In this document: positions 1 through 64,000 of the stretch, piece after piece | How the letters are laid out: each line of letters begins with the position of its first letter | Numbering within the stretch: position 1 is the first letter of the stretch | DNA from: Porticoccaceae bacterium | GTDB taxonomy: Bacteria; Pseudomonadota; Gammaproteobacteria; Pseudomonadales; Porticoccaceae | Reading direction: 5' to 3' | Length of the DNA stretch: 64,000 nucleotides | NCBI GenBank assembly: GCA_026005035.1 | Contig: BPKH01000001.1 | Coordinates: 269,610-333,609 of the forward strand | The notes under the pieces: generated by a model | What the model was told of the DNA's origin: nothing | Database searches by the model: none | What the model saw: the letters and a program-made list of their open reading frames with translations, nothing else | Program-made: the position numbers and the translations under genes

Positions 1-831
1 TACTTCGTGGGCTACAAGATCCGGGAAACCGAGTTCGCCGGCCCCACCATGTTCGCCGACGGGGACACCTATCACTACAACCAGCACGGCGCGCTGGTGG
101 CCAAGGAGCGCGCCACCTCCATCCGCTACCTGCGCGAGGAGGCGGCGCGGCGGGGGGTCTACCGCCGGGACCGGCGCACGCCCAAGACCTGGACCGCCGA
201 AGAGCTGGCGGAGATCGCCCGGGCGCGCCACCAGTGGATCCTCTCCAATCGCGAGGGCGTCTCGCCGCGCTTTTCCCAGGTGCAGGTGGGAGACCGGCTG
301 CCGCGCCGGGTGCTCGGCCCCCACACCAAGGTCACCTTCGCCCTGGAATGCCGCGCCCACCGCCAGAACGTGTGGGGCACCTGGCGCTGGAATCCACCAC
401 CGGGGGTGGTGGATCCGGCCACCGAGGACGCCGGCTTCGCTCCGGACATGACCTACGACTTCGCGGCGCGCAAGATCGATCCCCGGCTCGGCGACGGGCT
501 GTTCCACGGCCCCTCCTCGGGGCACATCGACGAACAGAAGGCGGAAAAAGTGGGCATGGGGGGTGCGTACGGCTATGGCTCGTCCATGAACGCCTGGCAC
601 CTCGACACCATCGCCTACTGGGCGGGCCACGACGGCTACATCTGGCACTCCAAAACCCAGTTCCGCAGCCCGGCCTTCGAGGGGGACGTCACCTGGGTGG
701 ACGGCGAAGTGGTGGAGAAAATCCCCGACTCGCCCTGGGGCGTGCCAGTGGTGCGGGTGGAGACCCGCATGACCAACCAGAACGGCGAACTGATCCTCAA
801 GGGCAGTGCCGAGGTCCAGCTGCCGCCCTGA
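1..831 (+). CDS. MaoC-like / hotdog-fold dehydratase family protein (5' end cut by window edge)
   Basis: ORF 7..831 stays open in frame back to nt 1. The C-terminal FEGDVTWVDGEVVEK...VVRVETRMTNQNGELILKGSAEVQLP looks like the hotdog core of MaoC/FAS1-type dehydratases. Recalled family features only. Confidence 0.4.
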   Translation, partial: YFVGYKIRETEFAGPTMFADGDTYHYNQHGALVAKERATSIRYLREEAARRGVYRRDRRTPKTWTAEELAEIARARHQWILSNREGVSPRFSQVQVGDRLPRRVLGPHTKVTFALECRAHRQNVWGTWRWNPPPGVVDPATEDAGFAPDMTYDFAARKIDPRLGDGLFHGPSSGHIDEQKAEKVGMGGAYGYGSSMNAWHLDTIAYWAGHDGYIWHSKTQFRSPAFEGDVTWVDGEVVEKIPDSPWGVPVVRVETRMTNQNGELILKGSAEVQLPP

Positions 832-850
832 TCCGGCGCGGCGGGAATAC

Positions 851-1006
851 CGTCGCTTGGACGGAGCGAAGCGAAATCCGGGGAATTCCCACCCGACGAT
901 CGGCGCACCCCTCTTCCCCCGGACTCCGGCGCTTTGCGCCTCCATCCGGGCTACAAGCCCGGGTTGAAAGCTCCGCAGCCCGGATGGAGCGAAGCGAAAT
1001 CCGGGG
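851..1006. repeat. REP/REPIN-like palindromic intergenic repeats (arms 851..883 fwd, 917..954 rev, 975..1006 fwd)
   Basis: Core GGATGGAGCGAAGCGAAATCCGGGG and its reverse complement CCGGAnTCCGGCGCTnTGCGCCTCCATCCGGGCTAC. The same family recurs at 10748..10850, 48173..48272 and 54706..54895. It lies between two CDSs. Confidence 0.8.
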
Positions 1007-1094
1007 CGCAAGTGAACCAAAGCGGGCCCTTGCCAAAGTGTTGCGGGCCGGCGATGATCCCTTGGCCGTGCCGGCTGCCGGCGAGGATTCGCCC

Positions 1095-2012
1095 ATGAAG
1101 TTCGCCTTTCCCCTGCCCCATCTCGTGGAACTCAAGGAGACGCCCGCCTGGGAGCGGCAGGTCACCGGCCCCCAGATGGCCTATCTCGCCCGCGAGGCGG
1201 AACGCTTGGGCTACGACATGATCGCGGTGCCCGAGCACTTCATCATCCCCCGGGCGCACGTGCCCCTGTCGGGCGCCCACTACTTCCACGCCGCCGCGGC
1301 CCAGGGCTTTTTCGCCGGCGCCACCGAGCGGATCCGGATCAACTCCTGCATCGCCATCCTGCCGCTCCAGCATCCCGTCGTCACCGCCAAGGCGCTCGCC
1401 ACCGTGGACTGGCTGTCGGGGGGACGAGTGATGGCCACCTTCGGGGTGGGCTGGCTGGAGGGAGAATTCCAACTGCTGGGGGTGCCCTTTTCCGAGCGGG
1501 GCCGGCGGGCCGACGAATACCTGGCGGCGATCCTCGAGCTTTGGACCTCCGACGACCCCCAGTTCGAGGGCCGCTACGTCTCCTTCCGCGACGTCGCCTT
1601 CGCGCCCCGCCCGGTGCAGAAACCCCACCCTCCCATCTGGCTCGGCGGCGACGCCGACCCCGTGCTGCGCCGGGCGGCCAAGTATGCGAGCGGCTGGTGG
1701 CCCTTCCTCACGCCCCCCGAGCGGCTGGCCGAGCGGATCGACTTCATCAAGTCGCAGCCGGAATTCCGCGGCGAGCCGTTCGAAGTGATGTACGGCCTGT
1801 CCACCGAGCGGCTCGGCGAGGGGCACGTGGTGCGCGACGTGGCCCGCGCCCGGCCGGGCCAGAGCAAACAGGCGATCATCGACCGCCTGGGGTGGTTCAA
1901 GGAGCAGGGCGTGACCATGACCTCGGTGCCCACACCTCCCTGCCGCGACCTGGAAGAGTGCCTCGACTACGCCCGCTTCGTCATCGAGGAGATCAAGCCC
2001 GCCCTCCAGTAG
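1095..2012 (+). CDS. LLM-class (luciferase-like) flavin/F420-dependent oxidoreductase
   Basis: ATG 1095 lies inside ORF 234..2012; the upstream extension is translated REP repeat. Blocks MKFAFPLPH, GYDMIAVPEHF, LSGGRVMATFGVGWLEGEF and KPHPPIWLGG are typical of the LLM family. Confidence 0.75.
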   Translation: MKFAFPLPHLVELKETPAWERQVTGPQMAYLAREAERLGYDMIAVPEHFIIPRAHVPLSGAHYFHAAAAQGFFAGATERIRINSCIAILPLQHPVVTAKALATVDWLSGGRVMATFGVGWLEGEFQLLGVPFSERGRRADEYLAAILELWTSDDPQFEGRYVSFRDVAFAPRPVQKPHPPIWLGGDADPVLRRAAKYASGWWPFLTPPERLAERIDFIKSQPEFRGEPFEVMYGLSTERLGEGHVVRDVARARPGQSKQAIIDRLGWFKEQGVTMTSVPTPPCRDLEECLDYARFVIEEIKPALQ

Positions 2013-2017
2013 GAGAC

Positions 2018-2659
2018 TCACCAGGCCGAGCGCCCGGCGACAAAGCGCTCCACCGCTCGCTCGACCCAAGCGCGGCGCTCGGCGGCCGTCACCCGCCGGC
2101 CGGTCTCCAACACCTCCAGGTACCAGCCCCGCAGCAGGGCGATGAACTGATCGGCCGCCCCGTGGGGATCGCGGCAGGGCATGCCATCGCGCGCGGCGCA
2201 CTGGGCGAGAAACGCCGCGATGCGCTCCACCCCGCGGGCGTTGCGCGCCGCCGCGGCGGCGGCGAGCTCCGGAAACTGGTGCGCCTCGCTGCACAAGAGA
2301 CGCTCCACCCCCCGCACCTCTTCCCGAAGGGCGAAGGCGAGCATGGCGTCGGCGTAGCGCACGAGCCCCTCCTCCAAACGCAGGGGAGCCCCCCCGGAGG
2401 CGGCGAGGGGCGCGGCCGGCCGGGAGCGGGCCATCTGCCGGTCGAGGACCGCCCGAAAAAGGGCCGCCTTGTCCGGATAACGGCGGTAGAGGGTGGTCTT
2501 GGAAATGCCCGCGCGGGCGACGATCCGGCTCAAGGAGGCCCCACCGTAGCCCCGCGCCAGAAATTCCTCGAGGGCGGCGGCCAAGATCGCCCGCTCCCGC
2601 CCCGCCACCTCGTCCCGCCTCGGGCGCCCCCGCCGCCGCGTGCCGCCGGCCACCGCCAA
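2018..2659 (-). CDS. TetR/AcrR family transcriptional regulator
   Basis: ORF 2018..2659. N-terminal HTH RERAILAAALEEFLARGYGGASLSRIVARAGISKTTLYRRYPDKAALF. Divergent from the LLM gene at 2723. Confidence 0.85.
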   Translation of the reverse strand: MAVAGGTRRRGRPRRDEVAGRERAILAAALEEFLARGYGGASLSRIVARAGISKTTLYRRYPDKAALFRAVLDRQMARSRPAAPLAASGGAPLRLEEGLVRYADAMLAFALREEVRGVERLLCSEAHQFPELAAAAAARNARGVERIAAFLAQCAARDGMPCRDPHGAADQFIALLRGWYLEVLETGRRVTAAERRAWVERAVERFVAGRSAW

Positions 2660-2664
2660 TCCCC

Positions 2665-2693
2665 TTGCCTTTGATACGACATCGTACTATAAC
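2665..2693 (+). promoter_or_regulatory. sigma70-type promoter with candidate TetR operator in the tetR/LLM divergent region
   Basis: TTGCCT (2665..2670), 17-nt spacer, TATAAC (2688..2693). The spacer carries the palindrome TACGA-CA-TCGTA (2675..2686). Confidence 0.5.
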
Positions 2694-2722
2694 AGGCCGG
2701 CAACCTCCTCGGAGCCGACGCC

Positions 2723-3841
2723 GTGCCCGTGCAACTGGCCGCCTTCTTGCGCACCACCCTTCCCCTGGGCCTCGATTCCCTTGCCGACTACGACAGCGGC
2801 CGCTACCACTCGGTTTGGCTGCCCGACCACATGGTCAGTTTCTGGCCCGACTCCATCTGGACGCCCGAATTCACCGACCTGGCCACGGCATCCCCCTCGC
2901 CCCACCGCCACCTGGACGCCCTCGCCGTGGCGGGCGCCGCCGCGGTGCTCACGGAGCGGGTGCAACTGGCCACCGCCGTGGTGGACACGGTCCGCCGCCA
3001 CCCGGCCATGCTCGCCCAGACGGCGCTCACCCTCTCCCACCTCTCCAAGGGTCGCTTCACCCTCGGTCTCGGCTCCGGAGAGACGGAGAACACCGTGCCC
3101 TACGGTTTCGACTTCACCAAGCCGGTGAGCCGCTTCGAGGAGGCGCTCCAGGTGATCAAGCTCCTCTGGGAAAGCCGCGGGCCGGTGGATTTCGAGGGCC
3201 GCTTTTTTCACCTGCACCGGGCGCGGCTCGACACCGAGCCCTTCGCCGGTCGCTTTCCGCCCATCTGGATCGGCGGCAGCGGCCCGCGCATGCTGAAAAT
3301 CATCGGCCGCCACGCCGACGGCTGGTGGCCCGCCGGCGCCTGGACCCCCGACGACTACGGCGCCAAACTCTCCGCCATCCGCGCTGCGGCCCGGGACGCG
3401 GGACGCGATCCCGACGCCATCACCCCCGCCGCCATCCTCACCTGCCTGATCGGCGACGCCCGGGAGCTCGAGGAGATGCTGCGCGCTCCCCTGGTGCGGG
3501 CCTGGATTCTCCAGATCTCCGCGCGCGACCTCGCCCCCTTCGGCTTCGAGCACCCCATGGGGCCGGACTGGCGCGGCTACCAGGACATCGACCCCGCCGT
3601 GCTCACCCGCGAGCGGATCCTGGAGCTAGTCGAGCGCGTGGACCCCCAGGCGATCCTGGCGGTGCTGCCCCACGGCACCCCCCGCCAGGTGGCCGAGCGG
3701 GTCAAAGGCTACGTGGACGCGGGATTGCGGGTGGTGAAACTGCTCGACTACGGCGGCATGGCGGGGCTCAAGTTCGCCGCCGCTTCCCCCGCCAAGGTGC
3801 GGGCGGCCGAAGACGAACTCCTGCGCCTGTGTGGAGCCTGA
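2723..3841 (+). CDS. LLM-class flavin/F420-dependent oxidoreductase (second paralog)
   Basis: ORF 2723..3841. YHSVWLPDHM, LSKGRFTLGLGSGE and FPPIWIGGSGPRMLKIIGRHADGWWP match LLM family blocks. GGAG lies about 8 nt upstream of the GTG. Confidence 0.75.
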   Translation: MPVQLAAFLRTTLPLGLDSLADYDSGRYHSVWLPDHMVSFWPDSIWTPEFTDLATASPSPHRHLDALAVAGAAAVLTERVQLATAVVDTVRRHPAMLAQTALTLSHLSKGRFTLGLGSGETENTVPYGFDFTKPVSRFEEALQVIKLLWESRGPVDFEGRFFHLHRARLDTEPFAGRFPPIWIGGSGPRMLKIIGRHADGWWPAGAWTPDDYGAKLSAIRAAARDAGRDPDAITPAAILTCLIGDARELEEMLRAPLVRAWILQISARDLAPFGFEHPMGPDWRGYQDIDPAVLTRERILELVERVDPQAILAVLPHGTPRQVAERVKGYVDAGLRVVKLLDYGGMAGLKFAAASPAKVRAAEDELLRLCGA

Positions 3842-3845
3842 AACC

Positions 3846-5028
3846 ATGGCCGACGACGGCATCCTGAGCGCGGCCCGCCTGCTGGAGGCGGCGGCGAGCG
3901 AAACCGGCCTCGACGACTGGGGCGACCCCACCTTCCCCGAGCGTTTCGCGCTGGCCGCCGAGAAAGCTCGCCGGATTGGGTCTGGACGCCGGCGGCCGGC
4001 AGCGCGCCGCCGAGGTGTGCCACTGGCTGCTCACCTACCGGCTGCGCTTCTTCGACGACCACAAGACCCACGAGGGAATCGACCGCGAGCCCATCGAGCG
4101 GCCGCTGGTGGTGACCGGCGAGCCGCGCTCCGGCACCACCCTGGCCCACGCCCTGCTGGCGGTGGATCCCGACGCCCGCCCCCTGCGCTTCTGGGAGGTG
4201 ATGTACCCCTCGCCGCCGCCGGGCCTCGCCGCCCCCGACGACCGCCGGCGGGTGCGCGCCGATGCCGATTGGCTGGACATCAACGCCATGGCGCCCGAGT
4301 GGCTCAAGATCCACCCCTACAACGACATGCTCGGCAACGGCCTGCCCGAGTGCGAGCGCACCTGGGCCTTCGACTTCCGGGTGATGACCCCCACCGCTTG
4401 GTGGCGCGCCCCCATCGGCATGTTCGTCGGCGGACTGCCGGTGGACGAAGCCGCCATGTACCGCATCCACCGCATGATGCTCCAGCACTGCCAGTATGGC
4501 CGACCGCGCAAGCGGTGGGCCCTCAAGGGTTTCCACGGCCCGCGGCTAGCGACCTTCTTCGCCACCTATCCGGACGTGCGCATCCTCTGGATCCACCGCG
4601 ATCCCCTCCAGGTGGCGGCGTCGCGGGTGGCCATGGCCATCGCCCTCACCCGCGCCTTTTCGGGGCGCCGGCCGGTGGATGAAGAGGCCATCGCCGCCAC
4701 CCATCTGGCCGCCACCCGGGCGAGCATCCGCCAGACCCTGGACAACCCCCTGGTCTCGGACCCGCGCATCCACCACGTGCGCTATCCCGACTTCGTCGCC
4801 GACCCGGTGGGCACCCTGGCCGACTTCTACGCCTTCGCCGGGGTGCCCTTCACCCCCGCCGCCGAGCGGGCCATGCGCCACTACCTGGAGGCCAACCGCG
4901 GCGACCGCTACGGCAAGTTCGTCTACTCCGTGGAAAGGCTCGGCGCGGACCTCGCCGAACTGGAGCGGGAGTTCGAGCCCTACCGAGCGCGCTTCGGGCT
5001 CGAGCCCGAGCGCCGCGGCCGCACCTAA
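3846..5028 (+). pseudogene. sulfotransferase family protein; frame broken by a 1-nt insertion (AAA 3963..3965) as assembled
   Basis: From ATG 3846: MADDGILSAARLLEAAASETGLDDWGDPTFPERFALAAEK. The +1 frame (ORF 3976..5028) continues LAGLGLDAGG...ERPLVVTGEPRSGTTLAHALL, a PAPS-binding loop. 1183 nt = 3n+1. Confidence 0.7.
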
Positions 5029-5030
5029 GC

Positions 5031-5843
5031 ATGCACCCGCGAATTTCCATCCACGGCATCTGCTTCCAGGGCGAACCCTACGAGCGCCTGGGGGCTCTCT
5101 GGCGCGCCCTGGGGGCACAGAGGGTCAGCCTCCTCGGCCCCCAGCTCGCCGCCGAGGGGATCGACGCGGCCCGCGCCGCCCTGGCGGGCGGGCCCTTCGC
5201 CGTCGAGAACGTGGTCCAGCCGCTGCTCGCCGGGCCGCTGCCCGCCGACCCGGCGCACTGGGAGGAACCCCGCGCACGCCTCGCCGCAGTGGTCGAGGAC
5301 GCCGCGCGCCTCGGCGCCCGCTCGGTCTACGTGACCACCGGCGGCCACGGCCCCGGCACCTGGGAGGAAAACGCCGCGCGCTTCGCCGCGCTGATCTCCC
5401 CCGTCGCCGCGCGCGCGCGCGACCTCGGCGTCGCCCTGGCCGTCGAAAACGCCCCCTTCCACAACGCCGACATCCACATCGCCCACAGCCTGCGGGACGC
5501 CCTGGCGCTGGCCGAGCTCGCCGATCTCCACCTGTGCATCGACCTCTTCGGCTGCTGGTTCGAGGCCGACCTCAGGCGCACCCTGGAGCGCGCCCTGCCG
5601 CGCTGCGCACTGGTGCAGGTGAGCGACTACGTCTTCGGCGACCGCGCACCCGCGGCCCGGGCGGTGCCGGGGGACGGCCAGATCCCCCTGTTGCGCCTGC
5701 TCGACTGGATCCTGGCCGCCGGCTATGAGGGCGCCTTCGATCTCGAGCTCTTCGGCCCGCGCATCGAGGCCGAGGGAAGGCTCGCCGCCGTGGGGCGGGC
5801 CGCCGATCGACTGGGGGAGATGCTGGTGCGGCTCGGTGCCTGA
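5031..5843 (+). CDS. sugar phosphate isomerase/epimerase (xylose-isomerase-like TIM barrel) family protein
   Basis: ORF 5031..5843; the ATG is 3 nt after the previous stop. SVYVTTGGHG, LGVALAVENAPFHN, LHLCIDLFGCW and ALVQVSDY fit the TIM-barrel family. Confidence 0.6.
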   Translation: MHPRISIHGICFQGEPYERLGALWRALGAQRVSLLGPQLAAEGIDAARAALAGGPFAVENVVQPLLAGPLPADPAHWEEPRARLAAVVEDAARLGARSVYVTTGGHGPGTWEENAARFAALISPVAARARDLGVALAVENAPFHNADIHIAHSLRDALALAELADLHLCIDLFGCWFEADLRRTLERALPRCALVQVSDYVFGDRAPAARAVPGDGQIPLLRLLDWILAAGYEGAFDLELFGPRIEAEGRLAAVGRAADRLGEMLVRLGA

Positions 5844-5879
5844 ACGACTTTGCCGCCAACACCGGGAGGAATGACGACC

Positions 5880-7109
5880 ATGGCCTACGGCGACGCTTCC
5901 TGTGATGCCGCCCTGCGGGAAGCCTGGCGGACCTTCTGTCGGCGCCTCGAGGAGGCGGGCGAGCGGGTCTTCAAGGACTACAATCCGCCCCTTCCCCAAC
6001 ACCGCGCCGACGGCTTTCGCTTCCTCACCCAGAACCTGGGCCAGGCCTTTCAGCTCGCCCTCGAGACCCGCGACCCGCGCTACCCCGAGATCCACGCCTT
6101 CGTCACCCCCTACTGCAAACTCGGCGCCGACTGCGCCGACTTCGTCTACCAGCAGGCATGGATCTCCGGCGACGCCGTCTACCGGGTGAGCGGAAACCGC
6201 GGCACCTGCCGCTTCCTCAACTTCACCGTCCAAGGGGAGCGCCCGGACAGGATCCCGGGCACCGACGCGCCCAGTCTCCACGAGCCCTTCGGCGACCTCC
6301 CCGAGGCCAACCTGTTCGGCCACCAACTGGAGACCGCCTGGGACGGCAGCTTCGAGCTCTACATCGGCGGCGAACCCCGCGGCCCCAACTGGCTGCCTAC
6401 CACCCCCAAGAGCCGCAAGCTGTTCATCCGCCAAGGCTTCGATCGCTGGGACGAGGAGCCGGCGAGCCTGCGCATCGAGCGGATCGACATGGCCGAACCG
6501 CGCCCCCTGCCCACCCCGGAGGCACTGGTGGAGGCGATGGACTGGGCCGGGCGCTTTCTGCTCGGCATGATGGACGACTGGCCCGACCACCCGATCCGCC
6601 ACAGCCCCGCCGTCGATCCCACCGTGGTCAACGCCTTCCCGGAAGCGGTGGCCGACTCGGCGGAGGATCGCAAGCGGGGCCGCGCCGCCGCCAATCTCTA
6701 CTGGGAGCTTGCCCCCGACCAAGCGCTGATCGTCGAGTTCGAGGCGGGACGGGACTTCTGGATGGTCACCAACATGGGGCCCTTCATGACCTCCATGGAC
6801 TACCTCTATCGCCCGGTGAGCTACACCCCCGCCCGCACCGCCGTGGACCCGGACGGCCGGGTCCGCCTGGTGCTCGCCCACCGCGACCCGGGTGTTGCCA
6901 ATTGGCTCGACACCCAGGGCTTCGTCTGCGGCCACCTCACCTTCCGCAGCCTCCTGTCGGGGTCGGTGCCCCGCTTCGCCACCCGCACGGTACCCCTGGG
7001 GGCGCTGTTCGACGCCCTGCCGGCGGAAACCCGCCGCTGCACGCCCGAGGAGCGGCGGGCGGAAATGTGGCGCCGCTTCCGCGCCATCCGCCGCCGCTAT
7101 CGGCTCTGA
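5880..7109 (+). CDS. DUF1214-like hypothetical protein
   Basis: ATG 5880 is 9 nt after GGGAGGA. ADGFRFLTQNLGQAFQLALETRDPRYP...KLGADCADFVYQQAWISGDAVYRVSGNRG resembles DUF1214 proteins seen in TonB-receptor catabolic clusters. Low-certainty recall. Confidence 0.4.
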   Translation: MAYGDASCDAALREAWRTFCRRLEEAGERVFKDYNPPLPQHRADGFRFLTQNLGQAFQLALETRDPRYPEIHAFVTPYCKLGADCADFVYQQAWISGDAVYRVSGNRGTCRFLNFTVQGERPDRIPGTDAPSLHEPFGDLPEANLFGHQLETAWDGSFELYIGGEPRGPNWLPTTPKSRKLFIRQGFDRWDEEPASLRIERIDMAEPRPLPTPEALVEAMDWAGRFLLGMMDDWPDHPIRHSPAVDPTVVNAFPEAVADSAEDRKRGRAAANLYWELAPDQALIVEFEAGRDFWMVTNMGPFMTSMDYLYRPVSYTPARTAVDPDGRVRLVLAHRDPGVANWLDTQGFVCGHLTFRSLLSGSVPRFATRTVPLGALFDALPAETRRCTPEERRAEMWRRFRAIRRRYRL

Positions 7110-7136
7110 GTCCGAGCAACGGCGAGTTGCGGCGCG

Positions 7137-7189
7137 AATTTGTCCCTCCTTGACAACAAATTGACAGGCCACGGGTGGGCCACCATAAT
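7137..7189 (+). promoter_or_regulatory. sigma70-type promoter plus inverted repeat upstream of the TonB-dependent receptor
   Basis: TTGACA (7161..7166), 17 nt, CATAAT (7184..7189). A second TTGACA lies at 7150..7155. Inverted repeat AATTTGT (7137..7143) / ACAAATT (7156..7162). Confidence 0.5.
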
Positions 7190-7277
7190 CCGGGCGGCCG
7201 CCGTTTGCCGAGGGGTCCCTACCCGCCCCTCGCCGACCGGCGGCGTGCTCACCACTCACGCAAGAGGGGGAAACACC

Positions 7278-9800
7278 ATGACTCCGAAGTTCCGCAAGAA
7301 GCTTCTTGCGGCCAGCCTCCTGGCCGCCAGCGGCGCCGCCGGCCTGCCGGCCCTGGCCCAATCCCAGAGCGGCTCGGCCGTGATGGCGCTCGAGGAGATC
7401 GTCGTCACCGCCCGGCGCCGGGAAGAAACGCTCCAGGACGTGCCCATCACCGTCAACGCCGTCACCGGCGACCAGGTGGAACAGCTCAACCTGCGCAAGT
7501 TTGAAGACCTGCAAGGCTTGGTGGCCGGCCTGACGCTCCAGGAAGACACCATCGCCGCCAACGCCTCGGTGCGCGGCGTGCGCTTCGACACCTTCGCGAG
7601 CGGCAACAACCCCACCGTCGAGTTCTATCTGAACGACGCGCCCATCTCCTCGCTCTCCGTGATGCAAGCGCTGTTCGACATCGGCCAGGTGGAAGTGCTG
7701 CGCGGTCCCCAGGGCACCCTGCGCGGCCGCGCCTCGCCGTCGGGCTCCATCACCATCACCACCCGCGATCCCGCGTTGAACGAGTTCGGCGGCTACGTGG
7801 ACGCCACCGCCACCGACATCGACGGCCGCAACCTGCGCGGTGCGGTGAACGTGCCGGTGGTCGAGGACATGCTGGCCCTGCGCTTCGCCGGCTTCGTGGA
7901 GGAGAACGAACTCAACCGGGTGAAGAGCGCCTACACCGGCGACGAGTCCAAGTACGAAGGCGACGGCTACCGGGTGAGCGCCCTCTTCGAGCCGCTGGAC
8001 ACCCTGACCTTCAAGGCCATGTACCAGCGGGTCAAGCCCGACCGCACCATCTACTTTCCCAATGAGTCGGCCGAGATCGTCGACCCCGACCACGTGCCCC
8101 AGTTCCCGGAAGCGCTGCGCCGGCGGATCACCGCCGACGATCGCCTGAGCGTGATGGACGTGCCCGAGGAGGCCAAGCACGACCTCGAGGCGTTCAACTT
8201 CCGCACCACCTGGGAATTCTCCGGCCAGGAGCTCCACTACGTCTACCAGGAGACCGAGGAGAAGGTCGACCGCGTCACCCTGTTCGACGGCGGCGACATG
8301 ACCAACGCCATCTACCCGGGCTTCGGCTCTCCCTTCGCCACGGCGGACGCCTGGCAGGGCGCGGCCCTCGCCCAGGAGCTCCACACCAAGACCGAAAACG
8401 AAAGCCACGAGATCCGGCTGCAGTCGGCGGAACCCCTGTTCGACCGGCTCGACTACATCGTCGGCTACTTCTACCGGCAGACCAAGCCGGGCAGCGACCT
8501 GCAACTGCCCACGCCGCTCGCCATCTTCTTCCCCACCGGGCAGCCGGCGCCCTTCAACTACGTGGGCCCCGTGGCCTATGCGGTCAACTACACGCCCATC
8601 TTCTCGGGCGGCGTCGAGGAAGAGGACTCTTTCTTCGTCAACCTGACCTACGCCCTCACCGAGGCCACCGAGATCTCCGGGGGCGTGCGCCGCATCGACT
8701 TCAAGCAAAAGCGCGACCTCAACGTCGGCGGCGTGACTCTGGTGGGTGCGGGTTCGCCCTTCGACGACGGCCGCGCCGATTGGGACACCACCATCGGGAC
8801 GCTGTCGCTCAAGCACAACTTCAGCGACGACCTGATGGCCTACTTCACCTACGGTGAGTCCTGGCGTCCGGGCATCAGCGCGGTGGGCGACTTCAGCCTG
8901 CTCAAGTCGGAGCTCCAGGAGCAGTTCACCACCCTGGATCCCGAGGAGTCGGAGTCCTATGAGATCGGCCTGCGCTCGAGCTGGCTCGACCAGCGCCTCA
9001 GGCTCAACATCTCCGCCTACTACCAGGAGTTCGACAACTATCCCTACCGCTCCGGGGGCGACGGCATCTACTACGTCTCCTACGCCGCGGTGCGCGACAG
9101 CCAGGGCAACGTGATCGGACTGTCCCCCGAGGTGCGCCAGCACAACTTCGTCGCCGCGGTGCCCGTGGAGGTGCGCGGCGTCGAGGTGGAGGCCACCTTC
9201 CAGGCGGCCGACAACTGGGACGTCGGGGTGCTCTACAGCTATGCCAAGGGCGAGATCGACGACGGCTTCGTGCCCTGCAACGACTACCTGCCCCACGACG
9301 GGATCCCCGACGCGGCGGGCGCGGTGCCGACCCTCGCCGACATCCAGGCGGCCGCCGGCGCGGACAACCTGACCGGCTGCGAGGCCGACTTCCGGGCCAA
9401 CTTCGCGCCGCTGTGGACCACCACCCTGACCTCGGAATACCGGCTCATGCTGGGCGACCTGGAGTCCTTCGCCCGGGGTCTGTGGACCTTCTACGGCAAG
9501 TCGAAGAACGATCCCACCAACCCCGTGGACGACGTGGACGCCTACAACATCCTCAACCTCTACCTGGGCATCCGCGATCCCGAGGGCACCTGGGAAGCCA
9601 TGGTCTACGGCAAGAACCTCTTCGACACCACCCGGGTGTTGAGCCGCAACCGCTCGCCGGGCGCGGTCAACTTCACCGGCGTCGACGCCGTGGCCGGGGC
9701 CGCGGTGCCCGAGTTGAGCGGCACGGTAATCTCCGACTACCGGGAAATCCGCCTGACCGCACCCCAGGAGTTCGGCATCAACGTGCGCTACAACTTCTGA
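7278..9800 (+). CDS. TonB-dependent outer-membrane receptor
   Basis: ATG 7278 lies after AGAGGGGG, inside ORF 7140..9800. Signal peptide KKLLAASLLAASGAAGLPALA, plug EEIVVTARRREETLQDVPITVNAV, long beta-barrel, terminal ...NVRYNF. Confidence 0.9.
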   Translation: MTPKFRKKLLAASLLAASGAAGLPALAQSQSGSAVMALEEIVVTARRREETLQDVPITVNAVTGDQVEQLNLRKFEDLQGLVAGLTLQEDTIAANASVRGVRFDTFASGNNPTVEFYLNDAPISSLSVMQALFDIGQVEVLRGPQGTLRGRASPSGSITITTRDPALNEFGGYVDATATDIDGRNLRGAVNVPVVEDMLALRFAGFVEENELNRVKSAYTGDESKYEGDGYRVSALFEPLDTLTFKAMYQRVKPDRTIYFPNESAEIVDPDHVPQFPEALRRRITADDRLSVMDVPEEAKHDLEAFNFRTTWEFSGQELHYVYQETEEKVDRVTLFDGGDMTNAIYPGFGSPFATADAWQGAALAQELHTKTENESHEIRLQSAEPLFDRLDYIVGYFYRQTKPGSDLQLPTPLAIFFPTGQPAPFNYVGPVAYAVNYTPIFSGGVEEEDSFFVNLTYALTEATEISGGVRRIDFKQKRDLNVGGVTLVGAGSPFDDGRADWDTTIGTLSLKHNFSDDLMAYFTYGESWRPGISAVGDFSLLKSELQEQFTTLDPEESESYEIGLRSSWLDQRLRLNISAYYQEFDNYPYRSGGDGIYYVSYAAVRDSQGNVIGLSPEVRQHNFVAAVPVEVRGVEVEATFQAADNWDVGVLYSYAKGEIDDGFVPCNDYLPHDGIPDAAGAVPTLADIQAAAGADNLTGCEADFRANFAPLWTTTLTSEYRLMLGDLESFARGLWTFYGKSKNDPTNPVDDVDAYNILNLYLGIRDPEGTWEAMVYGKNLFDTTRVLSRNRSPGAVNFTGVDAVAGAAVPELSGTVISDYREIRLTAPQEFGINVRYNF

Positions 9801-9817
9801 GGTTCCAGGGGTCCCTG

Positions 9818-9849
9818 AAACCGGGCGGGGCGACCCGCCCGGTTTTTTT
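9818..9849 (+). terminator. Rho-independent terminator after the TonB-dependent receptor
   Basis: AAACCGGGCGGG-gcga-CCCGCCCGGTTT followed by a T7 run. Confidence 0.8.
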
Positions 9850-9904
9850 GTGCCTTGTTCCGGCTGCCGCCGCGGCCTACCCTACGGAGCAAAGGAGGAT
9901 GCCC

Positions 9905-10460
9905 ATGGATCCGACCCACTCCCAGGCGCTGCGCGAACTCCTCGACCGGCAGGCCATCTGGCAGGTCCTGCAGCGCCTCGCCCGGGGCCTCGATCGGCTG
10001 GATGTCGAGCTGGTGCGCAGCTGCTATTTCGACGACGCCGTCGACGACCACGGCCACTACGTGGGCGATCCCGACGGCTTCATCGCCTGGGCCAACGAAA
10101 CCGCCCGCCAATTCCGCTGGACCCACCACGCCCTCACCACCCACAACTGCGAGCTCGCCGGCGACGACGCCTACTGCGAGACCTATTTCCTCTACGTCGG
10201 AGTGCGCGAGACAGCCGCCCCACTTCCTCTCTTGCGGGCGCTACGTGGACCACTTCCAGCGCCGCCGGGGTGAATGGCGCATCGCCAATCGGGTGATCTT
10301 TGTGGAGGGCACCTTCGATCTGCCGGAATCGGCCCTGGCCGCGGCGCTGCCGCCCGCTTATGGTCCCGGCGAGGCGATCCCGGCGAGCCGCGACCGCGAG
10401 GACTTCAGCTACCACCGACCGCCGCGACCGCGGCAACCGCGGCGCAAGGGCCCGTCCTGA
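9905..10460 (+). pseudogene. SnoaL-like / NTF2-fold protein; frame broken by a 1-nt insertion (CCCC 10218..10221) as assembled
   Basis: MDPTHSQALRELLDRQAIWQVLQRLARGLDRLDVELVRSCYFDDAVDDHG...CETYFLYVGVRETAA continues in the next frame as HFLSCGRYVDHFQRRRGEWRIANRVIF...SRDREDFSY. 556 nt = 3n+1. AAAGGAGG lies 6 nt upstream. Confidence 0.7.
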
Positions 10461-10471
10461 GGAGTGCGGGA

Positions 10472-10498
10472 ACGAAAAGGGGCCGCGTTGGCGGCCCC
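10472..10498 (-). terminator. Rho-independent terminator downstream of tRNA-Lys
   Basis: GGGGCCGC-gttg-GCGGCCCC (10479..10498). On the minus strand it is followed by TTTTCGTT. Confidence 0.6.
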
Positions 10499-10503
10499 GA
10501 AGG

Positions 10504-10579
10504 TGGTGGGTCGTGCTGGATTCGAACCAGCGACCAATTGGTTAAAAGCCAACTGCTCTACCAGCTGAGCTAACGACCC
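10504..10579 (-). tRNA. tRNA-Lys (anticodon UUU)
   Basis: 76-nt cloverleaf: GGGTCGT TA GCTC AGCTGGTA GAGC A GTTGG CTTTTAA CCAAT TGGTC GCTGG TTCGAAT CCAGC ACGACCC A CCA. Confidence 0.95.
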
Positions 10580-10590
10580 GGGAGGCGGCT

Positions 10591-10618
10591 ATGATACCCA
10601 TTCGCCGGCGGCCGTCAA
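10591..10618 (-). promoter_or_regulatory. sigma70-type promoter of tRNA-Lys
   Basis: On the minus strand: TTGACG (10618..10613), 16 nt, TATCAT (10596..10591), then the GC-rich discriminator AGCCGCCTCCC before tRNA +1. Confidence 0.5.
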
Positions 10619-10747
10619 CCGCGTGTCCGGGTTCAATACAGGAGACACCAAGACCGGAGGGCGCCCATCTCCGGCGGTCCAGAAGGGGCCGCTAGGGATG
10701 TGCTGCCGCCATCCTGGGCGGATGAGGTCGTCGCCCGGAGGCAAACC

Positions 10748-10850
10748 GTAGCCCGGATGGAGGCGCACAGCGCCGGAATCCGGGAAGGAGCGCGAGAACT
10801 GCTCACCGATTGCCGGCTCCCCGGATTCCGCTTCGCTCCATCCCGGCTGC
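10748..10850. repeat. REP/REPIN-like inverted repeat pair (10748..10784 fwd, 10819..10850 rev)
   Basis: GTAGCCCGGATGGAGGCGCACAGCGCCGGAATCCGGG ... CCCCGGATTCCGCTTCGCTCCATCCCGGCTGC. Same family as 851..1006. Confidence 0.8.
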
Positions 10851-11028
10851 GTTTTGGCTCCATCGGGGCCATGGAGTCACTCGCCAGCCGAGGACCTTCC
10901 GCGCGGGCTTTTGCCACTCGCCCAATCCCGGAAGCGAGACTCCCTCACCTTGCCCCTTGAATGACGTGCGGCTGCCTGAACCCGGTGGCCGCGCGCCCCT
11001 TTTCCAAGTCTTCCTCGAGCGCCTATGA

Positions 11029-12165
11029 TTGCGCCTCCGCTGGGCGGACGGGAGGGAAGCAGTGGCGGAGGCATCCCGGGGAGCGAGTGCGGCCCTCGAC
11101 CTTCGCGGCATCTGCCGCCGTTACGGCGACCAGGTGGTGCTCGACGGCGTCGATCTCGAGGTGCTCGAGGGGGAATTCTTCAGCCTGCTCGGGCCCTCGG
11201 GCTGCGGGAAGACCACGCTTTTGCGCATCATCGCCGGCTTGGAAGCGCCGGACGAGGGACGGGTGTTCCTCGCCGGCCGCGACATGACCCACACGCCGCC
11301 CCATCTCCGCCCGGTGAACACGGTCTTTCAGAGTTACGCCCTCTTTCCCCACCTCACCGTGGCGGGCAATGTGGCCTTCGGCCTGCGGATGCGCCGCCTG
11401 CCGAAGAGGGAAATCCGCGAGCGGGTCGACGCCGCCCTCGACCTGGTGGGACTTCGCGGCCTCGCCGAGCGGCGGCCGCACCAACTGTCCGGGGGGCAGC
11501 GCCAGCGGGTCGCCCTGGCTCGCGCCCTGGTGAACGAACCCCGGGTGCTCCTCCTCGACGAACCCCTCTCGGCCCTCGATCTGGCGCTGCGCCGGGAACT
11601 GCGTCTCGAACTGGTGCGCCTCCAGGAACGCCTCGGCCTCACCTGTCTGTTCGTGACCCACGACCAGGAGGAGGCCCTGGTCCTCTCCGACCGCTTGGCG
11701 GTCATGGAGCGGGGCCGGATCCGCCAGGTCGGCAGCCCGGAAGCGGTCTACGAACGCCCCATCAGCCCCTTCGTGGCCCGCTTCATCGGCGAAGCCAATC
11801 TGATCCCCGGGGAATGCCGGGGGGACGGGCGCGCCCTCACCCCTCTGGGAGAGCTGGAGTTCCCGGCCGGGGCCGCCCCGAAGTCGTCCGGCCCCCTCTG
11901 GCTTGCCATCCGCCCCGAAAAATTGCGCCTTTTCCGCACCGAGCCCGCGCAGCCCAATCGGGTCCAGGCGCGGGTCGAGGGGATCGTCTACACCGGCTCG
12001 GAAAACCGCTATCTGCTCGATGCCGCAGGGATCCGCCTGCTCGCGGAGACCCTCAACCACGACAGCGAAGAGCCCGGCCACGAGGAGTTCGCGGCCGGCG
12101 AGACGCTGTGGGTGGTGCTGCCGCCCGAGCGCCTGGTGGTGCTGGCGGATGAGCCGCCGGGCTGA
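11029..12165 (+). CDS. potA: spermidine/putrescine ABC transporter ATP-binding protein
   Basis: Walker A GPSGCGKTT, signature LSGGQRQRVALARAL, Walker B LLLDEP, TOBE-like C-terminus. Alternative start GTG 11062 follows GGGAGGGA. Confidence 0.85.
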   Translation: MRLRWADGREAVAEASRGASAALDLRGICRRYGDQVVLDGVDLEVLEGEFFSLLGPSGCGKTTLLRIIAGLEAPDEGRVFLAGRDMTHTPPHLRPVNTVFQSYALFPHLTVAGNVAFGLRMRRLPKREIRERVDAALDLVGLRGLAERRPHQLSGGQRQRVALARALVNEPRVLLLDEPLSALDLALRRELRLELVRLQERLGLTCLFVTHDQEEALVLSDRLAVMERGRIRQVGSPEAVYERPISPFVARFIGEANLIPGECRGDGRALTPLGELEFPAGAAPKSSGPLWLAIRPEKLRLFRTEPAQPNRVQARVEGIVYTGSENRYLLDAAGIRLLAETLNHDSEEPGHEEFAAGETLWVVLPPERLVVLADEPPG

Positions 12166-12997
12166 GCGCACCCCCTGGCTTACCGCCCTCGCCCTGCCGG
12201 GGGCGATCTGGCTTGCGGCCCTGGTGGCGCTGCCCGCCCTGGCGACCGCGCTCATCTCCCTGGCGAGCCGCGGCCCCTTCGGCGAGCCGGTGCCCCCCTG
12301 GGGGCTCCACAACTACGCGCTTTTGCTCACCGATCCCCTGTTCGCCCGGGTGTTGACCCGCAGCCTCCTGCTCGGTGCGGGAACGACGCTGCTGTGCGCA
12401 CTCGTCGGCTATCCCCTGGCCTTCCACATCGCCGCAAGCCGCCGCCAGACCCTCTGGCTGCTGGCGATCACCATTCCCTTCTTCGTCAACTTCCTGATCC
12501 GCGTCTACGCCTGGATGCTGCTTTTGCAGAAAGAGGGGCTCGTCAATGCGGCGGCGGCCCTCCTCGGTGCGGGTCCCTTCGCCCTGCTGCCCTCCGCCCT
12601 GGCCGTCTGGGTGGCGACGGTCTACACCTTTCTGCCCTTTTTCGTCCTTCCCGTCTACGCAGTGGTGGAGCGGATCGACTGGACCCTGCGGGACGCCGCC
12701 CTGGATCTCGGGGCGCCCCCCCTGCGCGCCTTCACCGCCGCCGTGCTGCCCCAGACCCTGCCGGGGCTGGCCGCGGGCGCGGCCCTGGTGTTCGTGCCGG
12801 CGGCGGGCACCTTCGTCATCGCCGACCTGCTCGGGGGCGGCAAGATCACCCTCATCGGCAACCTGATCCAGCTGCAGTTCGGCGCCGCCCAGCATTGGCC
12901 CCTGGGGGCTGCGGCGAGCACCGTCCTGATGGCCCTCGCCCTGCTGGGGCTCGCGGTCTGCCTGCGCGCCTTCGGAGCGCGGGAGGGCGGGCGGTGA
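12149..12997 (+). CDS. potB: spermidine/putrescine ABC transporter permease
   Basis: ATG 12149 lies inside ORF 11903..12997 and overlaps the potA stop by 17 nt. Multi-TM permease with an ...ALDLGAPPLRAF... EAA-type loop. Confidence 0.8.
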   Translation: MSRRAERTPWLTALALPGAIWLAALVALPALATALISLASRGPFGEPVPPWGLHNYALLLTDPLFARVLTRSLLLGAGTTLLCALVGYPLAFHIAASRRQTLWLLAITIPFFVNFLIRVYAWMLLLQKEGLVNAAAALLGAGPFALLPSALAVWVATVYTFLPFFVLPVYAVVERIDWTLRDAALDLGAPPLRAFTAAVLPQTLPGLAAGAALVFVPAAGTFVIADLLGGGKITLIGNLIQLQFGAAQHWPLGAAASTVLMALALLGLAVCLRAFGAREGGR

Positions 12998-13773
12998 GGC
13001 GGCTCCTCGCCCTCCACGCCTGGGCGGCGATCGCCTTTCTGTGGCTGCCCATGGTGGCCGTCGCCCTCCTTTCCTTCAGTGAAAGCCGCTACGGCCTGCG
13101 CCTCGAGGGCTTCACCCTGCGCTGGTACGCGAATCTGGCGGCGGACGCGCGCCTCGCCGAGTATCTGCGGAACACCCTGGTGGTGGCCCTCGCCTCCACG
13201 GCCCTGGCCACCGCCCTCGGCACCCTCCTGGCCCTGGCCCTGGCCCGCCAGCGGTTCCGCCTCCGCGCCGCCCTCGAGGGCCTGCTCTACCTGCCGCTGG
13301 TGGTGCCCGACGTGGTGCTCGGCATCGCCCTGTTGATCCTGTTCACCCTCCTGCGGGAGTGGCTCGGGGGACCGCAACTGTCCCTGCTCACCGTCACCCT
13401 GGGCCACACCGCCTTTCAGTTGAGCTACGTCACCCTGGTGGTGCGCGCGCGCCTGTCGTTGCTGGATCCGGCCCTGGAGGAGGCCGCCCGCGACCTCGGC
13501 GCGACCCCCTGGCAGGCCTTCGCCCACGTGACCCTGCCCCTGCTCGCCCCGGGGATCGGCGCCGGGGCGCTGCTCGCGCTCAGCCTCTCCCTGGACGACT
13601 TCGTGATCACCTTCTTCACCGCCGGCTCGGGGTCGACCACCCTGCCCCTCTACCTCTACTCTTCCCTGAAGCTGGGGGTCCGCCCCGAAATCCACGCCCT
13701 CTCCACCCTGCTCATGGGGAGCACCATCCTGGCCCTGCTCATCGGCTACCTGCACGCGAGGAAACGACCGTGA
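12994..13773 (+). CDS. potC: spermidine/putrescine ABC transporter permease
   Basis: GTG 12994 overlaps the potB stop (GTGA). VRRLLALHAWAAIAFLWLPMVAV..., EAA loop ARDLGATPWQAF. Confidence 0.8.
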   Translation: MRRLLALHAWAAIAFLWLPMVAVALLSFSESRYGLRLEGFTLRWYANLAADARLAEYLRNTLVVALASTALATALGTLLALALARQRFRLRAALEGLLYLPLVVPDVVLGIALLILFTLLREWLGGPQLSLLTVTLGHTAFQLSYVTLVVRARLSLLDPALEEAARDLGATPWQAFAHVTLPLLAPGIGAGALLALSLSLDDFVITFFTAGSGSTTLPLYLYSSLKLGVRPEIHALSTLLMGSTILALLIGYLHARKRP

Positions 13774-14792
13774 GAGTCTGGACGATCCTGTGTTTCGCCC
13801 TCCTCGCCGCCGGCTGCGCCGAGCGCGGCGAGCGGTTGCGGCTTTTGAACTGGTCCGACTACATGCCCGCCGAGGTGCTCGCGGAGTTCGAGCGGCGCAC
13901 CGGCGTGGCGGTGGTGGAAGACACCTACGACTCCCCCGAGGCGATGCTCGCCAAGCTGCGCGCCACCGGCGGCGGCGACTACGACGTGCTCATCACCCCC
14001 GACTACACCGTGGGCAGCCTGGCGCGGGCCGGCTTGATCCGCCCGCTGGAACGGGAGCGGCTGCCCCACTTCGCCGGGCTCGACGCCCGCTTCCAGGATC
14101 CCGGCTACGACCCGGGCGCCCGCCACAGCGTGGCCTATCAGTGGGGGACCACGGGTCTCGCCTACCGGGAAGACCTGGTGCGCGGGCCGGTGGCGAGCTG
14201 GGGCGTGCTCTTCGACCCGGCGCAAGCGGTGGGCGACTTTCTGCTCCTCGACGAGATGCGCGAACAGATCGGCGCCGCGCTCCGCTATGCCGGCCACTCG
14301 GTGAACAGTGTCGATCCGGCGCACCTGGAACGGGCCCGAACCCTGCTCCTCGATGCCAAGGTTCGCTCGCGGGGCTTCGCCGGCGGAACCGCCATCCGCG
14401 ATCGGCTGCTCGCCGGCGACGTGGCCGTGGCGCCGGCCTATTCGGGGGACATCCTCGCCGCCCGGGCGGAAGAGCCGCGGCTGCGCTACGTCATTCCCCG
14501 GGAGGGCGCCACCCTGTGGGCCGACTGCCTGGTGATCCTCGCGGCCAGTCCGCGCAGCGAACTCGCCCACCGCTTCATCGACTTCCTGCTCGAGCCCGAG
14601 ATCGCGGCGCGCATCGCCAACGCCATCGGCTACGCCACCCCGGTGGCCGCAGCACTCCCCTGGGTGGAGGCGCGGGACGACCCCCTCGTCTACCCGCCCC
14701 CCGAGATGCGCGCCCGGCTTGAAATGCTCGCCGACCTGGGGGAGGCCGAAGAGGCGATGCGCCGCCTCTGGGCGGAGGTCAGGAGCCGCTAG
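13770..14792 (+). CDS. potD: spermidine/putrescine ABC transporter substrate-binding lipoprotein
   Basis: GTG 13770 overlaps the potC stop (GTGA). Lipobox [47 protein letters not shown] is typical PotD/PotF. Confidence 0.8.
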
Positions 14793-15475
14793 CGCCTTCG
14801 CGGTAGGGGGTGGGATCGGGCACCCCGGCGGCGGCAAAACCCGCCCGGCGCAGCCGGCAGCTGTCGCAGCGCCCGCAGGCCCGACCTTCCGGGTCCGCCT
14901 GGTAACAGGAGACGGTCAGGGAGTAGTCGACGCCGAGGCGCACCCCCAGGCGGATGATCTCCGCCTTGGAGAGGTGGAGGAGGGGCGTGCGCACCTGGAT
15001 CGCCCTTCCCTCCGTGCCGGCCCGGGTGGCGAGCTCGGCCAGCCGCTCGAAGGCGGCGACGAACCGCGGCCGGCAATCGGGATAGCCGGAAAAGTCGACG
15101 GCGTTGACGCCGATGAACAGATCGGCGGCGCCGAGCACCTCGGCGTAGCCCAGGGCCAGGGCCAACAGCAGGGTGTTGCGGGCGGGCACGTAGGTGGGCT
15201 GGGATGCCCGCGGTGGGGGCCTCGGGGACGGCGATGGCGGGATCGGTGAGCGCCGAGCCGCCGATGGCCGCGAGGTCCACCGCCACCTGCTTGTGGGAGG
15301 CGGCGCCGAGGGCCCGGCTGAGCCGCTCCGCGGCGGCCAGCTCCACCCGGTGGCGCTGGCCGTAGTCCACCGCCAGCGTGTGGCAGACAAACCCTTCCGC
15401 GCGCGCCACCGCGAGGACGGTGGCCGAGTCGAGGCCGCCGGAAAGCAAAACCACCGCCCGTTCCTCGCGTCCCAT
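14779..15475 (-). pseudogene. queC: 7-cyano-7-deazaguanine synthase QueC; frame broken by a 1-nt insertion near 15196..15203 as assembled
   Basis: N-terminal part is ORF 14789..15475 ([13 protein letters not shown]...[18 protein letters not shown]). C-terminal part is in the frame of ORF 14779..15867 ([20 protein letters not shown]...FSGYPDCRP...[10 protein letters not shown]). 697 nt = 3n+1. Confidence 0.85.
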
Positions 15476-15484
15476 GGCCCTCCC

Positions 15485-16151
15485 TCACCGTCCCGGCACG
15501 TCGCCCCACAGGAGCTTGTGGAGCTGCACCTGGAGGCGCACCGGCAGGCCGTCCTCCAGGATCCAGTCGGCGAGCAGCGCCGGATCGAGCCGCCCGTGGG
15601 CGGGGGAAAAGAGCACCCGCTCGCGCCGCGCCAAGAGGCCGTGGCCGGCCGCGAAGGCCCGGGCCCACTCGTAGTCGCCCCGGTCCACCAGCACGAACTT
15701 GACCTCGTCCTCGGGCTTGAGGAGGTCCAGGTTCTCCAGGCGGTTTGCGCGCTTCCTCCCCGGATCCCGGCGTCTTGACGTCCAGCACCACCCGCACCCG
15801 GGGGTCGACGCCGGCGATGGAGAGCGCACCCCCCGTCTCCAGGGAGACCGCGAAGCCGCGATCGCACAGCCGCTCGAGCAGGGCGAGGCAGGCTTCCCGC
15901 TGGGCGAGGGGCTCGCCGCCGGTGATCGTCACCCAGGGGGCGGCGAGGCGCTCCACCTCGGCCACCACCGCCTCCAGACTCAGGCGCCGGCCGCCGTGGA
16001 AGGCGTAGGGGGTGTCGCAGTAGGTGCAGCGCAGGGGACAGCCGGTGAGGCGGACGAAGGTGGTCGGCACGCCCGCGGTGGCGGTCTCCCCCTGCAGGGA
16101 GCGGAAGATCTCGGTGACGCGCAGGCTGGGGGCCCCGCCGGCTTCAGACAC
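15485..16151 (-). pseudogene. queE: 7-carboxy-7-deazaguanine synthase QueE (radical SAM); frame broken by a 1-nt insertion (plus TTT 15744..15746)
   Basis: [38 protein letters not shown]...[12 protein letters not shown] lies in one frame, and [18 protein letters not shown]...[16 protein letters not shown] in ORF 15485..15829. 667 nt = 3n+1. Confidence 0.85.
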
Positions 16152-16153
16152 TG

Positions 16154-16972
16154 TCAAAAATGGTCTCGCAGGTAGGCGCGGGCCAGGGTGGCGGCGGTGC
16201 CCGAACCGGCCGCCACCTCCTCCAGCAGGCGGCGCGCCTGGTCGGTGCGGCCCTGCAGGTGGTAGACCTTGGCCAGCTTGAATTTGGCGTCGGCCGCCTT
16301 GGCGTGGGCGGGGGAAGCGCTCCACCACCGCTCGGAAGGCGAGCTCCGCCTCGCCCAGCTCGTTGCGCAACAGGTGGATCTCGCCAAGCCAATAGTGGGC
16401 GTTGGCCGTGTAGGGGCTCGAGGGATACTTGGCGATGAACTGGCGAAAGGCGGCGACCGCCTCGTCGATCTGGCGGTTGCGCAGCAGCTGATAGGCGGCC
16501 TCGTAGGCGGCCTGGTCGTCTCCCCCGGCCGCCGGCGCGCCCACGGGCGCGGGAGCGGAATCGGCGGCCGCCGCGGCCGGGGGTGGCACCGACCGCTCGC
16601 CGGCTGCGGGCGGAGCGCCGCGGTTGGCCGCCGCCGGTGCGGGCGTTTCCCCCCCCGCCGCCGGCGAGGGCCGCCAGGCGGCGATCCAGGTCCTCGTAGT
16701 CCTCCAGCTGGCGCTGTTTGAGCCGCTCGAGCTCGTGTCCCTGCTCTTCCACCAGTCCCCGCAGCTCGCGCACCTCCTCCCGCAGGCCCTGGATCGCTTC
16801 AAAGAGCTCGGCGAGGGCGGGATTGGCAGCCGGCGCTCCCTGGCCCTGGGCCGGCGCGCGACTGGGCGGCCGACTCAGGTCTTCCACGGGGGCGTACTGG
16901 GCCGCCACCGCCATTGCCGCCCAGCAGGGCGGCGGCGCCGACGAGCGCAGGGAAGAACCGCGGAATCGCCAC
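16154..16972 (-). pseudogene. cpoB: Tol-Pal system protein CpoB/YbgF; three 1-nt insertions (16920..16922, 16649..16656, 16310..16314) as assembled
   Basis: The parts lie in successive frames: signal peptide VAIPRFFPALVGAAALL; then AAMAVAAQYAPVEDL...coiled coil...RRLAALAGGGG; then ETPAP...YEAAYQLLRNRQIDEAVAAFRQFIAKYPSSPYTANAHYWLGE...VERFP; then AHAKAADAKFKLAKVYHLQGRTDQARRLL...YLRDHF. Confidence 0.8.
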
Positions 16973-16973
16973 G

Positions 16974-17493
16974 TCACTGGGCCCGCTTCATCTCCACCCG
17001 CCGGTTGAGGGCGTAGGAGGCCTCGTCGCTGCCCAGCGCCGCGGGGCGCTCTTCCCCGTAGCTGACCACCTCGATCAGGGAGGGGTCGACCCCCTGGAGC
17101 ACCAGGTACTCCTTCACCGCGTTGGCCCGCCGCTCGCCCGAGCGCCATGTTGTACTCCCGCGTGCCCCGCTCGTCGGCGTGGCCCTCGAGGCGGATGCGC
17201 ACGGGGTTGGCGCGCAACCGCTGGGCGTGGATGTTGAGGGCGGCGCGGGCCTCCGGCTTGAGGGTCGCCTTGTCGAAGTCGAAGTAGAAGACGGTCGCCA
17301 CCCCGCCGGCGCCGAGATCCTCTCCCCAGGCTTCGGGGCCGCCGGCGGTGCCCGTGGTCACCCCCTCCTCGGCGCCGACCGCCCCGCCGGCCCCGGCGCC
17401 GGCCCCCTCCCGCTCGGCGGTGCTGGAACAGCCGGCCAAAAAGAGCGCGAGCAGGGCGAAGAAGAAACCGTTGCGAATCCAGTGGGCGTTCAT
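16974..17493 (-). pseudogene. pal: peptidoglycan-associated lipoprotein Pal; frame broken by a 1-nt insertion (plus CCC 17137..17139)
   Basis: MNAHWIRNGFFFALLALFLAGC (lipobox)...[26 protein letters not shown]...[18 protein letters not shown], then in the next frame [31 protein letters not shown]...[10 protein letters not shown]. 520 nt = 3n+1. Confidence 0.85.
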
Positions 17494-17531
17494 GGGCTGA
17501 CTCCGATGGTCGGTGTTGTGATCGCGGGCGC

Positions 17532-18812
17532 TCAGCGGAGAAACGGGGACCACGCCGGCTCGCGCACGTCGCCTTCCCGCGCCGGCAGATAGAACTTGAC
17601 GCCGGCGTCGATGGCCACCGCCGCCAGGACGCCTCTGCCTGCGCGCTTGGTGGCGTAGAGTACCATAGCCCCATTGGGAGAGACAGTGGGCGACTCGTCC
17701 AGGGCGGTGTCGGTGAGAATCCGGAAATCGCCGCTGATCAAGTCCTGGGAGGCGATGTGGAAGCGCCCGCCGGCGCGGTGCACCATCACCAGGGTGCGCC
17801 CGTCCGGGGCGAGCCGGGGGCGGGCGTTGTAGTCGCCGCGGAAGGTCAGGCGGGTCAGTTTGCCGCTGCCCAATTCCAGCCGATAGATCTGGGGGCTACC
17901 CCCGCGGTCCGAGGTGAATACCAGGGCGCGCCCGTCCGGGGTCCAGTTGGGCTCGGTGTCGATGGCGAAGTGGTGGGTGACCCGGGTGAAGGCCCCCGTG
18001 TTCAGGTCGAGGACGTAGATCTCGGGATTGCCGTCCTTGGACAGGACCAAGGCCAGCCGCCGCCCGTCCGGCGACCAGGCGGGGGCGCCGTTGAGTCCCG
18101 GGAAGTCCGTCAGCTGGCGGCGCTCGGCATCGGCCAGCCGCTGGCGAAAGATGGCCGGCCTGCCGGTCTCGAAGGAGACGTAGGCCAGCTCCTTGCCGTC
18201 CGGCGACCACGCCGGCGAGAGGAGCGGTTCGCTGGACTGGAGCATCAACCGCTCCCGGGCGCCGTCGGCGTCGGCCACCATCAGCCGGTAGAGGGGGCGG
18301 CCGTCCCCGCCCCGGGTGACGGTGACGTAGGCGATGCGGGTGGAGAAGGCCCCCCGCACACCGGTGATCACCTCGTACACCTGGTCGCTGATGTAGTGGG
18401 CGATGTCCCGCAGGCCCGCCTCGGTGCCATTGACCACCTGGCTGAGTACCACCCGCTCGCCGGCCACCTCGGCGAGGCCGAAGGTCACCCGCACCCGCCC
18501 CTCGCCGGTCCGCTCCCCACGGCCGAACACCAGGTACTGGGCGCCCAGGATGCGCCAGTCGCGGTAGTAGATCTCGTCCGCCGCGCGGGGGAAGGAGAGC
18601 ATGTTCTCCCGGGGAATGGGCCGAAAGAGGCCGGAGCGCTCCAGGTCGGCGGCCACGATGCCGGCGATGTCCTCGGGCCACAGGGTGTCCGGCGGATTGA
18701 TGGGCACCACCCCGATCACCGTGGGGTTGTCGACCCCGCTGGTGATCTCGATGGTCAGCTCGGCGCGCGCCCAGGCGGCGCCGAGGGCGAGCAACAAGAG
18801 CGCGATGCGCAT
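17532..18812 (-). CDS. tolB: Tol-Pal system beta-propeller protein TolB
   Basis: ATG 18812 follows GGAGAAGG, inside ORF 17532..18977. Signal [17 protein letters not shown]. Repeated ...SPAWSPDG...LAYVS / [14 protein letters not shown] / [13 protein letters not shown] blades. Confidence 0.9.
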
Positions 18813-18828
18813 GGCCCTTCTCCTCTCT

Positions 18829-19650
18829 CTACTTGCGCAAGTCCAGCGGGCGAAACCGCAGGTAAACGGTGCGGAACTCCCGCTGGTAGACGGCCGGATC
18901 CAGTTCCTTGAGGCGGCTGAATTGCCCCACCTGCCACACCGCTCGCTCGGCGGACTGGTCGAAGGCGGCGTTGCCACTCGACTGGACCACCGCCACCGCG
19001 GTGACGCGACCGGCGGCTCCCAGCGTAATCTTCAGGACCACCTCCATGTCCCGAGTGGCGCTCGGCGGCCGACTCCAGTTGGCGGCGATCAGGCTTGCCA
19101 TGTAATCCACATAGGTGCCCACCAGGGCGGCCCTTTCCGCCTCCGCCCGCTGGGCCTCCTCCCGCGCCAGGGCCGCTTCGAGCTCCCGGCGGCGGGCCTC
19201 CTCCTCGGCACGACGGCGCTCCAGCTCCCGGCGGCGGGCCTCCTCCTCGGCACGACGGCGCTCGAGCTCCCGGCGGCGGGCCTCCTCCTCAGCGCGACGG
19301 CGCTCGAGCTCCCGGCGGCGGGCCTCCTCCTCGGCGCGCCGTCGCTCCAGCTCCCGGCGGCGGGCCTCCTCCTCGGCGCGACGGCGCTCCAGCTCGGGGG
19401 AGGGCGCCTGCGCCTGCGGCTTCGGCTCGCGCTTCGCCGCGGGGGGCGCGGGCGGCTGCGCCGGGGGTTCTCTCTGCAAGAGCTCCGCCTCCACGAACCG
19501 CGGCACGATCGCCTCCGGCGGGCGCTCCGCCGCGCCCCAGTGGCGAACGAGCAGGGCGAGGAGCAAGCCGTGGAGGAGGACGCTCGCGGCGAGCGCAATC
19601 AGATCGTCGCGCCATTCCCGAGCTGATGGCAAGCGGTCAGTCGCCCACAT
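18829..19650 (-). CDS. tolA: Tol-Pal system protein TolA
   Basis: TM anchor [19 protein letters not shown], charged helical domain II with 5 x [14 protein letters not shown], and a C-terminal TolA-III-like domain (..[16 protein letters not shown]...[10 protein letters not shown]..). Its start overlaps the tolR stop. Confidence 0.85.
19186..19395 (-). repeat. 5 tandem 42-bp (14-aa) in-frame repeats inside tolA
   Basis: [14 protein letters not shown] x5 covers aa 86-155 and is followed by a partial ELE. Copies differ only at synonymous positions (CTG/CTC, CGC/CGA/CGT/CGG, GCC/GCT). Confidence 0.9.
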
Positions 19651-20074
19651 CGCCCGGCTCGGTGACGAGCCCCACGCGGGGCGCGCCGGCCGCCTGAAGC
19701 GCGGCCATCAGCTCCACCACCACGCCGTAGCGGGCCCCTTCGTCGCCCCACACCAGCACCTGCGTGTCGGGAACCTGGGCCAGCACCTTGGCCACCCGCT
19801 CGCGGATTTCCTCCAGGGTCGTGGCGTGGTACCCCCCCTGTCCCAGGTCGATCTGGTAGGTGCCGTCCGCCTTCACCGCCACGATCACCGGCTCCCGCTC
19901 CCGCGGTTCCACCGGTGCTGCCGGCGCGTCCGGGAGATCCACCTCCACCCCCTGCATGAGCAGGGGCGCGGTGACCATGAAGATCACCAGCAGCACCAGC
20001 ATCACGTCGATGTAGGGGACCACGTTGATCTCGGCCACCAGCCGGCGCCGCCCCGCCCCCTTGAACCCGGCCAT
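19637..20074 (-). CDS. tolR: Tol-Pal system protein TolR (ExbD/TolR family)
   Basis: ORF 19637..20074. AEINVVPYIDVMLVLLVIFMVTAPLL. Confidence 0.9.
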   Translation of the reverse strand: MAGFKGAGRRRLVAEINVVPYIDVMLVLLVIFMVTAPLLMQGVEVDLPDAPAAPVEPREREPVIVAVKADGTYQIDLGQGGYHATTLEEIRERVAKVLAQVPDTQVLVWGDEGARYGVVVELMAALQAAGAPRVGLVTEPGDVGD

Positions 20075-20083
20075 GGCGCTCCC

Positions 20084-20773
20084 CTAGCTTCCCGCGTGCA
20101 CCCGGCGGTGCAATAGGCTTGAGAATTCCTCGGCGAAGGTGGCGTAGCTGCCCTGGAGCTGATCGGCCTGGGCGGCGTAGCGGTTGTAGGCCACCACCGC
20201 CGGAATCGCGGCGAAGAGCCCCATGGCCGTGGCAATGAGCGCCTCGGCGATGCCGGGCGCCACCGTCGCCAGGGTGGCCTGCTGGACGTGGGCCAGCCCG
20301 CGGAAGGCCTGCATGATGCCCCAGACGGTGCCAAAGAGGCCCACGTAGGGACTCACCGAAGCCACCGTGGCGAGGAACGGCAGGTGGACGTTGAGCTTTT
20401 CCTCTTCCCGCGACAGGGCGATGCGCATGGCCCGCTCGGTCCCCTCCATCACTACGTCGGGATCGGCGTCCTTTTTGGCGAGCAAGCGGTTAAACTCGCG
20501 AAAACCTCTGCGAAAGATGTTTTCCAGTCCGTCCACGCGCTGGTTGTCCCGCGCCTTGGCAGCGATCTCCTGATAGAGCTGGTGGAGATCGACTCCGGAC
20601 CAAAAGGTGTCCTCGAAGGCCCTGAGCTCTTCGGCGGCGCGGCGCAGGTAGAGCCCCCGGCGGACGATCATCACCCAGGAGACCACCGAGGCCAGAAAGA
20701 GAATCAACATCACCAGCTGCACCGGCAGGGAAGCGCCGGCGATCAGTTCCCACAGGGACAGTTCTCGGGTCAC
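20084..20773 (-). CDS. tolQ: Tol-Pal system protein TolQ (MotA/ExbB family)
   Basis: GTG 20773 follows GGAGAGGAG, inside ORF 20084..21103. LSLWELIAGASLPVQLVMLILFLASVVSWVMIV..., PFLATVASVSPYVGLFGTVWGIM. Confidence 0.9.
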   Translation of the reverse strand: MTRELSLWELIAGASLPVQLVMLILFLASVVSWVMIVRRGLYLRRAAEELRAFEDTFWSGVDLHQLYQEIAAKARDNQRVDGLENIFRRGFREFNRLLAKKDADPDVVMEGTERAMRIALSREEEKLNVHLPFLATVASVSPYVGLFGTVWGIMQAFRGLAHVQQATLATVAPGIAEALIATAMGLFAAIPAVVAYNRYAAQADQLQGSYATFAEEFSSLLHRRVHAGS

Positions 20774-21216
20774 GAAACCTCTCCTCTCCCAGCAATTCCC
20801 CGGCCCCCGCTCGGGCGGCGGGCCAGGGCGCGCCTCACCTCGGCGGGGATGGCCACCGGGCGCAGGGTGTCGCGCCGCAAGCAGGCGAGCTCCACCGCCG
20901 CCTCGCACAGCCGCTCGCCGTCCCGGAGCACGGGTTGGTCGAGGCGCAGGCGCGCCCGGCCGAGGTCGACCACCGCCACGCCCACTTGTAGCAGGTCGTC
21001 GAGCCGCGCAGGGCGCAGGTAGCGGATTTCCAACGCCCGCACCACGAAAGCCAAGCGATCGGCAAAGAGCGCCGGGCGCGCGAAGCCGAGGGTGCGGAAC
21101 CACTCCGTGCGCGCCCGCTCCAGGTAGCGCAGGTAATTGGCGTAAAAGACGACGCCCGCGGCGTCGGTGTCCTCCACGTAGACACGCACCGGAAGCCAGA
21201 ATTCGGCGTGCGCCAC
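20770..21216 (-). CDS. ybgC: tol-pal-associated acyl-CoA thioesterase YbgC (4HBT family)
   Basis: ORF 20770..21216. VRVYVEDTDAAGVVFYANYLRYLERARTEWFR. Its stop overlaps the tolQ start (GTGA). Confidence 0.85.
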   Translation of the reverse strand: MAHAEFWLPVRVYVEDTDAAGVVFYANYLRYLERARTEWFRTLGFARPALFADRLAFVVRALEIRYLRPARLDDLLQVGVAVVDLGRARLRLDQPVLRDGERLCEAAVELACLRRDTLRPVAIPAEVRRALARRPSGGRGIAGRGEVS

Positions 21217-21226
21217 GCTCGGCTCC

Positions 21227-22270
21227 TCAACGGGTTTCGCCGAGGAGGGAGATCTGGGCCGCGCTTCCCGCAGGCGCGGGCAGGCCGAAATGTTCGTAGG
21301 CCTGCCGCGTGGCGATGCGCCCCCGCGCGGTGCGCACCAGAAAGCCCTGCTGAATCAAGTAGGGCTCCACCACCTCTTCCAGGGTGCCGCGCTCCTCGCC
21401 GAGGGCGGCGGCCAGGCTGTCGATCCCCACCGGACCGCCGTCGAACTGCTCGATGATCAGCGCGAGCAGCCGCCGGTCCAGCTCGTCCAGGCCCGCGCGA
21501 TCCACCTTCAAGAGGTCCAACGCCTCGGCGGCCACCGCCGCCGAGATCCGCCCGTCGCCGCGCACCTCGGCGTAGTCGCGCACCCGCCGCAGCAGCCGAT
21601 TGGCGATGCGCGGCGTGCCCCGGGCGCGGCGCGCCACCTCCCGCGCACCGCCCTCGTCGATGGCGCTGCCGAGGATCCGCGCCGAGCGCAGCACGATGTG
21701 GGCCAGCTCCGCCACCGAATAAAATTCCAGCCGCTGGACGATGCCGAAGCGATCCCGAAGCGGCGAGGTGAGCAGGCCCGCCCGGGTGGTGGCGCCCACC
21801 AGGGTGAAGGGCGGCAGGTCCAGCTTGATGGAGCGCGCCGCCGGTCCCTCGCCGATCAGGATGTCGAGCTGGAAGTCCTCCATGGCGGGGTAGAGGATCT
21901 CCTCCACCGCCGGGCTCAAGCGGTGGATCTCGTCGATGAACAGGACGTCGCCCCGCTCGAGATTGGTGAGAATGGCGGCGAGATCCCCGGCGCGCTCCAG
22001 GACCGGCCCCGAGGTGGCCTTGAGGGAGACGCCGAGCTCGTTGGCGATGATGTGGGCGAGGGTGGTCTTGCCCAGTCCGGGCGGGCCGAACACCAGGGTG
22101 TGGTCCAGGGGCTCGCCCCGGGCCCGGGCGGCGTGGATGAAAATCTGCAGCTGCTCCCGGACCCCCTCCTGGCCCACGTAGTCGGCGAGGCGCAACGGCC
22201 GCACCGCGCGGTCGAACCGCTCTTCCTGGGCATCGGCCTCCGGGTGGACCAAGCGGTCGGTTTCGATCAC
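21227..22270 (-). CDS. ruvB: Holliday junction branch migration DNA helicase RuvB
   Basis: Walker [18 protein letters not shown]. The start GTG 22270 (VIETDRLV...) was chosen by similarity to the E. coli RuvB N-terminus. The ORF track gives TTG 22315. Confidence 0.9.
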
Positions 22271-22325
22271 GGACACCTCGCGGGGGTCCCGCAGCACGAG
22301 GCCATTGTAGAGCAAAAGGGGCCCC

Positions 22326-22919
22326 TCAGCGGACAGCGTTGCGCAGGGCGGCGCGGATCAGCGCCTCGCTGGAGGCTCCCTCCCCCAGCTCCCGGGCCGC
22401 CGCCGCCACCAGCCGGGCCGCCTCAGAGGGCTTGTAACCGAGCGCCACCAGCGCCGCTTGCGCCTCGCTGCGCAGATCGGCGGGGGCCGCCGGCGCCGGC
22501 GGGGGCGCCGCCCCCAGTTCCTCCAGGCGGTCGCGCAACTCCATCACCACCCGCTCGGCGGTCTTGCGCCCCACCCCGGGGGCGCGGGTCAACGCCGCCG
22601 CATCCCCCTCGGCGACGCAGCGCACGAAGTCGGCCACCGTGAGTCCGGACAGCAAGGCGAGAGCCATCTTGGGTCCGATCCCGCTCACCCGAATCAGGTG
22701 GCGAAAGAGGGTCCGTTCCTCCCGACTGACGAAGCCGTACAGCTGGTGCAGGTCCTCCCGCACCACCAGGTGGGTGTGGAGCGCCACCCGCTCGCCCACC
22801 GCCGGCAGAGCGAAAAAGGTGTTCAGCGAGACGAGCAGCTCATAGCCGACGCCCCCCACGTCCACCACCACTTCCGGCGCCTGGCGGTAGGCCAGGCGTC
22901 CTTCCAGCCGGCCGATCAC
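22326..22919 (-). CDS. ruvA: Holliday junction branch migration protein RuvA
   Basis: GTG 22919 lies inside ORF 22326..23498. [31 protein letters not shown]...[17 protein letters not shown]...[15 protein letters not shown]. Confidence 0.9.
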
Positions 22920-23449
22920 CGCCGCGCTCCCCCCGCGGAGCGGCGCGGGCGGCGGGCGGCGCGCGCCAAGGCCACAAGCGGCCCCTCCAGGCTGCGGGCG
23001 TGGCAGAGGGCCACCGCCAGGGCGTCGGCCGCATCCTCCGAGGGGGCGTCCGGCAGGCCGAGCAGGCGCACCACCATGTAGTTCACCTGATCCTTGGTGG
23101 CCGCCCCCGTCCCCACCACCGCGAGTTTGACGGTGCGCGGACTGTATTCCGCCACCGGCAGGCCCGCCTGCACCAGGCCGACGATGGCCGCGCCCCGCGC
23201 CTGCCCCAGTTTCAGCGCCGCCTTGGGATCGCGCGCGAAAAAGACCTCTTCCACGGCGGCCGCCTGGGGGCGGTACTGGGCCACCAGTTCGGCCACCTGA
23301 GCGGCGATCTGGCAGAGTCGCTCGGCCAGCGCCGCCCGGGGGAGTCGAATCACCCCCGAGGCGACGTAGTGCTGCCGGCCGCCTCGACTTTCCACCACCC
23401 CGAACCCCGTGCGCAGCGAGCCGGGATCGATGCCCAGAATGCGCGTCAT
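22916..23449 (-). CDS. ruvC: crossover junction endodeoxyribonuclease RuvC
   Basis: ATG 23449 lies inside ORF 22916..23578. MTRILGIDPGSLRTGFGVV...EDAADALAVALCHA. Overlaps the ruvA start by 4 nt. Confidence 0.9.
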   Translation of the reverse strand: MTRILGIDPGSLRTGFGVVESRGGRQHYVASGVIRLPRAALAERLCQIAAQVAELVAQYRPQAAAVEEVFFARDPKAALKLGQARGAAIVGLVQAGLPVAEYSPRTVKLAVVGTGAATKDQVNYMVVRLLGLPDAPSEDAADALAVALCHARSLEGPLVALARAARRPRRSAGGARR

Positions 23450-23531
23450 CGCCTCTTTCCGCCTCTTTCCGCCCCTTTCCGCGGGACCCGCCGGCCATTC
23501 TCGCCCATTCTCCGCCCGGCGCAAGGCGCCC

Positions 23532-24668
23532 TTAGAGCAGCACCAGGTTGTCGCGGTGGATGAGTTCTTCGTCGTCACAGTAGCCGAGGATCTCGGCGAT
23601 CCGCCGGGAGGGCTGGCCGAGGATTCGCCGCGCCTCGGCAGCGCTGAAGTTCACCAGGCCGCGCGCCACCTCCCGCCCCTCGCCGTCGACGCAGGCCACC
23701 AGATCGCCCCGGGAGAAGTCCCCCTCCACCGCCACCACGCCCACGGGCAACAGGCTCCTCCCCTCTTCCCGCAGGACGCGCACCGCCCCGGCGTCCAACA
23801 CCAGCCGGCCGCGCACCTGGAGCTGGCCGGCCAGCCACTGCTTGCGCGCCGCCAGGGGTTCGCTGGCCGCCTCCAGCAGGGTGCCCACCGGCTCGCCGGC
23901 GCGGATCCGCAACAAGACGTCGGGCTCCCGCCCGCCGGCGATGAGGGTGGCGGCCCCCGAACGGGCGGCGAGCCGCGCCGCCCGCAGCTTGGTGATCATG
24001 CCGCCCCGTCCCAGGGCGCCGCCGGCTCCGGCGAGGGCGTCCAGGGTCGGATCGCCCGCCCGCCCGAAGGTGACCAGCCGCGCGTCGGGGTGGCGGCGCG
24101 GGTCGCGGTCGAACAGGCCGGCCTGGTCGGTGAGGATGACGAGCAGCTCGGCGTCGATCAGATGGGCCACCAGCGCCGCCAGGGTGTCGTTGTCGCCGAA
24201 GCGGATCTCGTCGGTGACCACGGTGTCGTTCTCGTTCACCACCGGCACCACCCCGAGGCGGATGAGGGTCTGCAGGGTGCGGCGGGCGTTCAGGTAGCGG
24301 CGCCGGTTGGAGACGTCGTCGTGGTCGATGAGGATCTGGGCGGTGTGCCGGCCATGGCGCTGGAAGGCCGTCTCGTAGGCCTGGATGAGTCCCATCTGGC
24401 CCACCGCCGCGGCCGCCTGCAACTCGTGGAGCACCTCGGGGCGGCGCCGCCAGCCGAGCCGCACCACCCCCTCGGCGACGGCGCCGGAGGAGACCACCAC
24501 CAGTTCCATCCCCTGGTCGAGCAGCGCCGCCATCTGCGCCGCCCAGCCGGCGATGGCGGCGCGGTCGAGGCCGCGGCCGTCCGCGGTGAGGAGGGCGCTG
24601 CCGATCTTGACCACCCACCGCCGGGTGGCGGCCAAGCGGGCGCGCGCGCTCTGCTCGTCGCCGTTCAT
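23532..24668 (-). CDS. proB: glutamate 5-kinase
   Basis: ORF 23532..24668. [34 protein letters not shown], and a C-terminal PUA-like domain. Confidence 0.9.
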
Positions 24669-24676
24669 CTCGCCCC

Positions 24677-25840
<1,164 letters not shown>

Positions 25841-25872
25841 TCACCTCCGCGGCGCTTTGGGGCGCCGCGCAC

Positions 25873-25897
25873 AAAAAAAGCCCCGCGGCGGGGGCTT
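25873..25897 (-). terminator. Rho-independent terminator/attenuator between rpmA and obg
   Basis: Minus strand AAGCCCC-cgccgc-GGGGCTT followed by a T run (plus-strand A7 at 25873..25879). Confidence 0.7.
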
Positions 25898-25917
25898 CCC
25901 GGAGCCGCGCCGGCTCC

Positions 25918-26175
25918 TCAGGCGGGCACCACCGCCACGTACTTGCGCTTCTTGGGCCCGCGGGTCAAAAAGCGCACCGTGCCGTCGGCCAGGGCGAACA
26001 GGGTGTGGTCGCGGCCGACGCCGACGTTCTCCCCGGGGTGGAAGCGCGTGCCGCGCTGCCGGACGAGGATGTGGCCGGCCTTGACCCGCTGGCCGCCGAA
26101 GCGCTTCACGCCGAGCCGTTTGCTTTCCGAATCGCGGCCGTTCTTGCTGCTGCCGCCCGCTTTCTTGTGTGCCAT
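25918..26175 (-). CDS. rpmA: 50S ribosomal protein L27
   Basis: [29 protein letters not shown]... Confidence 0.97.
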
Positions 26176-26206
26176 GTCCGAATCTCCTCCACTCGCCCCC
26201 GACGGG

Positions 26207-26518
26207 TCAGCCGGCGATGCCGGTGATGCGCACCTCGGTGAACCACTGCCGGTGCCCCTGGCGTTTCATGTGGTGCTTGCGGCGCCGGAACTTGATGATC
26301 CGGATCTTGTCGCCCCGGCCGTGGCGGACCACCTCGCCGATGACCTTGCAACCCGCCACGTAGGGGACGCCGACCCGCACCTGATCGCCCTCGCCCACGA
26401 GGAGCACCTGCTCGAACTCCACCGTGTCCCCGGGAGCGAGATCCAACTTCTCCAGGCGCACCACCGCGCCCTCTTCCACTCGGTGCTGTTTGCCGCCGCT
26501 GGCGATCACTGCGTACAT
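26207..26518 (-). CDS. rplU: 50S ribosomal protein L21
   Basis: [25 protein letters not shown]...[28 protein letters not shown]. Confidence 0.97.
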
Positions 26519-26674
26519 GGTTCGCTCCCACCTTGCCAGGGAGCGCCGCGGGCCCGGACGAGCGGGCGCGGCACCCCGCTTCGAGGGCGCGGATTCTACG
26601 CCAGAGGCGCGGCGCGCGCAAGGCGCCCGAATGCCCAGCCGGCGCGCACCGCGCGGGACCGGGAGCGATTCGCC

Positions 26675-26703
26675 TTGACAGCCCTCCGCCCCCTCCCTAG
26701 CAT
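26675..26703 (+). promoter_or_regulatory. sigma70-type promoter of ispB
   Basis: TTGACA (26675..26680), 17 nt, TAGCAT (26698..26703), 30 nt before ATG 26734. Confidence 0.55.
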
Positions 26704-26733
26704 CCGCCGCAACCCGCCGGATTCCCCCTGCCC

Positions 26734-27693
26734 ATGCTTCCCTTCCACCAGGTGGTGCGCGACGATTTCGAGGCGGTCAACCGCCTGATCCTCGCCGAAC
26801 TGCGCTCCGACGAGCCGCTGGTGGAACAGATCGGCCACTACATCGTCGACGCCGGGGGCAAGCGGCTGAGGCCGCTGGTGGTGCTGCTCGCCGCCCGCGC
26901 CCTGGGCTATCGAGGCGACCGCCACGTCGCGCTGGCGGCGGTGATCGAGTTCATCCACACCGCCACCCTCCTGCACGACGACGTGGTGGACACCTCGCAG
27001 CGCCGCCGCGGGCGGCCCACGGCCAACGCCCGCTTCGGCAACGCCCCGAGCGTCTTGGTGGGCGACTTTCTCTACTCCCGCGCCTTTCAGCTGCTGGTGT
27101 CCCTCGGCGACCTGGAAATCATGCGCATCCTCGCCGACACCACCAACGCCATCGCCGAGGGAGAGGTGGCGCAGCTGGCGCGGGCCGGTTGCGAAACTCC
27201 CGAGGCCGACGACTACTTTCGGGTGATCGACAAGAAGACGGCGCGGCTCTTCCGCGCCGCCGCCGAGGCCGCCGCGGTGCTCGCGGGCAGCGACCACTGC
27301 CGGCAACCACTCGCCCGCTACGGCCACCACCTGGGCATGGTGTTCCAGCTGGTGGACGACCTCCTCGACTACGAAGGCGATGCCGCCGCCCTGGGCAAGA
27401 ACCTCGGCGACGACCTCGCCGAGGGGAAGGCCACCCTGCCCCTCATCCACGTCCTGGAGACGGGCACCGCCGACCAGGTGGAACTGGTCCGCGGCGCGCT
27501 GCGCAACCGCTCGGCGGAGTGCTTCGCCGAGGTGATGGCGGCCATTCGCGCCACCGGCGCCCTGGAGCGGACCCGGGCGGTGGCCCGGCACCATCTGGAG
27601 GCGGCCACGGCGGCCCTGGCGCCCCTTCCCGCGGGCCGCGAAAGAGAAGCCCTGCGCGCGGTGGCGGAGTTCGCGTTCAGCCGCGACCACTGA
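26734..27693 (+). CDS. ispB: octaprenyl diphosphate synthase
   Basis: [12 protein letters not shown], first DDxxD in [15 protein letters not shown], second in [10 protein letters not shown]. Confidence 0.9.
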
Positions 27694-27840
27694 CCCCCAG
27701 CCATAAGGAACATTTATAAATCTAATGCCGCGCATCAGGAATAGAAATAACAAAAGGGGGGCCGTTGGCGATACATTCTGCCCCCTACCGGTCCCCGGCG
27801 CCGAACGCCGGCCGTCACCCCTCGAGGAGAGCGAACCACC

Positions 27841-29040
27841 GTGTTGATCGGCATTCCCAAAGAGACCAAACCGCGCGAGCACCGGGTGGCCATGACACCG
27901 GCCAACGTCCGCTTCTGGACCGAGAAGGGCGTCTCCTTCCTGGTGGAGGCGGGCGCGGGGAGCGCCGCCGGCCACCTGGACGCGGACTACCAGGAAGCGG
28001 GCGCGCGCATCGCCGCCAACCGCGCCGAAGTGTTCGGCCAGGCCGAGATCCTGCTCCAGGTGCAATCCTTCGGCGCCAATCAGGTCACCGCCGAACCGGA
28101 CCTCGAGCTGTTGCGACCGGGGCAGGTGGTGGCGGGGCTGATGGATCCCCTGGGCCACCCCGAGGTGGCCGCCCTGCTGGCCGAACGCGGGGTGACCGCC
28201 ATCGCCATGGAGCTCATCCCGCGGATCAGTCGCGCCCAGGCCATGGACGTGTTGTCCTCCATGGCCACCCTCGCCGGCTACAAGGGCGTGCTGCTGGGCG
28301 CCGTCGCCGCCAACCGGATCATGCCGTTGATGATGACCGCGGCGGGCACCCTGCAGCCCATGCGGGTGTTCGTCATGGGCGCCGGCGTGGCGGGACTCCA
28401 GGCTTGCGCCACCGCCAAGCGGCTCGGCGCGGTGGTGGAGGCCTACGACGTGCGGCCCGCCGCCCGCGAACAGATCCTGTCGGTGGGCGCCAAGCCGGTG
28501 GAGCTGCCCCTGGAGACCGACCAGGCCGAAGACAAGGGCGGCTACGCCAAGGCCCAGAGCGAAGAGTTCCTGCGCCGCCAGCGGGAGCTGATGAGCGAAG
28601 TGCTGGCCCGCCAGGACCTGGTGATCACCACCGCCTCGGTGCCCGGCGCCCGGGCGCCGGTCCTCATCACCGCGGAGATGGTGCGGGCCATGAAGCCCGG
28701 CTCGGTGATCGTCGATCTGGCGGCCGAGCGGGGCGGCAACTGCGAGCTCACCCGCCTCAACGAGACGGTGGTGGAGCACGGCGTGACCATTCTGGGGCCG
28801 GAAAACCCCGCCGCCACTATCCCCTACCACGCCAGCCAAATGTACGGCAAGAACATGGAGGTCTTGCTCTCCCACATTCTCGACGAATCCCTCCGGATCG
28901 CCCTCGACTTCGAGGACGAGATCATCCGCGAGATCGTCATCGCCCACGGCGGTGAAGTGCGCCACCCCCGGCTGCGCGCAGCGCTCGGCCTGCCGGAGCT
29001 CGCGCCGGCCGGCGACCGCCAAGAAGGAGGAGAAGCCTGA
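27841..29040 (+). CDS. pntAA: NAD(P) transhydrogenase subunit alpha part 1
   Basis: MLIGIPKETKPREHRVAMTP..., Rossmann VFVMGAGVAGLQA. GTG start at 27841. Confidence 0.9.
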   Translation: MLIGIPKETKPREHRVAMTPANVRFWTEKGVSFLVEAGAGSAAGHLDADYQEAGARIAANRAEVFGQAEILLQVQSFGANQVTAEPDLELLRPGQVVAGLMDPLGHPEVAALLAERGVTAIAMELIPRISRAQAMDVLSSMATLAGYKGVLLGAVAANRIMPLMMTAAGTLQPMRVFVMGAGVAGLQACATAKRLGAVVEAYDVRPAAREQILSVGAKPVELPLETDQAEDKGGYAKAQSEEFLRRQRELMSEVLARQDLVITTASVPGARAPVLITAEMVRAMKPGSVIVDLAAERGGNCELTRLNETVVEHGVTILGPENPAATIPYHASQMYGKNMEVLLSHILDESLRIALDFEDEIIREIVIAHGGEVRHPRLRAALGLPELAPAGDRQEGGEA

Positions 29041-29327
29041 TGGACCTCGATGCCCTGGTCATGCTGCTGTCCCTGTTCGTACTCTCCCTCTTTCTCGGAG
29101 TGGAGCTGATCACCAAGGTGCCGCCCACCCTGCACACCCCCCTGATGTCCGGCACCAACGCCATCTCGGGGATCACCCTGGTGGGCGCGCTCATCGCCGC
29201 CGGTTCCGGCGCCCACGGCACCCTGGTCAACCTGCTCGGCTTCGCCGCCGTCACCCTCGCCACCCTCAACGTGGTGGGCGGCTATCTGGTGACCAACCGC
29301 ATGCTGGCCATGTTCAAGAGGAAGTGA
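29040..29327 (+). CDS. pntAB: NAD(P) transhydrogenase subunit alpha part 2 (membrane)
   Basis: 95 aa. TPLMSGTNAISGITLVGA. The ATG shares its A with the pntAA stop (TGATG). Confidence 0.9.
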   Translation: MDLDALVMLLSLFVLSLFLGVELITKVPPTLHTPLMSGTNAISGITLVGALIAAGSGAHGTLVNLLGFAAVTLATLNVVGGYLVTNRMLAMFKRK

Positions 29328-29330
29328 CCG

Positions 29331-30749
29331 ATGCATCCCACCCTCGTCAATCTGGTCTACCTGGCCGCGGCGGTCCTCTTCATCCTCGGCATCAAGGGGC
29401 TGGCGCGCCCGCGCACTGCCGTCCAGGGCAACCTGCTGTCCGCGGTGGGGATGCTGCTCGCGGTGCTGGTCACCCTGTTGGACAAGCAGATCGTGCGCTA
29501 CGAGTACATCGTGGCCGGCGTCCTCCTGGGGAGCGCCATCGGCACCACCATGGCCATCAAGGTGCGCATGACCGCCATGCCCCAGATGGTGGCCCTGCTC
29601 AACGGCTTCGGCGGCGGCGCCTCCCTGGCGGTGGCGCTCGCCGAATACGTGGCGCGGATGGGCGAGGCACCAGCGGCGATGGGCAATCCCTTTGGGCCGG
29701 GCGCCGTGGGCATGGTGGCGCTCGCCGCCATCGGCCTGACCGCACTCATCGGCGGCGTCACTCTCACCGGCAGCCTGGTGGCCTTCGCCAAACTCCAGGA
29801 GCTTCTGAAGAAGGACCGCTCCCTTCCCGGCGGCACCTGGGCCAACGGACTGGTGGCCGCGGTGGCGGTGCTGGCCGTCGCCGGCCTGGTCCTCGACCCC
29901 AACCAGGGCGAGCTGTTGCTGGCGGTCACCCTGCTGGCCCTCGTTCTGGGCTTCGGCCTGGTGCTGCCCATCGGCGGGGCGGACATGCCGGTGGTCATCG
30001 CCCTCCTCAACTCCTACTCGGGGCTCGCCGCCGCCATGGCGGGCTTCATCCTCGGCAACATGGTGCTGATCGTCGCCGGCTCCCTGGTGGGCACCTCGGG
30101 GCTGATCCTCACCCGGATCATGTGCGCGGCCATGAACCGCTCTCTGCCCAACGTCCTGTTCGGCAAGATGGCCGAGGGGGCCGAGGCCATCGACGCCGAC
30201 GCCATCTACGCGGGCAAGGTCAAGAGCGCAAGCCCCGAAGAGGTGGCGATGATGCTCGAGACCGCCAAGCGGGTGATGATCGTCCCCGGCTACGGCATGG
30301 CCATGGCCCAGGCGCAACACGCGGTGCGCGAGCTGATGGACACCCTGGAGGCGCGCGGCTGCGAGGTGCTGTTCGCCATCCATCCGGTGGCGGGGCGGAT
30401 GCCGGGCCACATGAACGTGCTCTTGGCGGAAGCCGAGGTGCCCTACGAGAAGCTCCTGGAGATGGAGCGGGCCAACCCCCTCTTCGAGGAGACGGACGTG
30501 GCCATCGTGATCGGCGCCAACGACGTCACCAACCCCATGGCCCGGGAGGACAAGGGCAGCCCCATCTACGGCATGCCCATCTTGAACGTCGATCGGGCCA
30601 AGACCGTGGTGGTGATCAAGCGCTCCCTCTCGCCGGGCTTTGCCGGCCTGCCCAACCCCCTCTTTGCCCGAGACAACACCTACATGGTCTTCGGCGACGG
30701 GAAAAAGGCGGTGCTGGACATGGTGGCCGCGCTGGAATCGGCCTCCTAA
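29331..30749 (+). CDS. pntB: NAD(P) transhydrogenase subunit beta
   Basis: 472 aa. N-terminal TM bundle and C-terminal NADP(H) domain ...VMIVPGYGMAMAQAQH...IGANDVTNP... Confidence 0.9.
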   Translation: MHPTLVNLVYLAAAVLFILGIKGLARPRTAVQGNLLSAVGMLLAVLVTLLDKQIVRYEYIVAGVLLGSAIGTTMAIKVRMTAMPQMVALLNGFGGGASLAVALAEYVARMGEAPAAMGNPFGPGAVGMVALAAIGLTALIGGVTLTGSLVAFAKLQELLKKDRSLPGGTWANGLVAAVAVLAVAGLVLDPNQGELLLAVTLLALVLGFGLVLPIGGADMPVVIALLNSYSGLAAAMAGFILGNMVLIVAGSLVGTSGLILTRIMCAAMNRSLPNVLFGKMAEGAEAIDADAIYAGKVKSASPEEVAMMLETAKRVMIVPGYGMAMAQAQHAVRELMDTLEARGCEVLFAIHPVAGRMPGHMNVLLAEAEVPYEKLLEMERANPLFEETDVAIVIGANDVTNPMAREDKGSPIYGMPILNVDRAKTVVVIKRSLSPGFAGLPNPLFARDNTYMVFGDGKKAVLDMVAALESAS

Positions 30750-30797
30750 GGCCCCCTGCCGGGCGCGGCCGAGGGCTGCGCCCGGCGGGAAGCACTT

Positions 30798-32147
30798 TTA
30801 GGCCGACGCCAGGGCGACGATCTCCGCCACTTTCCGTTCCACCAGCGCCCGGTCACCCCGGCTTTCCACGTTGAGCCGCAGCAGCGGTTCGGTGTTGGAG
30901 GCGCGCAAGTTAAAGCGCCAGCGGGGAAAGGTGCAGCTGATCCCGTCGGGCGATTCGATTTCGCCCCCCGCCGCGGCGTAGTGGGCGGCCACCCGCGCCA
31001 GCGCCGCCCGGGGGTCGGCGACCGAGAGATTGATCTCGCCGCTGCAGGGGAAAGCGGCGATGGCCTCCGCCAGGAGCGCGGAAAGGGGCCGCTCGGCGCG
31101 GCACAACAGCTCGGCCACCATCAGCCAGGGAATCATGCCGCTGTCGCAGTAGGCGAAGTCGCGGAAGTAGTGGTGGGCGCTCATCTCTCCGCCGTAGACG
31201 GCGTCCGCCGCCCGCATCGCCGCCTTGACGAAGGCGTGGCCGGTGCGGCTCTGCACGGCGCGCCCGCCGGCGCGGGCCACGACCTCGCGGGTGTTCCACA
31301 AAAGGCGCGGATCGTGGACCACAGCCCCGCCGGGCTCTCGCTCCAGAAAGGCGGCAGCGAGCAGACCCACCAGGTAGTAGCCCTCCACGAAGGCGCCCGT
31401 CTCGTCGAAGAAAAAACAGCGGTCGAAGTCCCCGTCCCAGGCCACGCCGAAATCGGCCCCGGCCGCCTGTACCGCCGCGGCGGTGTCTTGCCGCCGGTCG
31501 GGCAGCAGAGGGTTCGGCACGCCGTTGGGAAAGCGCCCATCGGGCTCGTGGTGGACCTTGACGAAGCGAAAGGGCAGCGCGTCCTCCAACAGGTCCACCA
31601 CCCGCCCCGCGCCGCCGTTGCCGGCGTTGGTGACGATGGTGAGCGGCGCAAGCCGGTCGGCGCGCACGTAGCCGAGCAGGTGGTCGAGGTAGGCGTCCGC
31701 ACAGCGCAATGGGCGGCGCGGGCCGCGCCGGGCGGGGGCCGGGAAGTCCGCCCCTTCGGCGCGGCGCCGAATGGCGGCCAGTTCCTCGCCCCCCAGGGGG
31801 CGGGCGCCCGGCCCCACCAGCTTGATGCCGTTGTAGTCCGCCGGATTGTGGCTGGCGGTGACCATGAACCCGGCGTCGAAGCCGCCGGCGAAGGTGGCGA
31901 AGTAGACCTCCTCCGTGCCGCACAGGCCCAATTCCGCCACCGCACAGCCGGCGGCGGCGGCACCGGCGGCGAGCGCCTCGGCGAGTGGTGGGCTGGAAAG
32001 GCGCACGTCGCGGCCCACCACCACCCGGCTCGCGCCCAGCACTTCCACCGCCGCCCGCCCGATGCGAAAGCAGCGCTCCTCGTCCAGCTCCTCGGGCACC
32101 CGGCCGCGGACGTCGTAGGCCTTGAAGCAGGTCAAGGGGCCCTTCAC
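30798..32147 (-). CDS. phosphomannomutase/phosphoglucomutase (AlgC/XanA-like)
   Basis: GTG 32147 overlaps the galU stop (GTGA), inside read-through ORF 30798..33086. FKAYDVRG, active-site loop VTASHNPADYNGIKL, GVAWDGDFDRC. Confidence 0.88.
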   Translation of the reverse strand: MKGPLTCFKAYDVRGRVPEELDEERCFRIGRAAVEVLGASRVVVGRDVRLSSPPLAEALAAGAAAAGCAVAELGLCGTEEVYFATFAGGFDAGFMVTASHNPADYNGIKLVGPGARPLGGEELAAIRRRAEGADFPAPARRGPRRPLRCADAYLDHLLGYVRADRLAPLTIVTNAGNGGAGRVVDLLEDALPFRFVKVHHEPDGRFPNGVPNPLLPDRRQDTAAAVQAAGADFGVAWDGDFDRCFFFDETGAFVEGYYLVGLLAAAFLEREPGGAVVHDPRLLWNTREVVARAGGRAVQSRTGHAFVKAAMRAADAVYGGEMSAHHYFRDFAYCDSGMIPWLMVAELLCRAERPLSALLAEAIAAFPCSGEINLSVADPRAALARVAAHYAAAGGEIESPDGISCTFPRWRFNLRASNTEPLLRLNVESRGDRALVERKVAEIVALASA

Positions 32148-32989
32148 GGCCGCTCGCACTCCTTCTTGTAGATGTGTTCGTAGACGTAGTTGGTGGCCGC
32201 CACGTAGCCGTCGATGGAGCCACAATCGAAGCGCAGACCGCGGAACTTCCAGGCCAACACCCGCCCCCGCTGGGCCAGCGTGGACAGGGCGTCGGTGATC
32301 TGGATCTCGCCGTTCTTGCCCGGCGGCGTGTGGCGCAACACCTCGAAGACGTCGGGGGTCAACACGTAGCGGCCGATCACCGCCAGGCGGCTGGGCGCTT
32401 CGCCGGGTTCGGGCTTTTCCACCATTCGGCTCACCGTGTAGAGCCGCTCGTCGAGCTGTTCGGCCTCGATGACGCCGAATTTGTGCACCTCTTCGGGGGG
32501 GACTTCCTGGACCGCCACCACCGACTTGCCGAAGCGCCGGTAGAGCTGGAGGAGCTGCAGCATCACCGGGTCGTCCCCCTCCTCCACCAAGCACAGATCG
32601 TCGGCCAGGATCACCCCGAAGGGTTCGTACCCGACCAGGAGCTCGGCCACCAGGATGGCGTGGCCGAGCCCCTTCATCTCCGGCTGGCGGGTGGAGCAGA
32701 TCTTCGCCTTCTGGATCACCTCGCGGATGCCCGCCAGGTACTTTTCCTTGTCGGTGCCGGCGATCTGGTGCTCGAGCTCGTAGCTGACGTCGAAGTGGTC
32801 GATGATCGCCCGCTTGCCGCGGCCGGTGACGAAGCCGATCTCGTCGAGCCCCGAGGCGAGGGCCTCTTCCACCCCGTACTGCACCAGCGGCTTGTTGACG
32901 ATGGGCAGCATCTCCTTGGGCATCGCCTTGGTGGCCGGAAGAAAGCGGGTGCCGTACCCCGCCACGGGAAAAATGCACTTCTTGATCAT
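32144..32989 (-). CDS. galU: UTP--glucose-1-phosphate uridylyltransferase
   Basis: ATG 32989 follows [43 protein letters not shown]. Confidence 0.92.
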
Positions 32990-33015
32990 CTCGCCTCCAC
33001 CACGGGCCCGCCGAC

Positions 33016-33043
33016 TGGACAGGCCGGGCCGATCCGCTAGAAT
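33016..33043 (+). promoter_or_regulatory. sigma70-type promoter of fabA-fabB
   Basis: TGGACA (33016..33021), 16 nt, TAGAAT (33038..33043). Confidence 0.45.
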
Positions 33044-33084
33044 GGGCCGGCATTTTACCAACCCCTTCCACCCTCGAGACCGCC

Positions 33085-33609
33085 ATGGCCGAACCCCGCC
33101 GCGAGCACAGCTACGACCGGGAAGCACTCCTCGCCTGCAGTCGCGGCGAACTGTTCGGCCCCGATCGGGCGCGGCTTCCGGCGCCGAACATGTTGATGTT
33201 CGACCGGATCACCGAGATCAGCGCCGAGGGCGGCCGCTACGGTCGCGGGCTCGTGCGGGCGGAGCTCGACATCCACCCCGACCTGTGGTTTTTCCACTGC
33301 CACTTCGTGGGCGACCCGGTGATGCCCGGCTGCCTCGGCCTCGACGCCCTCTGGCAGCTGACCGGCTTCTTCCTCGCCTGGCGGGGCAACGAGGGGCGCG
33401 GGCGCGCCCTGGGCGCCGGCGAAGTGAAGTTTTTCGGCCAGGTGCTGCCCACCGCCCGCTTGGTCACCTACGAGCTGGACATCTCGCGGGTCGTCGAGCG
33501 CTCGCTGGTGATGGCCATCGCCGACGGGCGCGTGGCGGTGGACGGGCGCGAGATCTACACCGCCCGCGACCTTAGGGTGGGGCTTTTCACCTCCACCGAC
33601 AATTTCTAA
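33085..33609 (+). CDS. fabA: 3-hydroxydecanoyl-ACP dehydratase/isomerase
   Basis: [16 protein letters not shown]...[28 protein letters not shown]. Confidence 0.93.
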
Positions 33610-33662
33610 ACGGCGGCACTGCCACTACACTTGGGCGACGCAACGGTTTCCAGGGAGTCAGC

Positions 33663-34880
33663 ATGAGGCGCGCAGTCATCACCGGCATCGGCATCGTCTC
33701 CTGCATCGGGAACGACAAGGAGACGGTGGTGGAATCCCTCAGGGCGGGCCGCAGCGGCATCCGCTTCAAAGAGGACTACCGGGAGATGGGGCTGCGCAGC
33801 AACGTCGCCGGGCAGATCGACCTCGACCTGCCGGCCCTGATCGACCGCAAGCACTTGCGCTTCATGGGCAACGCCGCCGCCTACGGCTACGTGGCCATGG
33901 ACCGGGCCATCCAGGACGCGGGCTTGCCGGAAGAGATGGTCTCCCACCCCCGCACGGGGATCATCATGGGCTCGGGGGGGGTTTCCGGAGAAAAGTTCGT
34001 CGAGACCATCGACACCCTGCGCAGCCGGGGCGTGAAGCGGATCGGCCCCTACCGGGTCACCCAGATCATGGCCAGCACCGTCTCCGCCTGCCTCGCCACC
34101 CCCTTTCGCATCAAGGGCCTCAACATTTCCATCGCCTCCGCCTGCGCCACCTCGGCCCACTGCATCGGCGCGGCGCTGGAGCAGATCCAGCTCGGCAAGC
34201 AGGACCTGGTCTTCGCGGGCGGATCCGAAGAGGAGCACTGGTCCATGGCCTGCATGTTCGACGCCATGGGCGCCCTGTCCACCGCCTTCAACGACCGCCC
34301 CGAGCGCGCTTCCCGCCCCTACGACGTGGACCGGGACGGCTTCGTGATGTCCTGCGGAGCCGGCTGCGTGGTGGTGGAGGAGCTCGAACACGCCCTCGCC
34401 CGGGGCGCCCACATCTACGCGGAGATCGTCGGCTACGGCGCCACCTCCGATGGCTACGACATGGTCGCCCCCTCCGGTGAGGGCGCCGTGCGCTGCATGC
34501 GCCAAGCCCTGGCCACGGTGGAAAGGCCGGTGGACTACGTCAACACCCACGGCACCAGCACGCCCCTCGGCGACATCCAGGAGCTCAAGGCGATCCGGGA
34601 AGTGTTCGGAGACCAGGTGCCACCCCTCTCCTCCACCAAATCGATGACCGGCCACTCCCTGGGCGCCGCGGGGGTGCACGAGGCGATCTTCTGCCTGTTG
34701 ATGATGGAGCACGGCTTCATCGCCCCCTCCATCAACGTCGAGCGCCTGGATCCCGAGGCGGGCGACTTCCCCATCGTCACCCAGACCGTCGAGGGCGCAA
34801 CCCTCGAGCGGGTGCTCACCAACAGCTTCGGGTTCGGCGGCACCAACGCCACCCTGGTCCTGGAGAAATTCCGCGGCTGA
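33663..34880 (+). CDS. fabB: 3-oxoacyl-ACP synthase I
   Basis: [17 protein letters not shown]..., active-site [33 protein letters not shown]. Confidence 0.93.
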
Positions 34881-34904
34881 GCCAGGGCGCGCCGCGGCAC
34901 GCCC

Positions 34905-35363
34905 TCAGAAGGGGATGTCGTCGTCGAAGTCCTCGAAGGCGCCACCCGCCTCTTGAGACGTCTTCGGGGGTGGGGGTTCGCGGCGGGAACCTTCCGGGAC
35001 GCCGCCCAGCCCCGCCGGAGACTCGCCGCGGCTGTCGAGCATCTGCATGTCGCTCGCCACGATCTCGGTGGTGTAGCGGTCCTGGCCGTCCTGCCCCTGC
35101 CACTTGCGGGTGCGCAGCGAACCCTCGATGTAGACCCGCGACCCCTTGCGCAAGTACTGCGCGGCCACCTCGGCGAGGCGGTTGAACATCACCACCCGGT
35201 GCCACTCGGTGCGCTCCTGCTGCTCGCCGCTCTCCCGGTCCCGCCACACTTCGGTGGTGGCCACGCGCAGGTTGGTGACCGGACTGCCGCTCGCGGTATA
35301 GCGGGTCTCCGGGTCCGCCCCCAGATTGCCGATCAGGATCACCTTGTTCACGCCCCTGGCCAT
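34905..35363 (-). CDS. ssb: single-stranded DNA-binding protein
   Basis: [23 protein letters not shown]..., acidic tail [10 protein letters not shown]. Confidence 0.95.
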
Positions 35364-35420
35364 CTCCCCTCCTCCGGTCCCTTTGGCGACGGGCCAGTTT
35401 ACCCCGCGCGCCGGCGGCTG

Positions 35421-36791
35421 TCATGGGCGCCCGGCGGCCCCCTCGCGCAGGAGCGCGTCCAGCTCTTCCCGGGAGAAGCGGCTTTTGTCCACCTTCAGGT
35501 AGAGCAACCGCTCCTCGGGAAAGAGGGTGATCTCCTCGACGCCCTTGCAGCATTCCCGCAGCCGTTCGACGGCCGCCGCCGCGGGGTATTCGGCCAAGTC
35601 CACCACCACCGTGCCCCAGTTGGGCGGCGGCGCCATGGTGGCCGCCACCCCCAGCCACAGCGCCGCCACGGCGGCCGCCAGCCAGAAGACGTCCTCCAGC
35701 CCCGAGCCGTGGGCCACGAGCCCGCCGAGCGCCCCCCCGGCAAAGGCGCCCAGGAACTGGCTCGAGGAGAAGACGCCCATGGCGGTGCCCCGGGTACCGG
35801 CCGGAGCGATCTTGCTCACCAGGGACGGCAACACCGCCTCCAGGAGGTTGAAGCCTACGAAGAAGGCGAGGGCCCCCGCGGCGAAGAGGAAGAACCGCTC
35901 GCCGGCCATCGCCAAAAGGCCGTCGCCCGCCATCAGCGCGGCGATGCCGAACAGCAACACCGGCTTGAGGCGGCCGCGCCGCTCGCCGTGGATCACCAGG
36001 GGAATCATGAGGAAAAAGCCGCCGCCCATGGCGGCGAGATAGAAGAGCCAGTGCCGCTCCAGGGGCAGGTGGTGGCGCTCCGCCAGCAGGGTGGGCACCG
36101 CCACCCAACTGGCCATCTGGGCCAGGTGGAGGGCGAAGACCCCGAAATCGAGGCGCAGCAGCTGGCCGTGGGACAGGACCCTGCCCAAAAGGCGCGGCAC
36201 GGCGAGGCTCTCGCTGGCGGCGAGCCGGCTCGGCGCCGCCGGCGCGGGGATCCAGAAGACCACCAGGGCGATCCCCAAAGCGGCGAGCAGGGCGGTGAGC
36301 CAGAAGATGGCCGCGAGTCCCCAGTGGGCGGCGAGCAGCGGGCCGAGGACCATGGCCGCGGCGAAGGCGAGGCCGATGCTGCCGCCCACGGCGGCCATGG
36401 CGCGGGTCCGGTGTTCCTCGGTGGTCAAGTCGGCGAGCAGGGCCATGACGGCGCTGGCCACCGCGCCCGCGCCCTGCAGCGCCCGGCCCAGAATCAGGCC
36501 GTGGATGCTCTCGGTCATCGCCGCCAGCACGCTCCCAGCGCAGAACACCGCCATGCCGCCGGCGATCACCACCCGCCGTCCGACCCGGTCCGAGAGGAGG
36601 CCCAGGGGGATCTGCAGGAGTCCCTGGGTGAGGCCGTAGGCGCCCAGGGCCACGCCCACCAGCGCCGGACTCACCCCCCGATAGTGTTCCGCCTCCAGGG
36701 CGAGCACCGGCAGGACCATGAAGAGCCCGAGCATGCGGGTGGCGTAGAGGGCGACGAGTCCGGTCAGGCCGCGCAGCTCTTGGGGATTCAT
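35421..36791 (-). CDS. MFS transporter (YajR-like, with extra C-terminal cytosolic domain)
   Basis: ATG 36791 lies inside ORF 35421..36992. MFS motif A GLLSDRVGRR, 12 TM-like segments, then the soluble tail VVVDLAEYPAAAAVERLRECCKGVEEITLFPEERLLYLKVD. Confidence 0.7.
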   Translation of the reverse strand: MNPQELRGLTGLVALYATRMLGLFMVLPVLALEAEHYRGVSPALVGVALGAYGLTQGLLQIPLGLLSDRVGRRVVIAGGMAVFCAGSVLAAMTESIHGLILGRALQGAGAVASAVMALLADLTTEEHRTRAMAAVGGSIGLAFAAAMVLGPLLAAHWGLAAIFWLTALLAALGIALVVFWIPAPAAPSRLAASESLAVPRLLGRVLSHGQLLRLDFGVFALHLAQMASWVAVPTLLAERHHLPLERHWLFYLAAMGGGFFLMIPLVIHGERRGRLKPVLLFGIAALMAGDGLLAMAGERFFLFAAGALAFFVGFNLLEAVLPSLVSKIAPAGTRGTAMGVFSSSQFLGAFAGGALGGLVAHGSGLEDVFWLAAAVAALWLGVAATMAPPPNWGTVVVDLAEYPAAAAVERLRECCKGVEEITLFPEERLLYLKVDKSRFSREELDALLREGAAGRP

Positions 36792-36873
36792 CGCGTCGTG
36801 GCAGCGGGTCGGGCCGTCCATTATACGCGCCATACGCGCCGGCCCGCCGCCGGCCGAAACGCAGCGCGGCGCC

Positions 36874-37881
36874 TCAGCCGGCGTAGCCGCACGGATTTTG
36901 CTGCTGCCAGCGCCAGTGGTCGGCCACCATGGCCTCGAGGTCCCGCTCGGCCCGCCAGCCGAGCAATCGTTCCGCGCGGGTGGGATCGGCATAGCACTCC
37001 GCCACGTCCCCGGGGCGGCGCGGCGCGAAGGCCAGCGGCACCGGCCGGCCGCTCGCGCGGCGCAGCGCCTCCACCACCTCGAGGACGCTGTAGCCCCGCC
37101 CGGTGCCGAGGTTGAGCGCCGCGAAGCCGGGGCGGAGGGCGGCGAGGGCAGCCAGGTGGCCGCGTGCGAGGTCCACCACGTGGACGTAGTCGCGCACCCC
37201 GGTTCCGTCGCGGGTGGGCCAGTCGCGGCCGAACACCTCGAGCCGTGGTCGCCGGCCGGCCGCCACTTGGACGGCGAGGGGCATCAGGTTGGCCGGCTCG
37301 CCCCGCGGGTCCTCGCCGAGCCAACCGCTCTCGTGGGCCCCCACCGGATTGAAGTAGCGCAGGGCGAGGAAGTGCCAGCGGCCATCGGCGCCGGCCCACT
37401 CGGCGAGGAGCCGCTCGACGGCGAGCTTGGTCTCCCCGTAGGGGTTGACCGGCGCGGTCGGATCGATCTCGGCCACCGGCACCCGTGCCGGCATCCCGTA
37501 GACAGTCGCCGACGAGCTGAACACCAGCCGCCACACCCCCGCCCGCGCCATGGCCTCGAGCAGGCGGCGGGTGCCGGCGACGTTGACCTCCCAGTAGAGG
37601 TCCGGGCGCTGGACCGATTCTGCCACCGACTTGCGGCCCGCAAAGTGGAGCACGCAGTCCACCGGATGGCGGGCGAAGAGCCGGCGGAGGGTCGCCGCAT
37701 CGCGCAAATCGCCCCGCACCACCCGCACCGGCTTGCCGGTGAGGCGCCGGATCCGCTCGAGCACCGCCGGATGGCTGTTGCTGAAGTCGTCGAAGACCAC
37801 CACGCCGAACCCCGCGGCGAGGAGTTCAACCACCGCGTGGCTGCCGACGTAGCCGGCACCACCCGTGACCAGTACTTCCAT
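36874..37881 (-). CDS. galE: UDP-glucose 4-epimerase
   Basis: ATG 37881. MEVLVTGGAGYVGSH, SSSATVYG, YGETK, RYFNPVGAH. Confidence 0.9.
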   Translation of the reverse strand: MEVLVTGGAGYVGSHAVVELLAAGFGVVVFDDFSNSHPAVLERIRRLTGKPVRVVRGDLRDAATLRRLFARHPVDCVLHFAGRKSVAESVQRPDLYWEVNVAGTRRLLEAMARAGVWRLVFSSSATVYGMPARVPVAEIDPTAPVNPYGETKLAVERLLAEWAGADGRWHFLALRYFNPVGAHESGWLGEDPRGEPANLMPLAVQVAAGRRPRLEVFGRDWPTRDGTGVRDYVHVVDLARGHLAALAALRPGFAALNLGTGRGYSVLEVVEALRRASGRPVPLAFAPRRPGDVAECYADPTRAERLLGWRAERDLEAMVADHWRWQQQNPCGYAG

Positions 37882-37981
37882 GGCTTCTGCACCCCGCGGC
37901 CGATGGTAGCACGCACCGCTGACCTTGAAGCCGGTGCTCGCCTCGCGCATGATTGCTGGCTTTGCCCCGGTTTTTTATGCC

Positions 37982-40825
37982 ATGGATAAGATCGTCATCC
38001 GCGGCGCGCGCACCCACAATCTCCAGGGCATCGATCTGGAACTGCCGAGGGACCGGCTGATCGTCATCACCGGGCTTTCCGGATCGGGCAAGTCATCCCT
38101 GGCCTTCGACACCCTCTACGCCGAGGGGCAGCGCCGCTACGTCGAGTCCCTGTCGGCTTACGCCCGGCAGTTTCTGTCGATGATGGAAAAGCCCGACGTG
38201 GAGCACATCGAGGGGCTGTCGCCGGCCATCTCCATCGAGCAGAAGTCCACCTCCCACAACCCCCGCTCCACGGTGGGCACCATCACCGAGATCTACGACT
38301 ACCTGCGCCTCCTCTACGCCCGGGCGGGCGAGCCGCGCTGTCCCGACCACGACCTGCCCCTGGACGCCCAGACGGTGAGCCAAATGGTGGACCAGGTGCT
38401 CTCCCGTCCCGAGGGCAGCGCCTGGATGCTCCTCGCCCCGCTGGTGCGCGACCGCAAGGGGGAGCACCAGGCGGTGTTCGAGCAGCTGCGCGCCCAGGGG
38501 TTCGTGCGCGCCCGGGTGGATGGGCGCGTCTACGACCTGGACGAGGTCCCCCAACTGGACAAGCGCCGCAAGCACCGGATCGAGGCGGTGGTGGACCGCT
38601 TCCGGGTGCGCGCCGACCTGCGGCAGAGACTCGCCGAGTCCTTCGAGACCGCGCTCGCCCTCTCGGGGGGGCTCGCCGTGGTGGCGCCCCTGGAAGGAGG
38701 CGAAGAGACCATCTTTTCGGCGCGCTTCGCATGCCCCCTGTGCGATTACAGCATCGGGGAACTGGAACCGCGCCTCTTTTCCTTCAACAACCCGGCCGGC
38801 GCCTGCCCTCGCTGCGACGGCCTCGGCGTGGTGCAGTTTTTCGACGTGGCGCGGGTGGTGGCGCGCCCGGAGGCGTCCCTGGCGGAAGGGGCGATCCGCG
38901 GCTGGGACCGGCGCAACCCCTTCCTGTTCAACCTCATCTCCTCCCTGGCCGCCCACTACGGCTTCGACCTCGACACCCCCTTTCGCGAGCTCGACGAGGC
39001 AATCCAGCGGGTGATCCTGTTCGGCTCGGGGCAGGAGGAGATCGAGTTCCGCTACGCCAACGAGCGCGGCACCCTCTACCGGCGCCGCCACCCCTTCGAG
39101 GGGGTGATCCCCAACCTGGAGCGGCGCTGGCGGGAGTCGGCCTCGCCGGCGGTGCGCGAGGAGCTCGGCCGGCTGATCAGCACCCAGCCCTGCCCCGAGT
39201 GCGACGGCACCCGCCTCAACCGGGCGGCACGCCACGTCTTCGTGGACGGCCGCTCGCTGCCGGAGATCACCGCCCTGGCGGTGGGCGAGCTGTGCGACTA
39301 CTACGCCGGCCTCACCCTGCCTGGCCGGCGGGGGGAGATCGCCGCCAAGATCCTCAAAGAGATCCGCGCCCGGCTGCGCTTCCTGGTGGACGTCGGCCTC
39401 GCCTATCTGACCCTGGACCGCAGCGCCGAGACCCTCTCCGGGGGCGAGGCCCAGCGGATCCGCTTGGCGAGCCAGATCGGCGCCGGCCTGGTGGGGGTGA
39501 TGTACATCCTCGACGAGCCCTCCATCGGGCTCCACCAGCGGGACAACGCCCGCCTCCTCGACACCCTGCTGCGGCTGCGCGACCTGGGCAACACGGTGAT
39601 CGTGGTCGAGCACGACGAGGACGCCATCCGGGCCGCCGACCACATCGTCGACATGGGACCGGGGGCGGGGGTGCACGGCGGCCGGGTGGTGGCCCAGGGG
39701 ACGGTGGCGGAGATCGTCGCCTGCGAGGAATCCCTGACCGGCCAGTATCTCTCCGGCCGCCGCGAGATCCCCCTGCCCAGCCGCCGCCACGCCGCCGCCG
39801 GCGGGCGCCACCTGTGGATTCGCGGCGCCCGCGGCAACAACCTCCAGGGGATCGACGTGGCCATCCCGGTGGGCACCTTCACCTGCATCACCGGGGTGTC
39901 CGGCTCGGGCAAGTCGACCCTGATCAACGAGACCCTCTATCCCATCGCCGCCGCCGTCCTCAACGGCGCGCGCAATCTGCGCCCTGCCCCCTGTGACGGC
40001 GTCGAGGGCCTGGAGCACTTCGACAAGTGCGTGGACATCGATCAAAGTCCCATCGGCCGCACGCCCCGCTCCAATCCCGCCACCTACACCGGCCTTTTCA
40101 CCCCCATCCGGGAACTGTTCGCCGCCACGCCGGAGGCCCGCGCCCGGGGCTACAAGCCGGGGCGTTTTTCCTTCAACGTGCGCGGGGGGCGCTGCGAAGC
40201 CTGCCAGGGGGACGGGGTCACCAAGGTGGAGATGCACTTTCTGCCCGATCTGTACGTCACCTGCGACGTCTGCCAGGGCCGCCGCTACAACCGCGAGACG
40301 CTGGAGATCCGCTACAAAGGCAAAAACATCCACGAGGTCCTAGAGATGACCGTGGAGGAAGCCCGCGACTTCTTCGCCGCCGTGCCGGCGGTGGCGAACC
40401 GCCTCCAGACCCTGATGGACGTCGGTTTGGGCTACGTGCGCCTGGGCCAGTCGGCCACCACCCTCTCCGGCGGCGAAGCCCAGCGGGTCAAGCTGGCGCG
40501 GGAACTGGCCAAGCGGGACACCGGTCGGACGCTCTACATCCTCGACGAGCCCACCACCGGGTTGCATTTCCACGACATCCGCCAGCTTTTGGAGGTGCTC
40601 CACCGCCTGCGGGACCACGGCAATACCGTGGTGGTGATCGAGCACAACCTGGACGTGATCAAGACCGCCGACTGGATCGTCGACCTGGGTCCGGAAGGCG
40701 GCGCCGGCGGCGGCCGCGTGGTGGCGGCGGGGACCCCCGAGGAGGTTGCCGCCTGTGCCGACTCCCACACCGGCCGCTTTCTGGCGCCGCTGCTCGCCCG
40801 CCACCGCGAGCGCCGCCGCGCCTAG
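37982..40825 (+). CDS. uvrA: excinuclease ABC subunit A
   Basis: ATG 37982 lies inside ORF 37925..40825. [44 protein letters not shown]. Second ATPase module [10 protein letters not shown]. Zn-finger CPxC pairs. Confidence 0.95.
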
Positions 40826-42069
40826 CGGCCGAGCAGCGACTCGATGAGCGCCACCTGGGCCGGCAGACAGCGGCTGCGCAGGTCGTACTGTTCGGCCACG
40901 AAACGGCGCGCCTGGCGCCCCACCTCGCGGCGCAGTTCGGGCGCCTCCAGGAGCTCCACGGCGCGCGCCACCAGTGTGTCTTCGGAAAAGTAATCGAAGA
41001 GAAAGCCGTTCTCGCCGTCGCGGATCACCTCCTCCACCGGCGGCGTCGCCGACGCCAAGACCGGCGCCTCGCAGGCCATCGCCTCCAGCACCGACCAGGA
41101 GAGGACGAACGGATAGGTGAGGTAGAGGTGCAGAGAGGTGATGGAGAACAGGTCGAGCAGCTTTCCGTAGGGCACTCGGCCCACGAACAACACCCGCTCC
41201 AGGTCCAGGCGATCCCCCACCTCGTCGAGGAGCACCTCGCGCCAGGGCCGCCCCGAAGGGTGGCCGCGCACGTAGCTCACCTCGTCGCCGCCCACCACCA
41301 CGAAGATCGCCTTCGGCCGCTCCCACTGGAGGCGCGGCAGGGCGCGCATGAAGCGGTGAAAGCCCCGGCTCGGCTCGAGGTTGCGCACCGCGTAGGTGAT
41401 GATCTCATCCTCGGCGGTGAGGCGCAGTCCCGGCCGCACCTCGGGAAATTCCACCACCGCGGCGCGGCGCGGCGCCACCTGGACAGTGTCGACGCCGTCG
41501 TGGATCACCCGGATCCGCTCGCGATATTCGCAGGGGAAAGTGCTCCACTGCCAGCGGGTGGGCGAGATTCCGGCGTCGGCCATGTCGAGGGCCACCCAGT
41601 GGGGCGCGTTCTTCAGCCGGTAGTGGCTGGCCAGCCCGAAGTGGACCGGAAATTCCGGCTCGAAGCCCACCAAGGGCCCGTCCGGCTGAAAAAAGAACTC
41701 GAAGTAGAAAAGCAGCTTGGCCCGGGGGAACACCTCCCGCAGGTAGAAGTGCTCCCCCCACCCCGGGTGGGCGGCGATCACATCGGGGTCGAGACCCCGC
41801 TGGCGCTGGCGCAGGAGCACCCGCGTGAGGGCCGTCGCCCGCTGGAGCTGGGCGGTGAATTCGGCCGCCGGCCCCGGCAGGCCCTCCGGCACCGGAGGTG
41901 GCTTGTCGTAGCCGAGCAGCTTCACCTGCGGATGGATCAATCCCCGCTGGCGCACGACGTTGTCCCGCTCGCCGACGCCGTAGCAGACCCAATCCGGATG
42001 CGCCGCGAAGTAGCGGGAGAGGTAGCGGTACTGCCCGGGAAAGTTCTGGTGGATGAAGAGGATCTGCAC
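40822..42069 (-). CDS. glycosyltransferase (GT-B, family 4 / group 1-like)
   Basis: GTG 42069 ([17 protein letters not shown]...). C-terminal ...[35 protein letters not shown] is the GT1 E-x7-E region. The upstream part of ORF 40822..42159 overlaps tRNA-Arg. Confidence 0.65.
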
Positions 42070-42109
42070 GGCGCGTCCCCCGGCGGGCCGCTGCGGCGGA
42101 GGCGAAAAG

Positions 42110-42186
<77 letters not shown>

Positions 42187-42216
42187 GCAGCGCGGGCCGG
42201 GCCCGGCAGGCGGGCA

Positions 42217-42245
42217 ATTCTACCCGGTTTGGGCGCCGTGCCCAA
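42217..42245 (-). promoter_or_regulatory. possible sigma70-type promoter of tRNA-Arg (inside the 3' end of mscS)
   Basis: Minus strand TTGGGC (42245..42240), 17 nt, TAGAAT (42222..42217), about 30 nt upstream of the tRNA 5' end. Confidence 0.35.
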
Positions 42246-43146
42246 TGGGGTCGGGAACTTTTTTCGCCAGCGCCTCGAGGCCGGAACGGATGTGGATGTC
42301 CCGCTGGGGAAAGGGCACCTCGATGGCGTTTTCCGCCAAGACGCGGTGGATCAGCAGCAGGAACCGGGAGCGGGCGACTCCGGGGCGGCGCACCAGCTCG
42401 CCGCGGATCCAGACAACCAGCTCGAAGTCTAGGCTGCTGTCGCCGAAGGCGGCAAACAGCACCATCGGCTCGCGCCCGGCGCCGGACACCACGTCGGGAT
42501 GGCACCGCGCCGCCTCCGCCACCCGCTCGATGACCAGGTCGGGGTCGGTGCCATAGGCGACGCCGAACTCCACCTTGATCCGCTTGTAGTCGTCGCGGAG
42601 GGTCCAGTTGGTGACCCGGCCGGTGATGAATTCGGTGTTGGGAACCAGGATGTCCTCGTTGTCGAGCGTGCGGATCAGGGTGCTGCGGATGCGGATCTCG
42701 GCCACTTCGCCGAAGAGGCCACTTTCCAACTCCACGAAATCGCCCACCCGCAGGGAGCGCTCGAAGAGGATGATGATCCCGGAGACGAAATTGCTGACCA
42801 CGTTCTGCAGGCCGAAGCCGATCCCCACGCTGAGGGCGCCGGCCACCAGCGCAATGCGGTCGAAGGTGATGCCGAGGGCGGAGAGGGCCGCGAGCGCGCC
42901 CAGCAGGTAGATGCCGTAGCCGAGCAGACGGGTGAGGGTGTAGATCTGCGCCTCGCGGACGTTGCCCCGAAAGGCCAATAGCCGCGCCAGGGCGCGCCGC
43001 GCCAGCCGCACCACCACCGCGGTGGCCAACAGGATGGCGGCGGCGGTGACCAACTGATAGGTGTTGAGGGCGTAGTCGCCCACCAGCAAGAGCTCCTCGC
43101 CCAACCAGCGCTGGAGCGAAGCCCAAAAGTGCGCCGCGTCCACCAT
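42220..43146 (-). CDS. mechanosensitive ion channel (MscS family)
   Basis: ORF 42220..43146. Pore helix region ALSVGIGFGLQNVVSNFVSGIIILFERSLRVGDFVE followed by a beta domain. Confidence 0.85.
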   Translation of the reverse strand: MVDAAHFWASLQRWLGEELLLVGDYALNTYQLVTAAAILLATAVVVRLARRALARLLAFRGNVREAQIYTLTRLLGYGIYLLGALAALSALGITFDRIALVAGALSVGIGFGLQNVVSNFVSGIIILFERSLRVGDFVELESGLFGEVAEIRIRSTLIRTLDNEDILVPNTEFITGRVTNWTLRDDYKRIKVEFGVAYGTDPDLVIERVAEAARCHPDVVSGAGREPMVLFAAFGDSSLDFELVVWIRGELVRRPGVARSRFLLLIHRVLAENAIEVPFPQRDIHIRSGLEALAKKVPDPIGHGAQTG

Positions 43147-43279
43147 TCAACCCCCCCGCGCGACTCCAAGGGGGCCCGCTTTCCGCCACGTCGCCACGCC
43201 GCTGTTCCCCTCGCGTGCCGGCGCCATTATGGACGCGCGGAGGGCGCGGTGCCAGGGGCGCTGCTGATATCATCCCGCC

Positions 43280-44512
43280 ATGGAGATCTATCTGGTGGGC
43301 GGCGCCGTCCGCGACGAATTGCTCGGGCTGCCGGTGACCGAGCGCGACTGGGTGGTGGTGGGGGCGACCCCGGAGGAGATGACCGCTCTCGGTTTCCGCC
43401 CGGTGGGGCGCGACTTTCCCGTCTTTCTCCACCCCGAGACCGGCGAGGAGTACGCGCTCGCCCGCACCGAGCGCAAGACCGGGCGCGGCTACAAGGGCTT
43501 TACCTTTTACGCCGGCCCCGACGTCACCCTGGAAGAAGACCTGCGCCGCCGCGATCTCACGGTCAACGCCATGGCGCGGGACCGCGAGGGGCGACTGATC
43601 GACCCCTGGGGCGGGCGGGCCGACCTCGAAGCGCGCGTCCTGCGCCACGTCTCCCCGGCCTTCGTCGAAGATCCCCTGCGGGTCCTGCGGGTGGCCCGCT
43701 TCGCCGCCCGCTTCGCGCCCCTCGGCTTCGTGGTGGCCGCGGAGACCATGGCGCTGATGCGGGTGATCGCGGCCCGAGGGGAGCTCGCCGACCTCACCCC
43801 CGAGCGGGTCTGGCAGGAGCTGGACCGCGCCCTGGGCACCGACGCGCCCGCGGAGTTCGTGGCCACCCTCCGCCACGCCGGCGCTTTGGTGGTGCTCTTC
43901 CCGGAGATCGACCGCCTCTTCGGCGTCCCCCAACGGGCCGACTACCACCCCGAGGTGGACACCGGCTTGCACACCCTCCTCGCCCTGTCCAAGGCCGCCG
44001 AACTGAGCCCCGAGCGGGCGGTGCGCTTCGCCGCGCTGGTGCACGACCTGGGCAAGGGAACTACCGCGCCCGAGATCCTGCCGCGCCACGTGGGGCACGA
44101 AGAGCGCGGCCTGCCCCTCGTCGACGCCCTGTGTGACCGCCTGCGCGCCCCCAACGAGTACCGGGAGCTGGCGCGCATCGTCACCCGTTTGCACCTCCTC
44201 TGCCACAAGGTGTTCGAACTGCGCCCGGCAACGGTGTTGCGCCTGCTCAAGGCGGCCGACGCCTTCCGCCGGCGCGCCCGCTTCGAGCGCTTCCTCCTGG
44301 CGGTGGAGGCGGACGCCCGCGGCCGCCACGGCTTCGAGGACCGGCCCTACCGCCAGGGGCGCTGGCTCAGGGCCTTGGTGGACCACCTGGAGCGCACCGT
44401 CCAAGTGGAGCCCCTGCTGGCCCAGGGCCTGCGCGGCGCCGAACTGGGGGCCGCCCTGGACCGGGCGCGGGAAGCGGCCATCCGCGCCTTTCCCCGCGAG
44501 GTGGCCGAGTGA
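43280..44512 (+). CDS. cca: multifunctional CCA-adding tRNA nucleotidyltransferase / phosphohydrolase
   Basis: [28 protein letters not shown]..., [10 protein letters not shown]-terminal HD domain LVHDLGK. Confidence 0.92.
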
Positions 44513-45261
44513 GGCAAGCGCGGGTGGCCCTGGTCACCGGAGCGGGCCGGCGGATCGGCGCGGCCATTGCCCGCGCCCTCTTTCGCGATGGCTTCCGGCT
44601 CGCACTCCACTACCGCCGGTCCGCCGCCGAAGCCCGCGCGCTGGCGCGCGAGCTGGAAGCCGAGCGGCCGGGCAGCGCCGCCTGCTTTGCCGCCGACCTC
44701 GTCCAAGCCGGGGCCGCGGAGGCTCTCGCCGAAGCCGTGCTGGCCCGCTTCGGGCGCCTCGACGCCCTGGTCAACAACGCCTCCACCTATCGGCCCACCC
44801 CCTTCGGGGCCGTCGACCACGCCACCTGGCGCGAACTGGTCGGGGCCAACCTGGAAGGCCACTTCTTCCTCGCCCAGGCCCTCGCCCCCGCGCTGCGCGC
44901 CGCGCGCGGCGCGGTGGTCAACCTCACCGACGCCCGCCTGGCAAAGCCGCAGCGGGGTTATGCCGCCTACGGCGCGGCCAAGGCGGGACTGGCCGCCCTC
45001 ACCCGGGTGTTGGCCGTGGAGCTCGCCCCCGAGGTGCGTGTCAACGGCGTGGCGCCGGGGGCGATCCTCTGGCCCGAGGGGGAGGCCAGCCTGACGGAGG
45101 CCGAGCGCGCGGCCGTGCTCGGGGCCATTCCCCTGGGCCGGCTGGGCACTCCGGAGGAGGTGGCGGAAGTGGTGCGCTATCTGATCGCGGAGGGCAGCTA
45201 TCTCACCGGACAGACCCTCGCCGTGGACGGCGGGCTCAGACTCCTCGGCGAACCCGCCTGA
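44509..45261 (+). CDS. SDR-family pteridine reductase / FolM-like dihydromonapterin reductase
   Basis: GTG 44509 overlaps the cca stop (GTGA). [30 protein letters not shown]. The position next to cca and folK-folB supports a folate-branch role (inference). Confidence 0.65.
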
Positions 45262-45287
45262 CCTGGGTCAACCTTCGGCCACCCCCT

Positions 45288-45318
45288 CTTGAAAGCGCCG
45301 CCCGGACGACCCATCAAT
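45288..45318 (+). promoter_or_regulatory. sigma32 (RpoH)-type heat-shock promoter upstream of hsp20
   Basis: CTTGAAA (45288..45294), 15 nt, CCCATCAAT (45310..45318), compared with the consensus CTTGAAA-N13-17-CCCCATnT. It lies 38 nt before ATG 45356. Confidence 0.55.
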
Positions 45319-45355
45319 GCTATGAACCCGATCGCCGAAACAAGGAGGAAACGCC

Positions 45356-45772
45356 ATGGCCCTGGTGCCCCGCAGCAGCCTGTTCGATCTCGACCGCCTC
45401 GTGGATGAATTTTTCGCTCCCGTCAGCCGCGAGGGCGGCTTCTTCGCGCCCCGGGTGGACGTGCGGGAGTTTCCCGACCACTACGAGATCACCGCCGAAT
45501 TGCCGGGCGTCAAGAAAGAGGACCTCGAAGTGCGCCTGGAAGACGGGGTGCTGACCATCGAGGCGGAAAGCCGCCAGGAAGAGAAGGAAGAAAAGGAGGG
45601 CCGCGTGCTCCGCCAGGAGCGCCGCTACGGCAAGTACCTGCGCAGCTTCAACCTGGGCGGCGACGTCCGCGCGGAAGAGATCTCCGCCACTTTCCAGGAT
45701 GGCGTTCTGAAGATCACCGTTCCCCGCGTCACCGAGCAAGCGCCCGCCCGCAAGCGAATCGAGGTCAAATAA
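45356..45772 (+). CDS. Hsp20/alpha-crystallin family small heat-shock protein
   Basis: AAGGAGGA RBS. PRVDVREFPDHYEITAELPGVKKEDLEVRLEDGVLTIEAE...GKYLRSFNLG...ATFQDGVLKITVP. Confidence 0.9.
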   Translation: MALVPRSSLFDLDRLVDEFFAPVSREGGFFAPRVDVREFPDHYEITAELPGVKKEDLEVRLEDGVLTIEAESRQEEKEEKEGRVLRQERRYGKYLRSFNLGGDVRAEEISATFQDGVLKITVPRVTEQAPARKRIEVK

Positions 45773-45807
45773 CACCAGCCAGCTTTGCGAGCAGGGGAGG
45801 ACCGCCC

Positions 45808-46137
45808 GTGGACGACGAACTGCGCGCCTTGGAAGCCCAATTGCGAGCCCGCCGCACCGCCCTCCTCGAGCGGCTCGAGGAGGTGCGGCGGGCGAGCGCC
45901 GAACAGCGCTCGCCCGACTGGTCCGAACAAGCCCAGGAGCGGCAGAACGACGAGGTGCTCGAGGGCATCCGGCGCGAGACGGAGCAGGAGCTCAAACAGG
46001 TGAGCCTCGCTCTGGAGCGCATCGCCGCGGGCGAGTACGACCTGTGCAGCCGTTGCGGCGAGCGCATCCCCCTGGCGCGCTTGCGGGCGGTGCCCTACAC
46101 CAGCCTGTGCATCGAGTGCGCCAGTCGCGCCGGTTAG
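45808..46137 (+). CDS. TraR/DksA-family C4 zinc-finger protein
   Basis: GTG 45808 follows GGGGAGG. Coiled-coil N-terminus and CSRCGERIPLARLRAVPYTSLCIEC. Confidence 0.75.
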   Translation: MDDELRALEAQLRARRTALLERLEEVRRASAEQRSPDWSEQAQERQNDEVLEGIRRETEQELKQVSLALERIAAGEYDLCSRCGERIPLARLRAVPYTSLCIECASRAG

Positions 46138-46140
46138 CGC

Positions 46141-46662
46141 TCAGGCCGAAGCGCGCAGCGGCAGTGCGCGCCCCCGCCAGCAAAAGGGGATGCGCCGCAG
46201 CGGCGGCGCGTGGGGGGCGAGCTCCCGCCACAGGTCGGCGTAGCGGCGGTGCGCCACCGGGTGTTCCTCCTCGCCGGCCACTTCCGCCAAGGGGCCGAGC
46301 ACGAACGCGTCGGTGAGGATCTCCGGCCGCGGCAGGCGCACCCCGTCCACCTCGCCCACCAGGGCGTCGTAGGTCAAGAGGTCCACGTCCAGGGTGCGCG
46401 GGCCGAAGCGCGGCCCGTCCCGCCTCCGGCCGCAGGCCGCCTCGATGGCGCGCAGTCGCGCCGCCACTTCGCCCACCGGCAGCTCGGTGTCGAAGCCGGC
46501 CACCAGGTTGTAGAAATCGTCCCCGGTGAAGCCCACCGCGGCGGTCTCGTACAGGGAGGAGACCACCAGGGGACCGAACTGGTCCGCCAGGGCGTCCAGA
46601 CAGGCGCGCACGTTGCGCTCGCGGTCGATGTTGCTGCCGATGCTGGTCCAGACCCGGGCCAT
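46141..46662 (-). CDS. folK: 2-amino-4-hydroxy-6-hydroxymethyldihydropteridine diphosphokinase
   Basis: VWTSIGSNIDRE..., GPRTLDVDLL, LPRPEILTDAFVLGPLAEV. Confidence 0.88.
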   Translation of the reverse strand: MARVWTSIGSNIDRERNVRACLDALADQFGPLVVSSLYETAAVGFTGDDFYNLVAGFDTELPVGEVAARLRAIEAACGRRRDGPRFGPRTLDVDLLTYDALVGEVDGVRLPRPEILTDAFVLGPLAEVAGEEEHPVAHRRYADLWRELAPHAPPLRRIPFCWRGRALPLRASA

Positions 46663-47018
46663 CAGGGGCGGCTCCCGCGCTCGATCACCAGCCCCACGTC
46701 CGCCGCCCCCCGCAGGGCGCCCGGCTTGCTCAGCCGCAGCCGCACCCAGGGGACGCCGAACTCCTCGGTGACGATGCGCGCCACCTCCTCCGCCAACCGC
46801 TCCACCAGTTGGCAGCGGCTCTCCTGGACGTGGGCGATGATCCGCTTGGCCACCGCCTTGTAGTCGAGGGCGTCTTCGATCCGGTCGGAAGCGGCGGCGG
46901 CGCGGATGTCGGCGGCCATCTCCAGATCCAGGCTCACCGTCTGGCGCACCTCCCGCTCCCAGCCGAAGATGCCGATCACCGTCTCGATGCGCAGATCCCG
47001 AATGTAGACCAGATCCAC
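46662..47018 (-). CDS. folB: dihydroneopterin aldolase
   Basis: MDLVYIRDLRIETVIGIFGWEREVRQTVSLDLEM...DALDYKAV. Its stop shares a base with the folK start. Confidence 0.88.
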   Translation of the reverse strand: MDLVYIRDLRIETVIGIFGWEREVRQTVSLDLEMAADIRAAAASDRIEDALDYKAVAKRIIAHVQESRCQLVERLAEEVARIVTEEFGVPWVRLRLSKPGALRGAADVGLVIERGSRP

Positions 47019-47021
47019 CGC

Positions 47022-48056
47022 TCAGGTCTCCAACGGGGGCAGGGATTCCAGCGGCCAGCGAGGCAGGGCGCGAATCTGGAGGTCGTCCCGCTGCCCGGCG
47101 GCCAGCCGCAAGCAGCCGGCCAGGGCGATCATGGCGCCGTTGTCGGTGCAGAACTCAAGGCGCGGATAGCAAACGCGCCGGCCCAATTCGCCGGCCATCT
47201 CGGCGAGGCGTCGGCGCAGGCGGCGGTTGGCGGCCACCCCCCCGGCGGCCACCAGGGTGGGCAGCCCCGTCTCTTCCAGCGCCCGCCGGCACTTGATGGC
47301 CAGGGTGTCCACCACCGCCTCCTCGAAGGCGCGGGCGATGTCCGCGCGGGTGATCTCGTCGGGCAGGCCGTCGGGACCGGCGCACTCGGCCACCGTGTTG
47401 AGGACGTGGGTCTTGAGACCGGAAAAACTGAAGTCGAACCCGGGGCGGTCGACCATGGGGCGGGGAAAGCGGAAGCGCTGCGGATCCCCGCGCTCCGCGA
47501 GGGCCGCGATCTGCGGCCCCCCCGGATAGCCGAGCCCGAGCATCTTGGCCACCTTGTCGAAGGACTCGCCGGCGGCGTCGTCCAGGGATTCACCCAGCAC
47601 CCGGTAGCGCCCCACCCCCGACACCTCCACCAACTGGGTGTGCCCCCCCGATACCAGAAGCGCCAAAAAGGGGAACTCAGGTCTTTCCTCTTCCAGCAGG
47701 GGCGCGAGCAGATGGCCCTCCATGTGGTGGACGCCGAGGGCGGGAATGCCGCGGGCAAAGGCCAGGGCGCGGGCGAAGGACCCGCCCACCAGCAGGGCGC
47801 CCACGAGCCCGGGGCCGGCGGTATAGGCGATGCCTTCCAGGTCGCCGAGCGCCACTCCCGCATCGGCCAACAGCCGCCGCACCAGGGGCAAAAGTCGCTC
47901 GGCGTGGTCCCGGGAGGCGAGCTCCGGCACCACGCCGCCGTACTCGGCGTGGAGCTTTTCCTGGCTGTGCAGGCGATGGGCGATCAGCCCCCGCGCCGAA
48001 TGGTACAGGGCCACCCCCGTTTCGTCGCAGGAGGTCTCGATGCCGAGTACCAGCAT
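47022..48056 (-). CDS. tsaD: tRNA N6-adenosine threonylcarbamoyltransferase TsaD
   Basis: ATG 48056 lies inside ORF 47022..48302; the upstream part is translated [45 protein letters not shown]. Confidence 0.93.
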
Positions 48057-48172
48057 GGACGTCTCTCGCTTTGGCCGGCCGGCCATGATAATCCGCCAGC
48101 GGCGCGCCAACCAAGGGCGCGCGGGTCCGTCTCCGCGCCCCGCCCCGGGGTGGAGCCGCTCCCGCAACCCTC

Positions 48173-48272
48173 GTAGCCCGGATGGAGCGAGGCGGAATCC
48201 GGGAACCCCCACCCGACAGCCCCCGCTCGCCCCTCCCCGGATTCCGGCGCTGCGCGCCTCCATCCGGGCTAC
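48173..48272. repeat. REPIN-like doublet (arm 48173..48203 fwd, spacer, arm 48236..48272 rev)
   Basis: GTAGCCCGGATGGAGCGAGGCGGAATCCGGG - AACCCCCACCCGACAGCCCCCGCTCGCCCCTC - CCCGGATTCCGGCGCTGCGCGCCTCCATCCGGGCTAC. Confidence 0.85.
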
Positions 48273-48296
48273 GCCCCTTCGCTCGGCCCGCGGCCT

Positions 48297-48325
48297 TTGC
48301 ACCCCGCCGCCTGGCGATGTAGAAT
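48297..48325 (+). promoter_or_regulatory. sigma70-type promoter of the rpsU-yqeY-dnaG-rpoD operon
   Basis: TTGCAC (48297..48302), 17 nt, TAGAAT (48320..48325). Confidence 0.6.
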
Positions 48326-48335
48326 GGCGCGCCTT

Positions 48336-48357
48336 CCGGCCGGGGATCCCCGGCCGG
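48336..48357 (+). promoter_or_regulatory. perfect 22-nt palindrome at the predicted 5' end of the rpsU mRNA
   Basis: CCGGCCGGGGA|TCCCCGGCCGG, centred on GGATCC/GATC, starting 11 nt after the -10 box. Confidence 0.4.
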
Positions 48358-48408
48358 ACGCGTTACCGTCCAAGGTCCACAGCAGCGATCGGGAGGACGC
48401 AAGACCGC

Positions 48409-48624
48409 ATGCCTACGGTACGAGTGAAAGAAAACGAACCCTTCGACGTGGCCCTGCGCCGCTTCAAGCGCTCCTGCGAAAAGGCGGGCATCCTCGCCGA
48501 GGTGCGCCGCCGCGAGTACTACGAAAAGCCCACCTGGGCGCGCAAGCGGAAGCGGGCCGCGGCCATCAAGCGCCACGCCAAGAAACTGGCCCGCGAGGCG
48601 CGCAAGTTTCAGCGCCTCTTCTGA
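48409..48624 (+). CDS. rpsU: 30S ribosomal protein S21
   Basis: ATG 48409 lies inside ORF 47830..48624. [42 protein letters not shown]. Confidence 0.97.
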
Positions 48625-48652
48625 GCCGCGTGAGGCGCGGGCGCCCATCCCC

Positions 48653-49111
48653 GTGACCGAATCCCTGCCCGCCAAGGCGCGGCTCGCCGAGGCGATGAAA
48701 GCGGCCCTCAAGGCCGGCGACAAGCCCCGGCTGGGGGCCTTGCGGCTGATCCACGCCGAAATCCAGCGCGCCGAAGTTGACGCCCGCAAGAACCTGGACG
48801 AACCGGGACTCGTCGCCCTGCTGGAGCGCATGGTCAAGCAGCGGCGCGAGGCCGCCGAGCAGTACCGCCGCGGGGGGCGCGAAGAGCTCGCCGCCCGGGA
48901 AGAGGCGGAAATCGCCGTCATCCGCGAGTTTCTGCCCGAGCCCTTGAGCGAGGCGGAGGTGACCGCCCTGGTGGAGGAAGCCCTCGCCGCCTGCGGCGCC
49001 CGCACCGCCCGCGACCTGGGCGCGGTGATGCAATACTTAAAGCCCCGCCTCCAGGGCCGCGCCGACCTGGGGGAAGTCAGCCGCAGGGTGCGGGCTCGCC
49101 TCCAGGGTTGA
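48653..49111 (+). CDS. GatB/YqeY domain-containing protein
   Basis: ORF 48653..49111. ...AMKAALKAGDKPRLGALRLIHAEIQ...REEAEIAVIREFLP...DLGAVMQYLKPRLQGRADLGEVSRRV. Confidence 0.85.
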   Translation: MTESLPAKARLAEAMKAALKAGDKPRLGALRLIHAEIQRAEVDARKNLDEPGLVALLERMVKQRREAAEQYRRGGREELAAREEAEIAVIREFLPEPLSEAEVTALVEEALAACGARTARDLGAVMQYLKPRLQGRADLGEVSRRVRARLQG

Positions 49112-49175
49112 GCCGGTCGTTGACGGTTGCCCTGCGGCGCCGGAGACTGACCACCAGACCGCACCTGGGGCTCCT

Positions 49176-51122
49176 ATGGCGCGCATTCCCCAGTCCTTCA
49201 TCGACGACTTGCTGGCGCGGGTGGACCTCGTCGAGCTGATCGGCGAGCGGGTGGAGCTGCGCAAAGCGGGGCGCAGCTACAAGGGGCTTTGCCCCTTTCA
49301 CGCCGAGCGCACCCCCTCCTTCACCGTCAGCCCGGACAAGGGGCTGTACCACTGTTTCGGCTGCGGTGCCGGAGGCAACGCCATCGGCTTTTTGATGGAA
49401 CACGATCGGCTGGGATTCGTCGAAGCGGTGGAGCAGCTGGCCCGCCGGCTGGGCATCGAAGTGCCCCGAGAGGGGGAGAGCGAGGAAAGCGCGTCCAGCC
49501 GGCGGCGGCGCGCCCTCTACGACCTCCTCGGCCGCGCCGCCGACTACTACCGCGAACAGCTCGCCGCCCACCCCGCCGCGGCGCGCGCCCGCCGCTACCT
49601 GCAAAAGCGAGGCATCGCACCGGAGGTGGCCGCCCGCTTCGGCATCGGCTACGCGCCGCCCGGCTGGGACAATCTGGTGCGCGCCCTGGGGGGCGGCGCC
49701 GAGGCGCGCGCCCTCCTGGTGGAGGCGGGCCTGGCGGCGCACCGGGAGCGCGAACCGGAGCGGATCTACGACCGCTTCCGGGACCGCCTGATCTTCCCCA
49801 TCCGGGACCCGCGGGGGCGCACCCTGGGCTTCGGCGCCCGCCTGCACGAGGAGCAAAGCGGTAACCGCGGCCCAAAATACCTCAACTCGCCCGAAACCCC
49901 CCTCTTCCACAAGGGGCGGGAACTGTACGGCCTCTACGAGGCCCTGCGCGCGGAGCGCGAGCCCGCGTCCCTGGTGGTGGTGGAAGGCTACCTGGACGTG
50001 GTCTCCCTGGCCCAGCACGGGGTGGCCAACGCCGTCGCCACCCTGGGCACCGCGGTGACCCGGGATCATCTGGAAAAGCTGTTTCGCACAACGAGCGAAC
50101 TCGTCTTTTGCTTCGACGGCGACGCCGCCGGCCGCGCCGCCGCCCGCCGCGCCCTGGAGACCTGTCTACCGCTTCTCGAAGACGGGCGCACGGTGCGCTT
50201 CCTGCTGCTTCCCCAGGGAGAAGATCCCGATTCCCTGGTGCGCGCCCGGGGCGGCGAGCACTTTCGCGCCCTGGTGCGGGAGGCCCCCTCCCTCTCCGAG
50301 TTCCTGTTCGCCCAACTGGGCGCGGAGGAAGCCCATACGCCGGACCAGCTGGCCCGCCTGTGCCGCACCGCCCTGCCCCTCCTCGCGCGCATTCCGGGCG
50401 CGGTGCTGCGGCGTCTGCTGCGCCGGGCGCTGGCCGAGCGGCTGGGCTTGGCGGAGGAGGAACTGGAGGCCTTGGCCGAGCCCCCGCCACGCGTCGCCGC
50501 TCCCGCCCCGGCTCCACCCCCGGCGCCGGTTGCCCGCCGTCCGCCACCCGGGGCCGAGCGGTCGCCCGAGCGCAGCGTCCGGCCGTCCGTGCGCCTCACC
50601 CCGGCGCGGCGGGCGGTGCTGTTGCTCCTCGCCAACCCCGCCCTCCATCGGGAAATCCCCGACCCGCAGCGACTGCGCGCCCTCGACGATCCCCACGCCG
50701 CGACCCTCGCCGACCTGGTGCAGATCCTCGCCCGCCACCCCCAGTTCTCCCTCAACCAGCTGCTCGGCCACTGGCGCGGTCTGCACGGCGCGCAGCGGGC
50801 CCGGGAACTGGAGGAGCTGGTGGAGGCGGGGTTGGTGGCGCCGCGCGCCGACCGGGACGATCGGGCGGAACTGCGGGACGTGGTGGCCCGGCTGTCCAGC
50901 CGCCTGGAAGAATCGCGCCACCCCCGGGAGCGGCTCGAGGCGCTCCTCGCCCGGGGCGAGCTCGACTTGGCGGAGCGCAAGCTCGTCCAGGTGCTGTACG
51001 CGCGCCTTCCCCCCGCCGACCGCGAGGCGTTGCGCGAGCCGGTGCAAGCCGTCCTGGCGCGGGGCGCCCGCCGCGCCCCGAGCACCGCTCCCCGCGGACG
51101 ACCCGAGCAAAAAGGGCGGTAA
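49176..51122 (+). CDS. dnaG: DNA primase
   Basis: MARIPQSFIDDLLARVDLVELIG...; zinc finger CPFHAERTPSFTVSPDKGLYHCFGCGAGG; TOPRIM VVVEGYLDV. Confidence 0.95.
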   Translation: MARIPQSFIDDLLARVDLVELIGERVELRKAGRSYKGLCPFHAERTPSFTVSPDKGLYHCFGCGAGGNAIGFLMEHDRLGFVEAVEQLARRLGIEVPREGESEESASSRRRRALYDLLGRAADYYREQLAAHPAAARARRYLQKRGIAPEVAARFGIGYAPPGWDNLVRALGGGAEARALLVEAGLAAHREREPERIYDRFRDRLIFPIRDPRGRTLGFGARLHEEQSGNRGPKYLNSPETPLFHKGRELYGLYEALRAEREPASLVVVEGYLDVVSLAQHGVANAVATLGTAVTRDHLEKLFRTTSELVFCFDGDAAGRAAARRALETCLPLLEDGRTVRFLLLPQGEDPDSLVRARGGEHFRALVREAPSLSEFLFAQLGAEEAHTPDQLARLCRTALPLLARIPGAVLRRLLRRALAERLGLAEEELEALAEPPPRVAAPAPAPPPAPVARRPPPGAERSPERSVRPSVRLTPARRAVLLLLANPALHREIPDPQRLRALDDPHAATLADLVQILARHPQFSLNQLLGHWRGLHGAQRARELEELVEAGLVAPRADRDDRAELRDVVARLSSRLEESRHPRERLEALLARGELDLAERKLVQVLYARLPPADREALREPVQAVLARGARRAPSTAPRGRPEQKGR

Positions 51123-51253
51123 ATCGGCGCGTCCTGTCCTAGGCTTGTCGTGGCCTTGAAAAACCAGGACCCGCACCGATAACCAAAGGGCGCTATAATT
51201 GCGCGTTTCCCATGTCTCTCTGCAGACCCAATCCATCCGACCGCGGAACAGCC

Positions 51254-53065
<1,812 letters not shown>

Positions 53066-53089
53066 GCGGGCGGCGCCCTTGCCGGGGAG

Positions 53090-54668
53090 TTGGGAGTGAC
53101 CGCGCCCGACTACTCTTTCGCCCCCTTTCTGGCGCGCCGCCAAACGGCCGACTACTACCGCGACGCCGAGCTGCTGCCGCAGCTCTTCCACCACTACGCC
53201 GGCGAGCGGGCTGCCCGGCTCGAATTCGGCATCGAGGGGCTGGCCGCAGAGGCCGCCGGCCGCTATCGCGCTTGGGCGGAAACCGCGGCCCTGCCCGAGA
53301 ACCGCCCCTGGCTGCTGCCCTACGACGGCCACGGCAACCGGGTCGACCGGATCGTGCGGCCCCTCGAGACGCGCCTCATGGAGCGGGAGATCTTCGGCCT
53401 CGGGCTCTTCCGCGCCGCCGTCGACCCCTGGGAGCGCCTCGTCAAGCTCCTCATCCTCCACCAGAACGGCGAACACGGTGTGGCCTGCGCCCTCGCCTGC
53501 ACCCAGGGCCTGGTGGTGCTCGGCGACGCCCTGGCGCCCGAGCTTGCGCCACCGGTGCGCGAAGCCTGGCAGCACTGCAAGGAAGGGCGCGACGGCGACT
53601 ATGGGATCGCCGCCCAGTTTCTGAGCGAGATCCAGGGGGGCTCGGACGTCGCCGCCAACCGCGCGAGTGCCGTGCCCGACGGCCCCGCCTACCGCCTTGC
53701 GGGGACCAAGTTCTTCTGCAGCGCGGCCCACGCCGACTACGCCCTGGTGACCGCCAGGGTGGCGGGCGACGAGGGGGTGAGCCTCTTCCTGGTGCCCACC
53801 TGGCTCACCGCCGAAGACCGCGCCGCCGAGCGGCGGAACCACCAGCGCATCCGGCGCCTGAAACGCAAGCTGGGCACCTGGGAGCTGCCCACCGCGGAAA
53901 TCGAATACGACGGGGCGCTCGCCTGGCTGGTGGGCCGGCGTGGCCGCGGCCTGCCCCTGGTGGTGGCCCACGTGCTCACCACCTCCCGCCTAGCGGTGAG
54001 CATCTTCAACGTCGCCGCCATGTTGCGGGCGTTTCGGGAAGCGCGCCTCTACGCCGAGTTTCGCACCGTCTTCGGTCGGCCCGTGGGCCAGTGGCCCCTC
54101 ACCGCCGCCCTGCTGGAGGACCTGCGCGCCCGCGTGCGGGAAAGCCTCGCCGGGCTCTTTGCGGTGCACGCCGAGCACCTTGCACTCGGCGGCGTGGGGG
54201 TGGGCTTCCCCCGTGACGCCGACCTCGACCTGCGCCGGCGCCGCCTGCGGCTGCGCTTGCTGATCCTGTTGCAAAAAGCCACCACCGCCCGAGACTGCGT
54301 GGTCTTCCTCGAGCGCGCCCTGTCGGTCTTCGGCGGCCACGGGGTGATGGAATGCTTTTCCGACCTGCCGCGGCTGCTGCGCGACGCCCACGTCAACGAG
54401 CAGTGGGAGGGGCCGCGCAACCTGCTGCTCTATCAGATCTACCACGACCTGCGGCGGGCCGCCGAGTGGTACCCCCGCCGCCATCTGCCTGGGCGACCTG
54501 GCGGGAGATGCGGACCCGGCGCTGTTTGCAGAGCTCGCCTCGGTGGTGGAGGAAGGCGCCCTCGACGCTGCGCCCGAGCCCTTCGCACTCGAGCGGGCGC
54601 GAGTGTGGGAGCGCGGCCTCGAAGAGATCATGCACCGCTTCCAGCGCGGCGCCCTGGCGGTCCTCTGA
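53090..54668 (+). pseudogene. acyl-CoA dehydrogenase family protein (AidB-like); C-terminus shifted by a 1-nt insertion (C5 54472..54476) as assembled
   Basis: ...FLSEIQGGSDVAAN...LAGTKFFCSAA...GTWELPTAEIEYDGA...VFGGHGVMECFSDLPRLLRDAHVNEQWEGPRNLL. After YP the next frame reads AAICLGDLAGDADPALFAEL...MHRFQRGALAVL* (stop 54666..54668). As written, the ORF runs on into REP repeats to 54859. Confidence 0.6.
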
Positions 54669-54705
54669 CCGCGGGCCCGGACGGGCGCCAACGCGCCACC
54701 CCCAG

Positions 54706-54895
54706 CCGGATTCCGGCGCTGCGCGCCTACATCCGGGCTACCGCGAACGCACCCCGCACGCCGAGTCGTCCCGCAGCCCCAATGGAGCGTAGGAGCGTAG
54801 CCCGGATGGAGCGAAGCGGAATCCGGGGAACACCATCCGACCGCAGGCACCCCTCGTAAACCCCGGATTCCGGCGCTGCGCGCCTTCGTCCGGGC
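54706..54895. repeat. REP/REPIN-like repeats (54706..54741 rev, 54797..54828 fwd, 54861..54895 rev)
   Basis: Same family as above. The 54797..54895 doublet shares the arm-spacer-arm layout and spacer words (CCATCCGAC...CACCCCTC) with 851..954 and 48173..48272. Confidence 0.8.
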
Positions 54896-54921
54896 GCGCG
54901 CCTGCCCGCGGTCTTGCGGCC

Positions 54922-54950
54922 TTGCCTTCATCCCCCCCGCCGTCTATACT
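54922..54950 (+). promoter_or_regulatory. sigma70-type promoter of the CAU tRNA
   Basis: TTGCCT (54922..54927), 17 nt, TATACT (54945..54950), then the GC-rich discriminator GCCCCGGTCGC before the tRNA 5' end. Confidence 0.5.
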
Positions 54951-54961
54951 GCCCCGGTCGC

Positions 54962-55037
54962 GGGCCCATAGCTCAGCGGTCAGAGCTGGCGACTCATAAT
55001 CGCTCGGTCGCAGGTTCGAATCCTGCTGGGCCCACCA
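54962..55037 (+). tRNA. tRNA with CAU anticodon, most likely tRNA-Ile2 (lysidine-modified) rather than elongator or initiator Met
   Basis: GGGCCCA TA GCTC AGCGGTCA GAGC T GGCGA CTCATAA TCGCT CGGTC GCAGG TTCGAAT CCTGC TGGGCCC A CCA. The anticodon stem-loop GGCGACTCATAATCGCT equals the E. coli ileX one as I recall it. The G1-C72 pair and the lack of a GGG/CCC anticodon stem argue against initiator tRNA. Confidence 0.85.
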
Positions 55038-55039
55038 CT

Positions 55040-55237
55040 TCACCCGCCGGCATCGGCACCCTTGCAGGTGGAGAAGCCCAGCAGGCGGTACACCGGGCAG
55101 AACCCCACGGCCGCCGAGAGCAGCAGCACCACGCCCAAAAGTCCCCACCAGGATTCGGCGTAGACGCCCCATCCGATGATCGCCAGGCCGAGCACGGCCC
55201 GCAGCCAGCGGTCCCACTTGCCCAGATTGCATTCCAT
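55040..55237 (-). CDS. DUF2892 (YgaP-like) small membrane protein
   Basis: ATG 55237 follows GAGGGGG, inside ORF 55040..55303. MECNLGKWDRWLRAVLGLAIIGWGVYAESWWGLLGVVLLLSAAVGFCPVYRLLGFSTC. Confidence 0.65.
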   Translation of the reverse strand: MECNLGKWDRWLRAVLGLAIIGWGVYAESWWGLLGVVLLLSAAVGFCPVYRLLGFSTCKGADAGG

Positions 55238-55350
55238 CACTACCCCCTCTTTTTTTGCTCCGCGAGGTGTTTTTACGTTAGTCGCCCGCCGCGCCGCGCG
55301 CAAGGCGAGAGGATATACTGGCGGCGGGGTGCAAAGAGGATGGCGAGCGG

Positions 55351-56352
55351 ATGGATGCCGCCCGGATGCAGGCGGTGATGTTCCCTGGGCCGGGACGTCC
55401 CCTGGCCGTGGTGGAACTGCCCGTCCCCCGGCCGGGTCCCGGCGAGGTCCTGCTCACCGTGAGCGCCTGCGGCATCTGCGGCAGTGATCTCGCCATGACC
55501 GCAGGGGGTGCCTTCGGCTACCCGCCGGGGCGCCTGCTGGGGCACGAGTTCGGCGGCAGGGTGGTGGCGCGCGGCCCCGGCGCCACTCGCTTCGCTCCCG
55601 GCCAGCGGGTGGCCTGCCTGCCGGCTCGCTTCTGCGGCAACTGCGAGCGCTGCCGCGCCGGCCGCCCCCTCTTCTGTAGCGCCGGCGGAGCGGTCACGGG
55701 GGGAATGGCCGAGTTCGCGGCGGTGCCGGAAAGCTCCCTGTTCGCCCTGCCCGACGGCGTCGCCGACGAGGCGGCGGCGTTGGCAGAACCGCTCGCCTGC
55801 GGCCGCAAGGCGCTGCGCACCGCCGCCTTTGCACCCGGCCAAGACCTCACCCTGGTGGGAGCGGGGTCGATGGCCCTGGCGGTGCTCTTTTGGGCGCGCC
55901 GGCTGGGGGCCGGGCGAATCCGGGTGATCACCGGCTCGCCCACCCGCCGGGCGGCCGCAGAGGCCTTCGGGGCGGACGACTTCCTGGAGCCGGGCCAGCC
56001 CGCTCCGCCCGATTCCCTGGTGGTGGAGTGCACCGGAGCCGCCGGCGCCCTGGAGGCCGCCCTCCAGTGGCTCGCCCCCGGCGGGGCGCTCGTCTCCCTC
56101 GGCATGGGCATGGCGAGCGAACCCCTGGTGCCGGCGGCCCTCGCCTTTCGCGAGATCAGCCTCCACTTTCCGGTGGGCTACGCGGTCGAGGATTTCGCCG
56201 CCACCGTCCGAGCGCTCGCCGCGGCGCCGGAGGTGGCGGCAATGGTGAGCGAGTGCGTGCCCCTCGCCGCGGTGCCCGCCGCCTTTGAGCGGCTCCGCCG
56301 CGGCCAGGCGCGCAGCAAGGTCCTGGTCGTTCCCCGCGGGGGCCATTCGTGA
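55351..56352 (+). CDS. zinc-binding alcohol dehydrogenase (MDR family)
   Basis: SACGICGSDL, GHEFGG, structural-Zn motif CGNCERCRAGRPLFC, Rossmann LVGAGSMAL. Confidence 0.8.
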   Translation: MDAARMQAVMFPGPGRPLAVVELPVPRPGPGEVLLTVSACGICGSDLAMTAGGAFGYPPGRLLGHEFGGRVVARGPGATRFAPGQRVACLPARFCGNCERCRAGRPLFCSAGGAVTGGMAEFAAVPESSLFALPDGVADEAAALAEPLACGRKALRTAAFAPGQDLTLVGAGSMALAVLFWARRLGAGRIRVITGSPTRRAAAEAFGADDFLEPGQPAPPDSLVVECTGAAGALEAALQWLAPGGALVSLGMGMASEPLVPAALAFREISLHFPVGYAVEDFAATVRALAAAPEVAAMVSECVPLAAVPAAFERLRRGQARSKVLVVPRGGHS

Positions 56353-57734
56353 GGCTTTCCTTCCACGGCGCCGCCCGGGGGGTCACCGGCTCCTGCCACC
56401 TGGTGGAGTGCGCTGGCAAGCGGATCCTGGTGGACTGCGGGCTCTTCCAGGGCGGCCGGGACCTGACCGCCGCCAACACCACCCCCTTCGGCTTCGATCC
56501 CGCCGCGGTGGACGTGCTCCTTTTGACCCACGCCCACCTGGACCACTGCGGGCGCCTGCCGCTCCTCGCCAAGCGGGGCTTTCGCGGCGAGGTGGTGTGC
56601 ACGGCGGCCACCCGCGACCTGGCCAAACTGGTGCTCTTGGACGCCGCCCACCTCCAGGAGGAGGAGGCGCGCTGGCGCAACCGCAAGGTTTCCCGGCGCG
56701 GCGGCCGGCGCGTCGAGCCCCTCTACACGGTGCTCGACGCCCTCGACAGCTTCGACCTCTTCGGCCGCACCGCCCGCTACGGCAAGTCCCTCTCGCTCGC
56801 TCCGGGCGTGCAGGCGACCTTTTTCGACGCCGGCCACATCCTCGGCTCGGCGAGCATCCTGCTGGAACTGGAAGAGGGAAGGCGGCGGCGCACCCTGCTC
56901 TTTTCGGGGGACGTGGGCAACAGCGGGCGGCCCCTGCTGCGCCCGCCCCAGGTACCGGCCCAGGCGGAGGTGGTGGTCGTGGAGACCACCTACGGCGACC
57001 GCTGCCACCGGCCCCTGGCGCCCTCGGTGGAGGAGCTCTACCAGGCCATCTCCGACACGCTGGCGCGCGGCGGCAACGCCATCATCCCCACTTTCGCCCT
57101 GGAGCGCGCCCAGGAGCTGCTCTTCTACCTGCGCGAGGGCGTCCAAAGGGGCCGCCTTCCGGCGGCCCTCCAGGTCTTCCTCGACTCCCCCATGGCCATT
57201 TCGGCCACCGAGATCTTCCGCCGCCATCCCGAGTGCTGGGGACCGCAGTTGGCGGAGCTGATGCGCCGCGGCATCGATCCGTTCCACCTGCCCGGACTGC
57301 ACTTCACCCGCGAGACCCGGGAGTCCATGGCCCTCAACGCCATCCGGGGCGGCGCGGTGATTCTGGCCGGCTCCGGCATGTGCAACGGCGGGCGCGTGCT
57401 CCACCACCTCAAGCACAACCTCTGGCGCGCCGAATCGAGCGTGATCTTCGTGGGCTTCGCCGCCCGGGGCACGCCCGCGCGCGCGATCATCGACGGCGCC
57501 GACAGCATCCGCCTCTTCGGCGAGCGGATTCCGGTGCGCGCCCGCATCCACACCATCAACGGCTTCTCCGCCCACGCCGACCAGGCGGAGCTGTTGCACT
57601 GGCTCTCGCGCCCTGCGCCGGCGAAGCGGATCTTCCTCGTCCACGGGGAACCGGAGGCCATGGCCGCCTTGGCCGCGCGCCTTTCCGGGAAGCGCGTCTC
57701 CATGCCCCGCCGCGGCACCTCCGCCACCCTCTGA
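56349..57734 (+). CDS. MBL-fold metallo-hydrolase with beta-CASP domain (RNA-metabolising family)
   Basis: GTG 56349 overlaps the ADH stop (GTGA). VDCGLFQG, LLTHAHLDHCGRLP, FDAGHILGS, VVETTYGDR, INGFSAHADQAELL. Confidence 0.8.
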   Translation: MRLSFHGAARGVTGSCHLVECAGKRILVDCGLFQGGRDLTAANTTPFGFDPAAVDVLLLTHAHLDHCGRLPLLAKRGFRGEVVCTAATRDLAKLVLLDAAHLQEEEARWRNRKVSRRGGRRVEPLYTVLDALDSFDLFGRTARYGKSLSLAPGVQATFFDAGHILGSASILLELEEGRRRRTLLFSGDVGNSGRPLLRPPQVPAQAEVVVVETTYGDRCHRPLAPSVEELYQAISDTLARGGNAIIPTFALERAQELLFYLREGVQRGRLPAALQVFLDSPMAISATEIFRRHPECWGPQLAELMRRGIDPFHLPGLHFTRETRESMALNAIRGGAVILAGSGMCNGGRVLHHLKHNLWRAESSVIFVGFAARGTPARAIIDGADSIRLFGERIPVRARIHTINGFSAHADQAELLHWLSRPAPAKRIFLVHGEPEAMAALAARLSGKRVSMPRRGTSATL

Positions 57735-57738
57735 ACCC

Positions 57739-57757
57739 TTGACACCCCCGCTATAAT
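57739..57757 (+). promoter_or_regulatory. possible promoter upstream of the HD-GYP gene (perfect -10, odd -35 spacing)
   Basis: TATAAT lies at 57752..57757, 33 nt before ATG 57790. The nearby TTGACA (57739..57744) is only 7 nt away, so it is not a canonical -35. Confidence 0.35.
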
Positions 57758-57789
57758 CGGTTCCAGCGAAGGCAGGCGGAGGTGCCGCT

Positions 57790-58965
57790 ATGGCGCTGGT
57801 CAAAATTCCGGCCATGCAACTCAAGCCCGGCATGTTCGTCGCCGAGCTCGACCGCCCTTGGCTCGAGACTCCCTTCGCCCTGCAGGGGTTCGTGGTGCGG
57901 GATGACGAAGACGTGCTCTACATCGCCCAGTACGTGGAGTACGTCTACGTCGACCCCGCCTACTCGGGCGGCGCCGTCTTTCTGCCCACCCGCGACCGCC
58001 AGCGGGCGGTGGAGCTCAAGCGGCGCGACATCAAGGCCGACTTCCAACAGGCGCGCGTCGACTACGACAGCGCCCAGATGGCGCTGGAACAGGTGTTCCA
58101 CTCCCTCGAACAGGGGGGGCGGTTGCCCGTCAAGCAGGTGAAGAGCGCGGTGCGGCCGATCATCGATGACGTCTTCCGCAACCGCGACGCCATGGCGGCC
58201 CTGGCGCGGCTGAAGAAGATCGGCGACTACCGCTACCACCACGGGCTGGCCATGGCGGTCTGGGCGGCCCTGCTCGGCAAACACATCGGCCTTTCCCGCG
58301 ACGAGCTGGAAAAGCTGGTGCTCGGCTGCGCCCTGTGCGACGTGGGCATGACCCGCCTGCCGCCGGAGCTGGTGAACAAGGCAGGGGGATACGACGCTCA
58401 GGAGCGGGCGCGCATGCACGAGCATCCACGCCTGGGCGTCGAACTGCTCGCGGAGACGGGGGATGTCGATCCCGAAGTGCTGGCGGTGGTCGAACACCAC
58501 CACGAGCGCCATGACGGCTCCGGGTATCCCCGCGGCCTCGCCGGCACAGCCATTCCCCTCTTCGCCCGCATCGCCGGCCTGGTGGACAGCTTCGACGCCA
58601 TGATTTCGCCGCGACCCCACGCCGCACCGCGCACTTCCTTCGCCGCCATGCAGGAGATCCTGGATGCCAAGGGGCAGCTCTTCCAGGACGAGCTCGTCGA
58701 GCAGTTCCTCCAGGCGGTCGGCCTCTTTCCCATCGGCGCCCTGGTGGAGCTCAACACCGGCGAAGTGGGTGTGGTGGTGCGCCAGAACCCCCACCGGCGC
58801 CTCAAGCCGGAGATCGTGGTGCTCCTCGGCAGCGACAAGCGCCCGCGGGAAAAACCCCTGCTGCTCGACCTGGCGCGGCAGAGCCTGGCCGAGAAGGTGT
58901 GGATCGAGCGAGAGCTGCCCCAGGGGAGCTACGGCCTCGACGGCGAGGAATTCTTCTCCTCGTGA
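57790..58965 (+). CDS. HD-GYP-type phosphodiesterase-like protein with DUF3391-like N-terminus; HD dyad replaced by CD
   Basis: N-terminus MALVKIPAMQLKPGMFVAELDRPW. Domain HHGLAMAVW...GCALCDVGMTRLP (canonical ..LLHDIGK..)...HEHP...HHHERHDGSGYPRGL. Confidence 0.75.
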   Translation: MALVKIPAMQLKPGMFVAELDRPWLETPFALQGFVVRDDEDVLYIAQYVEYVYVDPAYSGGAVFLPTRDRQRAVELKRRDIKADFQQARVDYDSAQMALEQVFHSLEQGGRLPVKQVKSAVRPIIDDVFRNRDAMAALARLKKIGDYRYHHGLAMAVWAALLGKHIGLSRDELEKLVLGCALCDVGMTRLPPELVNKAGGYDAQERARMHEHPRLGVELLAETGDVDPEVLAVVEHHHERHDGSGYPRGLAGTAIPLFARIAGLVDSFDAMISPRPHAAPRTSFAAMQEILDAKGQLFQDELVEQFLQAVGLFPIGALVELNTGEVGVVVRQNPHRRLKPEIVVLLGSDKRPREKPLLLDLARQSLAEKVWIERELPQGSYGLDGEEFFSS

Positions 58966-60131
58966 CCGCTGCCAAACGGGCGTTGGGCATCGTCGAGCTC
59001 GCCCTCGGGGAGGAGGGGCGGGACCGCGCCGCCGAGGTGCTGCGGGCCCTGTTCGCCGAGCGATTGTCCGCCTGGCTGGGCCCACGCGGGCAGCAGCGGC
59101 CGGCGGGGGCCGACAAGGTGCTGGTGGTGCTCCCCGAGGTGGCGGACGAGGCGGCCCTCGAGGCGCGCCTCGAGTCCCTCTTCGCCGCCCTGGAAGGCCC
59201 CATCGCCTTGGCCGGCCGCCGCGGTGCAGCCATCTACGCCGGTTTCACCTTCCACGACCCGGGCGGCAACCTGCACGGCGCCGTGCGGGAAGCCGGCCAG
59301 GCCCTGGCGCGGGCCAAGGCGCTCCGGATCGGCTGGCTGCTCTACGGCCGCGAGCCGGAACTGGCGGCCGACGCCCCCGGCCGGCTTCAAGACCTCGAGG
59401 AGGCACTGAGCCTGGGAGAATTCCAACTCCACTTCCAGGCGCGCCTCCACCCCGTCTACCGCTCCCTTGCCGGCGCCGAGGCCTTTTTGCGCTGGCACAC
59501 CCGCCACCGCAAGGTGCTCGCGCCCGAGCAATTCCTCCCCGCGGAGAGCCACCATCCCGTGGTGGAGGCCCTCTACGCCTGGGCGCTCAAGGCGGCCGTG
59601 GCCCGCCTCGCCCGCTGGCGGCAGCGGCTCCACCTCCAGCTCGCCCTGCCGGCCCGCCTCCTGGCCCGCCCGGGACTGGCCCTGGCGCTGGCCGACGCCT
59701 GTGCCCTGCACGGCGTCGAACCCGGCCGCATCCTGCTCGCCTTTCCCCAGGACGCCCTGCTGTCCGGCCCGGGCGCGGCGGAGGCGGCGGCGAGCGGCGC
59801 GGGCCTCGTCGCCGTCAATCGAGGCGAGAGTCTCGCCTCGGCCCTGGCGGGGATCCGCGCCCTGCCGGAACAGGGCGGCATCCTGCGGGAATTCAAGCTG
59901 GCGCCCCCGGAACCGGCCATCCTGGTGCGCGACCTGGCCTACCGGCAGATGCTGCGCCGCCTGGTGGAGGAGGCCCACCGCCGGCGCCTGAAGGTGGCCT
60001 TTGCCGGCGCCGACCACGAGAAGATCGCCGAGGTGGCGCGGGAGATCGGCTGCGACCTGGTCCAGGGGCGCTTCTACGACATTGTCCTGCCCCTCCAGGA
60101 GTTTGAGGCCCGCCACCAGTTGCGGCCCTAG
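58962..60131 (+). CDS. degenerate GGDEF-EAL domain protein (probably non-catalytic)
   Basis: GTG 58962 overlaps the HD-GYP stop (GTGA). GADKVLVVL stands in place of GGDEFxxLL. The EAL region reads EFQLHFQ...GAEAFLRW...VQGRFY but lacks DDFGTG (VNRGES) and EGVE (GADHE). Confidence 0.65.
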   Translation: MTAAKRALGIVELALGEEGRDRAAEVLRALFAERLSAWLGPRGQQRPAGADKVLVVLPEVADEAALEARLESLFAALEGPIALAGRRGAAIYAGFTFHDPGGNLHGAVREAGQALARAKALRIGWLLYGREPELAADAPGRLQDLEEALSLGEFQLHFQARLHPVYRSLAGAEAFLRWHTRHRKVLAPEQFLPAESHHPVVEALYAWALKAAVARLARWRQRLHLQLALPARLLARPGLALALADACALHGVEPGRILLAFPQDALLSGPGAAEAAASGAGLVAVNRGESLASALAGIRALPEQGGILREFKLAPPEPAILVRDLAYRQMLRRLVEEAHRRRLKVAFAGADHEKIAEVAREIGCDLVQGRFYDIVLPLQEFEARHQLRP

Positions 60132-61021
60132 CCGGCGGCTTCCTTCCAGACCGGAGGCCCCGGCTCTCGGTAGCGGTCGAGGGGGCTCGGCCGCCCGTCG
60201 GAGCCGTAGTAGCCGCCGCTAGCAATCCCCGGTGCGGTGAGCAGGTAGAGGATCACCTCGGCGCCCTGGGCTGGCGTCTTCATGCCCGCTTCGGCGGGGC
60301 TGCGCCCGCCCAGGAAGCGGCGTCCCAGCTCGGTGTCCACGAAACCCGGCGTGCAGGCCGCCACTCGCCACTCGGGGTGCTCGCGGGCCAGGATGGCGGT
60401 GAGGGCGTTGGCGAGCGCCTTGGAGAACCCGTACGCCCCGGGCCAGGGAAGACCCCGGGCGCGCAGCGCCTCCGGTCCGCCCCGCAGGCAGTCGGTAACC
60501 AGCGCCTCGAATTCGGGCCGCGCCAGGGCGGGATCGGTGAAAAAGCGCCGCCAGCGGGGCGGGCAGCGGGCCACGTAGTTGGGACCGGCGGCCGAGCTGA
60601 CGTTGACCACGCGCCCACCCGGGCCGAGGAACCGGCCCAGGCGGCGACACACCCGATCGATTCCCCGCACGTTGACCTCGAGCACCGCCTGCAGGTTTCC
60701 GTCGGCCACGCCGGCGTTGTTGACGATCCCCCACAGGGGTGGTCCGCCGGCCCGCTCCAGTAAGGAAGCCGCAGCCGCCACCGAATCCTCGTCGGCGACG
60801 TCGAGGGGCAGCACGGCGAGGCGCCCTTCGGCCTCCGGCCGCGCTGCGAGCAGTTGGCCGCGCACCGCCTCGCCCCGCTGTGCGTCCCGCGCGCCGAGCC
60901 AAACCCAAACCTCGGGCAGGCGCGCTGTGAGCCCTTCCACCACCGCCCGGCCGATGCCCCGGGTGGCACCGGTCACCACCACCGCCCGGGCGGCGCGGTC
61001 AGAAGCTGTCGGTGCCGGCAT
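60128..61021 (-). CDS. SDR-family oxidoreductase (carbonyl-reductase-like)
   Basis: VVVTGATRGIGRAV, NNAG, YGFSKALANAL. Its start overlaps the pilU-like stop by 23 nt. Confidence 0.75.
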   Translation of the reverse strand: MPAPTASDRAARAVVVTGATRGIGRAVVEGLTARLPEVWVWLGARDAQRGEAVRGQLLAARPEAEGRLAVLPLDVADEDSVAAAASLLERAGGPPLWGIVNNAGVADGNLQAVLEVNVRGIDRVCRRLGRFLGPGGRVVNVSSAAGPNYVARCPPRWRRFFTDPALARPEFEALVTDCLRGGPEALRARGLPWPGAYGFSKALANALTAILAREHPEWRVAACTPGFVDTELGRRFLGGRSPAEAGMKTPAQGAEVILYLLTAPGIASGGYYGSDGRPSPLDRYREPGPPVWKEAAG

Positions 61022-62207
61022 CGGTGCGCCGCCCCTCCTCGATGCGCTCGATCTCGAACTCGCCGAAGGCGCCCCCCGGCCGGCCGGCCCGCGGGCTCTT
61101 GAAGCGGATGTACTGCTGCACCTGGGTGCGGGAGGTGGCGTGGTCGCAGGCCACCTCGGCGCTGATCACCCCGCGGTCGTAGAGCTCGCACAGGCACTGG
61201 TCGAAGGTCTGCATGCCGTAGTTGCGCCCCTCCTCCACGGCGGCGCGGATCGCGTCCCAATCCCGTCGGGCGATCAGCTCGGCGATGCGGGTGGTGTTGA
61301 CCAGAATCTCCAGCGCCGCGGTCTTGCCCCCCGACTCGGTGGGCACCAGCCGCTGGCAGATGATCGCCCGCAGGTTCTGGGCGAGCCGCTTGGCCTCCTG
61401 CTCCTCCGTCTCACGGTCGAAGAAGGAGAGCATGCGCTCGAGCGATGAGGCCGCGGTGTTGGCGTGCAGGGTCGACAGGCACAGGTGGCCGGTGTTGGCG
61501 AAGCGCAGGGCGTACTCCATGCTCACCGCGTCGCGGATCTCCCCCATCAGAATCACGTCGGGGGCCTCCCGCATGGCCGCGCGCATGCCGCTCTCGAAGC
61601 TCAGAGTGTCGGTGCCCACCTCCCGCTGGGCCACCAGCGACTTTTTGTGGGAGTGCAGGTACTCGATGGGGTCTTCCAGGGTAATGATGTTTCCGGGCAG
61701 GTTGGCGTTGCGGTGGTCGATCATCGCCGCGAGGGTGGTGGACTTGCCGGAGCCGGTCGCCCCGGAGACCACGATGAGGCCGTTTTTCCCCTCCACCAGG
61801 CTCTTGAGGATCGGCGGCAGGCCGAGGCCGTCGATGGTGGGCACCTCGCCGGAGACGTAGCGCATGACGATGGAGACGTCGCCGCGCTGGCGGAAGGCGT
61901 TGCCGCGAAAGCGCCCGAGACCCCCTACGGAAAAGGAAAAGTCCACCTCGCCGGCGGCCTCGAACTCGGCCATCTTGCGCTCGCTCAGCATCGCCGCGAG
62001 CAGCGCCGCCGTCTCGCCGGGGCGCAACGCCCTGCCCACCGCGGCAAAGCCGAAGGGCCCCTTGAGGGTGGGGCGGGCGCCGGTGTACAAGAAGAGGTCG
62101 GAGGCGCGCTTTTCCACCACCAGGCCGAGCAGGGGGGCGAGCAACGCCTCCGGGCCGCGCTCCTCGCCCGCCGCCTCGCCCCCGCTCACGGTCTGCTCTT
62201 CGTCCAT
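60999..62207 (-). CDS. pilU: PilT/PilU-family hexameric ATPase (PilU-like)
   Basis: VEKRASDLFLYTGARPTLK, Walker A GATGSGKSTT, EDPIEY, MGEIRD, GHLCLSTLHAN, GMQTFDQCLCELYDRGVIS. It lacks the PilT AIRNLIRE motif. GGAGG RBS. Confidence 0.7.
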   Translation of the reverse strand: MDEEQTVSGGEAAGEERGPEALLAPLLGLVVEKRASDLFLYTGARPTLKGPFGFAAVGRALRPGETAALLAAMLSERKMAEFEAAGEVDFSFSVGGLGRFRGNAFRQRGDVSIVMRYVSGEVPTIDGLGLPPILKSLVEGKNGLIVVSGATGSGKSTTLAAMIDHRNANLPGNIITLEDPIEYLHSHKKSLVAQREVGTDTLSFESGMRAAMREAPDVILMGEIRDAVSMEYALRFANTGHLCLSTLHANTAASSLERMLSFFDRETEEQEAKRLAQNLRAIICQRLVPTESGGKTAALEILVNTTRIAELIARRDWDAIRAAVEEGRNYGMQTFDQCLCELYDRGVISAEVACDHATSRTQVQQYIRFKSPRAGRPGGAFGEFEIERIEEGRRTDAGTDSF

Positions 62208-62240
62208 GGCCGGCCTCCGCCCGCTGAAGGGGCGTTCATG

Positions 62241-63770
62241 CTACCACGGGGCATCCCCCTCGGCCTCCACCGCCCGCACCTCGAATTCGGCCAGGCGGGC
62301 GTTGCAGGCCTCGAGCTCGTCGGCGGACAGCTCCCGGCCCCGGGCCGCTTCGGGAAGGTCGAGGCAGAGGTGGAAGTAGCGCGCCCCGCGGCCGACCACG
62401 GCGGCGGCGAGGTGCACCGGCAGGATGCCCACCACCCAGTCGCCCGCCTCCACCTCGGCCGGGTCCAGGTGGGCGACCACTCGATCTGGCGCCAAGCCCC
62501 GGCGGCGCAGCCACTCGACCGCTCCGGGATGGCGGGTCACCAGGATCCGCCGCCCCCGGGGCGCAGGCTGCGCCACCCCCTGCTCGAGGCGTTCGGCGAA
62601 ATGGTCGAGGAGTGACCGGACCGCCTTTTGCAACGCGTCTGCCTTGCGGGGTTGGCGGTTGTAGCCGGCGTGGAGCAGGTCATTGCGGGCGCTGCTCCAG
62701 GGATTGTGGCCGCGGTGGGCGCGGCGCTCGGCGGCGTTCCAGGCGGCTTCGGCGCGCCGCCGCGCCTGGGGATCGAAGGCGGCGCCGGGCGTGGCGCCCG
62801 CCCGTTCCGCGTACAGGCTCACGAGCCCCTCGCGAGCGACCGCCGCCGCCTCGAGGAGCCGCCTTTGTCGGTACTGGCGGCGGGCGAGGGCGAGCAGAGC
62901 GGCAAGGCCGTCGCGGTCCGCCAAATCCTCTGCCACGAGATCCGCGAGGCCCTCGGCGACCCGCTCCAGGAGGGGAGCGGCCACCGGCAGGTGGCCGGAC
63001 AACTCCTCCCCGAACTGCTCCAGAGCGTCGAGCAGTCGCCGTGCGCTGCCCGGTCGGCCGGCCCCCTCGCCGGCGATCAGCTGCTGGACGCGCAGCGCCT
63101 GGTAGTCGGCGACATACTCGGACAATGCCCTTACCACCGGGCGGGTGCGGGGCCAGCGGTCGCCCGCTTGTCGCCGGGCGAGGCCCGCCCGCAGGGTGCG
63201 ATCCGCTTCCTCCAACAAGCGGACGAGGGGATCGCCCCGCCCGCCTTCGACGAACAGGGTCGCGGCAGCCGCCCAGTCGACCAGTTCCAGCAGCCAGGAG
63301 AGATCCCAGATGGGCGAAATCCGCGGTTCCTCGGGCAAAAACCGCCCGTAGAGGATGCGCATCGGCCGTCCCTGGGCGAGGCCCAGTTGGCGCAAATAGC
63401 TCAGGCAGGCGCAGGCGAGGAGCGGCTGGGTGCGAAAGCCGTGGGTGACATCCACCCAGAGCTCGCCGCAGGGTTCCGAGAAGACCGCAAAGAGCCTCTC
63501 GAACGCCCTCACGAGCTCTTCCCGATTCCGCCCGGTGGGGATTTCTCGGAGCGCCACCGGGCGCGGCGCCAGCGCCGCCGCCACCACTTGACCGTGGACC
63601 GCGAGGGCCTCTGCGGACGCCACCAGCGTCACCCGGTCCACGGCGGCGAGCTCGGCGATGGCCAGAGCCACATGGGCCGTTTCCACCACCGCGCCTGCCT
63701 CGTCCAGCCGGTAACCGGTGACCTGGTAGCAACCGGTGCCGAGAAAGCTCACCAGATGGCGGTCGCTCAT
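62241..63770 (-). CDS. CARF (DxTHG / TM1812-type) - HEPN (RNDLLH) - Csx16-like fusion protein
   Basis: ATG 63770 overlaps the nfo stop (ATGA). [20 protein letters not shown]; VDVTHGFR (63432..63455); [14 protein letters not shown]; Rx4H motif RNDLLH (62670..62687). C-terminal [64 protein letters not shown] (62280..62552). Confidence 0.7.
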
Positions 63771-64000
63771 CGCGAGCGCACCTGGGTGCGGCGCGCCGCG
63801 CGGGCCGCGGCCAGGGACTTGAGCCAGGCGATCTCCTCGGGCCAACGCGCGGGATCGACGGTCTCGAGGATCATCGGCAGGCCGTCGAAGCGCGGGTCGC
63901 CCATCAGGTATTCGAACACCGTGCAGCCGAGCTCGCCGGCGTGGAGGCTGTGGTGGCGGTCCACCCGACTGCCGAAGCGCGCCTTGCTGCCATTGAGGTG
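63767..64000 (-). CDS. nfo: deoxyribonuclease IV (endonuclease IV), 3' part only; continues beyond the window
   Basis: ORF 63767..63964 stays open to nt 64000. ...[50 protein letters not shown] is the Nfo C-terminus. Confidence 0.8.

Follow-up and report, generated by a model that had tools for sequence, protein, structure and literature searches.

The window analysed here is a stretch of 64,000 nt from a metagenome-assembled genome of the Porticoccaceae, and near its right-hand end lies a csx1-csx16 fusion gene (hereafter csx; 62241..63770, minus strand). Reading the sequence and its translation confirms the 509-aa ORF reported at this place in an earlier note: the gene comprises 509 codons plus a stop, and its product is 100% identical to GIX29852.1 (KatS3mg124_0324). 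M1 of each of the nine homologues lines up with that of the csx product, which marks the ATG at 63770 as the true start. Upstream, on the same strand, is the 3′ end of nfo (deoxyribonuclease IV; 63767..64000), which runs off the window and whose 76-aa fragment matches the C-terminal positions of NF002199 (E=1.1e-22, profile positions 217-280 of 282) and TIGR00587 (E=8.9e-16). The two genes share the ATGA described earlier (63767..63770, minus strand), in which the csx ATG occupies 63770-63768 and the nfo TGA 63769-63767. Downstream, the pilU-like ATPase and overlapping dehydrogenase of the same description are likewise found. The former is a PilT/PilU-family gene (60999..62207, minus strand; TIGR01420, 393.8 bits, cut-off 319.1; PF00437 T2SSE) that begins 33 nt past the csx stop with GGAGG preceding its ATG, while the latter is a short-chain dehydrogenase (SDR) gene (60128..61021, minus strand; PF00106 adh_short, E=3.8e-23) that overlaps the end of pilT/U by 23 nt. 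The nfo-csx-pilT/U-SDR genes thus form a compact, co-directional string in a 64-kb housekeeping window, and no promoter or terminator is predicted between nfo, csx and pilT/U. From the ATGA overlap, csx may be translationally coupled to nfo, and the two are probably co-transcribed.

At the N-terminus of the csx product is a CARF sensor domain with a Rossmann-like alpha/beta fold (about aa 1-195; 63186..63770, minus strand), identified by TIGR02549, TIGR02221, a PDB profile match and the AlphaFold (AF2) model, in which residues 4-176 form strands and helices. The VDVTHGFR segment lies at aa 106-113, as first reported, and includes the DxTHG motif D107-V-T109-H110-G111 (63438..63452, minus strand); in the family alignment, D107, T109, H110, G111 and R113 are invariant in 10/10 members. 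The original typing of this domain as TM1812/DxTHG holds for its DxTHG part, with TIGR02549 scoring 29.3 bits (above its cut-off of 21), but narrowly fails for the TM1812 part, as the TIGR02221 cas_TM1812 equivalog reaches 69.4 bits (E=4.3e-19), below its cut-off of 76.25, and is matched only over profile positions 107-218. Judged by these scores, the protein is a relative of the TM1812 equivalog and not a formal member. In a search of the PDB, the family profile matches the CARF domain of Csx1-Crn2 (8y75/8y6z, E=1e-20).

The central part of the protein is an all-helical HTH/HEPN effector region (about aa 196-405; 62556..63185, minus strand), outlined by PADLOC PDLC01032, Foldseek and the AF2 model. 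Its R-x4-H HEPN catalytic motif, R362-N-D-L-L-H367 (62670..62687, minus strand), is confirmed at aa 362-367; R362, N363 and D364 are invariant across the ten family members, H367 is present in 9/10, and the motif falls within the helical residues 180-397 of the model. Its proposed assignment to the Csx1/Csm6 type is backed by the family alignment, by the PADLOC Csx1/Csm6 CARF+HEPN profile PDLC01032 (E=1.7e-50, residues 6-388) and by Foldseek, which matches SisCsx1 (6qzt, E=1.3e-12), 8jbb and 5fsh (E about 1e-8 to 1e-7), TthCsm6, and 8y7f, a CARF-truncated Csx1-Crn2 consisting of HEPN-Crn2 only (E=2e-6). Two features by which Csx1/Csm6 proteins are recognized, an R-x4-6-H motif in a C-terminal helical domain and fold similarity to solved Csx1/Csm6 structures, are found. 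A profile of residues 200-404 by itself returns nothing significant from Pfam or the PDB, giving chance-level matches to TPR, kinesin and FlhA, and sequence-profile coverage of the HEPN region comes only from the full-length PADLOC CARF+HEPN profiles.

The C-terminus forms a Csx16 (Cas_VVA1548) ring-nuclease domain (aa 410-498; 62277..62543, minus strand). The likeness to Csx16 that had been remarked in the last ~95 aa is borne out by PF09652 (119.2 bits, cut-off 25, E=8.6e-35) and TIGR02620 (101.6 bits, cut-off 46.35, E=2e-29), both above their curated cut-offs, and the segments R413-H414-P-G416-A-V-E-W420 and R477-G-R-E-L481 are conserved across the family alignment. Csx16 had been described as a proposed ring nuclease, which is now superseded: ring-nuclease activity specific for cA4 has been shown for the stand-alone protein, and the effectors alongside which ring nucleases occur are exclusively cA4 effectors (PMC12409355).

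As a whole, the three-domain call of CARF, HEPN and Csx16 holds by PADLOC, Pfam and NCBIfam profiles as well as by AF2 and Foldseek, and the DxTHG, R-N-D-L-L-H and Csx16 motifs are all preserved in an intact ORF. The PADLOC profile PDLC01842, named 'CARF2--CARF_HEPN_CSX16', is matched end to end, which is how membership of this family is judged (416 bits, E=4.8e-125; residues 5-501 align to positions 2-477 of the 478 in the profile). The AF2 model has a pLDDT of 87.3, and its best PDB matches in Foldseek are structures of Marinitoga Csx1-Crn2 (8y7g/8y6z, E=2e-18, TM about 0.5); the idea of a sensor, an effector and an off-switch in one chain agrees with this characterised analogue. The earlier note allowed that the architecture might be undescribed. 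It already has its own PADLOC HMM, and a 2021 review credits Makarova et al. 2020 with Csx16 fused to Csx1 (PMC8284326).

Nine homologues at 36-44% identity share the invariant motifs of the csx protein in the alignment of 10 members, and the full architecture recurs in about 32 more representatives of 50%-identity clusters, out of 1.84 billion representatives. A scan of the genome-contig collection with the csx protein returned no relative. With nothing above 44% identity found, the protein stands as a singleton lineage, and it keeps 78 of the 90 positions that are invariant in the other nine members, the losses being mostly conservative. This share (87%) is the lowest in the family, compared with 92-100% in the other members, and may reflect relaxed constraint or simply a deep branch. 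We conclude that csx is a divergent member of a known family and that its only odd feature is its location among housekeeping genes.

The usual location is a different one. All six homologues with readable context belong to type III-B cmr operons, cmr6 immediately precedes five of them, and an ATGA-style 4-nt overlap with cmr6 occurs in homologue loci L091, L093, L095 and L010. By the locus rule for type III ancillary genes, that is, within or adjoining a cas10 locus (e.g., <=6 kb as in PMC12409355), all six are ancillary, and the family function is therefore tied to Cas10-made cOA. In the window, neither Tandem Repeats Finder nor Rfam detects a CRISPR array, PADLOC applied to 124 six-frame ORFs recognizes no model for Cas or CD-NTase proteins at E<=1e-5, and tblastn of 33 Cas/Cmr proteins from the homologous loci reaches a best E of 0.003 over 41 aa, which together confirm that no cas gene, array or cyclase is visible there. 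The designation of csx as an orphan is sound for the 62 kb to its left plus nfo, but not as a genome-wide label, since the window ends at nt 64000: the view takes in 62 kb downstream and, upstream, nfo alone. The 62 kb on one side hold no cas10, cmr/csm, array or CD-NTase, an observation that counts against an effector served in trans. We rejected a defence island, as the PADLOC matches to mad3, mad8, MzaA, RT_UG29, AriA and IetA are housekeeping look-alikes that trace to UvrA, an ABC ATPase, RpoD, DnaG, RuvB and the PilT/U P-loop. A neighbouring GGDEF protein was likewise rejected as a cyclase: its GGDEF domain is degenerate (22 bits, below threshold) and paired with an EAL domain, and by this domain content it is an ordinary c-di-GMP-type protein.

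The empty surroundings would suit a stranded relic, in which the III-B operon was lost or never arrived and the effector, left without a cOA source, is silent or slowly decaying like VC1899 of Vibrio cholerae. We regard this as rather unlikely. Among members with readable context, csx is the sole one found outside a cmr operon, no cas gene accompanies it in the window, and a Cas10/Cmr2 profile built on four of the homologue loci finds no KatS3mg124 protein among the best 120 of 2,013 matches in the protein collection, which is a weak test in favour of a relic. Orphan CARF proteins have also been published (PMC7969007, PMC13148439). While the low share of family-invariant residues is consistent with decay, the 509-codon ORF is intact and keeps every catalytic and ligand motif, whereas the ligand site of VC1899 is degenerate, and csx is tightly packed in its operon-like string. 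Its codon usage is largely ameliorated; this implies long undisrupted residence and therefore argues for selection on csx.

The base composition and codon style were said to resemble those of the neighbours, which is roughly so. The csx gene has 72.8% GC compared with 70.9% for the window, a GC3 of 0.861 (mean 0.910, z=-1.8) and a codon fit of z=-1.9, values that lie in the low tail yet do not leave the range covered by three other genes of the window. GC content runs on without a step across the csx region, and no flanking repeats, insertion scars or adjacent tRNA are found around the gene. A fresh horizontal island is unsupported, given the mild GC, GC3 and codon deviation, the continuous GC profile and the lack of repeats or scars. 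The homologues' own DNA is itself 60-68% GC, so composition cannot discriminate a foreign origin of csx. Near-host GC and codon usage, tight packing and the lack of a predicted promoter or terminator between the genes are counted in favour of long residence at the site. The gene boundaries also bear on an assembly or binning artefact, in which a chimeric join would have set a CRISPR-accessory gene of foreign origin among host genes unrelated to it. The DNA does come from a metagenome-assembled genome, and the protein, a singleton, occurs on one contig only, but both junctions are exact gene-to-gene boundaries (the ATGA upstream and the 33-nt spacer with GGAGG downstream), GC is continuous across the region, codon usage stays within the host range and the contig is 686 kb long. 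We consider such a join highly implausible.

For the comparison of the nfo-csx-pilT/U-SDR neighbourhood in relatives that the earlier note proposed, we scanned the genome-contig collection with PilT/U, which gave 80 loci with best orthologues at 65-71% identity. The arrangement is present in none of the available relatives: within 10 kb of the PilT/U orthologues at these 80 loci there is no nfo, csx or SDR, nor any of seven other window neighbours. With no shared neighbours near orthologues at this level of identity, the scan permits no inference about insertion at the site. It does bear on a CRISPR-independent repurposing, in which csx would serve an nfo/pilT-linked stress or DNA-uptake module, answer a non-Cas10 signal or act mainly as a cA4 scavenger; candidate signals are cOA from another cyclase, oligoadenylate or 2′,3′-cyclic-phosphate RNA ends, and phage-derived nucleotides. 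The co-directional packing of csx, 4 nt into nfo and 33 nt from pilT/U with no predicted terminator, is in keeping with such a module, but its gene order is absent from the available relatives, with 0/10 neighbouring genes syntenic near the pilT/U orthologues. As for the signal, RtcR-like CARF domains have been proposed as sensors of cyclic-phosphate-ended RNA, binding of linear tetra-adenylate tails is reported for the CARF domain of Csx1 (in work cited in PMC12830947), and the orphan PfCsx15 behaves as a cA4 sponge (PMC13148439). Against these precedents, no cyclase lies nearby, the adjacent GGDEF domain being degenerate, all other family members with readable context are strictly type III-B linked, and the retained cA4 ring-nuclease module indicates the canonical ligand. 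Repurposing of this kind strikes us as improbable. We give similarly little credence to the notion of a genome without a type III system in which selection has kept csx in an nfo-csx-pilT/U operon as a CRISPR-independent, self-resetting RNase. The trigger could then be cA4 or an oligoadenylate-like signal from a non-Cas10 or invader source, possibly with a link to DNA damage or uptake.

The reading towards which we lean is that csx encodes an intact, self-limiting Csx1-family effector that has been displaced from cmr6 and still depends on cA4, which a Cas10 from outside the window would provide in trans. The 87% invariant share, the low-powered Cas10 profile search with no KatS3mg124 protein among its best 120 of 2,013 matches, and the lack of a significant sequence match for the HEPN region taken alone are also counted against an effector of this kind. 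In the proposed mechanism, a dimeric N-terminal CARF domain of the DxTHG type would bind cA4, the presumed ligand, and binding would turn on the HEPN RNase, whose composite active site is predicted to be made up of R362-x4-H367 from two subunits. The Csx16 domain fused at the C-terminus would in turn cleave cA4 and so limit the time for which the RNase is on. The gene would have departed from its usual post-cmr6 place in a III-B operon to join the nfo-csx-pilT/U-SDR string in a housekeeping region, and its cA4 would probably be supplied by a Cas10 encoded beyond the window.

The finding adds a divergent member (<=44% identity) to a small catalogued family of self-limiting cA4-dependent RNases and documents one that has moved out of the cmr operon to a place in a core-genome operon. 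With a distant type III locus in the host genome, csx would be a routine trans-encoded ancillary effector and a caution for pipelines whose search for effectors stops a few kb from cas10. Should the genome have no cOA synthase, csx would instead be a good test case for the role of intact orphan CARF effectors, unlike the degenerate VC1899.

Compared with the CARF2-clade CARF-HEPN-Csx16 fusions (PDLC01842), the csx protein has an identical three-module layout over its full length and shares their invariant motifs, whereas those fusions adjoin cmr6 in III-B operons and the present copy lies between nfo and pilT/U. Its C-terminal 90 aa match the same curated models as stand-alone Csx16, which is a separate protein of ~100 aa, while in the csx product it shares one chain with the effector and its ring-nuclease activity is predicted. 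Precedents for orphan CARF proteins are V. cholerae VC1899 (PMC7969007) and Pseudomonas fluorescens Csx15 (PfCsx15; PMC13148439), both encoded apart from type III CRISPR loci, as is csx within the view of the window. In VC1899, the ligand pocket is degenerate and the residual RNase activity unregulated, and PfCsx15 is a cA4 sponge, whereas the csx protein retains all of its sensor, nuclease and ring-nuclease motifs. The closest functional parallel is Marinitoga Csx1-Crn2 (PDB 8y6z/8y7g), a self-limiting RNase that is activated by cA4 and has a competing ring-nuclease site (PMC7293037, PMC11317161). It follows the same logic in the same order, from a CARF cA4 sensor through an HTH/HEPN RNase to a C-terminal cA4 ring nuclease. 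Overall identity to the csx protein is only about 14-15%, although the CARF domains are related (E=1e-20), and the off-switch is Crn2 (DUF1874) in the Marinitoga enzyme and Csx16 (PF09652) in the present protein.

The csx1-csx16 fusion gene (csx; GIX29852.1, locus tag KatS3mg124_0324, on a 686-kb contig of the MAG 'Porticoccaceae bacterium KatS3mg124') was confirmed as a real minus-strand ORF of 509 aa at 62241..63770, as the earlier note had read it, and translation together with the family alignment bears out the residue positions of the motifs it quoted. In the sequence, the csx ATG shares bases with the TGA that ends the upstream gene (ATGA, 63767..63770). The 76-aa fragment of that gene represents the C-terminal end of deoxyribonuclease IV (Nfo; NF002199, E=1.1e-22), confirming the proposed overlap with the nfo stop. 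The alignment places the true start at ATG 63770: csx residue 1 lines up with residue 1 in all homologues. The pilU-like ATPase and overlapping SDR described downstream are also present: a PilT/PilU-family gene (pilT/U; 60999-62207, minus strand; TIGR01420, 393.8 bits, above cut-off) starts 33 nt beyond csx, preceded by its own GGAGG, and the SDR gene overlaps its end by 23 nt. No promoter- or terminator-like sites were predicted between nfo, csx and pilT/U, and no flanking repeats or scars were found around csx. Neither a pilT partner nor any further pilus gene adjoins pilT/U, and orthologues have no match to its first 20-35 residues. The nearest genomes do not share its gene neighbourhood, and those with an orthologue are too distant to show synteny.

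The CARF (DxTHG), HEPN and C-terminal Csx16 modules previously assigned to the Csx protein all stand. The last is matched by Cas_VVA1548/Csx16 (Pfam PF09652, residues 410-498, E=8.6e-35, 119 bits with the cut-off at 25) and, above cut-off, by TIGR02620 (NCBIfam, E=2e-29). The protein also scores above the NCBIfam cut-off for the DxTHG domain TIGR02549; among the profiles named beforehand, TIGR02221 (cas_TM1812) falls just short (69.4 against 76.25 bits). A dedicated PADLOC profile, PDLC01842 'CARF2--CARF_HEPN_CSX16', is matched end to end (E=4.8e-125), with generic Csx1/Csm6 CARF+HEPN PADLOC profiles next in rank (E=1.7e-50). Structure prediction and Foldseek, which the earlier note had suggested, point the same way. 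The AlphaFold2 model, built from ten family members, is confident (pLDDT 87.3, pTM 0.71) and has an N-terminal alpha/beta domain (1-176) followed by a helical one (180-397) and, at 408-496, by another, small alpha/beta domain. Its best PDB match is the Marinitoga Csx1-Crn2 fusion (8y7g/8y6z, E=2e-18), with SisCsx1 (6qzt, 1e-12), T. thermophilus Csm6 and CARF-truncated Csx1-Crn2 (8y7f, 2e-6) appearing later, and the family sequence profile also matches the Csx1-Crn2 CARF domain (E=1e-20). Taken by itself, the HEPN region matches no sequence significantly; it is called from the fold, the profiles that span the whole protein and the motif R362-N-D-L-L-H367. Of this motif, R362, N363 and D364 never vary in the family, and H367 occurs in 9 of 10 members.

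The HEPN motif is kept in the Csx protein, as are the DxTHG motif (D107, T109, H110, G111, R113) and the Csx16 motifs (R413-H-P-G-A-V-E-W420 and R477-G-R-E-L481). Of the 90 columns that do not vary among the other nine sequences, it keeps 78 (87%) in a leave-one-out comparison, the lowest retention of the ten (remaining members, 92-100%). Most of the substitutions are conservative (T>S, I>V, F>L), and no catalytic motif is affected. With the lowest retention on one side and intact motifs on the other, we regard a stranded relic as rather unlikely, and read the Csx protein as a probable deep, somewhat faster-evolving branch, not a pseudogene.

This architecture, of which the earlier note left open whether it had been described, is already known. 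Besides its dedicated PADLOC profile, a Csx1-Csx16 fusion is mentioned in a review, with credit to Makarova et al. 2020 (PMC8284326). HMMER, run exhaustively over 1.84 billion cluster representatives, gave about 32 further full three-module representatives and hundreds more matches that are Csx1-like proteins without a Csx16 module; no relative is more than 44% identical to the window protein. A word-indexed search returned only nine full-length homologues (36-43% identity by BLASTP). Four further search matches of about 500-540 aa each (P0011-P0014) all end in a Csx16 module that shares 47-60% identity with the window copy, and three of them (P0012-P0014) have a Card1-type nuclease domain (PF09002); for this reason, the Csx16 off-switch seems to have moved among several kinds of cA4 effector.

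The window has a housekeeping character over its whole length. Near csx lie dnaG, rpoD, acyl-CoA dehydrogenase, tRNA-Met, Zn-ADH, beta-CASP RNase, HD-GYP and degenerate GGDEF-EAL genes, then SDR, pilT/U, csx and nfo; further left are uvrA, ruvB, a TolA-like gene and Pfam matches to RuvC, TolB-type PD40 repeats, transhydrogenase and others. We found no CRISPR array in the 64 kb, no Cas or cyclase model among 124 six-frame ORFs (PADLOC), and nothing by tblastn with 33 Cas/Cmr proteins from homologous loci. Single-gene PADLOC matches among the housekeeping genes are false alarms: MzaA (1e-77; 51212-53062, +) is RpoD, RT_UG29 (4e-51) and RTasDnaG-like (49176-51119, +) are DnaG, mad3 (3e-100) and mad8 (37925-40822, +) are UvrA, mad3 and AriA (11029-12162, +) are an ABC ATPase, IetA (21230-22315, -) is RuvB, and another was traced to the PilT/U P-loop. 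As a defence-type gene, csx therefore stands alone in the 64 kb. The earlier domain calls and the lack of CRISPR context in view both hold; the label orphan applies to the 62 kb to the left of csx plus nfo.

Other features of the window were noted in passing. Two genes from csx, on the opposite strand, an HD-GYP protein (DUF3391 + HD_5; 57790-58962, +) and a sub-threshold-GGDEF + EAL protein (58899-60128, +), whose ORFs, given the start codons used, have 64 nt in common, look like a c-di-GMP turnover pair. The TolA-like ORF (18832-19650, -), adjoined by tolB- and ruvB-type genes, contains a 42-nt tandem repeat (19152-19395, 5.8 copies, 91% matches) encoding a 14-aa unit about six times. In an 808-aa minus-strand ORF (26599-29022), GC1 exceeds GC3 (0.89 vs 0.75), which suggests that the real gene or genes may lie on the other strand; neither it nor the plus-strand alternatives (26734-27690, 27841-29037) match a PADLOC model.

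A CRISPR-independent repurposing is quite improbable. All six homologues with readable surroundings are located in type III-B (cmr) operons. The orders are cmr2-cmr3-...-cmr6-cas6-[csx]-cas2-cas1 (P0006), cmr5-...-RAMP-[csx]-212-aa gene-Card1-cas2-cas1 (P0002) and cmr1-cas10-cmr3-cmr4-cmr5-cmr6-[csx] (P0004, P0007, P0010); at the P0003 locus, an upstream fragment is 74% identical to the cmr6 of locus L091 and the downstream 304-aa gene is a cas6 homologue. The cmr6 stop and csx start overlap by 4 nt in four of these loci, a junction of the same kind as nfo/csx. In several of these loci, a small gene without a Pfam match (169-212 aa) lies directly downstream of csx1-csx16 (L091, 8552-9061; L010, 2128-2754; L095, 6407-6946; L006, 3761-4399) and may be an uncharacterised accessory gene. 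Those of L091, L010 and L095 are homologues of one another (28-53% identity). That of L006 bears instead a weak resemblance to the CARF portion of the neighbouring Card1, and the window has no counterpart. The P0007 locus opens with a reverse-transcriptase-Cas1 fusion (PF00078 + PF01867), then cas2 and cas6 (L093, 1-2043). Cas10/Cmr2 in loci with csx1-csx16 is short (about 630-680 aa, Cmr2_N + palm2 only; L091, 1886-3784; L093, 4682-6592); short versions are also among the top matches of a Cas10-profile search, and that of L002 has 1024 aa.

In composition and codon style, csx resembles its neighbours, as had been judged by eye. Its GC is 72.8% (window, 70.9%), its GC3 0.861 (0.910 +/- 0.027) and its synonymous-codon fit z=-1.9; the latter two lie in the low tail, yet inside the range of three other window genes, and no step in the GC profile crosses the region. 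Composition cannot date the transfer, because the homologues come from DNA of 60-68% GC. The gene looks long resident and well integrated, unlike a fresh island or chimeric join, and an assembly artefact is very improbable. No KatS3mg124 protein is among the best 120 of 2,013 Cas10-profile matches, a test of low power. On balance we lean towards csx being a functional self-limiting cA4-dependent RNase that has left a type III-B operon and is supplied in trans by a Cas10 elsewhere.

Biochemical work has shown Csx16 to be a ring nuclease specific for cA4, and the only effectors with which ring nucleases co-occur are cA4-dependent (PMC12409355). In Csx1-Crn2, the HEPN RNase is switched on when cA4 occupies the CARF domain; the fused ring nuclease competes for this cA4 and breaks it down, giving a time-limited response (PMC7293037). 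There, cA4 binding remodels CARF, HTH and HEPN and so brings two R-x4-6-H motifs together in a single composite site (PMC11317161). The window protein shares this domain order and differs in the family of its off-switch, so that cA4-activated, self-limiting, non-specific RNA cleavage is by analogy the most likely mechanism: cA4 binding to CARF would activate the HEPN RNase, which would cleave RNA non-specifically until limited by the fused Csx16. Orphans of the CARF family have been described before. They include about 25% of csx15 genes (PMC12409355), and one orphan Csx15 acts as a cA4 sponge (PMC13148439). VC1899 is described as an orphan and probably degenerate enzyme, 'cast adrift' (PMC7969007), whereas the window csx keeps all functional motifs.
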